Shown in pieces: positions 1 to 64,000 of a stretch of DNA of 64,000 bases. Origin of the DNA: a virus. A program made the translations under genes and the position numbers. Within the stretch, counting starts at the first letter, position 1, and the number at the start of each line of letters is the position of its first letter. The stretch is taken from positions 64,001-128,000 of IMG/VR virus record IMGVR_UViG_3300013126_000012; one strand, 5' to 3'. The notes beneath the pieces are model-generated. The model saw nothing but the letters and a program-made list of their open reading frames with translations. It made no database searches and was not told where the DNA came from.

Positions 1-222
1 TTGATAATATCGTTCTCGATTATTTAATTGATTAATATCACATTCTTCTAAAATAATAAATTGATGCCGATCTATACCATATTTATCAATTGATTTTTTT
101 AATCTTGTTTGAAATTTAAAATTATTATTTCGTTTATATGATGTCCATCGTTTTTCAATATTAATTGATTGGCCTATATAAATTTTATTAGATGGCGATA
201 TAATTTTATAAATTCCGATCAT
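1..222 (-). CDS. GIY-YIG homing endonuclease, N-terminal part (runs off the window)
   Basis: Not in the ORF track. My translation from ATG 222 is MIGIYKIISPSNKIYIGQSINIEKRW...LEEC...LNNRERYYQ, with GIY, YIG and the conserved R and E residues. The ATG overlaps the polymerase stop (ATGA). Confidence 0.9.
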   Translation of the reverse strand, partial: MIGIYKIISPSNKIYIGQSINIEKRWTSYKRNNNFKFQTRLKKSIDKYGIDRHQFIILEECDINQLNNRERYYQ

Positions 223-1538
223 TTTTTTATCTTTTGAATATTATCATATGTAACACCATATTTCATTTTTATAGGAAATCCACCTTTTTCTAATAAATAT
301 TGCAATTTTAGTATAATTTGTATTTCTGATAATTCTAAATCTATCAAAATACTATCGTATGTATATAACACTATGCAACTTTCTGTATCTTGTAACAACG
401 CTTGTACTTGTTGCAATTTGCGTACGGATACTTCGGTTTCAATGGCCTGCAAATAGTAGTTAAACAATTTAAATGCTGTCATGTTTTGCACTGCATCTTT
501 GCATATACTACGTTTTGTTATGGGCGTATGAATGCATCCGTTGCGTTTCCATTTATCCCATAATGCATACACAAAATCATTTACTTTGCGAAAAAATGGT
601 ATTGATAAAAATTCAGAATCGATGCCACCATATAACAAACGAAACGTTATAGCTTTGCTTTCTGCTCGTTGTTCTTCTGTTAATGTATCCGTATCGAAAT
701 AAAATCGACCTAAATAATCATGTATAGATGATGTGGGCAATTCATAACCAATAGCCGTTGCAATCAATCTAACATGATATGAATCAAAATCCATTTCAAC
801 TAAAGCACCTCGTTCAAATCGACTACAAAATGCTGCTCGGGTACCATCTTCTTTGTTCATTGCAGCAAAATTGAATCCACCAAATGCATTACTAGGTCGA
901 CCTGTTACGGTATGATAATTGTATTGTGAATATACTCGTTGATTGTGAATCAATTCTGGCATACGAAATTCATCAGTAACTGCCAATCCTGCAGATTCAA
1001 TACGTGCAAATACTTCCGGATATGTTGCATTGAACTGCAAATATGATTCTGTTAATTCTGCATTAACACACATTGGCCAAGCATAGTGTCGAATCTTTTG
1101 ACACATTGCTAAATGTTGCTGTAATGGCACAATGCTATTAACTGCAGGCAAATTTGTGTGTCGTCGCCAATAAAAGCGATGTGCTGCAGTTGGATAATGC
1201 GATTCATCATATGCTTCTGAATATGTATACCACCACAATGTCTTAACATCCCATACGGCGGCATTTCCTCCCGTTTGTAACCATTGCTTCTTGTCATGAA
1301 CAAAGATATTCTCTAATGCCAAAAACTCCGGGACAAGCTCAGTAAAGCCCCTTAGTTGTTCAGAATGACGAAATGGAATTATGCGCTCTACAGCATCTTC
1401 GGTATAAACATATACAGCACATAATGCGTTTACTGCAACATGTTGTGTGGGACTACAAAATACGGGAACTAGCAAAGTTTTGCGACCTTGAATGAACTTC
1501 AATGTAGCGCGAGCATCTTCTATAGTATCCACAATCAT
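219..1538 (-). CDS. Compact family A DNA polymerase
   Basis: TVTGRPS, motif A (EMDFDSYHVRL), motif B (RAESKAITFRLLYG) and motif C-like (LYTYDSILID). No recognisable 5'-3' exonuclease domain. Confidence 0.85.
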   Translation of the reverse strand: MIVDTIEDARATLKFIQGRKTLLVPVFCSPTQHVAVNALCAVYVYTEDAVERIIPFRHSEQLRGFTELVPEFLALENIFVHDKKQWLQTGGNAAVWDVKTLWWYTYSEAYDESHYPTAAHRFYWRRHTNLPAVNSIVPLQQHLAMCQKIRHYAWPMCVNAELTESYLQFNATYPEVFARIESAGLAVTDEFRMPELIHNQRVYSQYNYHTVTGRPSNAFGGFNFAAMNKEDGTRAAFCSRFERGALVEMDFDSYHVRLIATAIGYELPTSSIHDYLGRFYFDTDTLTEEQRAESKAITFRLLYGGIDSEFLSIPFFRKVNDFVYALWDKWKRNGCIHTPITKRSICKDAVQNMTAFKLFNYYLQAIETEVSVRKLQQVQALLQDTESCIVLYTYDSILIDLELSEIQIILKLQYLLEKGGFPIKMKYGVTYDNIQKIKK

Positions 1539-1544
1539 ATATGA

Positions 1545-1573
1545 ATAATAAGAAAAAAATCTTAAGAATCCAA
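1545..1573 (-). promoter_or_regulatory. Sigma70-type promoter of the polymerase gene
   Basis: TTGGAT-N17-TATTAT just upstream of ATG 1538; same spacing at five other sites. Confidence 0.7.
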
Positions 1574-2182
1574 ACCGTTGATGTCCTTAGGTACGATAAT
1601 GTCGACATCAGAATAAAATTGAATTGGATTTGACAATACTACATTTATTCCTGGCATAGTTTCTTGAACTACTCGTATTGCATTTAAATTTTGTTGCATT
1701 ACACTAGGTATTTCTACTCCATTTTTATATTGAGTTTCAAGTGCTCCAGTTATAACCCATTTAATTGCAATGGTTTGATATAAATTTTTGTCAATTCGTT
1801 TAGCTAAATATGCATTGTATTGTTGTAAATCTATTTCTATAATCTTTGATTCGTTTGTTTTTTTAATAAAATATCTAGTTATAAATCCAGCAACGCGATC
1901 GGATTGATTTATAATTGGAGTATAAGATTGCGGCGTTTGTGTCTGAACCGTTATCGTTTTTAATTGTTTATATGATGTAACGGTTACTGATTCTGTAATA
2001 AATGGTAATAATTTGATTGATTTTTGAGGATTCCACTCTGTTTCAGAATATACTTCTCCAGTTGTATATGTATGATATGGTCCAATGTATTCTGCACCTG
2101 ATTCCGTTTGCCATTCTGAGCCAGTTGTGTATAATGCTTTTGTTATTTGGTTTGGAGTATAATGTAAACGCAATCTAGCCAT
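1562..2182 (-). CDS. Hypothetical protein at the end of the tail/baseplate operon
   Basis: 206 aa ORF closely following the hub-like gene; no motif I can assign. Confidence 0.7.
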   Translation of the reverse strand: MARLRLHYTPNQITKALYTTGSEWQTESGAEYIGPYHTYTTGEVYSETEWNPQKSIKLLPFITESVTVTSYKQLKTITVQTQTPQSYTPIINQSDRVAGFITRYFIKKTNESKIIEIDLQQYNAYLAKRIDKNLYQTIAIKWVITGALETQYKNGVEIPSVMQQNLNAIRVVQETMPGINVVLSNPIQFYSDVDIIVPKDINGLDS

Positions 2183-2189
2183 ATCTTAC

Positions 2190-4196
2190 TTATTTTTTAA
2201 TTCGAACTCGAGGATTACATTTGATTTTTGTTTGCCATTGTCCGCTTGTTTGTATGGTATGTGTAATTCCTAAAACCGTAAATACAAATGCATCCGTATA
2301 TCGTTTTGGTAATCCATCAAAATTTAAAACATCGCCAAATTTAAATCCATTGATGCCGTCGATTGTAAATTCTAAATCCATTGGAAATATAGATTTTGTT
2401 TGTTCAATCGAATCTTCTATATTTTCATAGTAAAATGACACATAATTTTCCAATGCCTTTTCTAAATTATCAATTATTTCTGGCACATCTGGTTTTAAAA
2501 CGTAGTCATATTTTTTATCACCTAATTCTAACAATGCAGTTTTATGTCGGTTAGCCCAATCTTGTTGTAATTTAATTTTAGCATCGCCATCTGCATAAAT
2601 ATATGGATTATATGCAGTTTGTTTTTGAGTACCAGTATTCCATGATTCAACACCAAATATCATGTTTTTCACACTAGTTGGAACATTTGATGTTAATGTG
2701 AATTCTCTAACAACCGAAGTACCTGTTTTTGTTGCAAATGCTGGTAATGTAAATTCATCGATGTTGGTTGTAGATTTGGTATAAAATGAATCCGTATATA
2801 ATAACACATCCGGGGCTGTTGGATGTTGAACCAATACCATATTAATTGATTTACCGGTATGATTTAATATCATTTCGCTTATTCGAATCAATAAATTTTT
2901 TATAGTAGGCTGTTTACTTAAATCTCCAGGTGTTCCATCTAATGATGTAATAATATCTCTGATAACTAAAGTATCGATATAAATTCTACTAGGAAATGCT
3001 TCATTGTTAACAATAAATCCGGGAGAAACTGGTTCTACTTTTGGAAACATTTTTAAAATTTTATTTCGATCCGGTTGTTGAGCTCGCGTAGGATTTGAAT
3101 CAAAAAAGTATTGATCAGTTACGCTATCTGATTTTCCATGCCACAATAATACCTTTAAAGGATTGGCGGAAACTAATCGCTCATAAACATTGCTAAAACA
3201 AAACTTATCATCGCATGTAATAAGTGCAGCTTCATTAATATTAACAAGTAATTTTGTATTGATATGATCAATTAAATATGCTAAACTAATCATTTTTTTA
3301 AGTTTAGGAGTATTACTAGAACCTATATCATATGGTGTTCCTACGATAATTCCTTTATCAGTAGAACCGGGCACTAAATATTCAAATTCAGTTTGTGCAT
3401 TTTGTTCATATGTTTTTGAAATTGCATCAATATCTGCAATTAAACTTGTATATAAATTTTGAACTTGGCTAGTTTGTGTAGTACCTGTAGTATCAGTTTC
3501 TTCGCCTTTATTAATATAAACCTGAACATCTGCATATGTATTAGTTGTACCAATTGCATCAATTGATACTGAAACAGTACCGTCTGAATTATATGTAAAT
3601 GAAAATGATGATATTCTACCTTGAAAATAAAATTCATTCATTTTTCGTAAATTTGAAATATCAATGCCCGGATACAATTCTTGTATTTGTTTAGTCGATG
3701 GCAATTTATCATCATCTAACATTGGATCTGTTATGATAGCTTCGTTAGGATGTGCAATTTTTAAACGTATATGTCGACCTGGCTTACAATATATTTCTTC
3801 AATTTCAAATAAATCCGTGGTACCATCAAATACCATTATAGTAAATGTTGCTTTGTTTAAATGTCCTTTTGATTGATCTGTTGTTTCAATTGTTACGTCT
3901 TGTATTACCGGCGGAATTCTATGTGCTGGACGAACTGCATCGTTTAAATATCCTACTGGTCCAGATGGCATATATGAATTTGCAATTGGCGTTAAACCTC
4001 CCAATATTCCGAAACCACCAATTGGTGCAGAATCTGCAGTTGGTTTTGATGCATATGCTTCCAAAACAACACCAGCCATTTTACCTAACATAAAATCAAA
4101 AGCTTTAGTCGATCGATTAGAAACGCCTGTTGCACCGCGAGCTATTAATTCTCGTTGAACTGCTCCATTAACTTGTGAATAAAATAATGAACTCAT
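2190..4196 (-). CDS. Baseplate hub-like protein (gp27/gp44-like)
   Basis: Follows the LysM-like gene. The C-terminus (LEFTIDGINGFKFGD...FTVLGITHTI...WQTKI) resembles hub proteins of contractile tails. Confidence 0.6.
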   Translation of the reverse strand: MSSLFYSQVNGAVQRELIARGATGVSNRSTKAFDFMLGKMAGVVLEAYASKPTADSAPIGGFGILGGLTPIANSYMPSGPVGYLNDAVRPAHRIPPVIQDVTIETTDQSKGHLNKATFTIMVFDGTTDLFEIEEIYCKPGRHIRLKIAHPNEAIITDPMLDDDKLPSTKQIQELYPGIDISNLRKMNEFYFQGRISSFSFTYNSDGTVSVSIDAIGTTNTYADVQVYINKGEETDTTGTTQTSQVQNLYTSLIADIDAISKTYEQNAQTEFEYLVPGSTDKGIIVGTPYDIGSSNTPKLKKMISLAYLIDHINTKLLVNINEAALITCDDKFCFSNVYERLVSANPLKVLLWHGKSDSVTDQYFFDSNPTRAQQPDRNKILKMFPKVEPVSPGFIVNNEAFPSRIYIDTLVIRDIITSLDGTPGDLSKQPTIKNLLIRISEMILNHTGKSINMVLVQHPTAPDVLLYTDSFYTKSTTNIDEFTLPAFATKTGTSVVREFTLTSNVPTSVKNMIFGVESWNTGTQKQTAYNPYIYADGDAKIKLQQDWANRHKTALLELGDKKYDYVLKPDVPEIIDNLEKALENYVSFYYENIEDSIEQTKSIFPMDLEFTIDGINGFKFGDVLNFDGLPKRYTDAFVFTVLGITHTIQTSGQWQTKIKCNPRVRIKK

Positions 4197-4492
4197 CTAG
4201 ATGTATTTACTTTTTGTATCTGTGCTTCTAAATTAGAAACATCTGGTATTCTTAATAACGTATTTTGTGGAACAATTAAAGATCCTTTACCTAATCCATT
4301 TGCTGCAGCAATTACCCACCATAATGTAACATCGCCATATAAATCAAATGCCAATAAGTCTAGACGTTCTATAGTTGTTGTTTGAATATATGTATCATTT
4401 GGCGATAATTGAATGTTCGGTAAGATAATGGTAGATCTTCGTTGTTTACCATTTGCATTTTTTATAATTTTAGATTCAGCATATCGATTCAT
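4193..4492 (-). CDS. LysM-like baseplate wedge protein (gp53/tail X-like)
   Basis: ERLDLLAFDLYGDVTLWWVIAAAN...LRIP pattern. Confidence 0.8.
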   Translation of the reverse strand: MNRYAESKIIKNANGKQRRSTIILPNIQLSPNDTYIQTTTIERLDLLAFDLYGDVTLWWVIAAANGLGKGSLIVPQNTLLRIPDVSNLEAQIQKVNTSR

Positions 4493-4526
4493 AATATATC
4501 TTATTTAATTATTTTATTTATTTTAG

Positions 4527-6197
4527 TTACAAAATAAACGGAATATTTGCTATTTGTTGTGCAGTTTCCGTTGGGGTCGTAGATAATTCTCCAACATTTG
4601 TTGTTTTAGTTTTATTTTGACGACTTTCTTCTAACCAACGTTTCAATGTTACTGATTCATCATTTGTTCCAAAATCACTTAACCAATTATCCCCACCTTC
4701 AATTGGCGTACCAGTTTGACCATCAAATGTTTTAGCCAATGAATAGAATTTACCATGTTTTTGTGGTAGCCAATCTGTCAATACATTTAGTCCCATTTGC
4801 ACGGTAACTTTATGCGGAACTTCCATCATGGTGGGGTCTCCTTCTATATTAATTTCCCATGTTGTGTCGGCATCTGTTAATGTATATGATAATGAAGAAA
4901 TAATTACAGGCTGTTGTACAAATAAATCTCCAATTGTCATACGCAACCATGGTGATTTCATTGCAATGGTATTAACACTATATTCTGGAGTCGTGTACCC
5001 TGCAAGTGCATTAAGTTTTCGCCAAATTGGCTTTACTTCATCACGCGAAGTTGCATACACCGTAAAATTAATTTGAAGCTCACGCGAATATCCTGTATAA
5101 ATATAATTGGGGTCTGCTCGTCCTATCATTTGTGCTTCCGTCCATGACGGCGAATGCGTATCCGATAATGAATCAATTGTTGCACGGAATACGATAATAT
5201 CATCTTTATCGGCAGTATTACCAGCATGTAATTTTGGACCAGTAAAATAAAATTTTATAAAATCTTTTGTTAGGTCTGTTGCTGAAATAAAACTATTGAA
5301 TTTATCCCATTTTTGATTTCCAGCATTCCATTGTGGTCTCCAAACATATACGCTTTTTAATTTGCGTTGACCAAAATCAATTACGTTAATTTTATCACCT
5401 AAAAATTCGGTAGCTCGTTCTAATGGATTTGCAGTTGGAACCCATTTACCATCTTTTGGAGTAGGTCCGATTACCCAACGGGTTGCAACATTTGATCGTA
5501 TGGAAAAATCTCGTCGAAGTGCATTTGGATTTCCTTGATCTCCCCAACCATATATTGATTCAATGTTAAATACGGTATAAGCGCCCCCAGGTAATATCGA
5601 AGCGGCTGCATATGCAATACTATTTGCAACGCCTCGGGCATCTAAATTAAAAGCTCCGCGGGCTGCTGCCGATGCTCCATCTAATCTTACTGTGTCGACA
5701 TCGAATATATTGCCGGAATATCGAAATGATCTAAAATCTTTATATTTTGATAATGTCCAATTTTCAATGTCATCGATTCTATATATAGGCATTGCAACAT
5801 ATGGCTGACCCATATTTTCGTCACCGCCGGCTAACATGTATGCTGTTGTTTCTAATGGAATTGGAATTTTTGAAATTAATGGTTGAACAAATTGCTGGGT
5901 TAATGGATTTCCAATACCAGATGCAACACCCGAGATTGCATTTTTTCCTATAGTTAGCCATGTAGCACCTTTAGCTACATTTCCTCGGTTCTGCAATAGG
6001 CTGTATCTAGATGGGTATGTTGCACCAGCTGGATTTGTTAGCAATCGAAAATCATTTTCATTTACATTGGCATTGAGATTAACCACAGGAAATATAGTAT
6101 TAGCATATAACAATTGTTCGGAGGCCGTTTTTATAATAGATTGGTCCGGAAATGTAGTATTGCCATATGGATTATTTATATTGTATTGTGTTGGCAT
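4527..6197 (-). CDS. Baseplate/tail tube initiator protein (gp48/gp54-like domain)
   Basis: W...IGRADPNYIYTGYSRELQINF...P.LRMTIGD...IISSLSYT pattern; lies between the tape measure and LysM-like genes. Confidence 0.6.
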   Translation of the reverse strand: MPTQYNINNPYGNTTFPDQSIIKTASEQLLYANTIFPVVNLNANVNENDFRLLTNPAGATYPSRYSLLQNRGNVAKGATWLTIGKNAISGVASGIGNPLTQQFVQPLISKIPIPLETTAYMLAGGDENMGQPYVAMPIYRIDDIENWTLSKYKDFRSFRYSGNIFDVDTVRLDGASAAARGAFNLDARGVANSIAYAAASILPGGAYTVFNIESIYGWGDQGNPNALRRDFSIRSNVATRWVIGPTPKDGKWVPTANPLERATEFLGDKINVIDFGQRKLKSVYVWRPQWNAGNQKWDKFNSFISATDLTKDFIKFYFTGPKLHAGNTADKDDIIVFRATIDSLSDTHSPSWTEAQMIGRADPNYIYTGYSRELQINFTVYATSRDEVKPIWRKLNALAGYTTPEYSVNTIAMKSPWLRMTIGDLFVQQPVIISSLSYTLTDADTTWEINIEGDPTMMEVPHKVTVQMGLNVLTDWLPQKHGKFYSLAKTFDGQTGTPIEGGDNWLSDFGTNDESVTLKRWLEESRQNKTKTTNVGELSTTPTETAQQIANIPFIL

Positions 6198-6205
6198 TGT
6201 GTTCC

Positions 6206-7930
6206 TTATGCTATATTACCTAAATTGTTCATAGCTTGACCTTTTCTAATTTGCAATCTAGATGCAATTTTATCTCCATCAAATACGTTGGTTACTTGAA
6301 ACGACATTCCTTGTAATGCGGTAGCTACTGCAGATGCAATTACTCCTGCATCTACACCGCCGCCGGTAGCTCCTCGTATATTTGGTGCTGCTAAAACATC
6401 ATCTCTACCATCCAATGTAAATGATCCGAATGGTCCGGATACTACGGTATTAGCTCCGCCGGCGGGAATAAATAAATCTTGTTTTTTCGTATTTCCTAAT
6501 GCTTCATCATAACCGTCTTTATCGCTGCCGGCCTTAAGTACATCATAGATTGCAGTAAATGATTTAACTACACTACCGGCGCCATATAAATACTTCATCA
6601 TATTGCTACTACCTATAGCCGTAACCAACTTTTCTGAAGCGCCGAATAATTTATCGCTAATTGCTGTAGCATTAGCAGCCAAATCATTTACTTGTTTTTG
6701 ATATGACTCTGCATTATAACCCGTTTTAGGGTCGAGTATCGCATCGGTAATTTGTTGTTGTGCCTTATCTTGTTGTTTTTCAAGTTCTGTTTGTTTAGAT
6801 TCTAATGCAATTGCCGTCTCTTGCAATGTTAATTCTCTATCAGTTATGTTGTTTGCCGTTTTATAATCAGCTATTAATTTTTTGTTAAGTTCGAGACGTT
6901 CTGCTTCTTCAGCTTTTGTATCTTCAGTAACTTGATTATTTAATTGCATCTGAGAATACATTGCTAATAAATCTGCTTTTTGCATTCCTAATGCTTCAGC
7001 TGCCGATTGCAATAAGTATGGATTTTTTGCAAACTGTTCGCCGTTATTTTTAACAAAATTCGAAATTTCTTCAGTTATTGCTAATGCATCTCCTTCTAAA
7101 CGAGCTTTTTGTATTGCAGCAATATTTAAGTTGTCCGCTCCAAGTATTTGAAGTTCAATTTCCTTACCAATTGCCGATTCAATATCTAACATCGAATCGC
7201 CAACAGTTAATACATCACTTAATGCTATACCTAATTTTTTAGTTTTAATTACAGCTTCTGCTAATTTTTCAGGCATACGACCAAAAGTTGCTGCAACTTC
7301 TGCATCAACGCCACCTAGGCCGTCAATTAAATCGGTATATACACCTTGATATTCAGATTCATATTTTTTTGCAATACTTAAAATAGCTGCTTCTGATTTT
7401 TGAAATCCATCAGCTGCAGTTTTACCCATCAATGCTTGGTTTTGGTAAAATTTATTAACAACGTCAGAAGCGATACCTAATTTATTTCTATATTGTTCCG
7501 TAGTTTTTGCTAATTTTCCGGTGAATGTATTTTCATTTTTGATACTAGCAATAAATGCAGCTCGCCCTGGTAATAATGAATTTAATTCTACTGCATAATC
7601 TTTTAACTTTTGAGCATTAACTCCGATTTTTTTTGCTAATGTATCAAATTGAAATCCGAGTTTAGCTGATGCGGCAGTTGAGGCGCTAAAGCCTTGACGT
7701 AATGCATCATTACGTTCTTCAAGTATATTTATCTTATCATATGCATCTTGAGCTTGTTTTGCTAAAAAACCAAATGCATTATCTCGTACTACATCTTGAT
7801 AGCCTTTTGTATATCCTTTGAAAAGGTTATTTAATGCAGATGCTGCATTTTCAAATTCACCCATACCTAATCTAGGTTGCCGTTTTAGGCGTTTAATAAG
7901 ATGTAATTGTTCATTTTGCATGATTGCCAT
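6206..7930 (-). CDS. Probable tape measure protein
   Basis: Ala/Lys/Glu/Leu-rich, helical composition; follows tube and chaperone genes and precedes baseplate genes. Confidence 0.6.
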   Translation of the reverse strand: MAIMQNEQLHLIKRLKRQPRLGMGEFENAASALNNLFKGYTKGYQDVVRDNAFGFLAKQAQDAYDKINILEERNDALRQGFSASTAASAKLGFQFDTLAKKIGVNAQKLKDYAVELNSLLPGRAAFIASIKNENTFTGKLAKTTEQYRNKLGIASDVVNKFYQNQALMGKTAADGFQKSEAAILSIAKKYESEYQGVYTDLIDGLGGVDAEVAATFGRMPEKLAEAVIKTKKLGIALSDVLTVGDSMLDIESAIGKEIELQILGADNLNIAAIQKARLEGDALAITEEISNFVKNNGEQFAKNPYLLQSAAEALGMQKADLLAMYSQMQLNNQVTEDTKAEEAERLELNKKLIADYKTANNITDRELTLQETAIALESKQTELEKQQDKAQQQITDAILDPKTGYNAESYQKQVNDLAANATAISDKLFGASEKLVTAIGSSNMMKYLYGAGSVVKSFTAIYDVLKAGSDKDGYDEALGNTKKQDLFIPAGGANTVVSGPFGSFTLDGRDDVLAAPNIRGATGGGVDAGVIASAVATALQGMSFQVTNVFDGDKIASRLQIRKGQAMNNLGNIA

Positions 7931-7943
7931 TTTTATATAAATA

Positions 7944-8174
7944 TCATAATGGCGATTTTACGACCTTTCGTTTTCTACGAGCGTCAGCCATTGATTGTTG
8001 TTGCGATTTGCGTTGCTCTTCTTCAGCTATCATTTTTTCAATTCTACGAATCCAATAGCGTCTTAAATAAACTGGCATAGTATACAAAGTATTCCAGTCC
8101 CATCGGCCAGCACCATACCATAACATGTTAAATAAAGAATCGTGAAATTTTACTCGATCTTGTGGTTTAAAACC
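7944..8174 (-). CDS. Frameshift-accessed C-terminal extension of the tail assembly chaperone (GT-like)
   Basis: Open +1 frame overlapping the chaperone end at GAC TTTTTTT GG; protein-like sequence starts at FFGFKPQDRVKFHDSLF with no start codon there. Confidence 0.6.
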   Translation of the reverse strand, partial: GFKPQDRVKFHDSLFNMLWYGAGRWDWNTLYTMPVYLRRYWIRRIEKMIAEEEQRKSQQQSMADARRKRKVVKSPL

Positions 8175-8928
8175 AAAAAAAGTCTGCTCCAATCGGAAAC
8201 CCGGAGATGAAGGTGCTCCCATCTTCACCTTCAAATTCATATCGCATAAGTAAATCTGGCATATTGTTTGCAATAAAATCTCGAAACTTTTTAGAATCTT
8301 TAGCAAAGAATTTATATCGAATAAATTCTTGAATCTCTGCTGTATTTCTTGATTCATTAACTTGCGTAATGCTTCGTTCTAAAAATTCTGATGTTTTTAA
8401 GTTAGTATCATCGCCCGCAGATAAAAATTTAAATTTTAGTTTAGTACCATCTGGTAATGCATAATCAAATTCTCCATTGTCATCTGATTGTAATTTAAAT
8501 TCGCCTGAATCTAATTTTGATAAATCTACAACCCGTTTTAATTCATTACGCGTTTTTGGGTCTCGAACTACAACATCATATTCTTTACCATAACTTAAAA
8601 TTCTTGCAGCAATGATTAATCCATTTTTATCTAAACGAGAAACCGTTGCATATTCTACGGGAGTTACAATCAAAGCTTCTAGCAATTTATCCAACACAAC
8701 ACCTTGTTCAAAATATGATGGATTTGTTAAAATATCTTCATCATATGCAGTCATATATCGCATTTCTATAGTACCACTCCGGAGCGGATGATCTTTAGGA
8801 TATACCATTCCGCGACTTAGCAACGGAATTATTTCGCTAGGTATATTGTTGCGTTTTTCTTGTTCGTATCGACGTTTTGCAAGTTGAATTAAATCTTGAT
8901 TTGTAACTCGATCTGTCATATTACTCAT
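8167..8928 (-). CDS. Tail/baseplate hub assembly chaperone (gp26-like)
   Basis: IPLLSRG.VYP...IEMRYMTAYDEDILT...ARILSYG pattern; sits between tube and tape measure; AGGAG upstream. Confidence 0.7.
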   Translation of the reverse strand: MSNMTDRVTNQDLIQLAKRRYEQEKRNNIPSEIIPLLSRGMVYPKDHPLRSGTIEMRYMTAYDEDILTNPSYFEQGVVLDKLLEALIVTPVEYATVSRLDKNGLIIAARILSYGKEYDVVVRDPKTRNELKRVVDLSKLDSGEFKLQSDDNGEFDYALPDGTKLKFKFLSAGDDTNLKTSEFLERSITQVNESRNTAEIQEFIRYKFFAKDSKKFRDFIANNMPDLLMRYEFEGEDGSTFISGFPIGADFFWF

Positions 8929-8975
8929 TTGTATTTCTCCTATAACTTAATTTATTATAAATATGTTCGAACATG

Positions 8976-9000
8976 AAAAATGGGGGCAAAAGCCCCCAAA
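8976..9000 (-). terminator. Intrinsic terminator after the tail tube gene
   Basis: Minus strand TGGGGGC-TTTT-GCCCCCA-TTTTT. Confidence 0.85.
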
Positions 9001-9011
9001 TCACATAGATA

Positions 9012-9527
9012 TTAATATTGAAAGATTGCGTAATCGTATTTCAATGTTAACTGTACAGTCATTGCCTCTTCTGTTCCCCAATCCATATCACCAAATGTTG
9101 CTTCGTTGATAAATGTACCCTTCAATGTCCAGTTTTCAATCTTTTCACCTAATGAACTTAAAACATAAAATTGAACATCTCGTTTGTAGTCTGCAGAATA
9201 TCCATCTCGACCTGTTAATGATTCGTGATGCAAACGAACCCAATCCATAACTGCTTGAGCGCCAACTTTTTCAATTGGATCATACAAAGTTATTGTTATA
9301 TCATTCCATCTAGATTTTCCTTTAACTTTTCGGTCAATGTTAATGTGATCTAATACAATCTCACCATTTGTTATGCCCGGACGAGCTGAAGCTTTTACGA
9401 CGTATGATGGGATATTTGTACCAGCTAATTGCATAATAAATCGATTAGCATATTTCGGTTCCCAAGAAAACGCACTACCAAATAAATCGTTTTGACTAAT
9501 ACTAGGTAAAGTTGGTGTTAATGCCAT
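9012..9527 (-). CDS. gp19: Tail tube protein
   Basis: EPKYANRF...RP...KGKSRWNDITITLYDP...WTLKGTF...LTLKYD pattern; directly after the sheath gene. Confidence 0.9.
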   Translation of the reverse strand: MALTPTLPSISQNDLFGSAFSWEPKYANRFIMQLAGTNIPSYVVKASARPGITNGEIVLDHINIDRKVKGKSRWNDITITLYDPIEKVGAQAVMDWVRLHHESLTGRDGYSADYKRDVQFYVLSSLGEKIENWTLKGTFINEATFGDMDWGTEEAMTVQLTLKYDYAIFQY

Positions 9528-9569
9528 TTTATTTTCCTTTGATTTGTTTTATATAAATATCAGCAAAGT

Positions 9570-9598
9570 AAAAAAGGTAGAACCGAAGTCCTACCTTT
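9570..9598 (-). terminator. Intrinsic terminator after the sheath gene
   Basis: AGGTAGGAC-TTCG-GTTCTACCT-TTTTT with a cUUCGg tetraloop. Confidence 0.85.
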
Positions 9599-9616
9599 CT
9601 TTTAAGTTAGTTTAAA

Positions 9617-12082
9617 CTATTCCGGGAAAGCTGCGCCCGTAGGTTGAATATTGAAATCCAATATAATGAATTCAGCCGTTCTAGTTGGTTGAAGAAGCAA
9701 TTGACCGTATAAGATGTTTTGATCAACCAAATCCGGTGTATTATTTGATTCATCCATAATAACACGGAATGCATTTAATCCTTGACGATTTTTTACATCA
9801 TCTAAATATGGATTAACGATACTTAAGAATCTTAATCGAGTTGCATCATTGTTTGGTTCAAATACCAAGTAACGAGTTGAAGATGCAATAAACTTCTTAA
9901 CTTCAATCAATAATCGACGCACATTGACTCGGTCTAACGCACTTGGAGTTGATTGTAGAGTCTTTTGCCCCCAAATAACTACGCCCTCATTAGGGAAGTT
10001 TGCAATAGGATTAACGCGCGCTGCATATAATGTATCTCTATCTGATTGAGTCAATCTTTTATATGTATCTGTTACAGAACTTAATCCTCCGCGGTTTAAA
10101 CCTGCCGGAGCATACCATGGAGCAGAAATTTGATCGGTAAATGCTAATACTCCTGGTACTACCGTTGATGGCGGAACCCATAATGGAGCATTAGTTGATG
10201 GATTTACAATACGCACCCATGGCCAATATGTTGACGTATAATTGCTATTGATTGTGGTAACTTGATTGGTAACCGTTGTAATATTATCAGTTAATGCATT
10301 CGAATCCATTACATAGAATGTATCTTGACGATTCTCAGCCAGTAAACGAGCTAATGATGTTACTGCAGAGTGAAGGCTATCAACGATACCCGGCGTAATC
10401 AATAAATTCATATCATAATAATCAGTATTTCCTAACAATGAAAATGCTTTATTATATGCAATTGTACCAGTGCTTGTTGAATTTGAACAATTGAAGCCGA
10501 ATGTATTTGCTGCTGTAATATACTGCCCTGAATATTTTTTCAGGTTTGGCTTAGCTCCATCGAAACCACCTTGCATTGGAACAATAAATTTGCGCGTTGT
10601 TAATGCAATATTTGTTGCAAATGTTGATCCAGTTAATGCACCTTCTAATGAAGCAGAATATGGTGCGGTTGCTGTAGGAAACCCTGCTGCCCCATCTTGA
10701 TTTACGCTACCTAAATAAAAATCAGCATTGCTTCCGGTGTTTGATCCCGAAGTTGGAGTTGCTGATAAATAATTCAAGTTATTAACATTGCTAAAGTTAT
10801 ATCCGAAATATGTATTTGAATTGAAACCCGTTGCGGATACTTGTGAACTAATCGTTGCTGTTGAAACTAAATTCAATGAACCGGAGGCCATAGGAATTGT
10901 TGATAATAATGCACGATAACCGAAAGGAATCAATGTTTTATCATTTGTTCTATTTGCAACACCATCAGATACTTCTACTCGAATATAATTTGATTGATTT
11001 GGATAATCTCCATATACTGTTAATACGCCATCATTATCTACGGTTTGATAACGATCGCCAATCACTCTAGCAATATATCTAGATGAATTTGGATTTAAGT
11101 TAACATTAGTAAATGCTTCTACTGCTGGAGATAAATCAGTATCGGTACGTAATCCGTAAACTGAATTTGGAATATTTGTTGTATTTACTCGTCGTACTTC
11201 TACTGTAAACGTACCATAACCATTTGGATCAGCTACTTCTGTAGCAGTACGAATATCTTTAATACCTATCTTAACATCGTAGTTAACAGCAGTACCTTGT
11301 GATATTGAATGGAATCGCAATAAATCTTTTGCAATTGCGCCAACTTTTTGCGACGTAATCCATGGCGTTGCTGCGGTTTGAAAGTCTTGTACAAATTCAT
11401 AATTTGAAAATTTGAAAAGCTCCATGGTTACATCACCTAAATTTGCAAATTGCGAATAGGCTGTTGGATTTTCATATTGCACATATACTGGATAATCAGT
11501 CGACTTTGGTGATTGACCAAATCGTTTTACAAGATAATCATTGCTTGTTGCAACAATTGATGACGAAATTGCAACAGCTTGAGATACTAAGAATGATCCA
11601 TTAAATCCAATTGCCGAATCTGATGCAGCGGAGAATGAACCTGAAACTTTGATTGCAAATGAACCAGATCCACCATCTAGCAATACCGATTCATTAAATA
11701 CATTGGTTGCTCCGTCAGTTGTTACTGCTTGTACTGGGTGTAATACGTGTGTTACAACTTGGGTTGAACCAGATTTTGCAATAATTGCTAAAGCGCCATT
11801 AGTTAATTTATATCCATCTTCATAAAGCAATCGTGTTACAGTAATTACATTTCCGCCATTTGCTAAATAGTTTTGAACTACATATGGTAAATATGAATCA
11901 TCTGTATATGTTCCAAATACTTGTTGGAACTGAAAGAACGATGTGATTTGTGTTGGAACTAAAGCAGGTCCTTTTACTGTTGGTCCTATGATTGCTGCTC
12001 CAATTTGTGATATTCCTCCGGCGAGAAACGATTGATCTACTTCATTCGTAAATACCCCCGCAGAAATTAAATTTTGTGCCAT
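9617..12082 (-). CDS. gp18: Tail sheath protein
   Basis: N-terminal SAGVFTNEVD; C-terminal YWPW, PWYAPAGLNRG, WGQKTL, DRVNVRRL and QPTRTAEFI. Confidence 0.95.
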   Translation of the reverse strand: MAQNLISAGVFTNEVDQSFLAGGISQIGAAIIGPTVKGPALVPTQITSFFQFQQVFGTYTDDSYLPYVVQNYLANGGNVITVTRLLYEDGYKLTNGALAIIAKSGSTQVVTHVLHPVQAVTTDGATNVFNESVLLDGGSGSFAIKVSGSFSAASDSAIGFNGSFLVSQAVAISSSIVATSNDYLVKRFGQSPKSTDYPVYVQYENPTAYSQFANLGDVTMELFKFSNYEFVQDFQTAATPWITSQKVGAIAKDLLRFHSISQGTAVNYDVKIGIKDIRTATEVADPNGYGTFTVEVRRVNTTNIPNSVYGLRTDTDLSPAVEAFTNVNLNPNSSRYIARVIGDRYQTVDNDGVLTVYGDYPNQSNYIRVEVSDGVANRTNDKTLIPFGYRALLSTIPMASGSLNLVSTATISSQVSATGFNSNTYFGYNFSNVNNLNYLSATPTSGSNTGSNADFYLGSVNQDGAAGFPTATAPYSASLEGALTGSTFATNIALTTRKFIVPMQGGFDGAKPNLKKYSGQYITAANTFGFNCSNSTSTGTIAYNKAFSLLGNTDYYDMNLLITPGIVDSLHSAVTSLARLLAENRQDTFYVMDSNALTDNITTVTNQVTTINSNYTSTYWPWVRIVNPSTNAPLWVPPSTVVPGVLAFTDQISAPWYAPAGLNRGGLSSVTDTYKRLTQSDRDTLYAARVNPIANFPNEGVVIWGQKTLQSTPSALDRVNVRRLLIEVKKFIASSTRYLVFEPNNDATRLRFLSIVNPYLDDVKNRQGLNAFRVIMDESNNTPDLVDQNILYGQLLLQPTRTAEFIILDFNIQPTGAAFPE

Positions 12083-12120
12083 TACATTACTCCTATGATT
12101 TTTTTATTATAAATATATTG

Positions 12121-12402
12121 TTATTTATTCAAACCTTCTTCTGAAGTGAATGTTCCGTCGGCAATATTTATTTGACCATCACCATATCGTTTGCGCATCT
12201 TGTCAAGTAATTCTGATTCTTGTTTACGCAATGATTCGAATGCTGCGAAACAACGTTGCTGTTCTTGTTTTAAAAATTCAACGCGTTGTTCTAATGCTAA
12301 TTGTTCCATATGCAACGATCCCATTGTGTTTGAATTTGTAGCAAATTCATCTCGCAATGATTGAATTTCATCTAAATGTTCTTTATCTAATTTTCGAGTC
12401 AT
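12121..12402 (-). CDS. Small coiled-coil hypothetical protein
   Basis: 93 aa heptad-like sequence ending KRYGDGQINIADGTF; has its own promoter. Confidence 0.75.
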   Translation of the reverse strand: MTRKLDKEHLDEIQSLRDEFATNSNTMGSLHMEQLALEQRVEFLKQEQQRCFAAFESLRKQESELLDKMRKRYGDGQINIADGTFTSEEGLNK

Positions 12403-12419
12403 AATAACCTTTTCTTGAT

Positions 12420-12448
12420 ATTATAATGAAAATGTTTGAATTATCCAA
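12420..12448 (-). promoter_or_regulatory. Sigma70-type promoter
   Basis: TTGGAT-N17-TATAAT. Confidence 0.75.
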
Positions 12449-12484
12449 GCATTTCGAGTTTACTTATGTCAACCGGATCCGCCT

Positions 12485-12565
12485 TCATTGTATAATTATA
12501 GATGTTGCTGTTACTCCCGCAATGTTGGTAATGTTTTCTACTGGTACACCTGATTTATTTGCCAT
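12485..12565 (-). CDS. 26 aa mini-ORF or truncated gene remnant
   Basis: ATG one base after the fibre gene stop; translates as MANKSGVPVENITNIAGVTATSIIIQ*. Confidence 0.35.
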   Translation of the reverse strand: MANKSGVPVENITNIAGVTATSIIIQ

Positions 12566-12566
12566 G

Positions 12567-14306
12567 TTATATTTCTGTCCAATCATTAGATGGTCTAAAT
12601 TTCATAATCCATTCATCTGCTCCGCCACTATTCCAATAACAGTGTCCTACAATTCTAACATATCCTGATGCAGGTACGGTCGTGTCCATTGTGGTTCCAG
12701 AACCTGATTTGATGTATATTGGAAGGCCGTAACCTGCACTATCGACTATAGGATATGACCCTCCAATCGTTGACACTACTACATCACCTTCTATTATAAC
12801 AGAACCAGTTTGTGAAAATATGTTTTTAGCTATTCCTAGCATTTTTGTTGAAGAGTCTGTAGTTTGATCTACTTGATACCATTGACCGTCTGTGTTTAAA
12901 TAAACCAAATCATTATCGACAACATTTACATCAAAATACGACTCCCCTAGAATTTGTCCAGCATAGTTGTTAAATCCAAACAAAGTGACTCGCGTAGCTT
13001 CACTAACGTTTTGTTGATTGTACAAATATGTTTCATATGTTCCCGAAAAACCTCCCCAACCCAATGCATCTACACCAGCTGCATTTAATAATGTTCTATT
13101 TCCAAAATCTATACTAGCGCTAGCACCCTGGAATGGTGATCCATATAATTTGCGTTCATAGTTTATATCATCTACTTTGATAGCATCATATGGACCTACG
13201 TCAGGAGTAAATGGTGGAAAACCTGGAATTAAATCTCCTCGTACAATGAATGACCCAGATTCTATAATTACACCTGATTGCCAATTAAGTACCGGGTATT
13301 CACTACCGTTTTTAAGTTGTCGAGTACCCCAATCTATAGAAGTTCTAATTCCGGTAGAATCGACAGTCCATCGATTTTGCCAATTTACTGAATCATTCGA
13401 ACCCGTATCTCGTAATAATCCATCGCCCCAATCAACTGTGTAATCGCTGGAGCCGTTGTCAAATTTGAGTTGTCGGGTATTCCAATCAACGGATTGCGAT
13501 GCATTTGCATCATACATGCTTCGTAAAACACCCCACCGTACTGAAAAATTTCCATCGGAATCAAACAATGTTCTGCTATCCCAATTCACAGAATCTTCAG
13601 TACTACCAGGCATAGGACCAGAACCAATCAATATTTTATTGGTACCATCGATGCTGTCTAAAACACTAAATGATCCAGTTACTCCCAATGAGCCGCTAAT
13701 TTGCGCATCACCGGTAAATGGAAATGGGTTTCCGCCGGGCGCCCATGATGCCGATGTTGCAAACGATGCGGTGCCTGTGAATGTTGCGTTTTGCCAATCT
13801 AATATAATATTGCCATTGTTATCTGTTAACTGCCGCGAATTCCAATCAACGGCAATTTCATCAGCAGTTGGTATTGGTCCAGGGCCATAAAGATATCTAT
13901 TTTCCCAATCTACATAAGTTACCCCTGACGAATTTGCTAAAGTGCGTTGTTCCCAATCAACACTTGGAGTTGCTGCACCATCGGACAATGTTCTACCATC
14001 AGCATCAATGCTGCTAGTACCCATTACATCGTATATGGTTCTAGAAAAATCACTAATTGATATAGCAGGAACATAATTTGCTCCATCAAATGTTTGTGTA
14101 CTAAATGAACCAGTTACTCCTAATGAGCCTGTAATCTCCGCACTTCCGGAGTATGGAAATGCAGGTGTACTTGGAGCATATGACGCAGATAAAGCTTGTG
14201 TTGCGTATGATGCAGTACCTAATAAACTTCCAGTTATGCTTGGAGCATACAATGAATTTAACGTGGCATCAGAGCCAGACGTTATGATCTTTTTCCATGA
14301 CGGCAT
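12567..14306 (-). CDS. Tail fibre-like repeat protein
   Basis: Two FP(Y/F)xGxAxIxGSLGVTGSFS modules, each followed by ~16 aa (S/T)VDW..R.L.D repeats; N-terminus paralogous to 14581-15411. Confidence 0.65.
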   Translation of the reverse strand: MPSWKKIITSGSDATLNSLYAPSITGSLLGTASYATQALSASYAPSTPAFPYSGSAEITGSLGVTGSFSTQTFDGANYVPAISISDFSRTIYDVMGTSSIDADGRTLSDGAATPSVDWEQRTLANSSGVTYVDWENRYLYGPGPIPTADEIAVDWNSRQLTDNNGNIILDWQNATFTGTASFATSASWAPGGNPFPFTGDAQISGSLGVTGSFSVLDSIDGTNKILIGSGPMPGSTEDSVNWDSRTLFDSDGNFSVRWGVLRSMYDANASQSVDWNTRQLKFDNGSSDYTVDWGDGLLRDTGSNDSVNWQNRWTVDSTGIRTSIDWGTRQLKNGSEYPVLNWQSGVIIESGSFIVRGDLIPGFPPFTPDVGPYDAIKVDDINYERKLYGSPFQGASASIDFGNRTLLNAAGVDALGWGGFSGTYETYLYNQQNVSEATRVTLFGFNNYAGQILGESYFDVNVVDNDLVYLNTDGQWYQVDQTTDSSTKMLGIAKNIFSQTGSVIIEGDVVVSTIGGSYPIVDSAGYGLPIYIKSGSGTTMDTTVPASGYVRIVGHCYWNSGGADEWIMKFRPSNDWTEI

Positions 14307-14321
14307 ATCGTTTTCCTTTTG

Positions 14322-14383
14322 TGCTGCGGTTGGTTACATACACTTATGCCGTGCGTGTGCCCACTTCCTTGCGGCCTACAACA
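14322..14383 (-). ncRNA. Candidate structured cis-regulatory RNA in the fibre gene 5' UTR
   Basis: 62 nt, ~55% GC (34/62), between the late promoter and the RBS; closing stem, GCAA tetraloop hairpin and a long inner stem. Confidence 0.55.
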
Positions 14384-14396
14384 TTTATAATAAATA

Positions 14397-14573
14397 TCAT
14401 TGTTTTAGATATTGTTCTTGCAATTTCAATATGATATTGTAGAATGTTTCTACTTGTTCTCCACGAATAGACACATCTTTAAGCAGCATCAACAAAAATT
14501 CAATTTCTTGTTTTGATAATTGTGATGCTGTTTGTGTTTCTGCTTTTGATTTTAATTTGTCAATTATGCTCAT
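14397..14573 (-). CDS. Small helical protein, possible fibre chaperone
   Basis: Start moved to ATG 14573 (MSIIDKLK) to avoid overlap with the upstream gene; lies between two paralogous fibre-like genes. Confidence 0.6.
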   Translation of the reverse strand: MSIIDKLKSKAETQTASQLSKQEIEFLLMLLKDVSIRGEQVETFYNIILKLQEQYLKQ

Positions 14574-14580
14574 AACTTTT

Positions 14581-15411
14581 TTAAGAATAAATGTAAATAT
14601 CTCCACTCAATGTATCAACATGAATTGTTCCATATCCATTGCCTGAGCCACCATATATTGGAGCCGGAGATGGTGCGGCTGTGCTTGTTTCTACTGCTCC
14701 TGCATATACCGACGGGGTGAATGAATTGCCCGTGGCATCGAATGATGAAGTAAAGCCCCATCGCGTAGTACCAGAATCATATCCATACAATTCACCAATG
14801 TTTTGAGTACCTTGTTGTACAACAATACCACCATCTCCTGCAGTATTAGATCCAGATGCAAACAATACAAACCGATCTGCAACAAGCAAGTTTGCAGTGT
14901 TTTGAAATGATGCAGTACCTAATACAACCAAATTACCCGTCAATGTTAATCCAACAAACGAAGGAGAATCTGTTGTTTCTAATCCTAAATCGATTGTCGA
15001 CCCAGCTACGCCATTTGTTGTTAATAAAGCCTGACCCTGTCCTGGGCTAGATAACACTGATGCAGATACTACTGTACTACCTGCTAATATTTGTGTTTGA
15101 GTTACGCTACCACCTAATGATGTTGCATTACCTGCAATTGTTATAGATGAATTTGCTAAACTACCATTTGGAATACTACCTAATGTAAATGTAATCGTAT
15201 CTGAACCGGCATTTCCTGAAATATCTAATCCTGCGCCAGACGAAGATGCAAATGTTAATGTATCTACTGCACTATCTGCTAATACATTCGTGCCGTTAAT
15301 AGACATCGTAGCAAATGTATTTTGTGCAGTTATTGATGTTAAATAACCAGCATCATTATTTAATTGAGAAATATTACTTCCCGATACTACTACTTTTTTC
15401 CAAGTTGCCAT
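14581..15411 (-). CDS. Fibre-like structural protein
   Basis: MATWKKVVVSGS start paralogous to MPSWKKIITSGS; Gly/Ser/Thr-rich; late promoter upstream. Confidence 0.65.
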   Translation of the reverse strand: MATWKKVVVSGSNISQLNNDAGYLTSITAQNTFATMSINGTNVLADSAVDTLTFASSSGAGLDISGNAGSDTITFTLGSIPNGSLANSSITIAGNATSLGGSVTQTQILAGSTVVSASVLSSPGQGQALLTTNGVAGSTIDLGLETTDSPSFVGLTLTGNLVVLGTASFQNTANLLVADRFVLFASGSNTAGDGGIVVQQGTQNIGELYGYDSGTTRWGFTSSFDATGNSFTPSVYAGAVETSTAAPSPAPIYGGSGNGYGTIHVDTLSGDIYIYS

Positions 15412-15443
15412 TGTTATGTTCCTATTTTATATAAATATAAGCA

Positions 15444-15782
15444 TCAATCTAAACCTACAAAAAAAGATGCAGATGTAAAATAAATTGCACCGTTGGGTGC
15501 TGTTCCTGCAGGATCTAAACTTTGTGTTGCTACTACTATAGTGCCACTTTGTGATACTGTTAATACGGGTTGATTGTTAAAATTTTTAATTAAAAATATA
15601 TCATTAACATCACTTTTAATTTCTAAAGAGCCTGTAATTACAGCACTACCTGAGAACGGAAACAACGCTCCGCCGCCACCGTTAAGTGCAAATGAAGCTG
15701 TCACTGCATAACTTGAAGATATATTATACAACGAACCGGTTTGTAATTGTCCGGGTCTAAATTGTCGTGCCATTATGCCCAC
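15444..15782 (-). CDS. Small fibre/collar-like structural protein
   Basis: Shares the TASFA...FPFSGSAVITGSL module with 12567-14306. The start may be the internal Met at 15773. Confidence 0.6.
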   Translation of the reverse strand: MGIMARQFRPGQLQTGSLYNISSSYAVTASFALNGGGGALFPFSGSAVITGSLEIKSDVNDIFLIKNFNNQPVLTVSQSGTIVVATQSLDPAGTAPNGAIYFTSASFFVGLD

Positions 15783-16990
15783 CTCCCTTTAACAATTATA
15801 ACATCTTGTGCAGTTAATGTATATCCTAATTCTGCAGTATCAAATACAATTGTTTGCGTATTAATGCCACTTGGCGTCCATGTATATACTACTTTATCAA
15901 TATATTGACCGTTAATAAATACATCAAATTCATTTTTAGTTGCATATTGTAATGATACCGGATTAATTGCCGGTATTCCGGATATCGTAACTGTTGTTGC
16001 GTTAGAATAAGTTGCAATTTTTTCCGTTATATTAATTAGATATGCCAATGTAGCAGCATCAATTGTAGCACTGCCACCCGCATTAGGAACAACAATTTGT
16101 CCACCTTGTTGAATGTAATTTTGTGCTTGAATTATTTGATTTGATATTTGTGTTGTATTAAATATATCATCGTCGACTGATACGCCAAAGGTAATTTTTT
16201 TTGGAGAAAACATTTTTTGAATAGTAGAGCGACGGGCTTCTTGTCCTGATAACAATGTTCCTAATACTGTTAATGGTACGGTTGTTCTAACCAACCTATC
16301 TTCCCCAACGGTATTTACAGTTTCAAATGCAAATGCACCAATTGTAGTAGTATAACGATTTTGTTCGTTACCCCAAGCAAATCTACTATATGGAAATATT
16401 TGATCCACTAATTCATTCATCTGTGTCGTAAAATCGCACCACATCATCATTTCATATTCTACTGTAACATATTTTGGTATATCTACTAAATATAATTTAT
16501 CAGACGGCTTTGGTTGATTTAATGGCACAGGAAACATTACATCTTCATATCGATTGCGTTCATTATACGTAGATTTATATACTCGTAAATTTTGTCCTTG
16601 TGGTCGATTAGCATCAAACCCTTTAACTGAATCTCGTTCTGTTACATTGCTTCGTTTTAAAACAATTATTGGAGATTGTAACATTCCTTTTTCATCGCGC
16701 ATATAACCTAATCTACGTACATTATCCCATTTTTCGCCTGCTGCAAAAATTACCGGTACTGGAATTGTTTGATCTTTATCTGTTATTTGCGGTTGTATTT
16801 CATTTTCAATAAACCATTTAATTGCATAATCAATGTCATATATGGTTCGTTTTGGAGTACGAATAATGTCATCATCTCGACGAGTTTGTAATGATCTATT
16901 CAGTGTCAAATCATTACCAATTCCTTCTGTTCTATTAGGATTTGGTTTATTTGTTTTTCGATCAATATCTTTTCTATTCAATCTAGGCAT
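15773..16990 (-). CDS. Tail terminator/sheath stabiliser (gp15-like) with C-terminal extension
   Basis: IPVPVIFAAGEKW...P.YVTVEYEM...QMNELVDQI pattern; follows the two neck genes. Confidence 0.7.
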   Translation of the reverse strand: MPRLNRKDIDRKTNKPNPNRTEGIGNDLTLNRSLQTRRDDDIIRTPKRTIYDIDYAIKWFIENEIQPQITDKDQTIPVPVIFAAGEKWDNVRRLGYMRDEKGMLQSPIIVLKRSNVTERDSVKGFDANRPQGQNLRVYKSTYNERNRYEDVMFPVPLNQPKPSDKLYLVDIPKYVTVEYEMMMWCDFTTQMNELVDQIFPYSRFAWGNEQNRYTTTIGAFAFETVNTVGEDRLVRTTVPLTVLGTLLSGQEARRSTIQKMFSPKKITFGVSVDDDIFNTTQISNQIIQAQNYIQQGGQIVVPNAGGSATIDAATLAYLINITEKIATYSNATTVTISGIPAINPVSLQYATKNEFDVFINGQYIDKVVYTWTPSGINTQTIVFDTAELGYTLTAQDVIIVKGRWA

Positions 16991-17511
16991 TAAAATCCTT
17001 TAAATGCAGGAGAATTATTATTGCCCCCTCGTCGTAAATTTGCAATACTTTGTGGTGTTTGTCGGGTTGCATGTGCATTGCATAAAATGGAAACGCTATA
17101 TCCAAATCCATTACCATTTGGCCAAGTATCTGGATTTTTTCCTACAAAATATTGATTTGCATCTACATTATCTAGTTCATAGTATTCATTATCCCAAAAT
17201 ACGATATCGCCAACTTCTGGATAAAATGCAGCTCGTTCTAGCAAATCGCGCGATATTGCAAACTGTGCCGTACGTGTATAATTATGTCCATAATCATCCA
17301 TGTTAGATGTTTTATCATCTTTAGTTATTAAGCACGGAATTAAAATAGAATTATAATATGTTTTTGCTTCCGATTCTCCGTATAAATTTGAATTGCTACG
17401 TTCAACAATCATTTTGAAGAATTCAATTTCAGTATCAATAATCGCATTAATCAATTCAGCGTTTACTGCTGCTAAAAATCTTGCATCTCTTTGACTTCCA
17501 AATAATGCCAT
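16990..17511 (-). CDS. Neck/head closure protein (gp14-like)
   Basis: NLYGES...PEVGDIVFW...YYEL pattern and gene order. Confidence 0.7.
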   Translation of the reverse strand: MALFGSQRDARFLAAVNAELINAIIDTEIEFFKMIVERSNSNLYGESEAKTYYNSILIPCLITKDDKTSNMDDYGHNYTRTAQFAISRDLLERAAFYPEVGDIVFWDNEYYELDNVDANQYFVGKNPDTWPNGNGFGYSVSILCNAHATRQTPQSIANLRRGGNNNSPAFKGF

Positions 17512-17516
17512 GATTA

Positions 17517-18743
17517 CTATCCTATATATATTAATAATGGCACTTTAGATAACATTTCATGCATCTGAGTTGCTTCTGCATTTTGACGTGTCATCATTTG
17601 TTCTTTTGTCAATTTATCTAAAAACTCTCTAAGTTGAGTTATTAATGCTTCTTTTTCTGTTTGGCCTTGTGATACTAAATCCGAACCGTTGAGTGTTACT
17701 TCGCCATTAGGAATTGGTACGCTACTGTATTTATTGCGAATATATCCTAACATTTCTTTAGCTAACGCAATTCCGTATTTAATAATCCACGCACGGCCCA
17801 TATCATTAATGTTACTGTAGTTTTGATATGTATATGGTATATTTGATGCGTCCGTTATAACATTGTTTACAAGTGCTGTATTGCCGAATAAAAGTGCTTC
17901 ATTGTTTTTATCATCATCAAATATAAAATCAACATATACATTTTTAAAATATGGTGTTGCAGAACTAGACCCGCTCGGCGCTACCGGTACAGGCCATAAT
18001 GTTATTTCATCTCCATGTATTTCAAATGAATAACTAGATTTACGTACCTGATCATTAAATTCAATTGCTTGTAATCTAAATAAATCTGCATTAATTGGCA
18101 TCATCATAAATGATACTGATGGAGAAAAACCTCCAAAATCAAATGCATCTAATAATTGTTGCGACCCTAAACCAGTTCCGACAAATGGATCAAAATATCT
18201 TACAATTGCAGGTGGTGCATTATGAAGCACCCGTTTTATTTCTACTGAGCTAGTTTGTACAATTATACCTAATGATGCCGAAATTGCATCTTTGATATTA
18301 TATGTTTGTTGGCCAGGGATAACATCAATTCTAAACTGTTTCCAATCTATGTTACCGCCACTATTAGCTTCAGTACCATATGCTTTTGAAAGCTTTGTAA
18401 TATATCCAAATGAATTTCCAACAAGTGCTCCAGTTAAACTAGAACCACTTAAAAATGCAGATGCTGTTTGTACACCTAATGTGTTGATCAAATTGTTAAC
18501 AATATTAACTTGATTAACTTGATTTGAATATTCGATAATTGCAGCTTCAAATGCAGTATAAAAATTAAGTGCTTGCATTTCAACATCCATTATTGGATAT
18601 CCTAAGTGTTGAGCTGCCGCGGATGCAAATTTATCCGCATGTTGTTGAAATAGTGGATCGTAATCAAAAAAGCCCCATGGCGTTTCTCCGGGTGCAAATG
18701 ATGAACTTCCTGGCCATATTGGACGATTTTCTGAATAATCCAT
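17517..18743 (-). CDS. Neck protein (gp13-like)
   Basis: LGYPIMDVEM...WIIKYGIALAKEMLGYIRNKY...IPNGEVTLNG. Confidence 0.8.
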   Translation of the reverse strand: MDYSENRPIWPGSSSFAPGETPWGFFDYDPLFQQHADKFASAAAQHLGYPIMDVEMQALNFYTAFEAAIIEYSNQVNQVNIVNNLINTLGVQTASAFLSGSSLTGALVGNSFGYITKLSKAYGTEANSGGNIDWKQFRIDVIPGQQTYNIKDAISASLGIIVQTSSVEIKRVLHNAPPAIVRYFDPFVGTGLGSQQLLDAFDFGGFSPSVSFMMMPINADLFRLQAIEFNDQVRKSSYSFEIHGDEITLWPVPVAPSGSSSATPYFKNVYVDFIFDDDKNNEALLFGNTALVNNVITDASNIPYTYQNYSNINDMGRAWIIKYGIALAKEMLGYIRNKYSSVPIPNGEVTLNGSDLVSQGQTEKEALITQLREFLDKLTKEQMMTRQNAEATQMHEMLSKVPLLIYIG

Positions 18744-18769
18744 TGATATATTCCTTTTTCATATAAATA

Positions 18770-19435
18770 TCAATACGTTTCATTTAGAAGTTTTAAAATT
18801 TCATTTAATGATTCGTGTCGATGATTATCTAATAATATTATTTCATTAACATACTGTGATTTTGTTAATTTAGGTACTTCGTGCACAGCTGAATCATTTG
18901 AGAATTTTAAATCTATTTGATAACGATCTCCCGTTAATATCATGATACTATCTTTACCTAAACGAGATACAACCATTTGAAGTTGTTGTTTAGTTAAATT
19001 TTGGAATTCATCTACGATACAAACAGCATGATCGAAAGTCCGACCTCGGAAATGTGCTAAAGAAACTAATTCAATGTGTTCTTCTCGTTCCAATTTATCT
19101 AATATATCCGGTTTATTATAAACTTTACGCATATTGCTACGTAAAGGAACTAACCATGGATCCATTTTTTCTGCTAAAGACCCGGGAAGAAATCCGTTAT
19201 CTTCATTTGATACTGTAGGCCGTGTTATGATAATTTTATTTATTTTTCTTTTAAAAAACATATCCAATGCAACTTGAACTGCTAACAATGTTTTACCAGA
19301 TCCAGCTTTACCTAAAATAAAATTAAATGGTGTTTCTATAATTTTTGATTTGGCTCGTTTTTGTTCTTGAGACAATGTTATTGAAAATTTAATGTCATTT
19401 TTTGGTGGAGTTTTTTCTCGATTTTGCGTAGTCAT
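18770..19435 (-). CDS. phoH: PhoH-like ATPase
   Basis: GKAGSGKT, ITRP, GFLPG, RGRTF, DEFQN, GD..QID. Confidence 0.95.
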   Translation of the reverse strand: MTTQNREKTPPKNDIKFSITLSQEQKRAKSKIIETPFNFILGKAGSGKTLLAVQVALDMFFKRKINKIIITRPTVSNEDNGFLPGSLAEKMDPWLVPLRSNMRKVYNKPDILDKLEREEHIELVSLAHFRGRTFDHAVCIVDEFQNLTKQQLQMVVSRLGKDSIMILTGDRYQIDLKFSNDSAVHEVPKLTKSQYVNEIILLDNHRHESLNEILKLLNETY

Positions 19436-19451
19436 AACTAACCTTTTTTCG

Positions 19452-19727
19452 TTAAAATAATTTTGTAAGTGTTGATTCGCGAAGTGTCATATCTTTCAAC
19501 GTCTCAATTTTACCTAAACAAGCTTGGCGTAACGCTTTATAAGTTTCTCTTGGAGCATATGGTGTCATTACTTTAATTGTAATTAATTCTTTGTCTTTAC
19601 CAAGATCTTGTTCAATATGAACCATTAAAACTAAACTTATTGCACGAATTCTATCTAACACATCTACTAATCTACCATTATAGCGTATAATAGTTTGCAT
19701 TGAATATTTGTTATATGATACTGCCAT
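19452..19727 (-). CDS. Hypothetical protein
   Basis: 91 aa ORF with a late promoter 11 nt upstream. Confidence 0.7.
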   Translation of the reverse strand: MAVSYNKYSMQTIIRYNGRLVDVLDRIRAISLVLMVHIEQDLGKDKELITIKVMTPYAPRETYKALRQACLGKIETLKDMTLRESTLTKLF

Positions 19728-19755
19728 AATCTTTTAATATAAATATACAACCAGT

Positions 19756-19782
19756 AAAAAAGGGTGACCGAAGCCACCCTTT
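19756..19782 (-). terminator. Intrinsic terminator after the major capsid gene
   Basis: AGGGTGGC-TTCG-GTCACCCT-TTTTT. Confidence 0.9.
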
Positions 19783-19832
19783 CTCTTTTAATTAGTTAAT
19801 TCGTTAAATATAAAGCTAATCGAAGTTAACTA

Positions 19833-21500
19833 TTAAAGCGTGTTAAGACCGTGAACGTATACTTTTCCGTAGAATTCAGGACGAACTACTTTCTTCGCAT
19901 AACGTGTCATAACACCTTTACGTGGAGTGAAGTTTACTGGATCATATACAAGCGGAGTCATAATCAACGGAATATATGGGCTAAATACAGCACCTGTTTC
20001 AAGGAACTGTGCACCACGGAATCCCATAAGGATTACATTCTCTAACATGTATGGGTTTTTGTATACTGTATAACGGTTATTGATGCTACCAATTTTTTGA
20101 ACACCTGCAGCAAATTCCATTTTGTTACCATCTGTCTCAGCAGCAAATCCTGGGATAGACTCAAGGATAGTTGCAACTGCAGGAGATGTTACTAAGAAAT
20201 TAGCACCACCACGTAATGTTTTTTGGTGAATCTTATTAGATACTTTTTGAAGTTTGGTACCTAAAGTTTGGAACCATCCACCTTGGGTGTTGTAATATCC
20301 ATCACCAACCGCAGTAGCTGCACCAGCACCAGATTGAGTAAATCCAGAACCGTTCCAGAAGTTGTTGTTTAATGCTGACCAATACTCAGTTGTTGGAGCT
20401 GCTGAAATCAACATATCAAGGATTTCAAGATCGATTTCCATTGATACATATTCAGACAACATTGAAGTTAATTCAGCTTCAGCATCAATTGAATGGTATG
20501 CATTTAAATCTTGAGCAAATTCAGGAGTCCATACTGCTTTCAACTTACGAGTCTTAGCAACAATTGGCTCAGATTGCATTTCAAGGTTGATTTCTGGTAT
20601 ATCAATATCAACACCAGTGTTAATACCTGTATTAGCAGAAGATCCTTTGAATGGATTTTTGTCTTCAAAATCACCACGCGTGATATCGGTAGGTTGTTTG
20701 CTATAATTTAATTTGAAATTTCCAGCACCGATTGATGAAGAAATTGCAGCTGCTTGAGTTGTTGTTACAATAAATGATGCAGTGTAATTGCTAGTAATAG
20801 TTGAAAATGCTTGTACCGGGATAATTTCAGTCTCTCCAGATCCAGAAGCAAATGTCCAAGAACGTACTGCATATAAATCAGCATCAGTAGGTACATTGAC
20901 AGTTACGGTTTTGTAACTTGATAATGCTGTTGTAAAATTACCATCATAATTAACAGATGCTGAAGTAGCATTAGTTGAACTCGTTTCTGCAGTTACAGCG
21001 GTAGTTGTATAAGGAATTGAATATCCAAAACGACCAGCACCATAAAGACCGCCAGCTGCATCACTACCAGTTGTAGTAACACCAAACATTGAGTCTAATG
21101 CATTAGGATTTCCAAATGGATCTCCGGTACGATTTAAATTATCATCATCAAATCCCGGTACAGCTGTACCATATTTGAAGTCAAGATAGAAAATAAGACC
21201 TGATGGCAAATTCATTGGTTGAACTGAAACGAATTCTTTTGCTGCAAATTCAGCAAAAATACGACGTACCAATGGAAGTGCTACACCTGCCCACTCTTCT
21301 GATCCTTGTGCAGTTCCAGTTGCAGATGATTCTTTTACTAATTGACGTGCTTGGTTTTCAAGCAATTGTGCCATTCCGGCACGTTCGGTTTCGCCACGAA
21401 GACCTTCTAAAAGTCCCGTTCTTTCCCATTTCGTTACCAACGCTTTTGCATTGTTTCGTTGAACGAAATCATTTGTTTGTAATAAGTTTGAAATACTCAT
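19833..21500 (-). CDS. gp23: Major capsid protein
   Basis: VSVQPMNLPSGLIF, AKTRKLKAVWTPEFAQDLNAYH, EIDLEIL, YIPL, FTPRKGVMTRY. Confidence 0.97.
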   Translation of the reverse strand: MSISNLLQTNDFVQRNNAKALVTKWERTGLLEGLRGETERAGMAQLLENQARQLVKESSATGTAQGSEEWAGVALPLVRRIFAEFAAKEFVSVQPMNLPSGLIFYLDFKYGTAVPGFDDDNLNRTGDPFGNPNALDSMFGVTTTGSDAAGGLYGAGRFGYSIPYTTTAVTAETSSTNATSASVNYDGNFTTALSSYKTVTVNVPTDADLYAVRSWTFASGSGETEIIPVQAFSTITSNYTASFIVTTTQAAAISSSIGAGNFKLNYSKQPTDITRGDFEDKNPFKGSSANTGINTGVDIDIPEINLEMQSEPIVAKTRKLKAVWTPEFAQDLNAYHSIDAEAELTSMLSEYVSMEIDLEILDMLISAAPTTEYWSALNNNFWNGSGFTQSGAGAATAVGDGYYNTQGGWFQTLGTKLQKVSNKIHQKTLRGGANFLVTSPAVATILESIPGFAAETDGNKMEFAAGVQKIGSINNRYTVYKNPYMLENVILMGFRGAQFLETGAVFSPYIPLIMTPLVYDPVNFTPRKGVMTRYAKKVVRPEFYGKVYVHGLNTL

Positions 21501-21530
21501 CGTTTTCCTTTTGTTTGTTTTTTTTTTGTT

Positions 21531-22568
21531 TTACAATAATCCAGCTAATTTTTTCCATCTGTTAGCTAATTCAAAGCCTTCAGATAAAACTTGGGTTGTT
21601 TCTACTCTTGGCGCCGTAGTTGTAATTGGTTTAGAAGCATATGATTCTTTAACTACTCGTTTCTTTGTTGGTCTTTTAAAACTTTCAGCCAATGTAGCAA
21701 AAACTAATTTTGCCTCTCTTGTATTGCCAGCTCTGTCAAAATTTTCAATTACTTTCATTTTTTGAGGTTCTGACAATTCAAAATTGCGGAATAACTTGTT
21801 TGTGTAAAGAAGTTTAGCATTAAGCAAGTTTACTTCATTGATAACAGTTTGAAGATGTTTAACTGTGCGATATGCTTCTGTAAGTTCTTCATTTTTTGCA
21901 TCCAATTCCATTTCCATTGCTTCCATTGGCGTTTGTTTTTTAGACGCCATCATATCTTCTTCATCCTCTTCACGAAGAATAGCTTCAATGATTTCATCAA
22001 TTGACTCAGAAGTCATATCATCTTCTGCATCATAGCCTTCCGCAGTCATATCATCTTCTGCATCATAGCCTTCCGCAGTCATTTCGTCTGATCCTAGATC
22101 GCCCGTAGTCATTTGGTCTGATTCTAGATCGCCTTCTAATTCACGAATGATTGATTCGATATTTAAATCGCCGTCATACATTCCTTCATTGTACTCGGCA
22201 GTCATTTCTTCGTCACTCGGTACTTCTTCTTCTGCAGTATCTGCAACTTCACCACCACCTTGTGAATAAATGTCGAATTCATCAAATTCACCATCACCAT
22301 CAACATCAATTGATAAATCACCAACATCATTTCCACCCGGAAGTGTTTCTGCTGCAGCAGCAGCATTCATGTCCTCACCAGCTTCTTTTCCGCCAGTCAT
22401 GTCCATGTCTTCTTCGCCTTCGATCTCGTTTGTTAACTTAGTTGATAACATTCTTTCTAATCTAGGTGCGAAGGCTTCTTGTAAAGCAATTTTTGCGTTT
22501 GCTAAAGCAGTTTCTTTAACAGCTTTTGCGTCAGCAATTGCTTCTTTTAGCAAGTCTGATTTTGCCAT
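21531..22568 (-). CDS. Prohead core scaffolding protein (gp22-like)
   Basis: Highly acidic, coiled-coil ends; immediately upstream of the capsid gene; AAGGAG RBS. Confidence 0.8.
   Translation of the reverse strand: MAKSDLLKEAIADAKAVKETALANAKIALQEAFAPRLERMLSTKLTNEIEGEEDMDMTGGKEAGEDMNAAAAAETLPGGNDVGDLSIDVDGDGEFDEFDIYSQGGGEVADTAEEEVPSDEEMTAEYNEGMYDGDLNIESIIRELEGDLESDQMTTGDLGSDEMTAEGYDAEDDMTAEGYDAEDDMTSESIDEIIEAILREEDEEDMMASKKQTPMEAMEMELDAKNEELTEAYRTVKHLQTVINEVNLLNAKLLYTNKLFRNFELSEPQKMKVIENFDRAGNTREAKLVFATLAESFKRPTKKRVVKESYASKPITTTAPRVETTQVLSEGFELANRWKKLAGLL
22011..22082. repeat. 33 bp perfect tandem repeat (2.2 copies) in the scaffold gene
   Basis: agtcatatcatcttctgcatcatagccttccgc twice, encoding MTAEGYDAEDD; an imperfect 30 bp repeat follows. 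Confidence 0.95.
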
Positions 22569-22703
22569 CGTTTCTCCTTAAATTTTGTTTTTTGGAAATA
22601 AGATTATTTGAAATCTTAATAGAATATAAATAATAAGTATAAACGCTATATAAAGATGAATAGCGTATTCTAAAATAAATATAGCACCGTTTGAAAAACC
22701 AGT

Positions 22704-22732
22704 AAAAAAGCCCTAACTTTTTTTGTTAGGGC
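22704..22732 (-). terminator. Intrinsic terminator after the bS21 gene
   Basis: GCCCTAAC...GTTAGGGC-TTTTTT. Confidence 0.85.
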
Positions 22733-22753
22733 CTACTTTTTTTGTTAAAAGAA

Positions 22754-22990
22754 TTAAAATGAATTTAAATCTTTAATTCGTTGAATGAATGCAGCTCGTT
22801 TTTTCTGTGCTCGTTTTTCAACACACGGTTTTATAAATTCTTTGCGTTGTTTAACTGCTTCTAAAACTCCTGCCGATTTTACTTTACGTTTCCAGGTTCT
22901 TAAAGCAAACCCTAAATCTTGATTTACTACGTTAACTGCCGTTGCATTACCTGGTAAAATGCTTTGATGTTGTTTTTGGTGTTTATTCAT
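22754..22990 (-). CDS. rpsU: Phage-encoded ribosomal protein bS21
   Basis: V.V...DLGFALRTWKRKVKSAGVLEAVKQRKEFIKPCVEKR matches the bS21 pattern ALRRFKR...G...R..YEKPS..R. Confidence 0.85.
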   Translation of the reverse strand: MNKHQKQHQSILPGNATAVNVVNQDLGFALRTWKRKVKSAGVLEAVKQRKEFIKPCVEKRAQKKRAAFIQRIKDLNSF

Positions 22991-23002
22991 GTATAACTAT
23001 TT

Positions 23003-23578
23003 TTAAATTTTTCTAGATGGTTTAGAATTTCTTACATTAAATCTAAAATGTTTTAATTCTGGTTTTTGTGCTAAATATCCTTGAAGTTTTTGAGATTCTA
23101 AAGCAGGATCTTGTCCTAAACGAAAATAAAAATAACCAATTTTCTTATTTGGAGAAATTATTTTTTTAATTATAGTAAAGCCTTTTCGTTTTGACCATTC
23201 TTGTATTTCTTGTGCAACTAATTCTGCAGTAGATGGATCTCGCAATACATATTCAATTCCGCCTCTATAATCTGTAATGTTATTAACTAGTTGTGCTTCG
23301 TCAATATCAATCTCTTTAATAGCCTTCTTACGTACGTTTCTGCGATTTTTTAAATAACGATCTGTTTTGGTATTTTTCTTTCCATCATTATCTATATCAT
23401 CATCTTCATGCCCAACTGGATCTAAATCTTCAGTTGTCATACCCGGCTTAACTAATTTAACAGTCATTCCTTTTTTAGCCATTTCTTCTGCTTGTTTTGG
23501 ATCTTCAGTTTCTATTTTACCAGCAGCTTCGGTTAAACCGAAAAAATCACGATATAATTTTTTTAATGAATTCATCAT
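23003..23578 (-). CDS. Hypothetical head-cluster protein
   Basis: Contains a DxDNDG loop (EDDDIDNDG) and several (I/L)xE sites. Confidence 0.75.
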   Translation of the reverse strand: MMNSLKKLYRDFFGLTEAAGKIETEDPKQAEEMAKKGMTVKLVKPGMTTEDLDPVGHEDDDIDNDGKKNTKTDRYLKNRRNVRKKAIKEIDIDEAQLVNNITDYRGGIEYVLRDPSTAELVAQEIQEWSKRKGFTIIKKIISPNKKIGYFYFRLGQDPALESQKLQGYLAQKPELKHFRFNVRNSKPSRKI

Positions 23579-23588
23579 TCTTACCTTT

Positions 23589-23617
23589 AATATAATAAGT
23601 TTTTTTCAAACAACCAA
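23589..23617 (-). promoter_or_regulatory. Sigma70-type promoter upstream of the 191 aa gene and bS21
   Basis: TTGGTT-N17-TATATT. Confidence 0.55.
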
Positions 23618-23618
23618 A

Positions 23619-23996
23619 TTATCCTACTTCGAAGTAACGATTCAAATGTTGTCCAATATTTTCATATGCAATTGCCATTCGATCTTGTGCTTCTTTTAAA
23701 TCTCGTGCAGCTTGTTCAAAATCACGATAATCTTCATGCATTCGTTTGTTACCTTTTTTATGAGCAACATTTGCCATCCAATCATCACTTTCGGTCATAA
23801 TTTTATCTGCACGATCTACAATTTGTTTAACACGTTCAACAATCTGCTCTAAGTCACCTTTACCATATACCCCATCACTCATTGCAGAAAAATTAGCAAT
23901 CTCTTGAACGAATGCTTGTTTTTCTTCACGTGTCATTGGCTTAGGTTGATCTTGCAGCAATGTTTCTAAAATGAATTTTAAATTTGGTGTTTTCAT
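23619..23996 (-). CDS. Hypothetical head-cluster protein
   Basis: 125 aa, translationally coupled to the protease gene (TAATG). Confidence 0.75.
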   Translation of the reverse strand: MKTPNLKFILETLLQDQPKPMTREEKQAFVQEIANFSAMSDGVYGKGDLEQIVERVKQIVDRADKIMTESDDWMANVAHKKGNKRMHEDYRDFEQAARDLKEAQDRMAIAYENIGQHLNRYFEVG

Positions 23997-24628
23997 TATA
24001 TTATCCTACATTTTCCATCTTCACATAAAATTGATGTGATAATGTTATTTACTTTTGCGTATTTATTTGTTGTTATATTTTTATTTACTGATTCGTGCAT
24101 GTGCGTAGGACGCATAAAAGCTCCATGGGTAGACGGATTAGATACAAAGTCCCAACATATCAATTCAAAATCTTCTTGGACTTCTACGGTGCCTTCATTA
24201 CGTAATTCTTTAACTGACCCTAACCCTCGCGAGGAAATTCCCAATATAATTCCAGCTTTAAAAAGTTCCTTAAGAATTCTACCAGATGGCGTATCTAAAA
24301 TTTGTACAGCTCCATGTAAATCATCACCTTTCCACCAAATTTTTAAAACATTATGAGAAACGTTATTTAAGTTTACTACTGATGATTCTGGATGATCTAA
24401 TTCGCCTAATGCTCTATGTTGATCGATATATTCCATTTGATAACGTTGACATTCTCTTTCTAAAATACGTTTTGGATATATACGACCGTTTTGATTTTTA
24501 GCGCCTGCTCGTTGCAAAACTCCTTGAACAACAAAACCACCAGGTATTCCATATGCAGCACCCGATGATTCAGTTAATGAACCTATAGGTTTAAACGGAA
24601 TATATTCTACTATCAGTTGTTTTGACAT
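23996..24628 (-). CDS. gp21: Prohead core protease
   Basis: NQNGRIYP, ALGELDHP, GISSRGLGS, DFVSNPS. Confidence 0.95.
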   Translation of the reverse strand: MSKQLIVEYIPFKPIGSLTESSGAAYGIPGGFVVQGVLQRAGAKNQNGRIYPKRILERECQRYQMEYIDQHRALGELDHPESSVVNLNNVSHNVLKIWWKGDDLHGAVQILDTPSGRILKELFKAGIILGISSRGLGSVKELRNEGTVEVQEDFELICWDFVSNPSTHGAFMRPTHMHESVNKNITTNKYAKVNNIITSILCEDGKCRII

Positions 24629-24629
24629 T

Positions 24630-25322
24630 TTATTCTCCTAATGCTCTTACTCGCTCCGATATTTTAATTAATCTTTCTGATATTTTATTTAGTGCGTTAT
24701 CTACAGAAGGACCATAGCCGTTTCTAGCAACACCAGATTCGTTTTTTAATTGAGATGCATACTTTACTGTTTGTTCAATTGATTGAAGCTGTTTTGCAAC
24801 TTCTTTAATTGTATGTTTAATTTTAGATTCGGGCGTTAATTTTGCATTGCCGGTAGCATATGAACGATATGATTCAATAAGTTGTTCATATTTAGAATCT
24901 AGCATTTCATCAATATTATGTTTGATTTTTTTAGTTTTGTCTTTTTTACTAGCAGTTCTCGGCGTACCTGTTAAATTTTTTGACGGGTATTCATAGTTTT
25001 TATGTTGCCAAATACCATCGTTTTCTGCAAAAGAAAATTTATCAGTATATTCTTCTTCATCCTCTGGTTTTTGATAAGAGCCTAATGTCCAATCAGCTGG
25101 TTTATTTACAGATTCATATGTTTTATTTTTATTTCGCCATTTTCCTGGTGCTGCAAATGCTGCAGGTATATTATATCCGGCAACTCCGCCGGTACCGGAA
25201 ATTTCATCAATCTCTTGGCTTTTACAAATACATTGATCCATAGGACGATCACATGCATCACAATAATCTGCAGATTCTATCACAATGAATTTTTCTTCAA
25301 TTTGTTTTAAAAACGATTTCAT
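24630..25322 (-). CDS. Hypothetical head-cluster protein
   Basis: 230 aa, coupled to its neighbours; several xxE-S sites and a C-terminal coiled coil. Confidence 0.75.
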   Translation of the reverse strand: MKSFLKQIEEKFIVIESADYCDACDRPMDQCICKSQEIDEISGTGGVAGYNIPAAFAAPGKWRNKNKTYESVNKPADWTLGSYQKPEDEEEYTDKFSFAENDGIWQHKNYEYPSKNLTGTPRTASKKDKTKKIKHNIDEMLDSKYEQLIESYRSYATGNAKLTPESKIKHTIKEVAKQLQSIEQTVKYASQLKNESGVARNGYGPSVDNALNKISERLIKISERVRALGE

Positions 25323-26173
25323 TAATGAATTCCTTTTAATTCTCTAATTAAATCAAAATAGCGCAACAATGAAAGTACATGAGATTCTTTAATCGATTTC
25401 ATATTTTCTACAGTACATAACATTTCTGAAAGTTTTTTTACTTTAATTTTTGTAGCTTTATCTGATATTTGATTTGCCTGTTGTGTCAGATCTGATTTGA
25501 TTTTAGGAATAATTTTTTCTACATATTCGCGTAATGCAACAGTATCATTAACATTTGTAATATACTTGTTCAACAATTGTTTTTGAGATTCATCTAATGT
25601 AGAAGAATATTTTGTATTAAATTTATCAACAAGTAATTTATATGTTAATAATCGAATGTCTTTTGTTTGAGATTTGAATACTTCGGTTAATGTATCTTTA
25701 ACATGAGATTTTTTTGTAGGCATCATAACATGCTCAACAATTACACTCTTATATGCTGATATTTGTTTCGGATTATCCGTTTCAGCATGTTCAAAAATCA
25801 TGTTAATTGATGCTAATGCCTTATAGTTCGAAATATGTATTTTGGCTAAATCGTCAAATACAAATTTTTCAGAAATTTCTTTAACTAAATTATATCGTTG
25901 TCGTTTTAATACAGACTGATTTAATTTATCGTGAGCAGCTTTTACTGTACGAATATAATCTAACGCGAGTGCTTCACTTTTAAATTGTTCTTTTATTAAT
26001 GAATTATATAAATACAATTCTTTTGCTAATTCTGTATTTTTACCGAAATATTTTTTAATAATATCAACAGTAACAGTTTTATTTGATGATAACGTTTCTG
26101 AAGTTAATTTTCTAACTAACATTTCAAAAAGAATTCCGGTATTCTTATATTTTGAATGTTTTAATTTCTTCAT
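25322..26173 (-). CDS. Hypothetical head-cluster protein
   Basis: 283 aa between portal and protease; late promoter upstream. Confidence 0.8.
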   Translation of the reverse strand: MKKLKHSKYKNTGILFEMLVRKLTSETLSSNKTVTVDIIKKYFGKNTELAKELYLYNSLIKEQFKSEALALDYIRTVKAAHDKLNQSVLKRQRYNLVKEISEKFVFDDLAKIHISNYKALASINMIFEHAETDNPKQISAYKSVIVEHVMMPTKKSHVKDTLTEVFKSQTKDIRLLTYKLLVDKFNTKYSSTLDESQKQLLNKYITNVNDTVALREYVEKIIPKIKSDLTQQANQISDKATKIKVKKLSEMLCTVENMKSIKESHVLSLLRYFDLIRELKGIH

Positions 26174-26216
26174 GTTTATCCAATCATTTTTTTATTTTAT
26201 ATAAATATGTATCTTT

Positions 26217-28058
26217 TTATAAAATGTTGTTTTCATCTAACAATGTGTTTTTATCTGAATCATCTTGTGTTTGTTTTGGTTTTAATGATTCCGTAATTAT
26301 AGACACGCCTTTATTTTTTATTTTTAAATGTTTTAATATGTCATGACCTTCTGCGGATACCGGACGATTGTTTCGATTCCATCTAGTATCCGGTTGAAAT
26401 GTTGTTTGTTGATTTTGTGGATTGAATACTTGTTTTAATTCTTTTCTACCGGTAAGATCCCATCCAAATGCATTTTTATGTTGACCGGACTTAATTCCTT
26501 CTTTTGGCCTGCCGCCTTTATCTTTTTCTTCTACTTCACCCGATGACATATGAATTGATGCTAAATCATGAGGAGTTCCATATGACACTCCAGTAACTGC
26601 AGGATCATTGCCTTCTTGTTCAATTTGGTTTTGACGGAATCTTAATTTTAAATCTTCTACAACATCACTTCGTTCTTGAAGCCATTGTTCTTCGGACATA
26701 TTAAATATGTATTCGTAAATGTATCTATCTGAAACTAGTTTTGAATCTTTCATAGCAGTTGCTAATGTCATTTTTTCAGTCATTAATGCAACTTTTTGTT
26801 GATCATATATGATTGATGGAGCCGTTAATTCCAATTGAAAACTAACCAAATCTTCACCTTCAAATCCTTGAGCATATAAATGTACAATTGCAATTTTAGT
26901 TAATTCAGAAATTGCAATTCTTTGAATTCGTTCGATTGTTCTAGCAAAACGAATATCCATTGCAGCTAATGTGGTTTTTCCCTCTACTCCTTCTTCATAT
27001 CCTAAAAATGCTTTTGGAATTTTTAAAGCCGCCATCATTTTATCTTTAACATAATTAATGTCATCCATTCCGGTAAAAGTCATACCCGGTAATGTATCAA
27101 TTGATGTTGTAGAGTTACCGCCGCGGACTGGTAAATAATAATCTTCTAACATATTGTTAAGATTAAATTTTAAATTGTAATTACCAGTTTGTTGATCGAT
27201 ATGTGGAATTTTTCTCATTTTATTAATAATCGTTTCCATAAATGAATCAACTTCATTTGGTGGAATGTTACCAATATCAATTTTAAATATACGTTTTTCT
27301 GGTGCACGCATAATACGATGAATTAACATCGCATCTTCCATCATCATTAATTTTTGAAATTCTTTACGAGCTCCTTCTAACATTGATCTGCCATATGGTA
27401 AAAAATTAGAATCTGATAACATTCGGAAATGTGCCATTTCAAAAACATCATACGTAATATTTGGACTACCAACGTGACGAAATTGAATTTTATATTCTCC
27501 CGTTGCTTCATCATATTCTTCAAATCGTTCTACTTCATATGCAGATAATGGTCGAACATTTAATACTCCAATCTCTTCTGCAATATCTAGTTTCAAAAAG
27601 AAATCCCCATATTTTACCATGTTTCGAATCCATGTCCATAAATTGAATTCTATATTTAAAACATCATAAAATAAATTATAAAGTATTTTTTGTACGTTTG
27701 ATTTGTCTGTTTTGATCGTTAGGATATCTCCAAATTGATCAGCTAATGTTGATTCATCTGAATATATATCGAGTGCTGAACTAATAATAGGATCTCGGTC
27801 CATCATTTCATAGTCAGCATAAAGCTGCATACGATTTTGATGCATATAGTAGTTAGAATCATAACCACCCATACCTCCAACCATGTGCTTATTTGCACCA
27901 TGCATTCTAGTATATCTATCTGCAACTTTGGTTTGATTTAAATTACCGACACCTTGTAGTCGGTTTGTATCTATTACTCGAAGTTTATCTTTACCATAAG
28001 CTCGAACAACCACATTCGTAGCAAATAGATTTTGTAAGCGTTTTCTTAGTGTCGGCAT
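26217..28058 (-). CDS. gp20: Portal protein
   Basis: YGRSMLE, EDAMLIHRIMRAPEKRIFKIDIGN, EDYYLP, IDTLPG, ALKIPKAFL. Confidence 0.95.
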   Translation of the reverse strand: MPTLRKRLQNLFATNVVVRAYGKDKLRVIDTNRLQGVGNLNQTKVADRYTRMHGANKHMVGGMGGYDSNYYMHQNRMQLYADYEMMDRDPIISSALDIYSDESTLADQFGDILTIKTDKSNVQKILYNLFYDVLNIEFNLWTWIRNMVKYGDFFLKLDIAEEIGVLNVRPLSAYEVERFEEYDEATGEYKIQFRHVGSPNITYDVFEMAHFRMLSDSNFLPYGRSMLEGARKEFQKLMMMEDAMLIHRIMRAPEKRIFKIDIGNIPPNEVDSFMETIINKMRKIPHIDQQTGNYNLKFNLNNMLEDYYLPVRGGNSTTSIDTLPGMTFTGMDDINYVKDKMMAALKIPKAFLGYEEGVEGKTTLAAMDIRFARTIERIQRIAISELTKIAIVHLYAQGFEGEDLVSFQLELTAPSIIYDQQKVALMTEKMTLATAMKDSKLVSDRYIYEYIFNMSEEQWLQERSDVVEDLKLRFRQNQIEQEGNDPAVTGVSYGTPHDLASIHMSSGEVEEKDKGGRPKEGIKSGQHKNAFGWDLTGRKELKQVFNPQNQQTTFQPDTRWNRNNRPVSAEGHDILKHLKIKNKGVSIITESLKPKQTQDDSDKNTLLDENNIL

Positions 28059-28091
28059 AATAATATCGTATTTAAATATAAATATAACTTG

Positions 28092-29669
28092 TTACAGAAG
28101 CCAGGTTAAATTTTCATTGTCGCGGCCATTGTTCCAGTGCCAACCATCTGCATTTGTTGATGGCTTACCCGTAAAAATAACTGATTCTGTTGTTTTTGTG
28201 AATTGAGAAAGTGTACGTTTGTGTAATTCAATTCCTTGTTGTCGCAGTTTAAGCGAAGTATCTCGTAACCATAATCCGATACAAAATGACATAACGAGGT
28301 CATCATTATAACCATTTTGTGATTGTGCTTTGCCATTTAACCAGATAAACACAAACAATTCTTGTATCAATCTTTTTGAACGAATTACGGGCGTTTGTTC
28401 TCGCATATACATTTCAAGTGCTGATATCATTAATGGACGCGTACGTGAGGTTGTTGATACTCCTGGAACCATTTGTGATTTATCCTTCATATCATAACCT
28501 TTTTTAAGTTGCACATCTACATCAACATATCCATCATCTTTATATGTATAAAATAAATTTTCATAGCTTCGGTCTAATGCGGGTTGAATTGCTGCCCAAC
28601 CAATATTGGCATTTTCTATTGCTAGCAATGCGTTGTTCCATTCCGTTGCAACCGATACGAGCATATTGCCAAAATCTTTAGGAGGCAATTTACCTTTATA
28701 TTCTGCAACCTGTGATACGCTTTCAACATCAATAACATGAAAAGTAGACCAGTCGGCGCCATCTCCTCGTGCAACGTCGGCTACTACTATGTAATTTTTT
28801 TCATAGTTAGGATATTCCCAAATCCAATATGCATTATCAAATCCTCTGCGTTCAATTGGCTCACTGCATTTATTTTCATAATCTAAAAGAATAGAACCAT
28901 CTATTACAGTATGACCGGATGAAATAAAATCACAGTCACATTCTTGTGCTGCACTTCGTTCTCCTAGCAATTGAGTTTGTTCATCGCGCCATTGTTGATC
29001 TCGATCCGGATGTACGGTCCAATGCAATTTAATTGTGTGAAATCCGTTGATGTTTGATTCAGCATCTGCCCAAGTTTGATGAAACCAATTACCTACCCCA
29101 TTAGGTGTAGATAATACAACCGCACCGCCACCTGTTGATAATGTTGCTTGCGATGCTACCCATATTTCTTCAATGTTTCGAATAAATGCAGCCTCATCAA
29201 TAATTAACAACGATAATGCTTCTGAACGTGCGCCTGTGGTTGCAGATGAAACTGCTTTAATTTGCGAGCCATTTTTAAACTTCAACGAAAGTTTGTTGTC
29301 CGCTTCAATAGTTCCCTTCAACCAACTTGGTAAATTATCATGCATTACGCGCACTTTAGTTACCAAGTTTTTTGCTACTTCTTGAGTTGTTGCAATAACA
29401 AGAACATTGAAATCTTCTTTAAACAACATGCTCCATAAAGCAAAGCCGGCAGCTAACGTTGATATACCTAACTGACGAGATTTCAAAATTACATTGTATC
29501 GATTATCTCGCAATTCGGTTAATGTATTTTCCTGAAAATCGTAAAGATTAAACTTAATCTTACCTAATTTTGGATGTTGAATATAACAATATTGTCGCAT
29601 AAAGAAAACAGGATCTTTAGCACACATTGTATACTGTTGTTGAATGATCTGTTTTATGTTTTGTGACAT
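28092..29669 (-). CDS. gp17: Terminase large subunit
   Basis: KSRQLGIST (Walker A), IIDEAAF (Walker B), STPNG, and nuclease motifs DVARG and NDDLVM. Confidence 0.97.
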   Translation of the reverse strand: MSQNIKQIIQQQYTMCAKDPVFFMRQYCYIQHPKLGKIKFNLYDFQENTLTELRDNRYNVILKSRQLGISTLAAGFALWSMLFKEDFNVLVIATTQEVAKNLVTKVRVMHDNLPSWLKGTIEADNKLSLKFKNGSQIKAVSSATTGARSEALSLLIIDEAAFIRNIEEIWVASQATLSTGGGAVVLSTPNGVGNWFHQTWADAESNINGFHTIKLHWTVHPDRDQQWRDEQTQLLGERSAAQECDCDFISSGHTVIDGSILLDYENKCSEPIERRGFDNAYWIWEYPNYEKNYIVVADVARGDGADWSTFHVIDVESVSQVAEYKGKLPPKDFGNMLVSVATEWNNALLAIENANIGWAAIQPALDRSYENLFYTYKDDGYVDVDVQLKKGYDMKDKSQMVPGVSTTSRTRPLMISALEMYMREQTPVIRSKRLIQELFVFIWLNGKAQSQNGYNDDLVMSFCIGLWLRDTSLKLRQQGIELHKRTLSQFTKTTESVIFTGKPSTNADGWHWNNGRDNENLTWLL

Positions 29670-29670
29670 A

Positions 29671-30051
29671 TTATTTTAATAGTTCATTAATTAGTATTCC
29701 AGAACCTAATGTTGTGAATATGCCTGCAGCAAACCATAATCCTTTTGAATCATACCACTTTGGTTTAAGATATCGTTCTCTGCGTATGTATAGATCTACG
29801 TTTTCTTGTAACAATTTGATTTGTTGATTTTTATATACAAGCTGTATAGAATCTAATTTAATCAGTGCAGATTGTTGCGTCGTTAATGTTTTAAATGTTT
29901 CAATCATTGCATTGTTAATTGAATCTGCTGCATATAATGAATCTAATGTATATGAAATATCAACAATTTCTTGTTGAGTAAAACATGTATCTGGTGTGGT
30001 TTGTGCAACAACAAATACCGGAAACAATAATGCTACTAATAATCGTTTCAT
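29671..30051 (-). CDS. Exported coiled-coil protein with C-terminal membrane helix (spanin-like candidate)
   Basis: Signal peptide ending VVA-Q, coiled coil, then KWY followed by a hydrophobic C-terminus. Confidence 0.55.
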   Translation of the reverse strand: MKRLLVALLFPVFVVAQTTPDTCFTQQEIVDISYTLDSLYAADSINNAMIETFKTLTTQQSALIKLDSIQLVYKNQQIKLLQENVDLYIRRERYLKPKWYDSKGLWFAAGIFTTLGSGILINELLK

Positions 30052-30052
30052 G

Positions 30053-30388
30053 TTATTTTTTTGTTTTTCGTCCGCGACGGGTTTTGTTTAAAACGTTTTG
30101 TTTTGCTTGATCAACTGGCAATTCTGCGGGTTGAATATTTTCTTTTGCAGTTTGTAACGTTGCAATGTCTTGTTTAGTGTTTTGAATGTCTTGTTTAACT
30201 GCAATGCGTTGATCGTCAATTACTTCAGTTTTACCTTGAAGTACATCTATTTGTTGATTGTTGTCATCAATTTTTTTATCAATTTTTGAAACTTTCTTTT
30301 TGTTAAGTTTATCGTTTGCAAATATAATAGCAACGAGTGCTAAAATTGCTCCTACAATAGCAGCCCAATATTTTTTAATTGTTTTCAT
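30053..30388 (-). CDS. Membrane-anchored coiled-coil protein (i-spanin-like candidate)
   Basis: N-terminal hydrophobic helix WAAIVGAILALVAIIF followed by heptad repeats. Confidence 0.55.
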   Translation of the reverse strand: MKTIKKYWAAIVGAILALVAIIFANDKLNKKKVSKIDKKIDDNNQQIDVLQGKTEVIDDQRIAVKQDIQNTKQDIATLQTAKENIQPAELPVDQAKQNVLNKTRRGRKTKK

Positions 30389-31025
30389 TGTGTTTTTCTT
30401 TTTTGTTTAATTTTTCTAAAAAATTTATTTTGAATTCTTCAAATTGTTTTTGAATAGTATTTTCAAATTCCTCTGGTGTCATTTTTTCTGACCAATGTTC
30501 AACTTGTCCATCTGAATTTGATACAAACTGTTGTACTTGCGTATATGTTTGTTTCAATAATTCGACATCTCGTTCTGCATCTCGCAACCACGCCATGGCA
30601 TTTTCTCGAATTTTATTTTGTTCATATTCTTCAAATTTACCGGCTTTTTTTAATTCATGTTCCATTTCAATTACACAATCAAAACACATTCCATGAATTT
30701 TTCTCATCTTTTGATCTAAATGATGCGTGCCGATGCATGTACATACGTCCTTTCTACAATTTGGAAATGATTGCAATTCATCTCGCACGGTTTGAAATAT
30801 TTCAGAATTTTTTGTTTTTCGAATTCTAAAACCATCACGTTGTTCTATGATATACACATTTCCGTGTAAATCAGTTTCTTCCCACGTATCTCCAATTTCT
30901 CGATGTTCAGATTGTTTTTTCTTAGATTTTGCATCAGAAAATCCAATTGTTTTTTTGGTTTGAAACTTATGAGTACCATCCAACATTTGTTGAACAGCTT
31001 TAACATTTTGTAACTTTTTTGACAT
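30375..31025 (-). CDS. Hypothetical protein with Cys cluster
   Basis: 216 aa; CRKDVCTC and CFDC. Confidence 0.75.
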   Translation of the reverse strand: MSKKLQNVKAVQQMLDGTHKFQTKKTIGFSDAKSKKKQSEHREIGDTWEETDLHGNVYIIEQRDGFRIRKTKNSEIFQTVRDELQSFPNCRKDVCTCIGTHHLDQKMRKIHGMCFDCVIEMEHELKKAGKFEEYEQNKIRENAMAWLRDAERDVELLKQTYTQVQQFVSNSDGQVEHWSEKMTPEEFENTIQKQFEEFKINFLEKLNKKEKHNENN

Positions 31026-31038
31026 AACTTGTTTTATT

Positions 31039-31923
31039 TTATTTAGAATCTTTTTTAGGATTCCCTTGTTGCAATTTTTTGAGTGCTAACGATTTCAACA
31101 TCATGAAAAAATTCTTAAAGTCTTCTGGTTCAGAATCTTTTAATACATTATTAATTACTTTCGAAATCGTTTTAAGTCTTGCAATATTTCCTGTTTCTTT
31201 TTCTCGCAAATGATCAACAAATTTTTGAATAGCTAATGCTTCTTGTGCGGCTGGATCTAATTTTGTTTCGTCGTCTTTATCGGATGTCGGAGTATCTGCA
31301 GATGAGTCAGCATCGGCTGCTGGAGCTTCTGGTGCAGGTGGTGTTGCTCCCGCAGGAGGTGCAGGCGGTGGTGGTGTTGCTCCCGCATCGGGCGCCGGAG
31401 TATCAGCTGGTTGAGTTCCTGTTAAGTCGGGCGTGCCCGGAGCAGGTGTAGGTGCTTCAGGTGCCGGTGCTTCTTCTGGTGTTTCTTCTGGTGCAGCTGG
31501 TTCTGTTTGCTCTCGCAATATCTTTACAATTTTTCTTCGAACATATTCTCTTATTAAGATTTCTCGTTGTTCTCTAGTTAGATTTTCAATTTTATCTTGC
31601 AATACATCTTCAACATCTTTTTCTTCTGTATCTTGTCGTTTTTTAAGACGCTTTGCAGCTGTTTTTGGATCATAATCGCCGTTTTCTAAATCTTTATAAA
31701 GACGATCATCATCATTATATGTTGGATATAATTTACCATCGTCTTGCATTGTTTTATCTGTTTTACGTAAAACGTTGGTTTGTTTTTCGCCAGTCGATTT
31801 AGGATTTAATCCACCTTTTTTATCATCCAATGTATAATCCTTAAGATCTTTTCTATACGTTGGTTTTTTATTTTCTGGTTTTTTGTACTTGCTTTTATGT
31901 TTTTCAGCCATGAGTCTTTCCAA
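31039..31923 (-). CDS. Hypothetical protein with Pro/Ala-rich linker
   Basis: Late promoter upstream; ILREQ precedes a low-complexity PAP-rich segment. True start is probably ATG 31911. Confidence 0.75.
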   Translation of the reverse strand: MERLMAEKHKSKYKKPENKKPTYRKDLKDYTLDDKKGGLNPKSTGEKQTNVLRKTDKTMQDDGKLYPTYNDDDRLYKDLENGDYDPKTAAKRLKKRQDTEEKDVEDVLQDKIENLTREQREILIREYVRRKIVKILREQTEPAAPEETPEEAPAPEAPTPAPGTPDLTGTQPADTPAPDAGATPPPPAPPAGATPPAPEAPAADADSSADTPTSDKDDETKLDPAAQEALAIQKFVDHLREKETGNIARLKTISKVINNVLKDSEPEDFKNFFMMLKSLALKKLQQGNPKKDSK

Positions 31924-31939
31924 TTTTAATATAAATATA

Positions 31940-33964
31940 TCATCGTGCGTATTTCAATACTCCTAGTATCTGATTCACCGGAGCAAATGCACCTGTTAAC
32001 TTATATGTATTTCCGCCATATGTAAATACTACACCTTCGGACGGCACAATTGCATCAAAACCACCCAATCGTTCAATACGCTTAAGTTCTAATTCTAGTT
32101 TTGCAACTGTCTGCGGATTAGGATTGTTTTGTAGTTCTCTTATAAGTTCAGCCATTTCTTGTTTAATTGTTTGAACTGTTTTTGATGGATTTGCTGCTAA
32201 GAAATTTTCTGCATTTTTTAATGCTACTGCGCCTAAACGTAAAAACAATGTTTCAAATGGTTCCATGTTTTGTTTGTAGTAACGTTTAAATTCATTTTTA
32301 TCAAATTCTTGCACCCAATTTAAAAATTCTGCATTATCTATTTGTTTTTTAAGTGTGGTCATGCTTTCTGATTTATCGAAAAATGCCCAACGATAAATTA
32401 ATGTGTTTAATATATTTTCTGGAATATCGTATCCCATTTTATTTGCTTGTGTTTTAATAACATCTGACCACCAAGCTCGATGATATTCAGTTAATCGATC
32501 AGTATCTTTTAAACCGTAACGATTTTGTAATTGTGCAACTTCATCAAAAAATGCTGCTTGTTGATCTTCAAAATTAGAAATTCTACCTATTTTAATTCGC
32601 TGTGGCGGAATGAATGAAAATGTTTTTTGAAGATGTGCATTAGCATCTTGGATAATGCCTTGCAAAGTACCACCACCTGTTAAATCTGTTTCTATTTGAT
32701 TGCCTTGTTCATCATATTCTATTAAATTGTGAAATTGTAACACTGCAACTTCATATGAAATAACATTTTTCGTAGCTGGATAGATAATTTCCATGTTTGC
32801 AAATACTCGACCATTCTTAAAAATTTGATTGAGTTTATCTTGTGGTACACGACTAAATGCTTCAGCTAAATCTTCTGCAGCATTCCCAAATGCATCTGAT
32901 ATTGGTCCTCGGCCTCCAAACTTATCTTGTATTTGTTGAACTGACATTGGTGTAATAACAGTACCTTTATTTCGTGCAAATCCAATTTGTCCGTTTTTCC
33001 ATGTAACTTGAATGTTTTGACCGTCGGTTTTTTCTGTCACTGCTTGTTCAATATCTAATCGGCCTTCTAAAGCACGAGATATAATTTCTTTGACATCGCT
33101 AAACGTTAACCCATGATCATCCCATGGATGTGCCATGTGTCCTGCTGCGCCACCTTCTTTAATTAATCGAATTCCTTCTGATAATGGCACTCCATAAACC
33201 GTTTTATCAAAATCTGCAAAGTCATATGTAAATGCTTTTCCGACGTGATTATCTAAAAATTTTCTTAATTTTTTAATTTTTGCTTGATGTTTTGCTGTTT
33301 GTTTTGGAGTAGGATATCCTTCAAATATTTGCATAACATCTTCTTGTAATTGTTTAGTCCACCACTCTTTGGTAAACAATGCTTCTTGTAAACCTGTTGC
33401 AATTTGCCACGCATTTTTTACTAGAGCATCTTTATATTGCGGATATGATGCACGGAATGTTTCATAATCGCGATCCGTAATAGCTTTGCGTACGATGGTT
33501 GCTGATATAGGTGTTCCGTCGGCATATGTTTCTGGATCTACATCGATACTTAATTCAGTTGCATCAACGCCCATAGGTATTTTGCGTCCTTTTTTATCAC
33601 CAATAGTTGCATATTTGTCTACATTAGGAACAAATGCTTTTGCTCTAACATAATCATCGCCTTTTGTAGATGCAGCCATTGCATAACGACCTTTAGCATC
33701 TGATGGAAGTTCAAACAAATATTCGTACGCTGCCATGATTGGCGAATTGAATTCAGTGGGTTGAATTCGTATGTCCGGATTATCATTGAGCAAGTTAAAC
33801 ATTTCAATGCTTTGTTCTCGTGTAATTCCTTCTCTAGGTTGAGGTCCTATAAGTAATATTACTTGACCTACCTGAGGCGATTCTGCATAACGTTGTGCTA
33901 ATGCTAAATGAGCTCCAGTTAATGGTTTAAATCCACCAGGAAATAAAACTGTTATTTTATCCAT
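31940..33964 (-). CDS. Cytidylyltransferase-like domain fused to a ligase-like nucleotidyltransferase domain
   Basis: N-terminal FPGGFKPLTGAH and ISATIVR; C-terminal TEKTDGQN (KxDG), EGVVF and YKLTG. Confidence 0.7.
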   Translation of the reverse strand: MDKITVLFPGGFKPLTGAHLALAQRYAESPQVGQVILLIGPQPREGITREQSIEMFNLLNDNPDIRIQPTEFNSPIMAAYEYLFELPSDAKGRYAMAASTKGDDYVRAKAFVPNVDKYATIGDKKGRKIPMGVDATELSIDVDPETYADGTPISATIVRKAITDRDYETFRASYPQYKDALVKNAWQIATGLQEALFTKEWWTKQLQEDVMQIFEGYPTPKQTAKHQAKIKKLRKFLDNHVGKAFTYDFADFDKTVYGVPLSEGIRLIKEGGAAGHMAHPWDDHGLTFSDVKEIISRALEGRLDIEQAVTEKTDGQNIQVTWKNGQIGFARNKGTVITPMSVQQIQDKFGGRGPISDAFGNAAEDLAEAFSRVPQDKLNQIFKNGRVFANMEIIYPATKNVISYEVAVLQFHNLIEYDEQGNQIETDLTGGGTLQGIIQDANAHLQKTFSFIPPQRIKIGRISNFEDQQAAFFDEVAQLQNRYGLKDTDRLTEYHRAWWSDVIKTQANKMGYDIPENILNTLIYRWAFFDKSESMTTLKKQIDNAEFLNWVQEFDKNEFKRYYKQNMEPFETLFLRLGAVALKNAENFLAANPSKTVQTIKQEMAELIRELQNNPNPQTVAKLELELKRIERLGGFDAIVPSEGVVFTYGGNTYKLTGAFAPVNQILGVLKYAR

Positions 33965-33988
33965 TATGTTCCGTTTTATATAAATATG

Positions 33989-36694
33989 TTATGATACAAT
34001 ACCACCAGGTGGTGGCAGTGTGGAACTTCCAACTGCTCGACTTGTTCGATATACAAATCCTTTCATGGCTAACATATCACCAATATTTCCGGTTCCGTTT
34101 CTACTTGTAATCATGTATATTCTAACATATCGACCTTGATAATTTGCAAAGGTTGACGATGTTGTAGTAAAAGTACGAGTGCCACCTTGGTATGTTGCAG
34201 TAACATTGATTGATGTGATTATTTGATCCGATCCAAATAATTGTTGCGGTGCGCTCCATGAATCATATCCAGTACTAGTACCAGTACTTCCTGATATACT
34301 AGCAGATTGAATATACCATTGACCTCGCAAATCGCCAGTAGTGCTAGTAGCTGCATTAAAATTATACATCAATGAAACTTGCATTCTAGTTTCACCTGGT
34401 AATACGAACGTTTCAAAGATTGAAGATGTTTGTGATCCCGTAGTAGATAAACTTCCGGTGTATGTAAATTCTGATCGATCGAAATAAACAACTCGTCCAA
34501 CGTTTAATCCATCAACAAATTCACTGTTTGAATCAAATAGTACTTCTCCGCCTTGCACTGCAATAAAAGATGATGCAGTTACATTACCTTGTGCGGTTAA
34601 ATGAAATCCACTTGACGAAATTTCAATGTTACCGTTAGCCCCACTAATAAACGTTGTTGCAGGATTTCCAAAAAAGAATTTATCCGTCCGAACATCGATT
34701 TCCGAATCGGCAGTTGAATATCTAAAATAGCTTGAAGTGTTTGCATAAAGTTCTAAACCAACACCACTGTATGCTCCGCCGCCTTTTGTTCCAGCACTTC
34801 CTGGTAAGGCTGAACCAGACCAAAGTAAAAATCCAGGAAATCCTGCTGTAAATCCTTCGTATCCTAACGATCTAACAAAGCCTGAATTTGGATATCCACT
34901 GATTGCTACACCACTATTTAATGAATCTGCCACATATAAAGATCCAGTAAGCATTGAATAATCGCCATCAATGTATCGGTTACCACCTTCCCAATCTTTA
35001 TTATAAATGTATGATATTTGTTTGCTTTTAACGCCAGCTACATTGTAATATTCAACTTTAAATGAAATTTGATTATCAATTTTATGTGTAGTTTGAATAG
35101 GTGTTTTAAGTCTTGTATAATCTGGAGTATATCCTACATCATTATCTGTAACAACACGAATATCAGAAATTTGCCATTCGCCCGTTTCTACTACAAGTAA
35201 TAATACTCCAGTACCGGTATAATCTGCTGTAAAACTAAATGTTTGATCGTCAAATCTTTGTGAATCGCCTACTGTATTAATTTCTCCTATTCGTTTTCCA
35301 AATTTAGTAGGAAATTGTTGATTGAAATAATCAGTTGGATCTTGATAAAAACTACTACCTGATACATAAATTGCCAGTTTAGGTTGCAAATTATTACTTG
35401 TAGCAACTTTAGTTCCTAATGCATCTAATGTAACTTTATATGAGGCATCTTGTTTAAATATTCCAGCAAATGAACCGTTAATTTGTGCTACTTGTACTGA
35501 ACTACTATTTGCAATATTAATAGAACTAGATATTAACATTGCATTGCTTATCGATGCAGTTGTCCATTGTAACGTTGTTGGTGCAATTTCTATACCATTT
35601 TGATATGTATGTGCCGTCCAATATGTATCGATAATACTTTGCGATGTAAATATACCTATAGATTGATCGGGAAATAATGACGCAGTATTAGAAATAAATA
35701 TTTCTGTTTCATCTAATTCTACATCATTAACTAGATCCCAGGTGCCTACAGTACCATTATTATTCGTAAATACTTTGATTCTAGAAACATCGCCAGTAGC
35801 TGGTTCTAATCCGGTTATTTGTATTAATGCAAATGATTGAGAATTTTCTGTTGGTACGTATGTTGGAGCTGCTTCATAATTTAATGAAAATGCCGAATTA
35901 TCAAATTGAGTATATGTATGCGGAAATACACTTTGGCTGCTATATACTGTATAAACATCATCTAATAAGGCCAATGTTGGAGATAATATCTTTTTTATCG
36001 TAGATACATATGCCGTTGTAGATATAGTATAATTAGGATTAGGTGTAGGATTTTGTGGAGTAGAAACTGTTATTGTTCCTGTCGACATATCTCCCGTAAA
36101 CGTTCCTCCTGTAATTTCGATTGCAGGTTGATTATTATATTCAAAATACCGTACTTGCCCCGTAGTATATGTTGGAAACTGCGTATTATTTGGATACGTA
36201 CGATCTAATTGAACCCCAACTTGTTCTGAAACAGTTACAATTGGCAACGTTTCAAAAATTATTTCCGAATCGTTTGAGATATTAGGATTTACTGATATCG
36301 TACGTGTCCATTTTACATTAGCACGACCTTGCCATTCAACGGGTGTAGGTTGACCATTAATTACTGCAGCTTCTGCAATTAAAGTTACGGTACAATCGCC
36401 TGGAGAAGAATCTTCGTAAATATAAATTGCAATAACACGACCTTTGTCTTCATCTAAAAAATCTACTACTTCAGTATAAATTGGATTACCATTATAATCT
36501 AAAACTTCTAAATTTAATACGCCGCCAACTTTTAAGTTAGTAGGATTTCCTCGAAGTTTAAATAAATTCTTTCCTGCAGTTAATCGAAGCGGAAATTCGG
36601 ATATCTGAAAATAATCTGGAGATGTAGCAGATGTATCTGTAAAATAAACATCAATAAATTCTAAACCTTTATAAACTGTTTCTTTACGTTTCAT
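33989..36694 (-). CDS. Large virion structural protein (tail-associated)
   Basis: 901 aa, Ser/Thr/Gly-rich with beta-strand character; late promoter upstream. Confidence 0.6.
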   Translation of the reverse strand: MKRKETVYKGLEFIDVYFTDTSATSPDYFQISEFPLRLTAGKNLFKLRGNPTNLKVGGVLNLEVLDYNGNPIYTEVVDFLDEDKGRVIAIYIYEDSSPGDCTVTLIAEAAVINGQPTPVEWQGRANVKWTRTISVNPNISNDSEIIFETLPIVTVSEQVGVQLDRTYPNNTQFPTYTTGQVRYFEYNNQPAIEITGGTFTGDMSTGTITVSTPQNPTPNPNYTISTTAYVSTIKKILSPTLALLDDVYTVYSSQSVFPHTYTQFDNSAFSLNYEAAPTYVPTENSQSFALIQITGLEPATGDVSRIKVFTNNNGTVGTWDLVNDVELDETEIFISNTASLFPDQSIGIFTSQSIIDTYWTAHTYQNGIEIAPTTLQWTTASISNAMLISSSINIANSSSVQVAQINGSFAGIFKQDASYKVTLDALGTKVATSNNLQPKLAIYVSGSSFYQDPTDYFNQQFPTKFGKRIGEINTVGDSQRFDDQTFSFTADYTGTGVLLLVVETGEWQISDIRVVTDNDVGYTPDYTRLKTPIQTTHKIDNQISFKVEYYNVAGVKSKQISYIYNKDWEGGNRYIDGDYSMLTGSLYVADSLNSGVAISGYPNSGFVRSLGYEGFTAGFPGFLLWSGSALPGSAGTKGGGAYSGVGLELYANTSSYFRYSTADSEIDVRTDKFFFGNPATTFISGANGNIEISSSGFHLTAQGNVTASSFIAVQGGEVLFDSNSEFVDGLNVGRVVYFDRSEFTYTGSLSTTGSQTSSIFETFVLPGETRMQVSLMYNFNAATSTTGDLRGQWYIQSASISGSTGTSTGYDSWSAPQQLFGSDQIITSINVTATYQGGTRTFTTTSSTFANYQGRYVRIYMITSRNGTGNIGDMLAMKGFVYRTSRAVGSSTLPPPGGIVS

Positions 36695-36718
36695 GAATTT
36701 GATACTTTATTATAAATA

Positions 36719-39700
36719 TCAAACATGATTAATCTTGCTGAATCCGTTTGTTTTATTAACTTCAATCAAATTATCAACCATATCGCGCATCGAATCAACG
36801 TGTGAAATGATAATTGAAAAATCAAATTTAGTTCTAAAATAATCAAATAAGTTTACTACTGAAGAAATATGTTCTGCATCTAATGAACCCCACCCTTCAT
36901 CAATTGCAATGAAATTGGGACGTGGTAATGCTGAAACATTGATAAGTGCAATGCGAATTGCTAATGACGAAATAAAACGTTCCATACCAGATGTTAATTC
37001 CAATGGCCAAAAATTATCTTCATCGTAAATAATATATCCGTTGATGTTTTTGCCATCGGTGTTTAATACCATGTTAAATTCAACAATTTGATTGAGTACA
37101 TTATTGATTTCAGCTTCAATTTTTGGAATAGCTTTTGCAACTAATTCATATGGAATACCGTTACGTTTAACTGATTCTAAATAATATTCATATGCTTTGT
37201 ATTCTGTTTCAAGTTGTCGATAACGTTCCAATTGTTCTATTGCAGTGCCTTTATTTGTACGTGCAACTTCAATTGAGCCAAACAATGATTTAATTTGATC
37301 TTGAATTATTTTGATTTGTTGAGAACAAGTTGCAATTTTAGTTTTACATTCTTCAATTTCAGCGTCAACTAGTTGATTGTGTGTGATTGCGGTTTCATTT
37401 TTACGGAATGATTCTTGACGTTCAATTGCGGTTTCTAATTCTGATTCTCGTGTTTGCAAATCACTTTCTAGGATTTGAAGTTGCAATTCATTGCGTTCCA
37501 ATGTAATTTTTTTAGTTGCAATATTGGATTTCAATTTGTTGTATTGGTCTGCTATTTCAAATACAGGTTGTAATTTATTTAATTCTACGGTTGCAAATTC
37601 AATATGTTGTTGCAATTCCTCTAATATCGCTCTATCCGAATCAATTGTATTTTGAGCTTCGATTGCATTTTGCACGAAAACGTTAGATGTACAGTATTTG
37701 CAGTTTGGATCATATTCATGAGATTCGAGATGTTTAATTTTTTCTTGTTTTGCATTTACTTGTTCCTGTTGTTGTGTAAACTTTTGTGATTGTTTGTTTA
37801 TGTTAGATTCTAATTTTTGATATTGTTCAATTTGTGTTTTTATTAAATCTGCATCAATATTAACTAATTTAGATTCTAATAAATCAATGTTTTCTGACAA
37901 CGTTTCTAATTCTTGTTCTGCCGTTTCTATTTCCGTTTGGATTGATTCAATCTTATTAATTAGTACGCGTTCTTGTGATTGCAATTCTTTGATGTTTGGA
38001 CCATCGTACGTTGTTGGTAATTTAGTTTCAATTAACTGTACAATTTGTTCTTGTAATCCGTTTCGCTGATCTTGTTGTTGATCTTCAAGTTGTTCTAACG
38101 AAATAATAGTATTTTGATTTTCCATTATTACTGCATCGGCTTGCACAATTATTTCGGCAAAGTCAGTTTTTTTATAATCTTTTAATCGGCCTGCAGTTTC
38201 TTTGATTTCATCTGCTGCAAGTTGATAAAGTTGTTCAAACACCGTAATATCTAAAAACTGCGACAATAAATCTTTGCGTTCTTTTTGTGACTTTTCAATA
38301 AAGTTATTGTTGTCCGCTTGCAAAGAAAATGCCGTTAAAATAAAATCATCATATGTGCCCAAATAGCGACGAATGTTTTTATTTGTTTCACTGCGTTCTT
38401 CGCCATTTAGATTTTCTGAATCAGTGTAAAAATCTACATCAACTTTAACGTGCGTATCTTTCTTTTTGTTTTGCGTGCCGCGCCGTTCAATGGTATATGT
38501 TATGCCATTCATTTCAAAACGAAATACACCACGGAACCACGTTTTTTTGTTATTTAAAACTTCGTTTGCTTTGCTTGTTTTGCTGCATTTATCAAATATA
38601 ATATATGTAATTGCATCAAGTAAACTTGATTTGCCAGATGCATTTGTAGCAAAAAGTCCGCACACATCAGAAAGTTTGTCAAAGTTTAATGCGTTGCCTT
38701 CGCCATATGAAAACATGTTATCAAATTCAAATGATATAGGATGCCATGTAGTATGTCGTATTGATTCTACTGCTGGCAATTTTGAATTTATTGTGCGATT
38801 GATGTGTCTGATAGCATCAACTTCTTGCGGAGTAGCTTGTGGATAATTTGCGTCAATATATTCCGTCAATAACACATTTTGATATTCAACATCGCGCACA
38901 TTTCCAATTGCCAAGCTAGAAGATGCATTGGTTGCTGCAGCTCCTATAGTTCGTTGAATTGTAATGTCTTCTACTTGATATTTTTTGCGAATCGTTGCAA
39001 TCAACCGTTTCATATCTGCCGCGCTTGTTTCATTAAACTTGATGCGAATGCGTGGACGTTTCGGCATACGGTGAGGTGAAGATATAATTGCAGAGCCTTG
39101 AGTTTCTATAGTTACATAACCATAGTCATTTTCAATTTGCACAAAGTCTGCAGTACGTCGTTCCGTATCCCAAACCAAAATGCCATGATCTAATGCTTCG
39201 CCATGATTTTGTTGAATAAGTGAACCTGGATACGCAACGGTGCGTGCATCATCTAAAAACTGTGCCGGTTTATGAATATCTCCTAGCAACGTAATGTCAT
39301 GTCCTTCAAACAAATCAACGCCTACGTGTTCATTTGATATTTGATAACCAATATCAGTACGAGCTGTATTTACTGCACCATGGTGTAATGCAATTTTATA
39401 TGATGCCGAAAAATCTTTTGCACGAATGTATTCTGCGGGTGTTTTATCGACAGCCATATGATTCCAAGTTACGCCACCTAATTCAAACAATCCATTTTCT
39501 TTGATGAAATGAATATTAGGATTTTTAATCACATCGAGAACTGGACTAACTGCATCTACGCGATGCATATTGTTCAAATTCATATCGTGATTACCTAGAA
39601 TAACAATTGTAGGAATTGTGAATTCATTGAAGAAATCAACAAGCATTTGAACTAATTCTGGCGACATATCTAATTTGCTATGCACAATATCGCCAGTTAC

Positions 39701-39865
39701 AACCGCAATGCTGTTTGCAGTACAATTTGCTTTAATATAATCAAATAAATTTTTAAATACTTGACGATATTCGGTGTGTCGTTTCAATGTACGAATATGT
39801 ACATCGGATATATGAAAGATTTTGTCAATCCGTTCAATACCAGTTTCAATTTTTTTTATGTCCAT
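36719..39865 (-). CDS. Fused SbcD/Mre11 nuclease and SbcC/Rad50 ATPase (gp47-gp46 fusion)
   Basis: DVH, GD, GNHD and GDIH phosphoesterase motifs; NASGKSS Walker A, CKYC hook in coiled coil, SGME signature, IDEGWGSLD and ISH. Confidence 0.93.
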   Translation of the reverse strand: MDIKKIETGIERIDKIFHISDVHIRTLKRHTEYRQVFKNLFDYIKANCTANSIAVVTGDIVHSKLDMSPELVQMLVDFFNEFTIPTIVILGNHDMNLNNMHRVDAVSPVLDVIKNPNIHFIKENGLFELGGVTWNHMAVDKTPAEYIRAKDFSASYKIALHHGAVNTARTDIGYQISNEHVGVDLFEGHDITLLGDIHKPAQFLDDARTVAYPGSLIQQNHGEALDHGILVWDTERRTADFVQIENDYGYVTIETQGSAIISSPHRMPKRPRIRIKFNETSAADMKRLIATIRKKYQVEDITIQRTIGAAATNASSSLAIGNVRDVEYQNVLLTEYIDANYPQATPQEVDAIRHINRTINSKLPAVESIRHTTWHPISFEFDNMFSYGEGNALNFDKLSDVCGLFATNASGKSSLLDAITYIIFDKCSKTSKANEVLNNKKTWFRGVFRFEMNGITYTIERRGTQNKKKDTHVKVDVDFYTDSENLNGEERSETNKNIRRYLGTYDDFILTAFSLQADNNNFIEKSQKERKDLLSQFLDITVFEQLYQLAADEIKETAGRLKDYKKTDFAEIIVQADAVIMENQNTIISLEQLEDQQQDQRNGLQEQIVQLIETKLPTTYDGPNIKELQSQERVLINKIESIQTEIETAEQELETLSENIDLLESKLVNIDADLIKTQIEQYQKLESNINKQSQKFTQQQEQVNAKQEKIKHLESHEYDPNCKYCTSNVFVQNAIEAQNTIDSDRAILEELQQHIEFATVELNKLQPVFEIADQYNKLKSNIATKKITLERNELQLQILESDLQTRESELETAIERQESFRKNETAITHNQLVDAEIEECKTKIATCSQQIKIIQDQIKSLFGSIEVARTNKGTAIEQLERYRQLETEYKAYEYYLESVKRNGIPYELVAKAIPKIEAEINNVLNQIVEFNMVLNTDGKNINGYIIYDEDNFWPLELTSGMERFISSLAIRIALINVSALPRPNFIAIDEGWGSLDAEHISSVVNLFDYFRTKFDFSIIISHVDSMRDMVDNLIEVNKTNGFSKINHV

Positions 39866-40797
39866 AACATGTCCATTTTGAGTGCCATTATGCCTTCAAA
39901 TGTTAATATATCAGTATCGTTAATAATTTGTGTAATTTGTTCAAAACCTAATTCTGATGCATCTGCATCTTGCAATCGTACAAAATAAACATTTAAACCT
40001 TCTGCCATGAATCGTTCTGCAATTTGCACTGCATTGCGAAGTGCATCAGCATCCAAGCAAATATAGATATCTCGAACTCGTTTTTCAATGATTTTCTTTT
40101 GCAATGCCGGTTGAATGATTTTACCAAATAACGGTATTGCATTGCGTTTAATTGCAATTGCATCAAATGCTCCTTCACAAAGAACGATAGGTTGTGACCA
40201 ATTTATAGTTAAATCAAATCCAATGATGTCTTTTGATATTTTAGGATTTTTGTGTTTTTGTTTGTCTGCTCGATAAAATGCTCGAGATACAAAATAATTT
40301 AATTGTCCTGCTTCATCATAACTAGGAATAATTATTTTTCCAGAATATTCACCTTGTTCGCAATATCCAATTCGATACTTTAAAATATCCAACATACCAA
40401 CACCTCGTTGCTGCAAATAATGAATTGCATTGCGATAATCAGGTGTATTTTTTTTATTCCATAATGGAACATAATGTTCCGGCAAAGCCAATGTTACTGT
40501 TGATTTTGTTTCTGCAGTATTTCGATATCTAGCAGATTCAATTATTTTTGAAAGTTGTTCAAACCATTCTTTTGACAAGCCCATTTGCTTGAACAAACTG
40601 TTAATAGTTCGACCTTTCTTATCTGATATCCAACAATGCCATGGATTTTCTCCTGCATGATTAGTATTAACGTCGATTTCTAATTTTGGCTTGTAATGTG
40701 AAGTAAACGGAGAAAAGAATGCAATGTTATTGCCGGAAGTAGATTTGCCTTTACCTAAAACTGATTCTAATAATTGTAACAGTTTAAGATTCTTCAC
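39856..40797 (-). CDS. DnaG-type DNA primase
   Basis: IIIPSYD...YFVSR, Toprim motifs CEGAFDA and LDADA; GTG start. Confidence 0.85.
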   Translation of the reverse strand: MKNLKLLQLLESVLGKGKSTSGNNIAFFSPFTSHYKPKLEIDVNTNHAGENPWHCWISDKKGRTINSLFKQMGLSKEWFEQLSKIIESARYRNTAETKSTVTLALPEHYVPLWNKKNTPDYRNAIHYLQQRGVGMLDILKYRIGYCEQGEYSGKIIIPSYDEAGQLNYFVSRAFYRADKQKHKNPKISKDIIGFDLTINWSQPIVLCEGAFDAIAIKRNAIPLFGKIIQPALQKKIIEKRVRDIYICLDADALRNAVQIAERFMAEGLNVYFVRLQDADASELGFEQITQIINDTDILTFEGIMALKMDMLWT

Positions 40798-40803
40798 ATT
40801 TAT

Positions 40804-40832
40804 ATTATAATGAAAAACTGTAAGGAATCCAA
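40804..40832 (-). promoter_or_regulatory. Sigma70-type promoter of the primase/SbcCD operon
   Basis: TTGGAT-N17-TATAAT. Confidence 0.75.
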
Positions 40833-40858
40833 TTAATTATAATTAATATATAATATAT

Positions 40859-40940
40859 GTTAAGCACATACATTTCATTACTGGCTTAACGATTGAATCA
40901 ATAAATTCTTCAATCTATTAATAAAATAAATTTCATTAAC
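40859..40940 (-). other. Three abutting inverted repeats in the resolvase-primase intergenic region
   Basis: Stems GTTAAT/ATTAAT, GATTGAA/TTCAATC and GTTAAGC/GCTTAAC with related loop sequences. Confidence 0.6.
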
Positions 40941-40978
40941 TTTCATGAATATATTAAAAATAATTCACAAAACAAACC

Positions 40979-41461
40979 TTAACTAAAAAAACGTTTTGGG
41001 TCTGCTGGTACTTCGCCTGTTTTTACGCATTCATTTAGCCATTCTGCAGGTATGTCTTTTTTTGCAACATGTTGAATACCTAGCTTGCGAGCAAATGCTT
41101 CATATGTAGTTGGGGACGTTTTTGACAATTTTTGATTAGGATTTTGAAATATCATTCGTATATCAATACCCGGATTTGATTGTAATACATGTTTCATTTT
41201 AGTTCGATCGGCCGTAGTCCAACGACCTTTCGTTTCGATATACATGGTTCCGCCATTGCGTTTCGTAAATACAAAATCCGGTGTATATTTCGCTTTGCGT
41301 TCTGGAACTACGTAATTCAATGTTTCAGTTTCATAACGCAATTCATATTCTGTTTGTTTTATTTGTTCTGATACAGTTAGTTCCAATCCTGATTTATAAC
41401 CATGTTTAAGTGCATTTGCTCGTTTAGAGTTTCCGGAACTATGAAAATGATTTCGTCTCAT
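40979..41461 (-). CDS. T7 endonuclease I-like Holliday junction resolvase
   Basis: YKSGLE...YTPDF...IETKGRW...DIRMIFQ. Confidence 0.88.
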   Translation of the reverse strand: MRRNHFHSSGNSKRANALKHGYKSGLELTVSEQIKQTEYELRYETETLNYVVPERKAKYTPDFVFTKRNGGTMYIETKGRWTTADRTKMKHVLQSNPGIDIRMIFQNPNQKLSKTSPTTYEAFARKLGIQHVAKKDIPAEWLNECVKTGEVPADPKRFFS

Positions 41462-41472
41462 TATATAACTTT

Positions 41473-43605
41473 TTACTTTTTAGGTAAATTAGTACGTTTA
41501 CCACCCGGCTTTCCCCATATTTTATTTTCATATGCAAATGCAATACGATCATAAACTTGTTTTGCCGAATAAGCTGATTTTAATTTTGGAGTAACGCCAT
41601 CGATAAATGCAAATTTAGGACTATATACTATACTTAATATCCTTCTAGCTGCTTTTGCCGTTTCCGAGCTATCATTTAATTCTAATTTCTTGCCATTACG
41701 ATACAATAATCCAGTTAAGCTTTGATATTTTAAATCATATGATTGAATTCCTTGTAAATACTCAACTGTTGTGCCAGTGGATCCATTTCTTGTAATAAAA
41801 TATTTAACTTGTTTTGGATATTTTTTTAACATGTAACGAAGATCTCCATAAATCAAACGTATAATCATATCTACATAAGCTGCATATGTTACCGCAAATG
41901 AAGGTGACTTTTTCAAAAAATATCTTTTGATAATACGATATACGGCTTCTCCGTCAATGCCGAATGCTAAAGTAGATCGTAAAGAATTTATTGCTTCAAT
42001 AAAACTAATTGACTTTGATATTAACTTCCATTGATATGTTGCTTGTGGCGTTATCTTTTTAGACTTATCAATATCTTTATCCATATCTTTTTTAGGCGTT
42101 GTATCTTTTTTAGTATCGTCTTTTTTATGCGTTGTATTTGTATCTTTTTTAGTATCATCTGTTTTAGTTACAATAACCGGGTTAGGATTGTCAGTTGTAG
42201 CAATTTGTTTAATAACATCTTTATTTGCAGCCACAAGTTGTTCATATAACTTATTATACATGTTAGAATTTTTAATTCTAGATTCGTTAATTCCTGTTTT
42301 TATTTCATTAGTAGATATACCAAATAACGCAGTTGTTAAAGAATTTGGCCAATTAGTTTCAGGCGTGTAACCTGTATAAACATTCAAATCTTTTAATAAA
42401 GCTTTAGATGTGTCACCCCAAGTTCCATACTGCGAAATAGGAACGTTAAGGAACTTTATAACTGAATTCCATTTTTCTACATCTGTGTAATTAGACAATA
42501 CAATTTTTAAAAACTGTTGAAATTCATATACAGTCTTAGAATCCCATGTTGATGGAGTTTCAGATTTTGCTAAAAAATAATTTTTAAAAAATTTAGTTTT
42601 TGCAGCAGATGCATCATTTCTAGAATCATATGATATAAATTCTATATATTTATCTTTAGGTTTTATGTCTAATTCGCAAGCTGCAATACGCGTTTTTAAT
42701 TCACCAGAGTTTGTAAATTCATATGATGCTCCTGGTGTTTTATCTGGATCCAATTTATTAATAGTTAATTGATATAATAAATTTGCTTTTGCAATAGAAT
42801 CAGAATCCCATGCTCCGGTAATTGTTAAACCTTGCTCTTTTTGAAATTGTTCGCAGGCCGCCCGTAATTCGCATCCAAATTTGTTTGAATTTTTTACTGA
42901 TGCTAAGTTATTTAGTTGCGAACTAGCATTAGGATTTGTATAAAAATATTTAAATAATGATAAAACTGCGCTATCCGAATCTCCAAATTTTAATTCTGTT
43001 TTAGGTACTGTTAATTTTTCTTGACCTTGAATCGTTTCTCCCGACGGGGTTCCTTTAAAGGATTTCCACTCTGAACTTTTTATTTTACTGCGATCGAATA
43101 ATAATGCACCTTTTCCAATTGTACCAATATATCCTGATGTAGATGAAGAAATAGATTTGTTTATTAAACTTCTACTAATATAAAATGCAGGGAATCTATA
43201 AGTTGCAAATAATCGTTTTTCTTTTGGTTTTTTTCTTTTATCTAATTTAGAATCTTGCATATCAAGAACCCAAACGTAATCAGAAGAAGTTTTTGCTAAA
43301 AGACCCGCATCGAGCGTATTAAGTTTAAAAAGAGCTTGTTTTTTTAAATCTTCCGCAGACATTTCGAATTTTTTATCATCCCCGCGTCCGAATCGTCTAG
43401 TAATAAGTATTGCAGTTCCATCGGCAGTAGAATAAGTAATATTACTTTGTTTATCCGGCGACAATATTAGTGCATGCAAATCTTTCATTAGTTTATCTTC
43501 TTCAGTATTTAATATTGCAGTTTGCACAATGATTGTAGCACCTTGTTCATGCAATGCTCTACGTATAATTTGCTCTAATATTATTTCAGGTTTCATTTGT
43601 TTCAT
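41473..43605 (-). CDS. Large protein with putative peptidoglycan-binding domain(s)
   Basis: LKFGDSDSAV...FGCELRAACEQFQKEQGLTITGAWD resembles PG_binding_1; late promoter upstream. Confidence 0.6.
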   Translation of the reverse strand: MKQMKPEIILEQIIRRALHEQGATIIVQTAILNTEEDKLMKDLHALILSPDKQSNITYSTADGTAILITRRFGRGDDKKFEMSAEDLKKQALFKLNTLDAGLLAKTSSDYVWVLDMQDSKLDKRKKPKEKRLFATYRFPAFYISRSLINKSISSSTSGYIGTIGKGALLFDRSKIKSSEWKSFKGTPSGETIQGQEKLTVPKTELKFGDSDSAVLSLFKYFYTNPNASSQLNNLASVKNSNKFGCELRAACEQFQKEQGLTITGAWDSDSIAKANLLYQLTINKLDPDKTPGASYEFTNSGELKTRIAACELDIKPKDKYIEFISYDSRNDASAAKTKFFKNYFLAKSETPSTWDSKTVYEFQQFLKIVLSNYTDVEKWNSVIKFLNVPISQYGTWGDTSKALLKDLNVYTGYTPETNWPNSLTTALFGISTNEIKTGINESRIKNSNMYNKLYEQLVAANKDVIKQIATTDNPNPVIVTKTDDTKKDTNTTHKKDDTKKDTTPKKDMDKDIDKSKKITPQATYQWKLISKSISFIEAINSLRSTLAFGIDGEAVYRIIKRYFLKKSPSFAVTYAAYVDMIIRLIYGDLRYMLKKYPKQVKYFITRNGSTGTTVEYLQGIQSYDLKYQSLTGLLYRNGKKLELNDSSETAKAARRILSIVYSPKFAFIDGVTPKLKSAYSAKQVYDRIAFAYENKIWGKPGGKRTNLPKK

Positions 43606-43620
43606 TTTATATAAATATGA

Positions 43621-44163
43621 TTACCAATCAATCATTACAAGTTTATTATTCCACACCATCACGTTGTCAGTTTTAAAATCTAAATCTAATTCTAAATCTG
43701 GAATATCTATTTTTTTAATGTCTTGTTGTAATGCTCGTAAAAAATTAATCAATTGAATATTTGTGTCGCGAGCACCATCTGCATCTAAAAAATCAAATAT
43801 CGAAACTTCACCGCCTTGCTCTTGCGCATACGTTTTATAATTAGCAATGAATCGATTAACGACTATTTTTTGGTTACTTGATAATTCCGATGCTTTAGCC
43901 ATTATATACATGTTATTTCCATCTACATAATATACCGGAATAAAAGTTGTATATCTGCTATAATTATCTACTAATTGTTCAGCAACTCGGTATTCTTCTG
44001 TTTCTGTAGTTATTTTAAATAATTTATCTTCACCTTCAATTTCGTATACACGTCCATTATCGCCTTGTCCAAACAAAGAAAATTGTTTATTTTTAATTTT
44101 TTGCAAGATTCTGTTTAAATCTTTGCTATCTATTTCTACAAGTAAATTTCGTAAACGTATCAT
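43621..44163 (-). CDS. Minimal protein kinase-like protein
   Basis: GQGDNGRVY glycine loop, LFKIT lysine, helix C glutamate, DFKTDNVM catalytic loop and IDW metal motif. Confidence 0.75.
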   Translation of the reverse strand: MIRLRNLLVEIDSKDLNRILQKIKNKQFSLFGQGDNGRVYEIEGEDKLFKITTETEEYRVAEQLVDNYSRYTTFIPVYYVDGNNMYIMAKASELSSNQKIVVNRFIANYKTYAQEQGGEVSIFDFLDADGARDTNIQLINFLRALQQDIKKIDIPDLELDLDFKTDNVMVWNNKLVMIDW

Positions 44164-45737
44164 TATACACCTTTGAATGAAATATTTTTATCTAAATCTA
44201 ATCGTATCAAAAAATTCATATCAACATCGCTACGTTTTTTTATAGGTTGTGCTAATTTTCCAATAGCTAATAGTTGGCCCGCATCATCATATAAACCAAC
44301 TGTTGTGATATATGGCGCAAACGTGCTTCCACTTACAAACGGAAAGTATGTAGAATCATCATCTCGCGTCAATGTTATATTCGTAGACATATTAAAATCT
44401 CCAGCATCAACTTTTGCAATCGTAGAAAATTCATGAATTGTTACAGTACTACGATATGATGCAGTAAATGGAGATGCAATCAAATTGTTATAACGATAAT
44501 CTGCAGACGATATCACTACTAATCCGTGTTTATCGAATATGTTACCGACATTTGCTGTTTGTAAAAATGTCCCGCCCTCGCTACGGTCTGTTAAAGAACT
44601 TATATTGGCAGTTGTTAGTGACTTATTAAAGATTCTAACTTCATCAATAACACCGTTAAGGTTTGAACTATTGGTGCTAAAACCGCCTAAATATACATCG
44701 GACGTATTATCTATACGCGCAGATGCAGTAAACGGAGAAAACGTATTAACTAATAAATTATTTGATGCTGATGAATGCAACGTACCATTAATGTATAGCT
44801 GCATATTACTGCCAGATTTTTGACATACTACATGAGTCCATGATGCAGAAACTGCTATCGAAGATGTAATCTGCGAATAAAATGTAGTACTTCCAGCAAT
44901 AGTATATACAATCTGTTTGTTTGCATTTAATTCGATTTTAAACGGATATGATGCTTGTAAACTACTCGATGCTTTTGCTATTATCAATTCATTATTAGCT
45001 CCAACTGCTGAACTAGTTATAAAAAATGATACTGCATAATCATGATCACGATCATAAAATCCATCAACTGATTTTTTAATATAACCAGAACCCGTAAATG
45101 ATGCTGCATATCCTATAGGTAATTGTAATCCATTAGTTGTTGGAATTCCTAAAACATATGTTACATTTGCACTTTCATATGAAATTCTAGATGTATCAAA
45201 ATATTCATTAAATCCTTCATACCAACGTTCGCCAGTAGCAAATGATGAAGTATTAGTAGAAACATCATATACATTTCCGTATAAATCAGATGCTAATGTA
45301 AATGCAGATCCGGTTAATGTAAAAGATTTTGGTTTAATTCCTTCGCCGATTTTTATTTGCGGAAATGAAAATATTGATGCACTTTGATATAATGCTTTTT
45401 TAGTACGAGTTAAATCGGTAGGTCCATATGTTTTAAATGGTTGATCTTTGTACTTATAAAACATATGATTTATAGAAAAATATGTAACTGACTGCAAACT
45501 ACCATCTATATTCGAAGCATCATTATATGTTAAATTAGAACCCAATGCTGGAAGTTGATTAACATCGCTATAAATTCCTTGTAATACTAGCATGCTACTA
45601 GTACTACTACCAGAAATATTAATCCATGATTTATTTGCTTGAAATGAATTAATCATTACATCTACTGGGTCTATTTTTTTAAAGACTGTTGGATATATAC
45701 CTTGATATTCTTCTTGTGTTATTCTTGATTCAGCCAT
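44163..45737 (-). CDS. Baseplate/tail protein with LamG (concanavalin A-like) domain
   Basis: WTHVVCQ...LYING...GVIDEVRIFNKSL; C-terminus paralogous to 45798-47087. Confidence 0.75.
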   Translation of the reverse strand: MAESRITQEEYQGIYPTVFKKIDPVDVMINSFQANKSWINISGSSTSSMLVLQGIYSDVNQLPALGSNLTYNDASNIDGSLQSVTYFSINHMFYKYKDQPFKTYGPTDLTRTKKALYQSASIFSFPQIKIGEGIKPKSFTLTGSAFTLASDLYGNVYDVSTNTSSFATGERWYEGFNEYFDTSRISYESANVTYVLGIPTTNGLQLPIGYAASFTGSGYIKKSVDGFYDRDHDYAVSFFITSSAVGANNELIIAKASSSLQASYPFKIELNANKQIVYTIAGSTTFYSQITSSIAVSASWTHVVCQKSGSNMQLYINGTLHSSASNNLLVNTFSPFTASARIDNTSDVYLGGFSTNSSNLNGVIDEVRIFNKSLTTANISSLTDRSEGGTFLQTANVGNIFDKHGLVVISSADYRYNNLIASPFTASYRSTVTIHEFSTIAKVDAGDFNMSTNITLTRDDDSTYFPFVSGSTFAPYITTVGLYDDAGQLLAIGKLAQPIKKRSDVDMNFLIRLDLDKNISFKGV

Positions 45738-45744
45738 ATTCAGT

Positions 45745-45780
45745 AAAAACCCTGCTACATTTAATATAAATATAACAGGG
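45745..45780 (-). terminator. Terminator-like hairpin containing a late promoter motif
   Basis: CCCTGTTATATTTA-TAT-TAAATGTAGCAGGG-TTTTT: 14 bp stem with two GU pairs. Confidence 0.65.
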
Positions 45781-45797
45781 CTTAAATCAGTGTTGAT

Positions 45798-47087
45798 TTA
45801 AAAATCTAACTTAACTCGAACTAAAGCTTCGCGCTGAAATGATTTTAATAATGGTCTAGAAAGTTTTGCAACTGCTAACAATTCTTGATTATCATTATAT
45901 AATCCAACCGTTGTAATATATGTTTTAGGATCGCCAATAAACGTTGATTGTGCAATTTGACCAACGCTACCAGTAACATAAGATGGGTTGTTTGAAAAAT
46001 TATATTCTGCATTTTTAATTCGAACGAAATAATGCGTACTTGTTATTTTTTCTGAATTTCTTGCTTGAAACCCATATGGGTCCGCAGTTGATGGATCCGT
46101 AAAGAATGCCGAACCTGATATAGAATGAAATAATACAAAATGATTATTACCTTCTACACTTGAGCCAGTAACAGTTGCAAATCCTAATTGCTGATCTAAC
46201 ATTTTTCCATCTAATATCAATGTACCATAATCTGGATATGCTAATCCGTAATAAGTAGGCGCTGTCGGATTTACTACACCAGAATTAATTGACCCTGATA
46301 CAATATTATAAACTTTTCCACCATTGGTAGTTACACCCGTAGAAAGTGTTGAATCATCAATTAATTTAATAATAGTACTACCAGTAACAACAGATCCGGT
46401 TGCATTAGTAGTTCTAGATGTAATACTTATCAGAGGCATTTCCCAATTTCCTGGATCTAAACTTTCCTTGATTCTATTTCTTTTAAAGTTTACAACATAA
46501 ATATAATCTGTACTACCTGATCCAGCTGTTGTAAATCTCGTATCTGATGGATTCAATAAAAGTTGTCGATATTGAGAATAAATTGCTTTTGATGGTGAAT
46601 CATTAAGTTGACCTTGCGAATCAGATCCGCTACCTAATGCATGACCAAATGCTAATGCAAATTGTACTGCAGCTGTTGAACTTGATGGATTTGCTTGATA
46701 AACATCGATATAATATTTTCTTTGAGATGTTGTTTCAATCGATGATGTAAAGTATGTAGTTAAACTAGCAGCATTATCACTCCAAACGCCAGCCGTTACC
46801 GTCTCTACTTGATTTGCAACAACATCATTAACTAAATCAAATTTTGTAAATGTTCTACCATTACGAGCTAAGATTTGCGATTGTTGCATTTCAGCAACCA
46901 TTTGATTAGCTAACTGTTGTGCAAGTTGTTGTACTTGTTCATTGATAATTTGTGAAGAAGCAGCTGTAATATTTGTTGCATTTTGAACTGCTTGCGTAAC
47001 AGCTGGAGCTGCATTTAATGCTGTTCTAGGTACACCACCAATTCTTGGTTGTTGTTTTAATTTTGCAATGAATTCATTCATTTTCAT
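45798..47087 (-). CDS. Baseplate/fibre-attachment structural protein
   Basis: C-terminal TYITTVGLYNDNQELLAVAKLSRP resembles tail-collar fibre attachment domains. Confidence 0.65.
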   Translation of the reverse strand: MKMNEFIAKLKQQPRIGGVPRTALNAAPAVTQAVQNATNITAASSQIINEQVQQLAQQLANQMVAEMQQSQILARNGRTFTKFDLVNDVVANQVETVTAGVWSDNAASLTTYFTSSIETTSQRKYYIDVYQANPSSSTAAVQFALAFGHALGSGSDSQGQLNDSPSKAIYSQYRQLLLNPSDTRFTTAGSGSTDYIYVVNFKRNRIKESLDPGNWEMPLISITSRTTNATGSVVTGSTIIKLIDDSTLSTGVTTNGGKVYNIVSGSINSGVVNPTAPTYYGLAYPDYGTLILDGKMLDQQLGFATVTGSSVEGNNHFVLFHSISGSAFFTDPSTADPYGFQARNSEKITSTHYFVRIKNAEYNFSNNPSYVTGSVGQIAQSTFIGDPKTYITTVGLYNDNQELLAVAKLSRPLLKSFQREALVRVKLDF

Positions 47088-47100
47088 GTTAATATCCGTT

Positions 47101-47751
47101 TTATAAAGTTGCGGTAGTTGCTTTTCTAACCGTTAAATTCACAGTAATACTACCACCAGTTTCATTACCAATAATTGTAATCGTTGCAGTTTTATCTTCA
47201 ATTAATTGAGTTTTAGCAACAACCCGGAACTCAAATCCAGCAACTGCGACACTTTGTGCATCTTCATTATCTCCAATAAAACGAGGTGTAGTTGGAAGTA
47301 CTGATGTTTGTAATGCTCTTGTTACTTGAATATCCGCAACTGAAGAATCTGATAATATTGCTGTATAACCTAGGTTTGCATTTCCGCCTTGGAAATTACT
47401 TGTATTCGGCGATATTGTAGTACTATCACCAGGTGCTAATAATGTAACTGATGTGTTACCTACTGTAACAACCGGTATATTAGTTGTTTGTTTTGGTAAT
47501 GTAATCAATTTATATTTTAGTGCCTGAGTTTCATCTGGAATCGCTTCTGTTATAGGCATATTTTCAATAATTGTGCCATAATATGCAGTTCCTAATGGAT
47601 GATCTGGATTCCAAAGTGAATAGTCAATTTCATCATCGCCTAATGCAAACTGCGTGATATTAAACGCATTGCCGCCTTTTGCTAGCAATTCGCGTCCTTT
47701 CAATGTTAAAATTGCGTCAATTGTAACGCTGGTATTATCTAAGTATCCCAT
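47101..47751 (-). CDS. Baseplate structural protein
   Basis: AILTLKGRELLA...ITQFALGDDEIDY; late promoter upstream; position in the baseplate cluster. Confidence 0.6.
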   Translation of the reverse strand: MGYLDNTSVTIDAILTLKGRELLAKGGNAFNITQFALGDDEIDYSLWNPDHPLGTAYYGTIIENMPITEAIPDETQALKYKLITLPKQTTNIPVVTVGNTSVTLLAPGDSTTISPNTSNFQGGNANLGYTAILSDSSVADIQVTRALQTSVLPTTPRFIGDNEDAQSVAVAGFEFRVVAKTQLIEDKTATITIIGNETGGSITVNLTVRKATTATL

Positions 47752-47792
47752 ATGTTTTTACCTTATTTAATATAAATATACGCCATACTAAT

Positions 47793-50700
47793 TTATCGAG
47801 CTAAAACAAAACTACCTTGATCACCATATGATTGGTAAATCAATTGATTCGGATTCGCAGAAGACCATTCTGCAACTGGACCACCATCGATGGTTTGAGT
47901 TGAATTAATATTAAAGCCTGGAGATGACATTTTGCAACCAGAATATCTTTGATTATCAATACCCGTTGGTAAATAATCTTGCACTCTAGCAAAACTTCCT
48001 GTAAATCTATTAGTTGAAGAAAATGTATACGAACTAGAACCATATGATCCAGTACCATAATAACCTATACTAACTGACGATGTGATATATTGCGTAGATT
48101 CTGAAGTAAATCTATATTCAGATAAAATACTATTTAAATATACTGGTTGTAAAGCATCACTTAACCAATATGGAGATGATGCTGTTATCCACGAACTGCC
48201 AGATCGTAATACGTACTCATATGAATATGGTGTACTATTATAAGTAGCATCGCCACCGGTTATATACGCTTGCCATTGATCATCATCTAGTCCCGCAATA
48301 GATAAAATATTTCCATCAAAACTAGCAGTATATAAAGAATATTCACCATTCGCCACCGGGCTAACGTTTTGCAACGATGCGGTATATGTTGAATCAAATC
48401 TTTCTATAACTGGCAATATGGTATCTTTACTACGTTCTAATATATTTGGTTGAATTAATAATCCAACCATTTTATCTGTTCGAGCAGGAAGTAATTGTTC
48501 TAATTGTCGGAAGAATGATAAATCAAACAATGTAAACATAGAAATGTATGCATTGATATCATTTTTATTTTGATATTTCTTCCAATATGATTGCGCTGCT
48601 TGAATTAACTGCGGATATGAATTTAAATCTGCATTGCCTGGATCTCCGATATATTGATCTAAGTCCGTAAATCCGAATTGTGCAATAACATCTTCGTCGA
48701 TCATTGTTTGTGGAGAAAAATAAACTCCTAATTTTTTACTATCTAATGGAGCTTTATCAAATTGACTACGCTCTGCTCTTGTTTTTATGTCTAAAACGCC
48801 AACCAATTCATTTTGCTCAATTCTAACTTTATTATCATCATATGTTCCTGCTCCTAAAGATATACCATCGTAGTAGTATGTTTCTTCAAGCGAATCATAT
48901 GGTGTATTTTGAGTCCAACTAGCAAATGATGCTGATATAGTTGATGTTGCAGGCTGACTGCCTTGTAAACTTGAGGTTAATGAATGATTAATTTTTTGAT
49001 TAAGAGGTAACCTAAACACTAATTCAGAATATGCATCGACATTGCCATCATATGCTCCTGGTGCTTTTACATGATTGTTAAAAGGCGAATCGGACAAACT
49101 AGATGTCCATAATCTCAATTCTTGTAACTGTCCATATAATCTACTAGCACCTGCAGATGTACTACCTAATGTCAATGTACCAGTAGTGGCAAATGAAGCA
49201 GTTGCCGATGCTGATACTGCAGCTACAATTTTACCATACTTAGATTTTTTTGCAACTACTTCAAGCTTTGAACCCGTAGTTCTAAGTAATGTTGAAATCC
49301 AATCACCATTAAACATTTCAATATTGCCAGAACCAGTACCATTAATTTGTATAGTACCTAATGTTCCGCTACTAAAATCAATAGTAACAACATTAGAACC
49401 AATTGTATACAAATTCATTGTGCTAGGCAATGTAGGATTTGTAATTACATCGTCTGTTCTAAATCGCAATTCAACTGATTGAATGGGCTGTGCGTAATTA
49501 ACTGTAACGGTACCGGCTGCACTAGAACTCAAATCTAATGCATAATCAAAGTTTAGTTTCTCATAAATTGGAGCACGTTCTAATCTAGGTCCTCCATATT
49601 CTTTGATACTAATTAAAGACTGTGGAATTCCGTAACAAGATAATAGTGCTTGAATACTACGTTTTGTACCTTTAGATTTTAATAATAACGGCAAGTTATT
49701 TACAATTCTTCGCCATATGGCATAAGTAATATCTTGACCTGGTACTGACGGATCACCAACCGAATTAGATCCAGTTAATGGTACGCCTGTTTCGGAAGTT
49801 CCTAAAACATATTGCCATAATTCTTGCGATTGATTTCCATCCGTTAAAGTCCACCCAAATTGTTTTGCTACAGAATATAACAATTCATTCGGCATACCTA
49901 ATTTAGGATTTTCTTCTCGCTTGTTAATGCGAGTCATATGATTTATGTATGTATACAAAATATCATAATGTTGACCAAGCATATTAACAAATGTAGTTAT
50001 ACCATCACTTAGTGCATCGAATCTAATATATTCTGGTAATGCATAAACTAGAGCGTTATAATTTAATGTATCATATAGCGATGCCGATGCATATACGCCA
50101 TCATACCAAGAAATAAATGCGCTACTAGTTGTAGATGCCAACGTATACGGCCTAGTTGAGTTTGTTTTAGGTGCAGGAAGAATATAACTTCCTGTTAACT
50201 CCGTTACTGTTGCAAATTCCGATGGTATTGGATTTGATGTTAAAATAGATGAAGATTGATAATATAAAAATTGCTCAAAATTATCAAATCCGCCAATTAG
50301 ATTAGATTTTTTATTTTCAAAATCTGCAACATTCGTAGTCGCAACACTTCCAGATATTTGAGATGCAACTAAACTTTGCGATGCATAAAATTCTATCAAT
50401 TCTAATTTGTACTTAAAATTAGAAACGCGTTCAGTTGCGGAACTATAAAATATAAAGTTATTAAAATCTGAGTAATCAATGTTTAACTTTATGCCAGATA
50501 AACTTCCAGAAAAATACGTATCAACAATTTGTTGCGATGTTTGTGTAGATGATCCTAATAAATCATTCCATGCACGTAATCCTGTTTCTGCAGATGTATT
50601 AAATGTAGCATTAGCATACCAATTTGGATTTGCCAATTGATTAAAAGATTTTTGAGGTATTATAGGAGTTATAGCTACTTTATCTATATAAGTAGGTTTT

Positions 50701-51380
50701 AATTCTTCTACAATCCAACATTTAAAATCTGTAACTATATTTTCTGTTAATGGTTCATATAATTTAATGTATATATATTCGCCAATAACTACCGTATTAA
50801 CAATAACTGCAGTTTGATTTCTACTAAAATTTAGTAAATATGATTTATAAAATTGTTGAGTAGGCGATGTTGGATTTACTGACTGAATAAAATTAACAAT
50901 CTGTTGTGCGTATATTGGATTATCAACATCAATTGCACGTAATCGAATCTCGGTTCTATCAGGAGATATTTCATCGATGCGCAAATATTGTTCATTATAA
51001 TCGCCAATCAGCGTTTTAAAGAAATTAACTGCAATTCTAAAATTACCTGCTGATAATTTTAAGTTATTAAATTCTTGCGAAATGTTAATTGCAATCGGCT
51101 GCGAAGGAAATCGAATCGGAGCTTTAGTATTTTGATCTACATAGTTTGGTATTTTAGATTGTAAAAGTATTTGATGATTACCCGTAATCCAAGTATCGCC
51201 AGCATATACATGAAACTCAACTTTAATATCCGATGATTGATTTGCAATATCCGGAACATGTATAAATTTTGTATCTAATGCAGAACTAAAAAATTCAGTT
51301 TTTGATTTTGCAATTCGTTCGCCTGTAGTAGATTTAGACGCTGATACAATTTGATTGATATTTTTATATTGCGTTAGCAT
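47793..51380 (-). CDS. Large baseplate wedge-like protein
   Basis: 1195 aa; LLKSKGTKRSIQALLSCYG resembles gp7/tail P2_I-type wedge proteins; LamG-like ELRLW segment. Confidence 0.6.
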   Translation of the reverse strand: MLTQYKNINQIVSASKSTTGERIAKSKTEFFSSALDTKFIHVPDIANQSSDIKVEFHVYAGDTWITGNHQILLQSKIPNYVDQNTKAPIRFPSQPIAINISQEFNNLKLSAGNFRIAVNFFKTLIGDYNEQYLRIDEISPDRTEIRLRAIDVDNPIYAQQIVNFIQSVNPTSPTQQFYKSYLLNFSRNQTAVIVNTVVIGEYIYIKLYEPLTENIVTDFKCWIVEELKPTYIDKVAITPIIPQKSFNQLANPNWYANATFNTSAETGLRAWNDLLGSSTQTSQQIVDTYFSGSLSGIKLNIDYSDFNNFIFYSSATERVSNFKYKLELIEFYASQSLVASQISGSVATTNVADFENKKSNLIGGFDNFEQFLYYQSSSILTSNPIPSEFATVTELTGSYILPAPKTNSTRPYTLASTTSSAFISWYDGVYASASLYDTLNYNALVYALPEYIRFDALSDGITTFVNMLGQHYDILYTYINHMTRINKREENPKLGMPNELLYSVAKQFGWTLTDGNQSQELWQYVLGTSETGVPLTGSNSVGDPSVPGQDITYAIWRRIVNNLPLLLKSKGTKRSIQALLSCYGIPQSLISIKEYGGPRLERAPIYEKLNFDYALDLSSSAAGTVTVNYAQPIQSVELRFRTDDVITNPTLPSTMNLYTIGSNVVTIDFSSGTLGTIQINGTGSGNIEMFNGDWISTLLRTTGSKLEVVAKKSKYGKIVAAVSASATASFATTGTLTLGSTSAGASRLYGQLQELRLWTSSLSDSPFNNHVKAPGAYDGNVDAYSELVFRLPLNQKINHSLTSSLQGSQPATSTISASFASWTQNTPYDSLEETYYYDGISLGAGTYDDNKVRIEQNELVGVLDIKTRAERSQFDKAPLDSKKLGVYFSPQTMIDEDVIAQFGFTDLDQYIGDPGNADLNSYPQLIQAAQSYWKKYQNKNDINAYISMFTLFDLSFFRQLEQLLPARTDKMVGLLIQPNILERSKDTILPVIERFDSTYTASLQNVSPVANGEYSLYTASFDGNILSIAGLDDDQWQAYITGGDATYNSTPYSYEYVLRSGSSWITASSPYWLSDALQPVYLNSILSEYRFTSESTQYITSSVSIGYYGTGSYGSSSYTFSSTNRFTGSFARVQDYLPTGIDNQRYSGCKMSSPGFNINSTQTIDGGPVAEWSSANPNQLIYQSYGDQGSFVLAR

Positions 51381-52239
51381 TTATCTCCTGATTCCACAGA
51401 TCTACATTTTTACTTGCATCTGATATTACCCAATATGATTGTAATGCATTTATTGTATGATATTGTGTATTATTGTTTTGTCCCGCTTTAGCGCCTATTC
51501 CAAATCTATCACCTATTTCAAAATCTGCATTTGGAATAATAATATCAACTTCTAAATCTTGAACTTCGTATTGATTGATAGATCCTGGAGTATTAGGCAC
51601 ATACTGCGATGTATTTTCAAAAGTTTGAAATTCTCGATTTAAACCCTGTTCGCCTGTTTTGATTAAAGAAAAATATGCAGTACCAAATCCACTTGGTGCA
51701 TCATAACGATGTTGCAATTTAATTCTAAAGCGTAAATCTATCCCTGAGTTTTTAATTTCTTTTGTTATAGTATATGTGTTTGGCGTTTGTTGTGGCAAGC
51801 CTTCTTGTACATCATCCATTAATATACCAGCATAATCCGGAACTGCTAAAATTTTTCTATCTTCACTAGGACGGTATCTTGCAAATACTGGATCTTGTAA
51901 TTCTACTTGCAAATCTAAATCAAAATCTAAATCAACGGCTTCTTCTTCTATAATCGTAGTTCGAGCAGGAAATTTAAAATATCTAAATTGCGTATCTAAA
52001 ACCTTAAGAACAGATGCATTAGTAAATCGTTCGGTTACTGAATCAATTATTAATAACGGATTATTTGTATCATTTTCTTGCAAAACAATATTACCTACTT
52101 CATCTCTAGGAATGATGTTAGTATTATTTGAAATGTAGTTTAATCCTTGGCGTTGATATAACGATTGAATTTGTCCATCTACCGAATTTGGTAACGAACT
52201 ATTAACAACTGGTGATTTTTGTGAATCATTTTTTGCCAT
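51364..52239 (-). CDS. Hypothetical structural protein
   Basis: 291 aa, coupled within the baseplate operon. Confidence 0.65.
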   Translation of the reverse strand: MAKNDSQKSPVVNSSLPNSVDGQIQSLYQRQGLNYISNNTNIIPRDEVGNIVLQENDTNNPLLIIDSVTERFTNASVLKVLDTQFRYFKFPARTTIIEEEAVDLDFDLDLQVELQDPVFARYRPSEDRKILAVPDYAGILMDDVQEGLPQQTPNTYTITKEIKNSGIDLRFRIKLQHRYDAPSGFGTAYFSLIKTGEQGLNREFQTFENTSQYVPNTPGSINQYEVQDLEVDIIIPNADFEIGDRFGIGAKAGQNNNTQYHTINALQSYWVISDASKNVDLWNQEINANAI

Positions 52240-53438
52240 TATCTAACTACTTTAAAATATATTTGATCATTTACATATTGTTCTGTAAATCCATCTACAA
52301 TTTTTAATTCTAAACGATAATAACGTTCCGGCATAAATCCATTCATATCAATATAAATGAAATTACTTGTATCATCGCAACTAACTTTATTATAAATATT
52401 ATCGTATGGAATAATAGCTTCATCCGTTAACGCATCAAACACTGCGTAATATGTTGTATTTGGTAAGTAATTAACAGTTTCTATAGGAAATAAATTAGTA
52501 GGAGATTTTTGTGGATATTTATCGCGAGCATATATACGTATTTTTGCAATCTCAGTATCTTTATATTGAGGTTTTAACTGCGTATATATAACATATGACT
52601 CTAAATCTGCCTGCGTTAATGAACCCGTTGTAAACGTAGTATTATCAAAGTACATCGTTATTTTAGGAACATAAATAGTATGTGTTTCTCTACTATAAAA
52701 TTTAATACGACCAGCAACTGCGTTATCGGATTCGTCTGAATCAGAAAATTTTAATATAAATCCATTATTTTCTATAGTTCGTCCGCCACTACCACTTAAC
52801 CACATTTTTATAGCATCGGTTACATCCATATTGATATCAGTAGTTCGATACGAAAATGATTCGTTTGTTTCTAAACCAGGTTGAGCAAAAAATACTTGAT
52901 TAAAATTAGATATATTAAAAAATCCACTACCAGATTGCCATAACCAACTACCACCAGCTCCTGATCCAGAAACATATAAAGAAGAACTATTTACTTGTAT
53001 TTGTTGTGAACTAGAAATCCACAAACTACCTGACATAGCATCTAACGACCAAGATGTATATGGTTTAGCCCATTGTACGCCATTACTTACAACTGGAGAA
53101 GTGTTTAGTGTGCCCGTACCATTAATCCATGGTTGTGCAACTACTTTTGCATCAATTGTATAATCGCTAGGTAAATTTTGTGCTTGTGTTGTAAATAATT
53201 GCAACATAAACTTACAATTATTTAAATCAGCTGAATATTTTTGTAATGCATCTTGAATTTCTTGCATATCAAATTGCACTAAGCATCTAGATTTTAATAA
53301 AGTACTTCCATCGGTATCTAAGTATTTACCAACTTCTAGTATTTCATCTAAACCGGTATTAGTAACAGACAGTGCACTACTAGTAGTAGCACCTTCATAT
53401 AAAGTTGCATCTTTACTTGCATAGAATATTCTAAACAT
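52239..53438 (-). CDS. Hypothetical structural protein
   Basis: KDATLYE...NTGLDEILEV...SRCLVQFD; Ser-rich; in the baseplate operon. Confidence 0.65.
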   Translation of the reverse strand: MFRIFYASKDATLYEGATTSSALSVTNTGLDEILEVGKYLDTDGSTLLKSRCLVQFDMQEIQDALQKYSADLNNCKFMLQLFTTQAQNLPSDYTIDAKVVAQPWINGTGTLNTSPVVSNGVQWAKPYTSWSLDAMSGSLWISSSQQIQVNSSSLYVSGSGAGGSWLWQSGSGFFNISNFNQVFFAQPGLETNESFSYRTTDINMDVTDAIKMWLSGSGGRTIENNGFILKFSDSDESDNAVAGRIKFYSRETHTIYVPKITMYFDNTTFTTGSLTQADLESYVIYTQLKPQYKDTEIAKIRIYARDKYPQKSPTNLFPIETVNYLPNTTYYAVFDALTDEAIIPYDNIYNKVSCDDTSNFIYIDMNGFMPERYYRLELKIVDGFTEQYVNDQIYFKVVR

Positions 53439-53446
53439 AAATTACC

Positions 53447-53863
53447 TTAACTGCCAGAGCCCGTACTAATCATCAAATAACTACCGCTTCTCCATAGTTG
53501 ATTTACAACTGCTGGATCTGTTGTGGGTAGTGATGCAGTATACATAAATACGGTACCTTGTGTGATAAAATTACTAGAAACAGATACATAATTAAATGAA
53601 CCCGAAATGGTACGAACTGATGAACCTGAAACATATGATGATGTTGCAGCATATGATGAACTAACAGCATTTAATACATAAGAAGCTGTAGTGGCAGTCC
53701 CTAGTAAACTACCGGTAATGCTACCTGTAACAATTAATGAACCAGATATTGAAACTGATTCGGTTACGTTTCCGGTAAAAACATCATATAAATCTTTAAC
53801 AAAACTAGCAGAAATTAATCCACCAGCAACAATTTGTGAACGATTTGTATTCAATACGCCCAT
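53447..53863 (-). CDS. Small Ser-rich fibre-like protein
   Basis: ITGSLLGTA.TASY module shared with 12567-14306; LPTTDP...QLWR C-terminus. Confidence 0.65.
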   Translation of the reverse strand: MGVLNTNRSQIVAGGLISASFVKDLYDVFTGNVTESVSISGSLIVTGSITGSLLGTATTASYVLNAVSSSYAATSSYVSGSSVRTISGSFNYVSVSSNFITQGTVFMYTASLPTTDPAVVNQLWRSGSYLMISTGSGS

Positions 53864-53895
53864 TATAATCCTTTTTACATATAAATATAAAAGGA

Positions 53896-55776
53896 CTAAT
53901 AATTTACAACTCTTCCTTTGATATCTCGATTTGGAAATTTAACTTCAAAAATACTAGGATCGAGCGATGGATAAATAACGCCATTTCTAGTAGCAGTAGT
54001 TAAATCATAAACATTTCCAGAATAACCTAAATCACTATCATATAAATTTGCAAGCGATACTCCAACTACACTTTGAACGCCTTTTACATTGGCTAATGTT
54101 GTAGTAACATCTGATTTTATAATAGGTTGATTTATTTGCCATCTATCAACACTAAATAAATCTTTCATTGCATTAATACAACGCAACAATACTTCATTAC
54201 TATTATAATTAGGTAACGCTGAAACTTCAAAAGAAACACCGACATTAATAATAAAGGCATCCTTAATATTAACGGCATCTGTTAACATTCTATAGTAATT
54301 TAAATATGTTTTTAAATTTTCCTTTACAGATTGATTTAGCGTTGTTAATTGTTTGCTTTCATTAAATCCTAATACATACATATTCATTGCTAATGGATTA
54401 AGTATTCTGCTACTTTCTAAATCTTGTTGAGAAATTTGATCATCCGGAACAATATACGCTTTTGCAACGCTACCATATTTAGATGGCATTGAATACGCTC
54501 GAATAATATAATCTTCGCGTGTTACTAAACGATTTTGTGTCGCAAAATTAGCCATTGCATTGTTTTTAATGTCTTGCAATGTGTCTGCAGTTTTAGCGCC
54601 TGATGCTAGATTTGGATTATTTACTGCAATCGTAGTTTTAACAAAATTTGTTAACGGAACACTATTTGATGAATTAACATCATCGTTATATTGAATAAAG
54701 TCGACTTTTGTTAAAACATTTGTCGGAACATTATCAGCAATTCCATTTCCTACCGTATATGTGACAGTTAAAGTTGTATTAGCAGGAGCTTGTCCATAAG
54801 TACGAGTATATAAAAAATTCGATGGATCAATATCAACATCCACTGCACGTCGCACACTCGTCAATCCATTTCCTACATTATCTGGATTCGGTACAATTTC
54901 TTCATCATTGTTATCAGATATACCTGCACCAAATTGTAATTCTAATTTATTATCGCTTCGCAATCTTGCCACATATCGTTTTGCAGTTTTACGTAATTTT
55001 AACAAACTAGGAGATGATGACCTGTATTGATATAAATCTGGATCATTTTCTAATAAATTAGGAACATCTTCAAAAATAGTGTCTTGTGCTAAAAATGGAA
55101 CTTGATACCAATTATCGCCATCTGATTCTTCTACTGAAATAATTTCGATGATATTAGTATCTGGTAAAACTACTTTATCATATGCAACAGGTGTTGTAAA
55201 ATCAAATGTAGCAGTTTTAATATCACCCGATACTGCTCTTACTTGTTTTTTTAACAAATAATATAACGGTAAATTTGTAGCAGGATCGGTTTCATATATG
55301 GTAACTTCTGTTGGATCAATTGAAGATGAAAAATCAAAATCAATACTATCCAATGTGCGAAATACAGAAGGTCCATTATTTTGTTTAACGCGCATTCCAG
55401 GTTTAATTGATAATGCATAATTGTAATCTGGCGCAACATTCGAACCCGATCCAATTGATGGTACTAGTTGAAATATATCCAACGTGACATATGCAGGAAC
55501 AACATTATTCGGAGTATATCCTAATGACTTTGCAATATCATATATATTAGCCCGTTCTGATGCTTGTTCTAATAATGATTCCTTAAGATTATTATCAGCA
55601 TAATACGATAAAACATCGCCAACATACGAAGCTAGTTCTAAAAAAATCATTCCAGGTGCAGCTTCATTAAAGTCACTATATGTTGTAGGAAAATATTGTT
55701 TAGTAAAATCAATCAGATTTTGTCGTAATTGTCCAAAATCTTTTCCTAAATATGATACGTCTTTTTTTGTTTCCAT
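53896..55776 (-). CDS. gp6: Baseplate wedge protein (gp6/baseplate J-like)
   Basis: KDFGQLRQNLI...YSDFNE...SYVGDVLSYY, LQFGAG, QNRLVTREDY. Confidence 0.88.
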   Translation of the reverse strand: METKKDVSYLGKDFGQLRQNLIDFTKQYFPTTYSDFNEAAPGMIFLELASYVGDVLSYYADNNLKESLLEQASERANIYDIAKSLGYTPNNVVPAYVTLDIFQLVPSIGSGSNVAPDYNYALSIKPGMRVKQNNGPSVFRTLDSIDFDFSSSIDPTEVTIYETDPATNLPLYYLLKKQVRAVSGDIKTATFDFTTPVAYDKVVLPDTNIIEIISVEESDGDNWYQVPFLAQDTIFEDVPNLLENDPDLYQYRSSSPSLLKLRKTAKRYVARLRSDNKLELQFGAGISDNNDEEIVPNPDNVGNGLTSVRRAVDVDIDPSNFLYTRTYGQAPANTTLTVTYTVGNGIADNVPTNVLTKVDFIQYNDDVNSSNSVPLTNFVKTTIAVNNPNLASGAKTADTLQDIKNNAMANFATQNRLVTREDYIIRAYSMPSKYGSVAKAYIVPDDQISQQDLESSRILNPLAMNMYVLGFNESKQLTTLNQSVKENLKTYLNYYRMLTDAVNIKDAFIINVGVSFEVSALPNYNSNEVLLRCINAMKDLFSVDRWQINQPIIKSDVTTTLANVKGVQSVVGVSLANLYDSDLGYSGNVYDLTTATRNGVIYPSLDPSIFEVKFPNRDIKGRVVNY

Positions 55777-55777
55777 G

Positions 55778-56233
55778 TTATGATACCGTTAATTGATTAT
55801 TTTCAACAAATATAGTTACGGTAGGATCTTCTGCTACAATCGAAGCTGATGGTACATTGAATGAAATTGATACTTTTATTTCATATGATAAATTTGGATC
55901 ATCTTCCGCAGTAACTATATCAATGTTAGTTATATTAATATATGGCAACCAATAAGAAACAGCATCTGTTATAATTTCTGTAATTATAGGTTTAAGATTT
56001 GCAAGATTTGGTTGAAATAATACTTGAGGTAAATCAGTACCAAAATTTGGTTGATTAATACGTTCACCTTTATATGTTAAAAGCAAATTTTTCAAATTGC
56101 TAATAGCTTGTTCTAAACTAGTAACCGTCGATGATATTATGCCAGTTGTTCCATTAAATGGCAATTTTATACCAATTGCTCCATTCGGATTTGTTTGACT
56201 TATATCATTAACATTTACTATTTGATATGGCAT
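55778..56233 (-). CDS. gp25: Baseplate wedge/sheath initiator
   Basis: NLKNLLLTYKGERINQPNFGT. Confidence 0.9.
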   Translation of the reverse strand: MPYQIVNVNDISQTNPNGAIGIKLPFNGTTGIISSTVTSLEQAISNLKNLLLTYKGERINQPNFGTDLPQVLFQPNLANLKPIITEIITDAVSYWLPYINITNIDIVTAEDDPNLSYEIKVSISFNVPSASIVAEDPTVTIFVENNQLTVS

Positions 56234-56757
56234 TATTTACCTTTCTTATTATTAATTGCTTTCATTAAAGCTGAATAATCTCGAGTCATTGCTTGTTGTA
56301 CTTCTTGCGGCACTTCGAATACCTTACCTGTTTCAGGATCTTCCATAACTTTAGGAGCAGCCGGCGTTATTCCCATTGCTTCTTTCATGTTTTGTCGCAT
56401 CGCCCCAAAATTAACGGCATCTCGAGATGTCATTCTAATTTCGTCCATCCCTTCATTCATAATGTCTTTAAAACTATTCATAGCCATGGGCTCTTGTTCC
56501 GATAAGCTGTCAGTTTCATTCAAAATATCTGCCCAACGATTTTCAGTAAAAAGTACTTTTTGTTTTTTTCCTGATTCGCTAACCATTTTAGGTTGAACTT
56601 GTATTACTTTATTTACATCTACTTTAGCTTGTTTTTTAGGCTGTGACATTTCTGAAATCGTAGATTGTAATCCTTCGCGAAGAATTTCGGTTAATTCTTC
56701 TTTTATAACTTCTCGTACAGCAACTTTAAGTGCTTTTACTAATGTTTTGGTATCCAT
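56233..56757 (-). CDS. Hypothetical protein
   Basis: AVREVIKEEL N-terminus; late promoter upstream. Confidence 0.75.
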   Translation of the reverse strand: MDTKTLVKALKVAVREVIKEELTEILREGLQSTISEMSQPKKQAKVDVNKVIQVQPKMVSESGKKQKVLFTENRWADILNETDSLSEQEPMAMNSFKDIMNEGMDEIRMTSRDAVNFGAMRQNMKEAMGITPAAPKVMEDPETGKVFEVPQEVQQAMTRDYSALMKAINNKKGK

Positions 56758-56784
56758 ATGATTACTTTTATATAAATATTAGGT

Positions 56785-57621
56785 TTAATAAATTATGCCC
56801 GCGGGCCATACGGTGTCGGAAATTTTAGGCCCATATATAGTACGCGTAGTTTGATTTATAAAATAATCGCCTTCTTTTCCTTGATCTGTTTGTGGTTGTT
56901 CGTTAGACGTTCCTACGATAACCCGACTAGGAGCTTCTAGTAAATCTAATAAAGATCTTTGATCTTCTTGCAACTGTGCGATTAAATCTTCTCGCAATTC
57001 AATATCAGATTCTGATACGTTTATTAAACGATAAAATTCAGATTCTATAGTAGATGTATTTGTAACTTCATTATTAATTGCATCAATTGCATTTTTTGTA
57101 TCTTGATTAACTGCAAATGTTTCTGAATTACAAATAGCCGATATAGAGTTAATTACAGTAGCAAGTAATCCTGATGCTAATGCTACAGCTCCACTGATTA
57201 CCGCTAAAATAATTGATGCTTGTGTCAAAGCCTTTGCAATATTTGCAACCAATTCATTTTGAACTGCTAATGCCTGACTAACAGCGGGCGGCGATGGGAT
57301 TGGTAAAGCAACTTGTCCATTAATTATAACTGCAGCAATTTGTGCTGCAACTGTTAGAATAGGAATAATAATATTTAGAATGCGTAAAATATTTTGAATT
57401 TGTGCAATATAACGTTGAATTTGTTCTAATATTTGTTTGATTTCTTTGATCCTAGGATCATCGCATGAAATATTATTTTTAGGTAATACATTTGATTTAC
57501 CAATAGCTTCAGAAACTTTTTGATTTAATTTAGAAACAACCTTGTTTAATGCAGTTTGCAATTTATTTATTGCAGCACCTGGTTTATTTGTAAGTTGATC
57601 AAACGGAAATGCAACAGCCAT
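56785..57621 (-). CDS. Hypothetical helical protein following the spike gene
   Basis: 278 aa with hydrophobic helices; C-terminal GKEGDYFIN...IYGPK. Confidence 0.7.
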   Translation of the reverse strand: MAVAFPFDQLTNKPGAAINKLQTALNKVVSKLNQKVSEAIGKSNVLPKNNISCDDPRIKEIKQILEQIQRYIAQIQNILRILNIIIPILTVAAQIAAVIINGQVALPIPSPPAVSQALAVQNELVANIAKALTQASIILAVISGAVALASGLLATVINSISAICNSETFAVNQDTKNAIDAINNEVTNTSTIESEFYRLINVSESDIELREDLIAQLQEDQRSLLDLLEAPSRVIVGTSNEQPQTDQGKEGDYFINQTTRTIYGPKISDTVWPAGIIY

Positions 57622-57622
57622 A

Positions 57623-58591
57623 TTATGTCTTTGTTATTTTATATTTTTTACTATTCAATGTTAATAATAAGTTTTGTATTTGAGACAATAACGGTGCTGC
57701 ATTAGTAACTCCGGGAGCACCACCCGGACCTGTAGTACCCGCTGCAATTGCTTGAACTATTAACTGTAGTATTTGTTGCAAAACTAAACCATGTGATAAT
57801 GGCTCCGATGCATCTTCGCCCCCAATGTAAATTTCATTTGGAGTATTTAAAATAATGCCATCTTGGGAATCAATTACAGCTACATCTCGTTTAGCTCGTA
57901 GTATAATACGATCAGCAACGCCAATAAACTGTGCACCGGTAAATATTCCGTTATGCACTGTTAAATTTTTTGTTAATTGTAATGATCCAATTTGTTGAGT
58001 ACTAGTTAAGTACAATGATGATGCATCATCTTTAACTGATTCAATTGTATATGAATCTTTTTTATAAGATCGGCCGTTAGATAAAATAATTATAGGATCG
58101 CCATTTTGCGAACTATCCCAATTTGGTCGTATAGAATATTGGCCGCCTTTTACTGTACTAGTTAATCGAATACTATTTCCAAAGCGACCTTCGATAATTG
58201 AATCGCCTTGAAATGGTTGTAATGCTGAAACTTCTTTTTCTTGAAACGATAATTCCTGAATGTCTGCAACATCTACTGTAGAAACGCCTTGCAATAAGTT
58301 TGCATTGACACTAGAATTTAATGAAAACGAAGAAACATAATACCATTTGACATATTGAGTTTCAGCCGTATTATCTGGAGTTAATCCACTAACTAATAGA
58401 ACATGTTCGCCAATTAATGGTATTTGTTTTGTATTAATATTAAATGGTATAGCACGTACGATTTGTTGATCAAAATAGTTGGTATATGTTTTTACAAAAA
58501 TTTCAAATTGATTTTCCACAACATATTCATATGTAGCAGATTCAGGAACTGAAATTACTTCGCCAACATGAAATTGAACATTATGATCCAC
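57623..58591 (-). CDS. Baseplate central spike-like protein (gp5-like)
   Basis: PLIGEHV, GDSIIEGRFGNSIRL, SSLYLTS and a TTGPGG tip-like end. Confidence 0.65.
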   Translation of the reverse strand: MDHNVQFHVGEVISVPESATYEYVVENQFEIFVKTYTNYFDQQIVRAIPFNINTKQIPLIGEHVLLVSGLTPDNTAETQYVKWYYVSSFSLNSSVNANLLQGVSTVDVADIQELSFQEKEVSALQPFQGDSIIEGRFGNSIRLTSTVKGGQYSIRPNWDSSQNGDPIIILSNGRSYKKDSYTIESVKDDASSLYLTSTQQIGSLQLTKNLTVHNGIFTGAQFIGVADRIILRAKRDVAVIDSQDGIILNTPNEIYIGGEDASEPLSHGLVLQQILQLIVQAIAAGTTGPGGAPGVTNAAPLLSQIQNLLLTLNSKKYKITKT

Positions 58592-59018
58592 TCGAATCCT
58601 TTTTTGCTTTATCCATTGATGATTCTATACGCTGTTTTAATGCTGCAGATTCTTGTTCGATTGAATCCAATTCATCAGTTAATTCTGCAGACAATGTTTG
58701 TTCCGCAACACGAAGCAATTGTTGTTTTTCTTCGTCACTCAATAAACTATCAGCGCCTGATATTGTTTGTTTTGTAGAAATATAACGTTGAACAATTGCA
58801 GTTAATTTAACTAGATGATCGTCATTTTTAACTGCAACATCTAAATATTCTTTAATTAACGGAACAATAATTGTAGCATCCGATGCATTTTTTATTAATG
58901 GTTGCAACTGTGCAATAAGCTGATTTATTTGTCTATCTTTCTTTTTTGAATTATGATAAACATCGGACATTAAATCGGCAAAGGTAGTTCCTTTGAATAA
59001 TTCATCATTCTTGTCCAT
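58581..59018 (-). CDS. Hypothetical helical protein
   Basis: Start moved to ATG 59018 (MDKNDE), downstream of the late promoter variant at 59034-59042. Confidence 0.7.
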   Translation of the reverse strand: MDKNDELFKGTTFADLMSDVYHNSKKKDRQINQLIAQLQPLIKNASDATIIVPLIKEYLDVAVKNDDHLVKLTAIVQRYISTKQTISGADSLLSDEEKQQLLRVAEQTLSAELTDELDSIEQESAALKQRIESSMDKAKKDSSGS

Positions 59019-59041
59019 ACAAAAACCCTTTAAAATAAATA

Positions 59042-59743
59042 TCAAAAAGGCAATTTTATGAAGTTTGATTGTTCATATTCACGAAATTTATCTTCGTAAA
59101 TTTGTTTTAAAACTTTAACTACCCGCGTAATATTTGTTGTTTCTAAATTAGTACGCTCGCGAATTAAGATATATAATGCTTTTTTATTAAAATCTTCAAT
59201 ATATTCTCTAGTCTCAAAAATATGCAAGATTGAATCAGCAACATGTATATCGGTTGCTGTAGAAAAAATATAGTTTAGATTATCATAACAATATTGAACG
59301 TATGCATTCATAAAATATTCTAGAATTTCACGCATTTCATCATTATGAATTTCTGCCATAATGTTGCGTTGTTCATCAATATTAATTTCTAACGAATTAG
59401 ATTTTAATTTAGAATAGCCTTTTTGATTTTCTGCAATTAGATAATTAAATGAAGTTCTAGTATAATAAGAATATGCTTTACCCGCATTTGGATTAAATTT
59501 GTCTAATCGAGCTGTTAAATAAGTAACTAAATCGGTTTGCAAATCTTGAAACGAAGAATCGATATAATCAGGCTTAACTTTGTTGATGATATTTTCAGAC
59601 ATTTTCATGAAAGCCGGATAAATAAATCTACGATAAATTTTTTCTCGTTGTGCTATATTTTCTGACTTATTATAAGCCGATATTGCAAAATCTGTTATTT
59701 TAGTAAAATATGATTTACTTTTCTTCGCTCTGGCCATTGTCAA
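59042..59743 (-). CDS. Phage sigma factor, gp55-like late transcription factor
   Basis: YFT...AI..YN start and region 2-like LDKFNPNAGKAYSYYTRTSFNYLI. Confidence 0.65.
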   Translation of the reverse strand: MTMARAKKSKSYFTKITDFAISAYNKSENIAQREKIYRRFIYPAFMKMSENIINKVKPDYIDSSFQDLQTDLVTYLTARLDKFNPNAGKAYSYYTRTSFNYLIAENQKGYSKLKSNSLEINIDEQRNIMAEIHNDEMREILEYFMNAYVQYCYDNLNYIFSTATDIHVADSILHIFETREYIEDFNKKALYILIRERTNLETTNITRVVKVLKQIYEDKFREYEQSNFIKLPF

Positions 59744-60011
59744 ATTCTTCTTTTAGTTCATTAATAACTTGTTTAAGTAAATCAAATGTAGTTCCCGCTT
59801 CATCTTCAGCTTCAAATGCCCCTAATCGGTCAATTTGTTTCATTACATTATATGATTTTTCAATGCGTTCAAACATGAAACTATTTGTTGTTTCCAATTG
59901 TTCAATATAATCCTGAGCATCAGCTAATGCACCAGCAAGAAACCATACTCGGTAGCCTAAATATGACCCTGCACCGATTAGCAATATTGTTGTTATGATA
60001 AAAAATAACAT
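59715..60011 (-). CDS. Membrane-anchored hypothetical protein
   Basis: N-terminal hydrophobic helix; 98 aa. Confidence 0.7.
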   Translation of the reverse strand: MLFFIITTILLIGAGSYLGYRVWFLAGALADAQDYIEQLETTNSFMFERIEKSYNVMKQIDRLGAFEAEDEAGTTFDLLKQVINELKEEFDNGQSEEK

Positions 60012-60012
60012 A

Positions 60013-60789
60013 TTATTCCTCGTTAAATGCTTTAAAAATATCCGTTAATGACTGTTCAACACCTGGATTATTTTCAGCTAAATTCTTTAGTCCTGTTGAT
60101 TTTTGGACACGATTTTTTTCCGCAGCTGGTTTGGGAGATTCTTTGTCTTTATTTCTCCAACGTTCAAATTCAATTTGTGCTGCCATATGATCTGCATGAT
60201 GCAAAATGATAGGAAGATTTGTTTTCAATTTGGCTTGTGCCGAGCGAGCAACAAAATATGGTTTATTTGCTTCATCATACATTCCATCGTGAATCTTAAT
60301 TGCTTGATATTCCGTCCAAGACATTTTAACATCATATTCTTGTAGCAACCAAATTGAAAGATCTGGTACCATGGTAAACGGAATGTTTTCATTGTGACGA
60401 TACATTTTATTTTGATTCTTGCGATGCCAATCTGAAGTTTCTATTTGATATACTTCATTACCTTCGCCCGGAAATCCTACTTTGCCCAAATCATGATGCA
60501 TTGCAGCAAAGCGAAGTTCTTCAATAGTATAACCAGACATATCCGCACCCATCTCATTCCAAGATTCATAAAGTTTCTCAGCACATGCAATAACTCGAAG
60601 TACGTGATCTACATATCCTCCGGCAAATGCATTATGAAAATGAGCTATCGAAGATGCTGGCATCATTGCTATGCGATCTTCAAATTCATCATACATTTTA
60701 TTTAATTCTGTTTTGCGGGTAGGAAAATAAGTATTTACTAATTTGCGATACTGTTCCCAGTTTGATTTGATTTTTTCTGCTTGTAACAT
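60013..60789 (-). CDS. HD-domain phosphohydrolase (YhaM/Cbf1-like HD domain)
   Basis: PAS...HNAFAGGYVDH, HHDLGK, HDG, LHHAD. Confidence 0.88.
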   Translation of the reverse strand: MLQAEKIKSNWEQYRKLVNTYFPTRKTELNKMYDEFEDRIAMMPASSIAHFHNAFAGGYVDHVLRVIACAEKLYESWNEMGADMSGYTIEELRFAAMHHDLGKVGFPGEGNEVYQIETSDWHRKNQNKMYRHNENIPFTMVPDLSIWLLQEYDVKMSWTEYQAIKIHDGMYDEANKPYFVARSAQAKLKTNLPIILHHADHMAAQIEFERWRNKDKESPKPAAEKNRVQKSTGLKNLAENNPGVEQSLTDIFKAFNEE

Positions 60790-60805
60790 AACTTATTATA
60801 TTGAT

Positions 60806-60970
60806 TTATTTTCGTATTTCCAATTGATGTCCATTGACAAGCTTTGATACACAACGGAAACAAGTAACAGCTGTTGCGTTTATATCTATTTTTTGACAAA
60901 TTTCATCACAATATTTGCATTGTAACTTTTTAAAGCCCCTTGGCGCAGGACTACTTTTTATTTTTTTCAT
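60806..60970 (-). CDS. Small zinc-finger protein
   Basis: CKYC and CFRC; start placed at ATG 60970. Confidence 0.65.
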   Translation of the reverse strand: MKKIKSSPAPRGFKKLQCKYCDEICQKIDINATAVTCFRCVSKLVNGHQLEIRK

Positions 60971-60980
60971 TTGTTTTAGA

Positions 60981-61172
60981 TTAACCGCGATCAATAAAAT
61001 AACGTGCCTCTTCTAATTTTTTAATTGCACGAGCTAAATTGTCTAAAGTTGAATTTTTATCAATCTTACCTTCGGAAATGGCTTTGCCTACATTTCTAAC
61101 AATTTCTTTTGCATCTTCTACATTGTCAATAACATTACTTTTGTATTTGTACTTTGGATCATAACTTGTCAT
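60981..61172 (-). CDS. Hypothetical protein
   Basis: 63 aa; late promoter at 61213-61221 and AAGG upstream. Confidence 0.65.
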   Translation of the reverse strand: MTSYDPKYKYKSNVIDNVEDAKEIVRNVGKAISEGKIDKNSTLDNLARAIKKLEEARYFIDRG

Positions 61173-61222
61173 AATTTAACCTTTTTTATTTATTATTAAT
61201 ATCATTATATAATATAAATATC

Positions 61223-62248
61223 TTATTCTAAAATTAATTGGGCGTTTTGACAACATTCAACATTCAACGCAATCAATGATTGTTCTTTAGCCTTAGCTTC
61301 AACCATAACATCAAGATCTGCAACACCATATGTAGCAGGAAGCCGCGTAATATAGTCGGCATGAGCCTGCTCCTTGATCTTGGTAAACTCCTTGTATTGT
61401 TTGTGAAATGTAGGCCATTTGGGCAAGTCGGCAATGTCAATGTTGTGATGTGCAAACATACGCTCAATAAGAATTTGTGCTTCGCGTCGACGAGACTCGC
61501 TGTAATGAGTACATTGTGTGACACCATGACGTTGCCATGTCTCACGCGCCATAAAAAATGCTTCTTGTTCGGATAAGTCACCAGTATTGAATGTGTGATG
61601 CCAATAGTCAAACGTAATAGGTATAGCAATTTCGGTATGCAACATGGAATACAATTCGCGCACGGAATACATGGAGGCCTTGTCATCATTCTCGATAACT
61701 AAACGTGCCTTGCAAGAATCTGAAAGACGATCATAGTTATGTAACCACCGTGCAATGGTGCCGGGCTTGTCATTGTAAGTAGCACCAACGTGAATATTGA
61801 TCTTGTTCTCAAAGCTAGGAGCAAAGCCCATCATATCAAAGAGCTCAGAATGCCGTTCAAGACCAGTGATGCTATTATCAACTACCGTAGCATCAGGACT
61901 ACCTAGGATATGAAATGGACCAGGATGCGTTGTGATGCGATGGCCATGCGCACGAGCAAAGTCACCAGCAGCACGTAGATGCTGCACAATAAGATCGATG
62001 TCAGGCAAATCTGCAAGCTCGTAATGATTCCAACGAGGAAAGAGCTCAGAGCCTAAACGAAACAAACGAATACCATGTGCTTCATTCCATTGCAGAATAG
62101 TTAACAAATCGCGGGCATTAGCAAGAGCAATGTCGGATGCTAATTGCAAACCGCCTAATTTAAATTTGCGATCAATCATGGCACGACCGGTACGAATACC
62201 TTGGGCGGATAACTCCATGTTGATACAGGCATAACCATAACGTATCAT
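61223..62248 (-). CDS. uvsE: UV damage endonuclease
   Basis: GYACIN, IRLFRLGSELFP, HPGPF, IHVG, IENDD, FDYWHH, HYSE, AHADY, MVEAKAKE. Confidence 0.93.
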   Translation of the reverse strand: MIRYGYACINMELSAQGIRTGRAMIDRKFKLGGLQLASDIALANARDLLTILQWNEAHGIRLFRLGSELFPRWNHYELADLPDIDLIVQHLRAAGDFARAHGHRITTHPGPFHILGSPDATVVDNSITGLERHSELFDMMGFAPSFENKINIHVGATYNDKPGTIARWLHNYDRLSDSCKARLVIENDDKASMYSVRELYSMLHTEIAIPITFDYWHHTFNTGDLSEQEAFFMARETWQRHGVTQCTHYSESRRREAQILIERMFAHHNIDIADLPKWPTFHKQYKEFTKIKEQAHADYITRLPATYGVADLDVMVEAKAKEQSLIALNVECCQNAQLILE

Positions 62249-62262
62249 ATATGTTTTATTTT

Positions 62263-62291
62263 ATATTATGTAAAATGTTTGAAAAATCCAA
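62263..62291 (-). promoter_or_regulatory. Sigma70-type promoter of uvsE
   Basis: TTGGAT-N17-TAATAT. Confidence 0.65.
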
Positions 62292-62400
62292 ATTACGTTA
62301 TTTTTTTTTGCATGATATTTATATGTAATAAAAAGGACGTAATGAAAAATATTTTATCAGAAAACATGTTGCGTTTCGGAACCAAAAACTTATCCGAAGC
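62283..62400 (+). repeat. Direct repeat copy 1 (promoter, RBS and leader cassette)
   Basis: Near-identical to 63483-63599: one T-tract indel and five synonymous changes in the coding part. Confidence 0.95.
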
Positions 62401-62923
62401 TGCACAACGGCAACTAGTTGTCAAATCAATCATGGAAACCATTAATCAGCATGGATTGCATAACGCCGTACGACGAAGGCTGATGGAACAGACCGTTAAC
62501 GAGAATGTAACAACGTACGTTGAAAACTACCGTAAGGCCGTTATAACAGCTTTTCCGAATACGTTTGCCAATGTGGCGGGGAAAAACGATGCCACCGGAT
62601 ACATACCGTTTCCCGGAAATAACCCTCAAGAATACATATATGTTTATACAAATGGAGCAGTAACATTGCCTAACGATGCACCAAAATTGAAGACCCAGCT
62701 ACAGAATGTGCACGATAAGGTTGTATTAAATGGCGTTAGCAATAACGATGCAAACTTAAAGAAATATATTGCTAATCTTACGCAAAACCAATACCCACCC
62801 GAAACTCCACAAGGAATAGCATTAAAATCATTTAATCAACCCAATATTATAGCTATGAACAAGGCATTTTTGGCTTATAAAACATTTTTGGACAGCCAAA
62901 ACCCGCCAGCAGCAAGCCAGTAA
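62342..62923 (+). CDS. Hypothetical protein with MKNILSENMLRFGTKNLSEA leader
   Basis: Start moved to ATG 62342, which follows ATATTTATA and AAAGGA. Confidence 0.8.
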   Translation: MKNILSENMLRFGTKNLSEAAQRQLVVKSIMETINQHGLHNAVRRRLMEQTVNENVTTYVENYRKAVITAFPNTFANVAGKNDATGYIPFPGNNPQEYIYVYTNGAVTLPNDAPKLKTQLQNVHDKVVLNGVSNNDANLKKYIANLTQNQYPPETPQGIALKSFNQPNIIAMNKAFLAYKTFLDSQNPPAASQ

Positions 62924-62978
62924 TCAACAGCTAAGATGGTAAAAAAGCCTTAATTTTTAAGTTTTAAAATATACATAG

Positions 62979-63006
62979 AAAAAGCTCTATAGCGGAGCTT
63001 TTTTTT
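62979..63006. terminator. Bidirectional terminator between convergent genes
   Basis: AAAAAGCTC-TATAGCG-GAGCTTTTTTTT. Confidence 0.8.
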
Positions 63007-63020
63007 GTGTTCAATAAATT

Positions 63021-63434
63021 TCAATATGTTTTAATAATATCAAAATCAATCCATTTCTGATATTTCACTAAATCATCAGTAAACCAATACCAAGTAACTG
63101 ATTGATGCCCTGTCATTTCAATCAATAAACCATTATCCCATGCATCTAATATTTTAACCTGGATCGTGTTGTTTATTTTTAATACAGAAATTGGTGATTC
63201 ATACGCGAGTTTGTTGTCTTTAAATTTTGTTAAATGATTGTTGTTTAAATCTAAAACATACAAATTATTAACTTTTCTAGGAGATTCTTCAATCATCCTC
63301 GGATTTGCAAAAACTTCAGAAACAGTTTGCGAAGAATCTCCATAAAATGATTGAACTTCATTGACTTGAATTTTTATTATTTGTGACTGAATGTTTGTAA
63401 CAAATAAAATAGCAATACACACTAAACGTTTCAT
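63021..63434 (-). CDS. Exported hypothetical protein
   Basis: Signal peptide MKRLVCIAILFVTNIQS followed by Gln. Confidence 0.7.
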   Translation of the reverse strand: MKRLVCIAILFVTNIQSQIIKIQVNEVQSFYGDSSQTVSEVFANPRMIEESPRKVNNLYVLDLNNNHLTKFKDNKLAYESPISVLKINNTIQVKILDAWDNGLLIEMTGHQSVTWYWFTDDLVKYQKWIDFDIIKTY

Positions 63435-63462
63435 AACTGGTTAACTTTTTAATTATATTACA

Positions 63463-63491
63463 ATAATATAAAATAAAAGATTAAAATCCAA
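63463..63491 (-). promoter_or_regulatory. Sigma70-type promoter
   Basis: TTGGAT-N17-TATTAT. Confidence 0.65.
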
Positions 63492-63599
63492 ATTACGTTA
63501 TTTTTTTTGCATGATATTTATATGTAATAAAAAGGACGTAATGAAAAATATTTTATCAGAAAACATGCTGCGGTTTGGAACCAAAAATTTATCTGAAGC
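63483..63599 (+). repeat. Direct repeat copy 2
   Basis: Matches 62283-62400. Confidence 0.95.
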
Positions 63600-64000
63600 A
63601 ACCATACGAAGATTAACTGAAGCTGAAGACCCAATTGATCCGGCAGCAATTGGCTTTCCGAATTGTCCTGCAAAAACTGTGAAAGACTTTGTTGATTGGT
63701 ATATAAAATATCTTACACCATCAACTGGTTGTGTTGGACAAACATTGCTTATCATGAAACCAGAATTTGGATCGTTCAACCTATATGAAAAAAATTTGGT
63801 TGCAAGTATTGTTGGAAAAGTAACAGTAGCATCTAGTTTTAATTTTTCATATCGATCAGGGAAAACCGATCCTCAAGGTACGACTAAGGATTCTTCCGTT
63901 TTCATATGGGATACTGCAGCAACTAGAAATTATGATTGGGCTAAACAAACAGTAAAAATTAGCGATACTGAAACATACCTCCCGGGTTTATACAATGTAC
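63541..64000 (+). CDS. Second protein with the MKNILSENMLRFGTKNLSEA leader (runs off the window)
   Basis: Not in the ORF track. Open frame MKNILSENMLRFGTKNLSEATIRRLTEAEDPIDPAAIGFPNC... to the window end. Confidence 0.8.
   Translation, partial: MKNILSENMLRFGTKNLSEATIRRLTEAEDPIDPAAIGFPNCPAKTVKDFVDWYIKYLTPSTGCVGQTLLIMKPEFGSFNLYEKNLVASIVGKVTVASSFNFSYRSGKTDPQGTTKDSSVFIWDTAATRNYDWAKQTVKISDTETYLPGLYNV

Follow-up and report, generated by a model that had tools for sequence, protein, structure and literature searches.

The window, by which we mean the whole stretch of 64,000 nucleotides analysed here, belongs to a phage record of 159.6 kb that has terminal repeats; the stretch is present in lake and freshwater metagenomes, and the closest cultured relatives of the phage are the 160-kb Flavobacterium phages vB_FspM_immuto. 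Two paralogous fibre-like genes lie on its minus strand, with the gene of a small helical protein between them and a folded RNA element in the leader of the downstream fibre gene (Table 1). The latter, gene B (ATG at 14306-14304), encodes a protein beginning with MPSWKKIITSGS; its homologue in Flavobacterium phage immuto carries the annotation putative tail fiber-like protein, and there the element lies 8 nt ahead of the start. Searches of Pfam, PHROG and PDB with the gene B protein gave no match, and its first 150 residues yielded weak leads, namely, the T4 gp9/10 N-terminal domain (0.81) and gp37_trimer (14% of cluster). The upstream paralogue, gene A, is assigned by PHROG to virion structural proteins, and its N-terminal module is the same as that of the 579-aa fibre. 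The small protein is a helical hairpin in the AF2 model (pLDDT 83), and no name could be obtained for it from PHROG, Pfam, PDB folds or the atlas; a fibre chaperone or a partner of the RNA element are possible roles.

Table 1. Genes, RNA helices and signals at the fibre locus, in window coordinates
Feature	Position	Strand	Remarks
Fibre-like gene B	12567..14306	-	579 aa, MPSWKK..SGS N-terminus; gene served by the element
Start-codon region	14300..14307	-	able to pair with the P3 loop
Shine-Dalgarno-like AAGGA	14314..14318	-	3 nt downstream of P1, outside P1
RNA element	14322..14383	-	62 nt; three-way junction of P1, P2 and P3; MFE fold and covariance model
P1, 3' strand	14322..14329	-	ends 15 nt before the ATG
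J3/1 junction strand	14330	-	single invariant A
P3 arm	14331..14363	-	UGG/CCA base, two-base bulge 14334-14335, wobble G14360-U14336, long variable stem
P3 apical segment	14345..14352	-	8 nt complementary to the start-codon region
J2/3 junction strand	14364..14366	-	AAG, invariant
P2 hairpin	14367..14374	-	GCAA tetraloop
P1, 5' strand	14375..14383	-	six pairs, bulged A at 14377, then two G-C pairs
Late-promoter-like motif ATATTTAT	14390..14397	-	6 nt upstream of the first P1 base
Small helical protein	14397..14573	-	58 aa; stop codon directly next to the promoter motif; belongs to the conserved module
Fibre-like gene A	14581..15411	-	276 aa, paralogous to gene B, begins MATWKKVVVSGS; 19-nt AT-rich leader without the element

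The leader of gene B, measured from the promoter motif to the ATG, comprises 83 nt with a GC content of 0.47, compared to 5-57 nt and 0.00-0.30 in the leaders of about 20 other ORFs of the window that follow the same motif, and thus it does stand out as GC-rich against AT-rich intergenic DNA, as claimed in an earlier reading made from the sequence only. The sequence quoted in that reading and the three-way junction drawn on it were located in the gene B leader, and the junction coincides with both the minimum free energy (MFE) and the centroid fold of the 62-mer (-17.1 kcal/mol); the U tract that the reading had reported missing is indeed absent after the element. The folding energy of the 62-mer equals the mean of dinucleotide shuffles (z = 0.01), 95 out of 200 shuffles folding equally well or better, and the values for the element with flanks (z = -0.55 and -0.07) and for the opposite strand (z = +0.23) are similar in size. 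Hence the fold alone is no more than chance would give, and thermodynamics proves nothing here; it is conservation and covariation in many other phages that raise the element above chance. The covariance model R1, described below, scores the window copy at 49.4 bits (E 1e-13, span 14320-14385), and this is its single match in the 159.6-kb phage genome, where no repeats of the element were found.

Homologous leaders were collected in three ways. For the first set, homologues of the fibre protein were sought in IMG/VR, and the 160 nt preceding each of them were inspected; the second was obtained with a loose pattern of both constant RNA words; and the third, blind to the RNA, with a pattern of only the first six codons of the gene. 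At least about 130 distinct elements were recovered upstream of MP[S/N]WKK..SGS fibre genes, in both freshwater and marine phage contigs. The homologous leaders share one layout. A closing stem, rich in A-U but with two G-C pairs and a single bulged base, encloses, from 5' to 3', a hairpin that in most cases has a GNRA loop, a purine-rich word that is constant, a second hairpin whose sequence is free, and another constant word, about 10 nt long.

RNAalifold, applied to 66 MAFFT-aligned sequences, predicts the same three helices as those of the sequence-only reading, with double changes in 11 out of 18 pairs. Pairs were also counted on a trimmed MAFFT alignment fitted to no structure: here 95.2% of cells are paired, vs 83.9% after column shuffling and 24-52% with partners displaced by 1-3 columns, and 142 cells carry double changes; in paired percentage, covariation score and double-change counts alike, none out of 500 shuffles came up to the real alignment. 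In the alignment of 98 matches to model R1, 97 of them distinct, 95.5% of cells are paired (n = 97), with 239 double-change cells and double changes in 13 out of 18 pairs, all of these being counts of sequences and not of evolutionary events; the occurrence of four or five pair types at several positions means that more than a single inherited event is involved. G-U cells outnumber A-C cells by 167 to 12, or by 82 to 10 if the core wobble pair is excluded, so that the folded strand is the sense strand of the gene, in agreement with the initial observation that the G-U pairs work on the drawn strand only. The interior length of P3 (8-26 nt) and the length of P2 (8 to about 24 nt) vary continuously, and, since the arm lengths differ by non-multiples of three, the region is not coding. 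The hand-drawn junction has thus turned out to be the consensus of a large family with abundant compensatory changes in homologous leaders, and we regard it as practically certain that the element is a genuine structured RNA, both conserved and strand-specific.

The three helices differ in how they vary. P1 is weak, A-U-rich and has a one-base bulge; throughout the family, 94.6% of its cells are paired, and double changes are seen in seven out of eight pairs. P2, stacked on P1 without a linker, is present in every member, and its third pair covaries (C-G in 57 sequences, U-A in 18, U-G in five). In P3, pairs 44-67 and 45-66 show four to five pair types each, and the middle pair of the base, G40-C73, is kept as G-C by 76 sequences and replaced by A-U in the other 21, each of which also has U instead of A71, the second bulge base; this coupled change of a pair and a bulge suggests a base triple at the P3 base. 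The AAG of J2/3, the A of J3/1 and several flanking pairs are the same in 97 out of 97 sequences, including the RNA-blind sample. The G of the core wobble is replaced by A in 11 sequences, where the U is kept or replaced by C, or else the bulge base becomes G. The junction linkers are 0, 3 and 1 nt long, which we take to place the element in the junction class where the third helix folds back along the first one. Together, the core (AAG, the single A and the G-U wobble) and the covarying triple point to a specific tertiary fold or a binding site.

The association with the fibre gene is also specific. Model R1 has one match per contig in 98 contigs (932 kb in total). Among the matches listed in the loose-pattern scan, 45 out of 100 loci are true R1 hits (E <= 1e-13), and the other 55 give nothing up to E 0.01; all 45 true hits among the matches listed are upstream of an MP[S/N]W[K/R]K..SGS gene, in two cases with a homing-endonuclease ORF in between. 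Viewed from the protein side, most MP.WKK genes among the matches listed have the element, and those without it are typically the paralogue one or two genes upstream on the same contig. The gene downstream of the element is hypervariable in length, from 67 to more than 1700 aa. In nearly every locus (about 115 loci), the ORF directly upstream of the element belongs to a single family of small proteins of 50-100 aa with a common core of about 40 residues, and therefore the conserved unit consists of the small protein, the RNA and the fibre; fibre A, the small protein, the element and fibre B follow one another in this order also in contigs L037, L039, L040, L145 and L290.

Outside phage contigs, a word-pattern scan of bacterial sequences (120 matches) retrieved a single true element, in a 14.9-kb contig of a Candidatus Pelagibacter metagenome-assembled genome (MAG). 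This contig (L191 / L355) has the element together with the small protein and a fibre gene of 1018 aa, and is probably of phage origin and was binned with the MAG by accident; in that case, its host label is uninformative on host range. A search of 132 bacterial genomes of one order with R1 found no element; a 26.8-bit partial match in this set was rejected on inspection as GC-rich coding DNA. Among cultured phages, the immuto phages alone carry the element according to blastn and tblastn; a match in Synechococcus phage BUCT-ZZ01 falls within tRNA-like sequence and is not recognized by the model.

The two insertions mentioned above occur after fibre codon 3: an 81-aa HNH homing-endonuclease ORF in L051:1553-1795 (-) and a 241-aa GIY-YIG-like one in L134:10525-11247 (-). 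Both borrow the first codons of the fibre (MPN or MSN), and the fibre takes a new Shine-Dalgarno word and start from their 3' ends. The conserved DNA at the 5' end of the fibre coding sequences is thus a homing site, and, with an endonuclease gene between element and fibre in two contigs, adjacency to the fibre start is not indispensable. In the L051 fibre downstream of the HNH ORF, nearly identical repeats, each about 22 residues long (GSLFGT.SWAYSSSQALTASYG-type), follow one another, which suggests a repetitive shaft.

The motif upstream of P1 is overrepresented in the window, with 34 copies of ATATTTAT (e.g., at 12109-12116, 15431-15438 and 18763-18770 (-)) vs 20 expected, 27 of the copies being on the coding strand; about 20 copies precede an ORF start by no more than 60 nt, and most of these by no more than 30 nt. 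The sequence after the motif is usually (A/T)(A/T)AAA, and, judging by its placement, the motif is probably the late promoter of this phage group. In the family, the gap between the ATATTTAT motif and the top of P1 peaks at 13 nt, and, in about 70% of members, 4-10 nt separate the end of the promoter-like motif from P1; about 25% have no promoter motif, and there the stop codon of the small ORF abuts P1. If the motif acts like T4-type late promoters, its position shortly before P1 would make the junction the very 5' end of the transcript. In contigs L063, L075, L079 and L344, a G+C-rich hairpin with a U run, resembling a terminator, precedes the promoter-like motif and the element, so that the fibre gene there looks like a transcription unit of its own.

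On its other side, the element is closely spaced from the start codon: the distance from the 3' end of P1 to the AUG has a median of 11 nt (range 6-24) in the family. Words like the AAGGA of gene B are found in the other late leaders of the window as well. In most members without the promoter motif, the outer pairs of the P1 3' strand are themselves a strong Shine-Dalgarno word; in this subgroup, the two G's of the word are paired within P1, and the P1 5' strand is altered at two positions with pairing kept.

The element exists in three forms, compact (the majority), long-P2 and long-P3, the window copy belonging to the last. In the window, the P3 apical segment and the start-codon region can form an 8-nt helix (14352-14345 with 14307-14300) that is present in the nested MFE structure of a longer leader. 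All long-P3 members have a 5-6-nt word in the P3 loop complementary to the AUG and the next two bases, often including the preceding base, and 22 out of 27 long-P2 members have an apical P2 loop that is complementary, over at least 5 nt, to the start-codon UG plus the Pro codon, compared to two out of 63 compact members with such an anti-start loop word. Overall, anti-start words are present in 31 out of 97 sequences vs 5.9 +/- 2.2 in loop shuffles, and, being confined to two subgroups, they stand for about two independent events. The linker to the AUG is longer in long-arm members (median 17-22 nt vs 15). The AUGCC target is invariant and so can give no covariation signal; at the one flanking position that could covary, the loop base preceding the anti-start word does not change with the third Pro codon base (C with A 11 times, C with G four times). 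The possibility that the 3' core word pairs with the Ser/Asn-Trp codons was also considered and rejected, as the third codon base varies without compensation, and no mutually exclusive terminator and antiterminator were found for the element.

The sequence-only reading had not matched the element to any known family, and the Rfam scan proposed there led to the same result: with Rfam 15 (4227 models), the whole window has no match at gathering thresholds. In permissive Rfam scans of the window copy and two other members, we obtained noise (at most 16.7 bits, with thresholds at 50-376), and the glutamine riboswitch model RF01739 found nothing in the whole phage genome at E <= 10. Of the self-cleaving ribozymes (hammerhead, hairpin, twister, pistol, hatchet), there is only a trace of the hairpin ribozyme, covering part of one arm (12.7 bits, E 2.3). 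A full-text literature search retrieved no description of the element. The family is thus uncatalogued in Rfam and in the literature searched.

The position of P1, the Shine-Dalgarno word inside P1 in one subgroup and the anti-start loops support, but do not prove, a cis-regulatory role in translation; the structure overlaps or adjoins the ribosome-binding region, as expected of a translational operator. Taking all this into account, we consider it moderately probable that the element is a new cis-acting structured RNA, in the leaders of one class of tail-fibre (receptor-binding-type) genes, that controls translation initiation. The junction would then be a folded sensor or scaffold for initiation on the fibre mRNA, with the base of P1 situated where the ribosome must bind and, where P2 or P3 is lengthened, the apical loop of that arm closing over the AUG. 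In this folded state, the RNA would hold the initiation region closed or crowded, and translation would be held down. The invariant core may be a binding site or a rigid scaffold. The fibre level could be set by a factor on the invariant junction, either a phage protein or a small molecule, or, alternatively, by ribosomes that terminate on the small upstream ORF and melt P1. By constant co-occurrence, the candidate binding proteins are the N-terminal module of the fibre and the small upstream protein; no recognizable RNA-binding fold was found in either of them. As fibre A shares the N-terminal module and has a plain leader, the element would set the amount of fibre B relative to fibre A.

Several other explanations have to be weighed against such control of initiation. 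A metabolite or second-messenger riboswitch, where a small molecule would bind the invariant junction, stabilize P1 and thereby switch fibre translation, has the anatomy of the element in its favour: a conserved, covarying, aptamer-like structure, a compact junction whose unpaired bases do not vary, a weak helix beside the ribosome site that could act as the switch, and variable putative expression platforms around a constant core are all features usual for translational riboswitches of the purine and TPP classes. We nevertheless consider it unlikely, because the controlled gene always encodes a structural fibre-like protein, not a transporter or an enzyme, so that the gene context suggests no ligand; in addition, the element is absent from the bacterial genomes searched, no riboswitch model matches it, and only about six conserved unpaired bases would be available for a pocket. 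Phage-borne riboswitches as such do exist, e.g., the glutamine riboswitches that occur in marine myophages (PMC9004378).

An element acting at the level of the mRNA itself, i.e., protecting the late fibre transcript from decay as a 5'-terminal structure, providing a processing site, or trimming the leader as a small self-cleaving ribozyme, seems quite unlikely to us. In about 70% of members, the predicted transcription start coincides with the first P1 nucleotide to within a few bases, and the two endonuclease-bearing contigs, which keep the element at the head of the transcript, fit this explanation at least as well as a translational role; small ribozymes are, moreover, common in phages, and have junctions with invariant cores. 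However, in the quarter or so of members that follow an ORF with no promoter motif, the element would be internal to the transcript, a protective hairpin needs neither an invariant junction nor anti-start loops, no ribozyme model matches, and the hammerhead core words are absent.

Processive antitermination of the HK022 put type, allowing read-through of a long fibre operon, is in our view very unlikely. The element does lie immediately downstream of the promoter-like motif in most members, and it still heads the transcript where a homing-endonuclease gene has been inserted, but antitermination leaves the tight spacing from the start codon and the start-complementary loops unexplained, members without an adjacent promoter exist, and the other late operons of the same phage have no such element. 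Finally, a DNA-level signal, such as a recombination or homing boundary of the fibre cassette or a hairpin site in single-stranded DNA, is barely credible despite the location of the element at the 5' edge of a hypervariable gene with homing endonucleases inserted a few codons away, as a homology arm would conserve sequence, while here the helices change sequence with pairing kept, the wobble pairs are strand-specific (see the G-U and A-C counts above), and the endonuclease insertions are in coding DNA outside the element.

We also see a small but real chance that the junction is a true sensor, i.e., a new class of riboswitch or a structured stand-in for the Shine-Dalgarno word docking on a host or phage-modified ribosome, and that it sets the amount of the second fibre late in infection. 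If so, an intracellular signal would determine the fibre make-up of the progeny, and hence host range, with the fibre A paralogue being constitutive.

To our knowledge, structured regulatory RNAs are rare in the leaders of phage structural genes, and we know of none tied to receptor-binding proteins. The comparative support for the element is strong and of the kind that preceded validated riboswitches and ribozymes. The element marks a conserved module of three parts, namely, the small helical protein, the RNA and a fibre whose N-terminal adaptor is shared, next to which lies a paralogous fibre without the RNA. If the RNA tunes or switches the expression of one fibre, this bears on virion composition and host range in phages of Bacteroidota-type hosts, and also on the control of translation where Shine-Dalgarno pairing is weak. 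The presence of the element in the cultured Flavobacterium phage immuto makes it testable at the bench. At minimum, it is a new family for RNA databases and should improve the annotation of such genomes.

Among the known systems, the glutamine riboswitch (RF01739) is, like the element, a small three-stem RNA of aquatic phages, and the purine-rich core word of this glnA RNA presumably resembles the 5' core word of the element; it differs in that it was absent even from the permissive scans of the three members. The hammerhead ribozyme shares with the element a three-way junction, linkers of 3 nt and 1 nt, an invariant core and frequent occurrence in phages, but the element, with P1 and P2 abutting without a linker, has no 7-nt CUGANGA strand, and there is no Rfam hit. 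HK022 put, two stem-loops acting on RNA polymerase, is likewise a cis-acting folded RNA directly behind a phage promoter; nothing in put, however, relates to a start codon.

The aptamers of purine and TPP riboswitches resemble the element in architecture, with short unequal linkers, a weak P1 whose 3' strand abuts the ribosome site, and a constant core surrounded by variable peripheries. In contrast to them, the element has no Rfam match and no metabolic gene context, and is restricted to phages. The translational operators of T4, i.e., the gene 32 leader pseudoknot and the RegA and gp43 operators, are located in phage mRNA leaders and repress by occluding initiation. The element is similar to them in being a structured leader beside a phage start codon with a possible protein partner, which may include the product of the gene itself. 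It has no sequence or structural similarity to these operators, being a three-way junction with an invariant core, and, unlike them, it is found in many unrelated-looking phage contigs and always on the fibre gene.

Follow-up and report, generated by a model that had tools for sequence, protein, structure and literature searches.

A repeated promoter-plus-leader unit before unrelated genes in a freshwater T4-like phage, and its possible role in head loading

The repeated unit and the genes around it

The window, i.e. the whole stretch of 64,000 nt that we analysed, corresponds to positions 64,001-128,000 of the IMG/VR record IMGVR_UViG_3300013126_000012; genome coordinates given below refer to the whole record. 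The parent genome is that of a 159.6-kb T4-like phage, which possesses T4-type genes for the gp23 capsid protein, the Peptidase_S77 protease, the portal and the sheath, and which belongs to a widespread, uncultured clade of freshwater T4-like phages. The closest cultured phage is Flavobacterium phage immuto (capsid protein 56% identical), and the host is probably a member of Bacteroidota. The features discussed here are as follows (window coordinates unless stated otherwise):

23996-24628 (ORF at genome 87996-88628), minus strand: gp21-type prohead protease (Peptidase_S77, PF03420, 114.8 bits, E 2.8e-34)
61223-62248, minus strand: gene for the UV-damage endonuclease UvdE (Pfam PF03851, E 1.1e-58), conserved left border of a variable island
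62283-62400, plus strand: copy 1 of the expression-plus-leader unit, 118 nt, from the repeat families (100% self match, 95% match to copy 2)
62286-62293, and 63486-63493 in copy 2, no strand assigned: ATCCAAAT box (ATTTGGAT on the minus strand), recurring in many related upstream regions
62316-62323, plus strand: late-promoter-like box TATTTATA of copy 1, starting 26 nt before the ATG
62332-62337, and 63531-63536 in copy 2, plus strand: putative ribosome-binding site AAAGGA, identified from the sequence; similar sites occur in most related leader upstream regions
62342-62923, plus strand: leader gene 1 (193 aa, ATG at 62342), with a leader domain of residues 1-49 (62342-62488) ending L-M-E
62979-63003, no strand assigned: A-run, hairpin and T-run, a predicted bidirectional terminator between the convergent leader gene 1 and exported-protein gene
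63021-63434, minus strand: exp1, encoding a 137-aa protein with a signal-peptide-like N-terminus, no Pfam match, and its own shared 5' cassette
63483-63599, plus strand: copy 2 of the unit, from its repeat match to copy 1
63515-63522, plus strand: TATTTATA box of copy 2, from the motif scan
63541-64000, continuing beyond the window to genome 128371, plus strand: leader gene 2 (276 aa, ATG at 63541), leader and payload

The two copies of the unit lie 1200 bp apart, start to start, as stated in a preliminary description of this DNA, which had put the length of the repeat at ~118 bp. Their 99-nt core is 95% identical and the 26 nt of the left end are identical; each copy contains, in this order, ATCCAAAT, a T-run, TATTTATA, AAAGGA and ATG. 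The sole difference in the 59 non-coding nucleotides is one T in the T-run, while the 20 leader codons differ at six third positions and specify identical 20-aa peptides. The same description had counted five coding differences, all synonymous; they are all synonymous, but the number is six, the sixth being base 62401. A 27-nt piece of the leader has two matches in the window at no more than 3 mismatches, against 0.00 expected from 100 shuffles. Leader genes number four in this genome, including the two in the window. The third copy is located 1.39 kb beyond the end of the window, and the third leader gene begins at genome 128935, i.e. 935 bases beyond that end; it has leader DNA 93% identical, and its product matches gene 1 over the first ~50 aa. 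The fourth leader, which is diverged, belongs to a 91-aa protein 65 kb away (genome 61617, minus strand). The proposed count of further copies thus yielded, beside the four of this genome, 115 in 66 related contigs.

Analysis of the genomic neighborhood reveals that uvdE borders the island also in relatives. In the eight relatives examined, the island extends from uvdE to a conserved downstream gene and comprises two to six leader genes, with varying contents. The leader genes are directed opposite to the rest of the genome, are interspersed with early-type genes for exported proteins, and are located outside the tail and fibre modules. The leftward genes differ between the two units, as had been noticed from the sequence (one encodes the UvdE endonuclease, the other the 137-aa protein with the signal-peptide-like N-terminus), and all three leftward genes have ~50 nt of upstream DNA in common.

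The TATTTATA box occurs genome-wide in 42 copies on the minus strand and four on the plus strand, and two of these four are in the window units. It is found at a distance of 20-35 nt in front of the genes for the sheath and the portal and of most others in the virion block, from which we infer that it serves as the late-promoter motif of this phage, in keeping with the rightward late promoter suggested earlier. Of 95 distinct regions that precede leader genes of relatives, 82 contain the box with at most one mismatch, most commonly at position -33/-34. A gp55-like late sigma factor was identified neither by Pfam nor by PHROGs. In relatives, the ATCCAAAT box is a conserved element in front of leader genes; its complement ATTTGGAT also precedes early-type genes of this genome, and the box may form part of a leftward promoter. 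The more specific proposal of a leftward sigma70-type -35 box found no support in a generic sigma-70 scan, which misses the box and returns sites no more numerous than in shuffles. At the other end of gene 1, the terminator (fold of window positions 62925-63020) is predicted to form a stem of 11-12 bp followed by U8, with a z-score of -2.4.

Leader peptide, cleavage-site pattern and payloads

Comparison of 93 distinct leader copies gave a pS of 0.68, which is near saturation, and a pN of 0.14, with nine residues almost invariant; the invariant Arg is specified by five different codons, and the invariant Leu likewise by five. Judging from these codons, the leader is under purifying selection as a peptide, as had been supposed. 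Relatives yielded 211 distinct proteins with a leader, encoded in islands of up to six such genes each. The E-N-M core of the leader follows a Met by 5-11 residues in all 115 occurrences, and the leader always occupies the extreme N-terminus. Its layout comprises a tag of 7-10 aa ending in LxE, an R-F-G-T-K-N-L-S-E block, and either a basic linker of ~10 aa or a helical segment of 30 aa, each closed by another LxE. The short tag reads K-N-(I/L)-L-(S/A)-E, preceded in some copies by M-I-K-L, and the invariant block after it reads N-M-x-R-F-G-T-K-N-L-S-E. Since the leader is composite and often exceeds 20 aa, its functional boundary usually lies at about residue 27-50; thus, of the 20-aa leader described earlier, the conserved 20 residues stand, but the boundary at residue 20 does not. 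In leader gene 2, for instance, the 20-aa leader is followed by a 7-aa basic linker ending L-T-E at residue 27, and then by a payload unrelated to payload 1.

The R-F-G-x-K-N-L motif and the 30-aa helical segment are as conserved as the protease. The constraint on this motif goes far beyond what a targeting peptide of the T4 kind would require, and the motif may therefore play a different or a further role. The leader has a polar, charged character, without a hydrophobic run, whereas the adjoining minus-strand genes do encode hydrophobic cores; a Sec-type signal peptide was rejected for the leader, as there is no hydrophobic core of ~10 residues after a basic N-terminus. In AlphaFold models the leader has a pLDDT of 45-60 and the payload of ~90, which fits a detachable extension.

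The [LI]xE pattern is present at the first leader site in 210 of the 211 proteins and at +12 in 188, the second site (N-L-S-E) being missing in 23. Of the 137 proteins with the long domain, 133 have it at the end of that domain. Among the 74 proteins with the short linker, it occurs 20-29 residues past the first site in 47; 14 lack any further [LI]xE and 13 more have one only far downstream. At one locus (L032), two adjacent paralogues with payloads 64% identical carry, respectively, a 10-aa tag and a long leader, and behind either N-terminus the payload starts at the same residue, immediately after L-x-E. The products of genes in head-core position (a purely positional label, as Pfam and PHROGs identified no scaffold or core genes) and the protease itself likewise show (L/I)xE no farther than 8-17 residues from the N-terminus. 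Within the payloads, the ratio of observed to expected [LI]xE is 0.97, compared with 1.28 in other proteins of the phage, a difference too small to serve as a mark of exposure to the protease. We propose the Peptidase_S77 gene product as the enzyme that would remove the leader; the protease gene was found in all five large leader-bearing related contigs tested (80-91% identity to the protease of the window phage), and gp23 in four of five other contigs.

The payloads fall into 64 clusters among 109 genes and range from ~70 to ~500 aa in length. BLASTP of the C-terminal parts gave only E >0.6, and hhalign aligned only 28-56 leader columns, with similarity ending at the leader. Full-length homology of the leader proteins is therefore rejected, and the earlier view that they are unrelated after the leader holds. 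Payload 1 belongs to no known family by Pfam or PHROG, and Pfam and PHROGs searches with the four leader proteins, 10 long payloads of relatives and 10 payload-cluster representatives returned chance-level matches only (E >0.01). The structural model of payload 3 is confident and that of payload 2 moderate; the payload models are beta-rich, and neither Foldseek against PDB and BFVD nor VIA-align against 48,161 chains found fold neighbours of these two, the only matches being generic helices in the leader (Z <5), although an absent match does not make a fold new. A sequence-profile search of the PDB gave nothing and the ESM Atlas nothing usable. Two short-tag proteins are peptidoglycan hydrolases, which would be unusual head cargo for a T4-like phage.

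One upstream type precedes five payload families, and payload 1 is found behind different upstream types in two phages. Such mosaic combinations of promoter units and payloads are the pattern expected if the unit acts as a recombination anchor, as had been suggested. The accompanying idea that any captured ORF may be plugged in gained no support, as searches with payloads 1 and 2 by themselves turned up no relative devoid of a leader. For leader gene 1 only three relatives were found, each with a leader, and all relatives of leader gene 2 (31-65% identity) possess a leader or a tag. Among cultured phages, blastn and tblastn against 50,697 phage records detected neither the unit nor the leader; a profile search found no leader in immuto, 67 kb of which, when scanned, contained one loose pattern match and no M-I-R-L-K-type tag. 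A full-text search of the literature found no paper with the leader motif.

Possible roles of the leader

We consider it reasonably probable that the leader is a capsid-targeting peptide removed by the prohead protease, i.e. a variant of the T4 internal-protein system, and that the unit is a cassette for late expression and head loading. Transcription would start late in infection from the TATTTATA box, as suggested by the motif shared with virion genes, and give a short 5' UTR with AAAGGA. The product opens, at the level of sequence, with the conserved peptide of tag, invariant block and linker or helix ending in (L/I)xE. By analogy with T4, the leader would dock the protein onto the scaffolding core during prohead assembly, and the gp21-type protease would then cut after Glu at two or three (L/I)xE sites, setting the payload free in the head. 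Speculatively, the payload might enter the next host with the DNA and act early, e.g. against host defences. The mosaic pattern, which concerns one island between uvdE and the conserved downstream gene, points to homologous recombination, in which the 60-150 bp of near-identical promoter-plus-leader DNA together with the 3' terminators would allow payload genes to be swapped, added and deleted. In favour of the capsid-targeting reading are the T4-like phage type, the late box, the codon evidence, the N-terminal position before unrelated payloads, the (L/I)xE sites and the structure models described above; against it speak the variability of the second site, the short-linker proteins without a further [LI]xE, the nearly unchanged [LI]xE ratio of the payloads, the tight constraint on R-F-G-x-K-N-L, the two short-tag hydrolases, the purely positional labels of the scaffold and core genes, and the lack of a leader match in immuto.

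Alternatively, the leader could be an uncleaved adaptor that docks variable C-terminal domains on a conserved partner, be it the virion exterior, with the proteins serving as decoration or adhesins, or a conserved phage or host protein, in the manner of the conserved N-terminal anchors that occur in tail fibres and spikes. The very strong conservation of R-F-G-x-K-N-L and the 30-aa helix, which matches that of the protease, suggests a specific binding interface; the beta-rich payload models without a known fold are compatible with binding domains, and several paralogues per genome are typical for receptor-binding arsenals. We nevertheless regard an adaptor as unlikely, because at L032 a 10-aa tag, too short for a stable anchor, can stand in for the complete long leader in front of the payload, and because leader and payload meet at (L/I)xE in nearly all proteins of the long class and most of the short class. 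The structure models, in addition, predict a leader that is disordered or separate from the payload, and its genes lie away from the tail and fibre modules.

An extended version of the loading scheme, which we judge quite unlikely, envisages a two-strand diversity array, where late cassettes for head-loaded, injected proteins and early cassettes for exported ones are shuffled together and act as pairs, possibly of an injected effector and an envelope-level exclusion or protection factor. The R-F-G-T-K-N-L block would then be a new portable loading signal of 20 aa that adds to the T4-style tag, and the tag by itself would enumerate all injected proteins of the clade, at least 64 families.

It is very doubtful that the leader proteins are an ordinary paralogous family, produced by tandem duplication and fast divergence of everything save an important N-terminal domain, with neither targeting nor cassette exchange. 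Tandem duplication did produce part of the array, as indicated by exp1 and the next such gene, exp2, which are 33% identical (E 2e-14), and by the ~330 nt of DNA around the exp genes beside leader genes 2 and 3, which align at 68%; moreover, inside any one payload family the payload changes much faster than the leader. However, profile-profile comparison shows no similarity between payloads, their lengths differ as widely as given above, payloads 2 and 3 have different secondary-structure layouts in their models, similarity ends abruptly at the LxE junction, and one upstream unit is combined with up to five payload families and one payload family with different units. That the conserved stretch works as nucleic acid (a translation-initiation enhancer, or promoter and initial transcribed region) with the peptide incidental is extremely improbable and was rejected by the codon analysis, where amino acids are invariant while synonymous sites are nearly saturated, even though the two window copies resemble each other more closely in their 59 non-coding nt than at synonymous leader positions and the late box lies only 6-10 nt before the ATG in several short-tag genes.

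If the capsid-targeting reading is correct, the 20-aa signature would flag every capsid-loaded, host-delivered protein of the clade, comprising at least 64 orphan families, and would represent a second natural protein-packaging tag. To our knowledge, phage counter-defence in Bacteroidota is almost unexplored, and by analogy with T4 Ip1-3 the payloads would be prime candidates for new anti-defence proteins. It would also follow that the T4 principle of loading by leader and protease is old, and that a longer, multi-site leader has evolved from it.

Comparison with known systems

In T4, the prohead protease recognizes L/I-X-E, and in the 10-aa capsid-targeting sequence (CTS) residues 4 and 7 serve targeting and residues 8 and 10 processing (PMC9026906). 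The T4 internal proteins (IPI, IPII, IPIII, Alt and more than 30 known Ip variants) are, like the proteins described here, unrelated small proteins with the N-terminal leader alone in common (PMC3012670, PMC12373910); there too the phage has a gp21-type protease and the leader ends (L/I)xE, and the genes cluster at a hypervariable locus whose regulatory DNA is conserved, regulatory cassettes of this kind driving gene shuffling in T4-type phages (PMC2839356, PMC12373910, PMC3012670). The M-I-K-L-K-N-I-L-A-E form of the tag agrees with the T4 CTS in having hydrophobic residues at 4 and 7, L at 8 and E at 10 (PMC9026906), the hydrophobic residue at position 4 being confined to the M-I-K-L form. 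With the T4 leader M-K-T-Y-Q-E-F-I-A-E there is no alignment-based similarity, only this positional pattern (hydrophobic 4/7, L/I at 8, E at 10), and the likeness to the T4 system is one of sequence features. Unlike the 10-aa leader of T4, the one found here has 20-50 aa; it possesses the additional R-F-G-T-K-N-L block, and two or three sites in it are candidates for cleavage. In place of the late-promoter box TATAAATA there is TATTTATA; unlike in T4, the genes point the opposite way from the remaining genome and are interleaved with early-type genes for exported proteins, and the probable host is a member of Bacteroidota.

The unit also resembles the PeSL cassettes of T4-type phages, in which ~100 bp of conserved promoter DNA precede orphan genes in hyperplastic regions, a terminator insulates each gene, and mosaic combinations point to recombination (Arbiol et al. 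2010, PMC2839356; Comeau et al. 2014, PMC4122927). In a PeSL, however, an early sigma-70-like promoter is paired with a stem-loop, and the cassette ends before the coding region, whereas the unit has a late promoter, its homology continues for 60-150 nt inside the ORF, where it encodes a selected peptide, and the hairpin is 3' of the gene. With a late box and no stem-loop in the unit, membership in PeSL is rejected and the unit is analogous to it. The mosaic of promoter-leader units and payloads thus extends the T4-type model of hyperplastic cassette shuffling, with a recombination anchor that here reaches into coding sequence. Finally, the head proteins of phiKZ-like phages and SPN3US also start with a long propeptide containing several redundant sites for Glu-specific cleavage, which a gp21-related protease removes there (PMC9026906), but these are giant phages with an inner body, their sites are S/A-x-E, and no single portable sequence is common to their propeptides.

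The duplicated unit and its genomic setting

The preliminary description reported a 118-nt unit, present twice and differing in its coding part only synonymously. We confirmed this observation and extended it to two further leader copies in the genome. Each unit contains, in order, ATCCAAAT, a T-run, TATTTATA, AAAGGA, the ATG and 20 codons of the conserved N-terminal peptide (leader); a 27-nt piece of it has 0.00 expected chance occurrences. The 59 non-coding bases of the two window copies differ by a single T, and the 20 codons by six third-position substitutions, all synonymous, leaving the peptides identical. Leader gene 3 begins just beyond the window; over its first ~50 residues it matches gene 1, and its promoter region has diverged. 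The fourth, diverged leader belongs to a 91-aa protein.

Leader copies and interleaved genes (window position = genome position minus 64000)
Window 62283-62400, plus: unit, first copy (gene 1 starts at 62342)
Window 62979-63003: A-run, hairpin and T-run between the convergent gene 1 and first gene for a protein with a signal-peptide-like N-terminus
Window 63021-63482, minus: gene for a protein with a signal-peptide-like N-terminus, with upstream block
Window 63483-63599, plus: unit, second copy (gene 2 starts at 63541)
Genome 128374-128860, minus: second such gene, with upstream block
Genome 128935, plus: start of leader gene 3
Genome 129696-130330, minus: third such gene, with upstream block
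Genome 61617, minus: fourth leader

The genome (159,586 bp, direct terminal repeats, 34% G+C) is that of a T4-like phage, with a gp23 capsid protein (244 bits), a gp21-type Peptidase_S77 prohead protease (115 bits), and genes for a T4-type portal and a sheath protein. Among cultured phages the closest is Flavobacterium phage immuto, with 56% capsid-protein identity; this relationship and the Bacteroidota-style signal peptides encoded nearby suggest that the host belongs to the Bacteroidota. Behind a late box the genome has a GroEL-like chaperonin gene (genome 4723-6333); immuto, too, encodes GroEL, along with GroES. Almost all genes run along the minus strand; leader genes 1-3 belong to the very few exceptions. 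In alternation with them come minus-strand genes whose small protein products have signal-peptide-like N-termini. Of these three proteins, two are 33% identical and the third is unrelated, but all three genes have ~50 nt of upstream DNA in common, including TATAATTAAAAAG. Relatives likewise have leader genes alternating with such minus-strand genes. AATTAAAAA, a possible mark of early mRNAs, has 42 minus-strand and five plus-strand copies.

The most enriched upstream 8-mers, in gene orientation, are ATATTTAT and TATTTATA. The latter has 42 minus-strand and four plus-strand copies (e.g. window 9559, 12115 and 28084, i.e. genome 73559, 76115 and 92084); the window units contribute two of the plus-strand ones, each starting 26 nt ahead of the ATG. 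It lies 20-35 nt upstream of the start codons of the sheath, portal and tube-like genes and of the gene preceding the capsid gene, and likewise of most genes in the 68-121 kb virion block. In relatives this late box (at most one mismatch) is found in 82 of 95 distinct leader-gene upstream regions, most commonly at -33/-34; regions lacking it include those of downstream genes in same-strand tandems. The proposed rightward late promoter is thus supported by analogy with virion genes. The motif differs from TATAAATA of T4. The leftward "-35 box" remains unconfirmed: ATCCAAAT is widely conserved and its complement recurs ahead of early-type genes, but a generic sigma-70 scan did not single it out. 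Gene callers often place the start of leader genes too early, within the conserved promoter (window 62279-62341 and 63511-63540; database proteins P0013, P0073 and P0125), creating in public protein sets a spurious, conserved-looking N-terminal extension beginning N-P-N-F/Y-V-I-F-F.

A selected leader joined to unrelated payloads

Residues 1-50 of gene 1 matched 155 metagenome proteins (mean identity 76% over the N-terminal 50 residues), and the 120 matches listed fall into 16 C-terminal clusters. In a scan of IMG/VR, 115 leader ORFs came from 66 loci, with at most six at any one of them; in all cases the E-N-M core motif lies 5-11 residues past a Met and at most 51 codons from the preceding stop. 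For 93 distinct leader DNAs, pS and pN are 0.68 and 0.14, and the invariant or nearly invariant residues L, E, N, R, F, G, K, N and L each use two to five synonymous codons, in agreement with the suggestion that the leader is selected as a peptide. An element that acts solely as DNA or RNA is thereby ruled out. Searches of cultured phages (phage records and the immuto genome) revealed no leader. S77 proteases from leader-bearing contigs are 80-91% identical to that of this phage; leader-bearing phages form one clade, in which the conservation of the leader is similar to that of the core genes. In one payload family, payload identity is only ~50%, while the leader is almost invariant.

The payloads, i.e. 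the remainders of the proteins, are indeed unrelated. BLASTP with the C-terminal parts of the four leader proteins of this genome gave E-values above 0.6, and profile-profile comparison of three payload families aligned only 28, 56 and 28 leader columns. The 109 leader genes with DNA comprise 64 payload clusters. Pfam and PHROG searches with the four leader proteins, 10 long payloads from relatives and 10 cluster representatives found no relative, nor did PDB profile searches. AlphaFold modelled payload 3 (genome 128935-129630) as an alpha/beta structure with pLDDT ~90 over residues 51-210 and payload 2 with pLDDT ~80; neither model has a structural neighbour, payload 3 having been compared with PDB and BFVD (Foldseek, VIA-align). 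Searches with payload 1 or 2 alone found exclusively leader-bearing relatives, so captured ORFs are only a putative origin of the payloads. Short leader proteins (genome 61342-61617, locus L006; L049-L053, L063, L064, L067, L070 and L072) carry directly after the leader an acidic D-x-N-N-N-G-Y-P-D motif resembling calcium-binding thrombospondin-type-3-like repeats. Many payloads of the largest cluster (P0002-P0097) have (F/Y)-N-x-x-E ~10-15 residues before the C-terminus, which may be a second conserved element.

Leader-gene upstream regions form 65 clusters. A single upstream type precedes five payload families, and that of the window units precedes three; payload 1, found here behind the window-unit type, follows in locus L011 the type that precedes gene 3 of this phage. 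In eight relatives examined the island adjoins uvdE, has 2-6 leader genes and varies in content; in several, a conserved gene lies downstream of it. These mosaic combinations and variable islands are what would be expected if recombination were anchored in the promoter-leader DNA, as had been proposed.

Possible proteolytic removal or docking

T4 gp21 cleaves after the Glu of L/I-X-E, and in the 10-aa T4 capsid-targeting sequence residues 4 and 7 serve targeting, 8 and 10 processing (PMC9026906). The longer form of the first tag, M-I-K-L-K-N-I-L-A-E, has L, I, L and E at these positions. The first tag ends in [LI]xE in 210 of 211 distinct leader proteins and the R-F-G-T-K-N-L-S-E block in 188 of 211; the ~50-aa leader with a helical end (long class) does so in 133 of 137. 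Among proteins with a short basic linker, 47 of 74 have [LI]xE 20-29 residues past the first site. The clearest single observation for removal, at the sequence level, comes from locus L032, where adjacent paralogues with 64% identical payloads carry either a 10-aa tag or a long leader plus linker, and the common payload starts immediately after L-x-E in both. Putative processing would also fit the gene 2 orthologues, one with the M-I-K-L form and another without the R-F-G block; the (L/I)xE within the first 8-17 residues of the protease itself and of products encoded between the portal and capsid genes; and the low AlphaFold confidence of the leader (pLDDT 45-60) beside confident payloads.

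Also in line with this reading, about a dozen other, otherwise unrelated proteins of this genome begin with M-I-R-L-K-x-L-L-x-E and are almost always preceded by the late box.

Proteins with the M-I-R-L-K-x-L-L-x-E tag
Genome 12858, 15246, 15647, 16732, 17148, 53864, 62039, 108163 (window 44163), 138829, 139974 and 150976

In several of these genes the start codon lies just 6-10 nt past the box, which may make the mRNAs leaderless. Peptidoglycan hydrolases account for two of the short-tag proteins (lysozyme with LysM; M23 peptidase with tail-lysozyme, in a looser tag form) and would be an unusual cargo.

Other points, too, weaken the reading of putative processing: the middle LxE is absent from 11% of leader proteins, a minority of short-linker proteins lack the junction [LI]xE, and LxE depletion in payloads is weak. 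R-F-G-x-K-N-L is more invariant than a T4-style tag needs, which hints at a specific partner. The main rival, that the leader is an uncleaved docking module, we consider improbable; against it stand the L032 exchange and the [LI]xE at most leader-payload junctions.

Proposed relation to T4 internal proteins

The earlier reading of the unit was supported wherever it could be tested. By analogy, the system is best classed as a variant of T4 internal proteins and their capsid-targeting sequences, and its shuffling pattern recalls PeSL cassettes as well as conserved elements found where T-even phages encode their internal proteins (PMC2839356, PMC4122927). What sets it apart from T4 is a leader that is longer, has multiple sites and is joined to a cassette with a late promoter; its carriers are T4-like phages of Bacteroidota, from a clade without cultured members.
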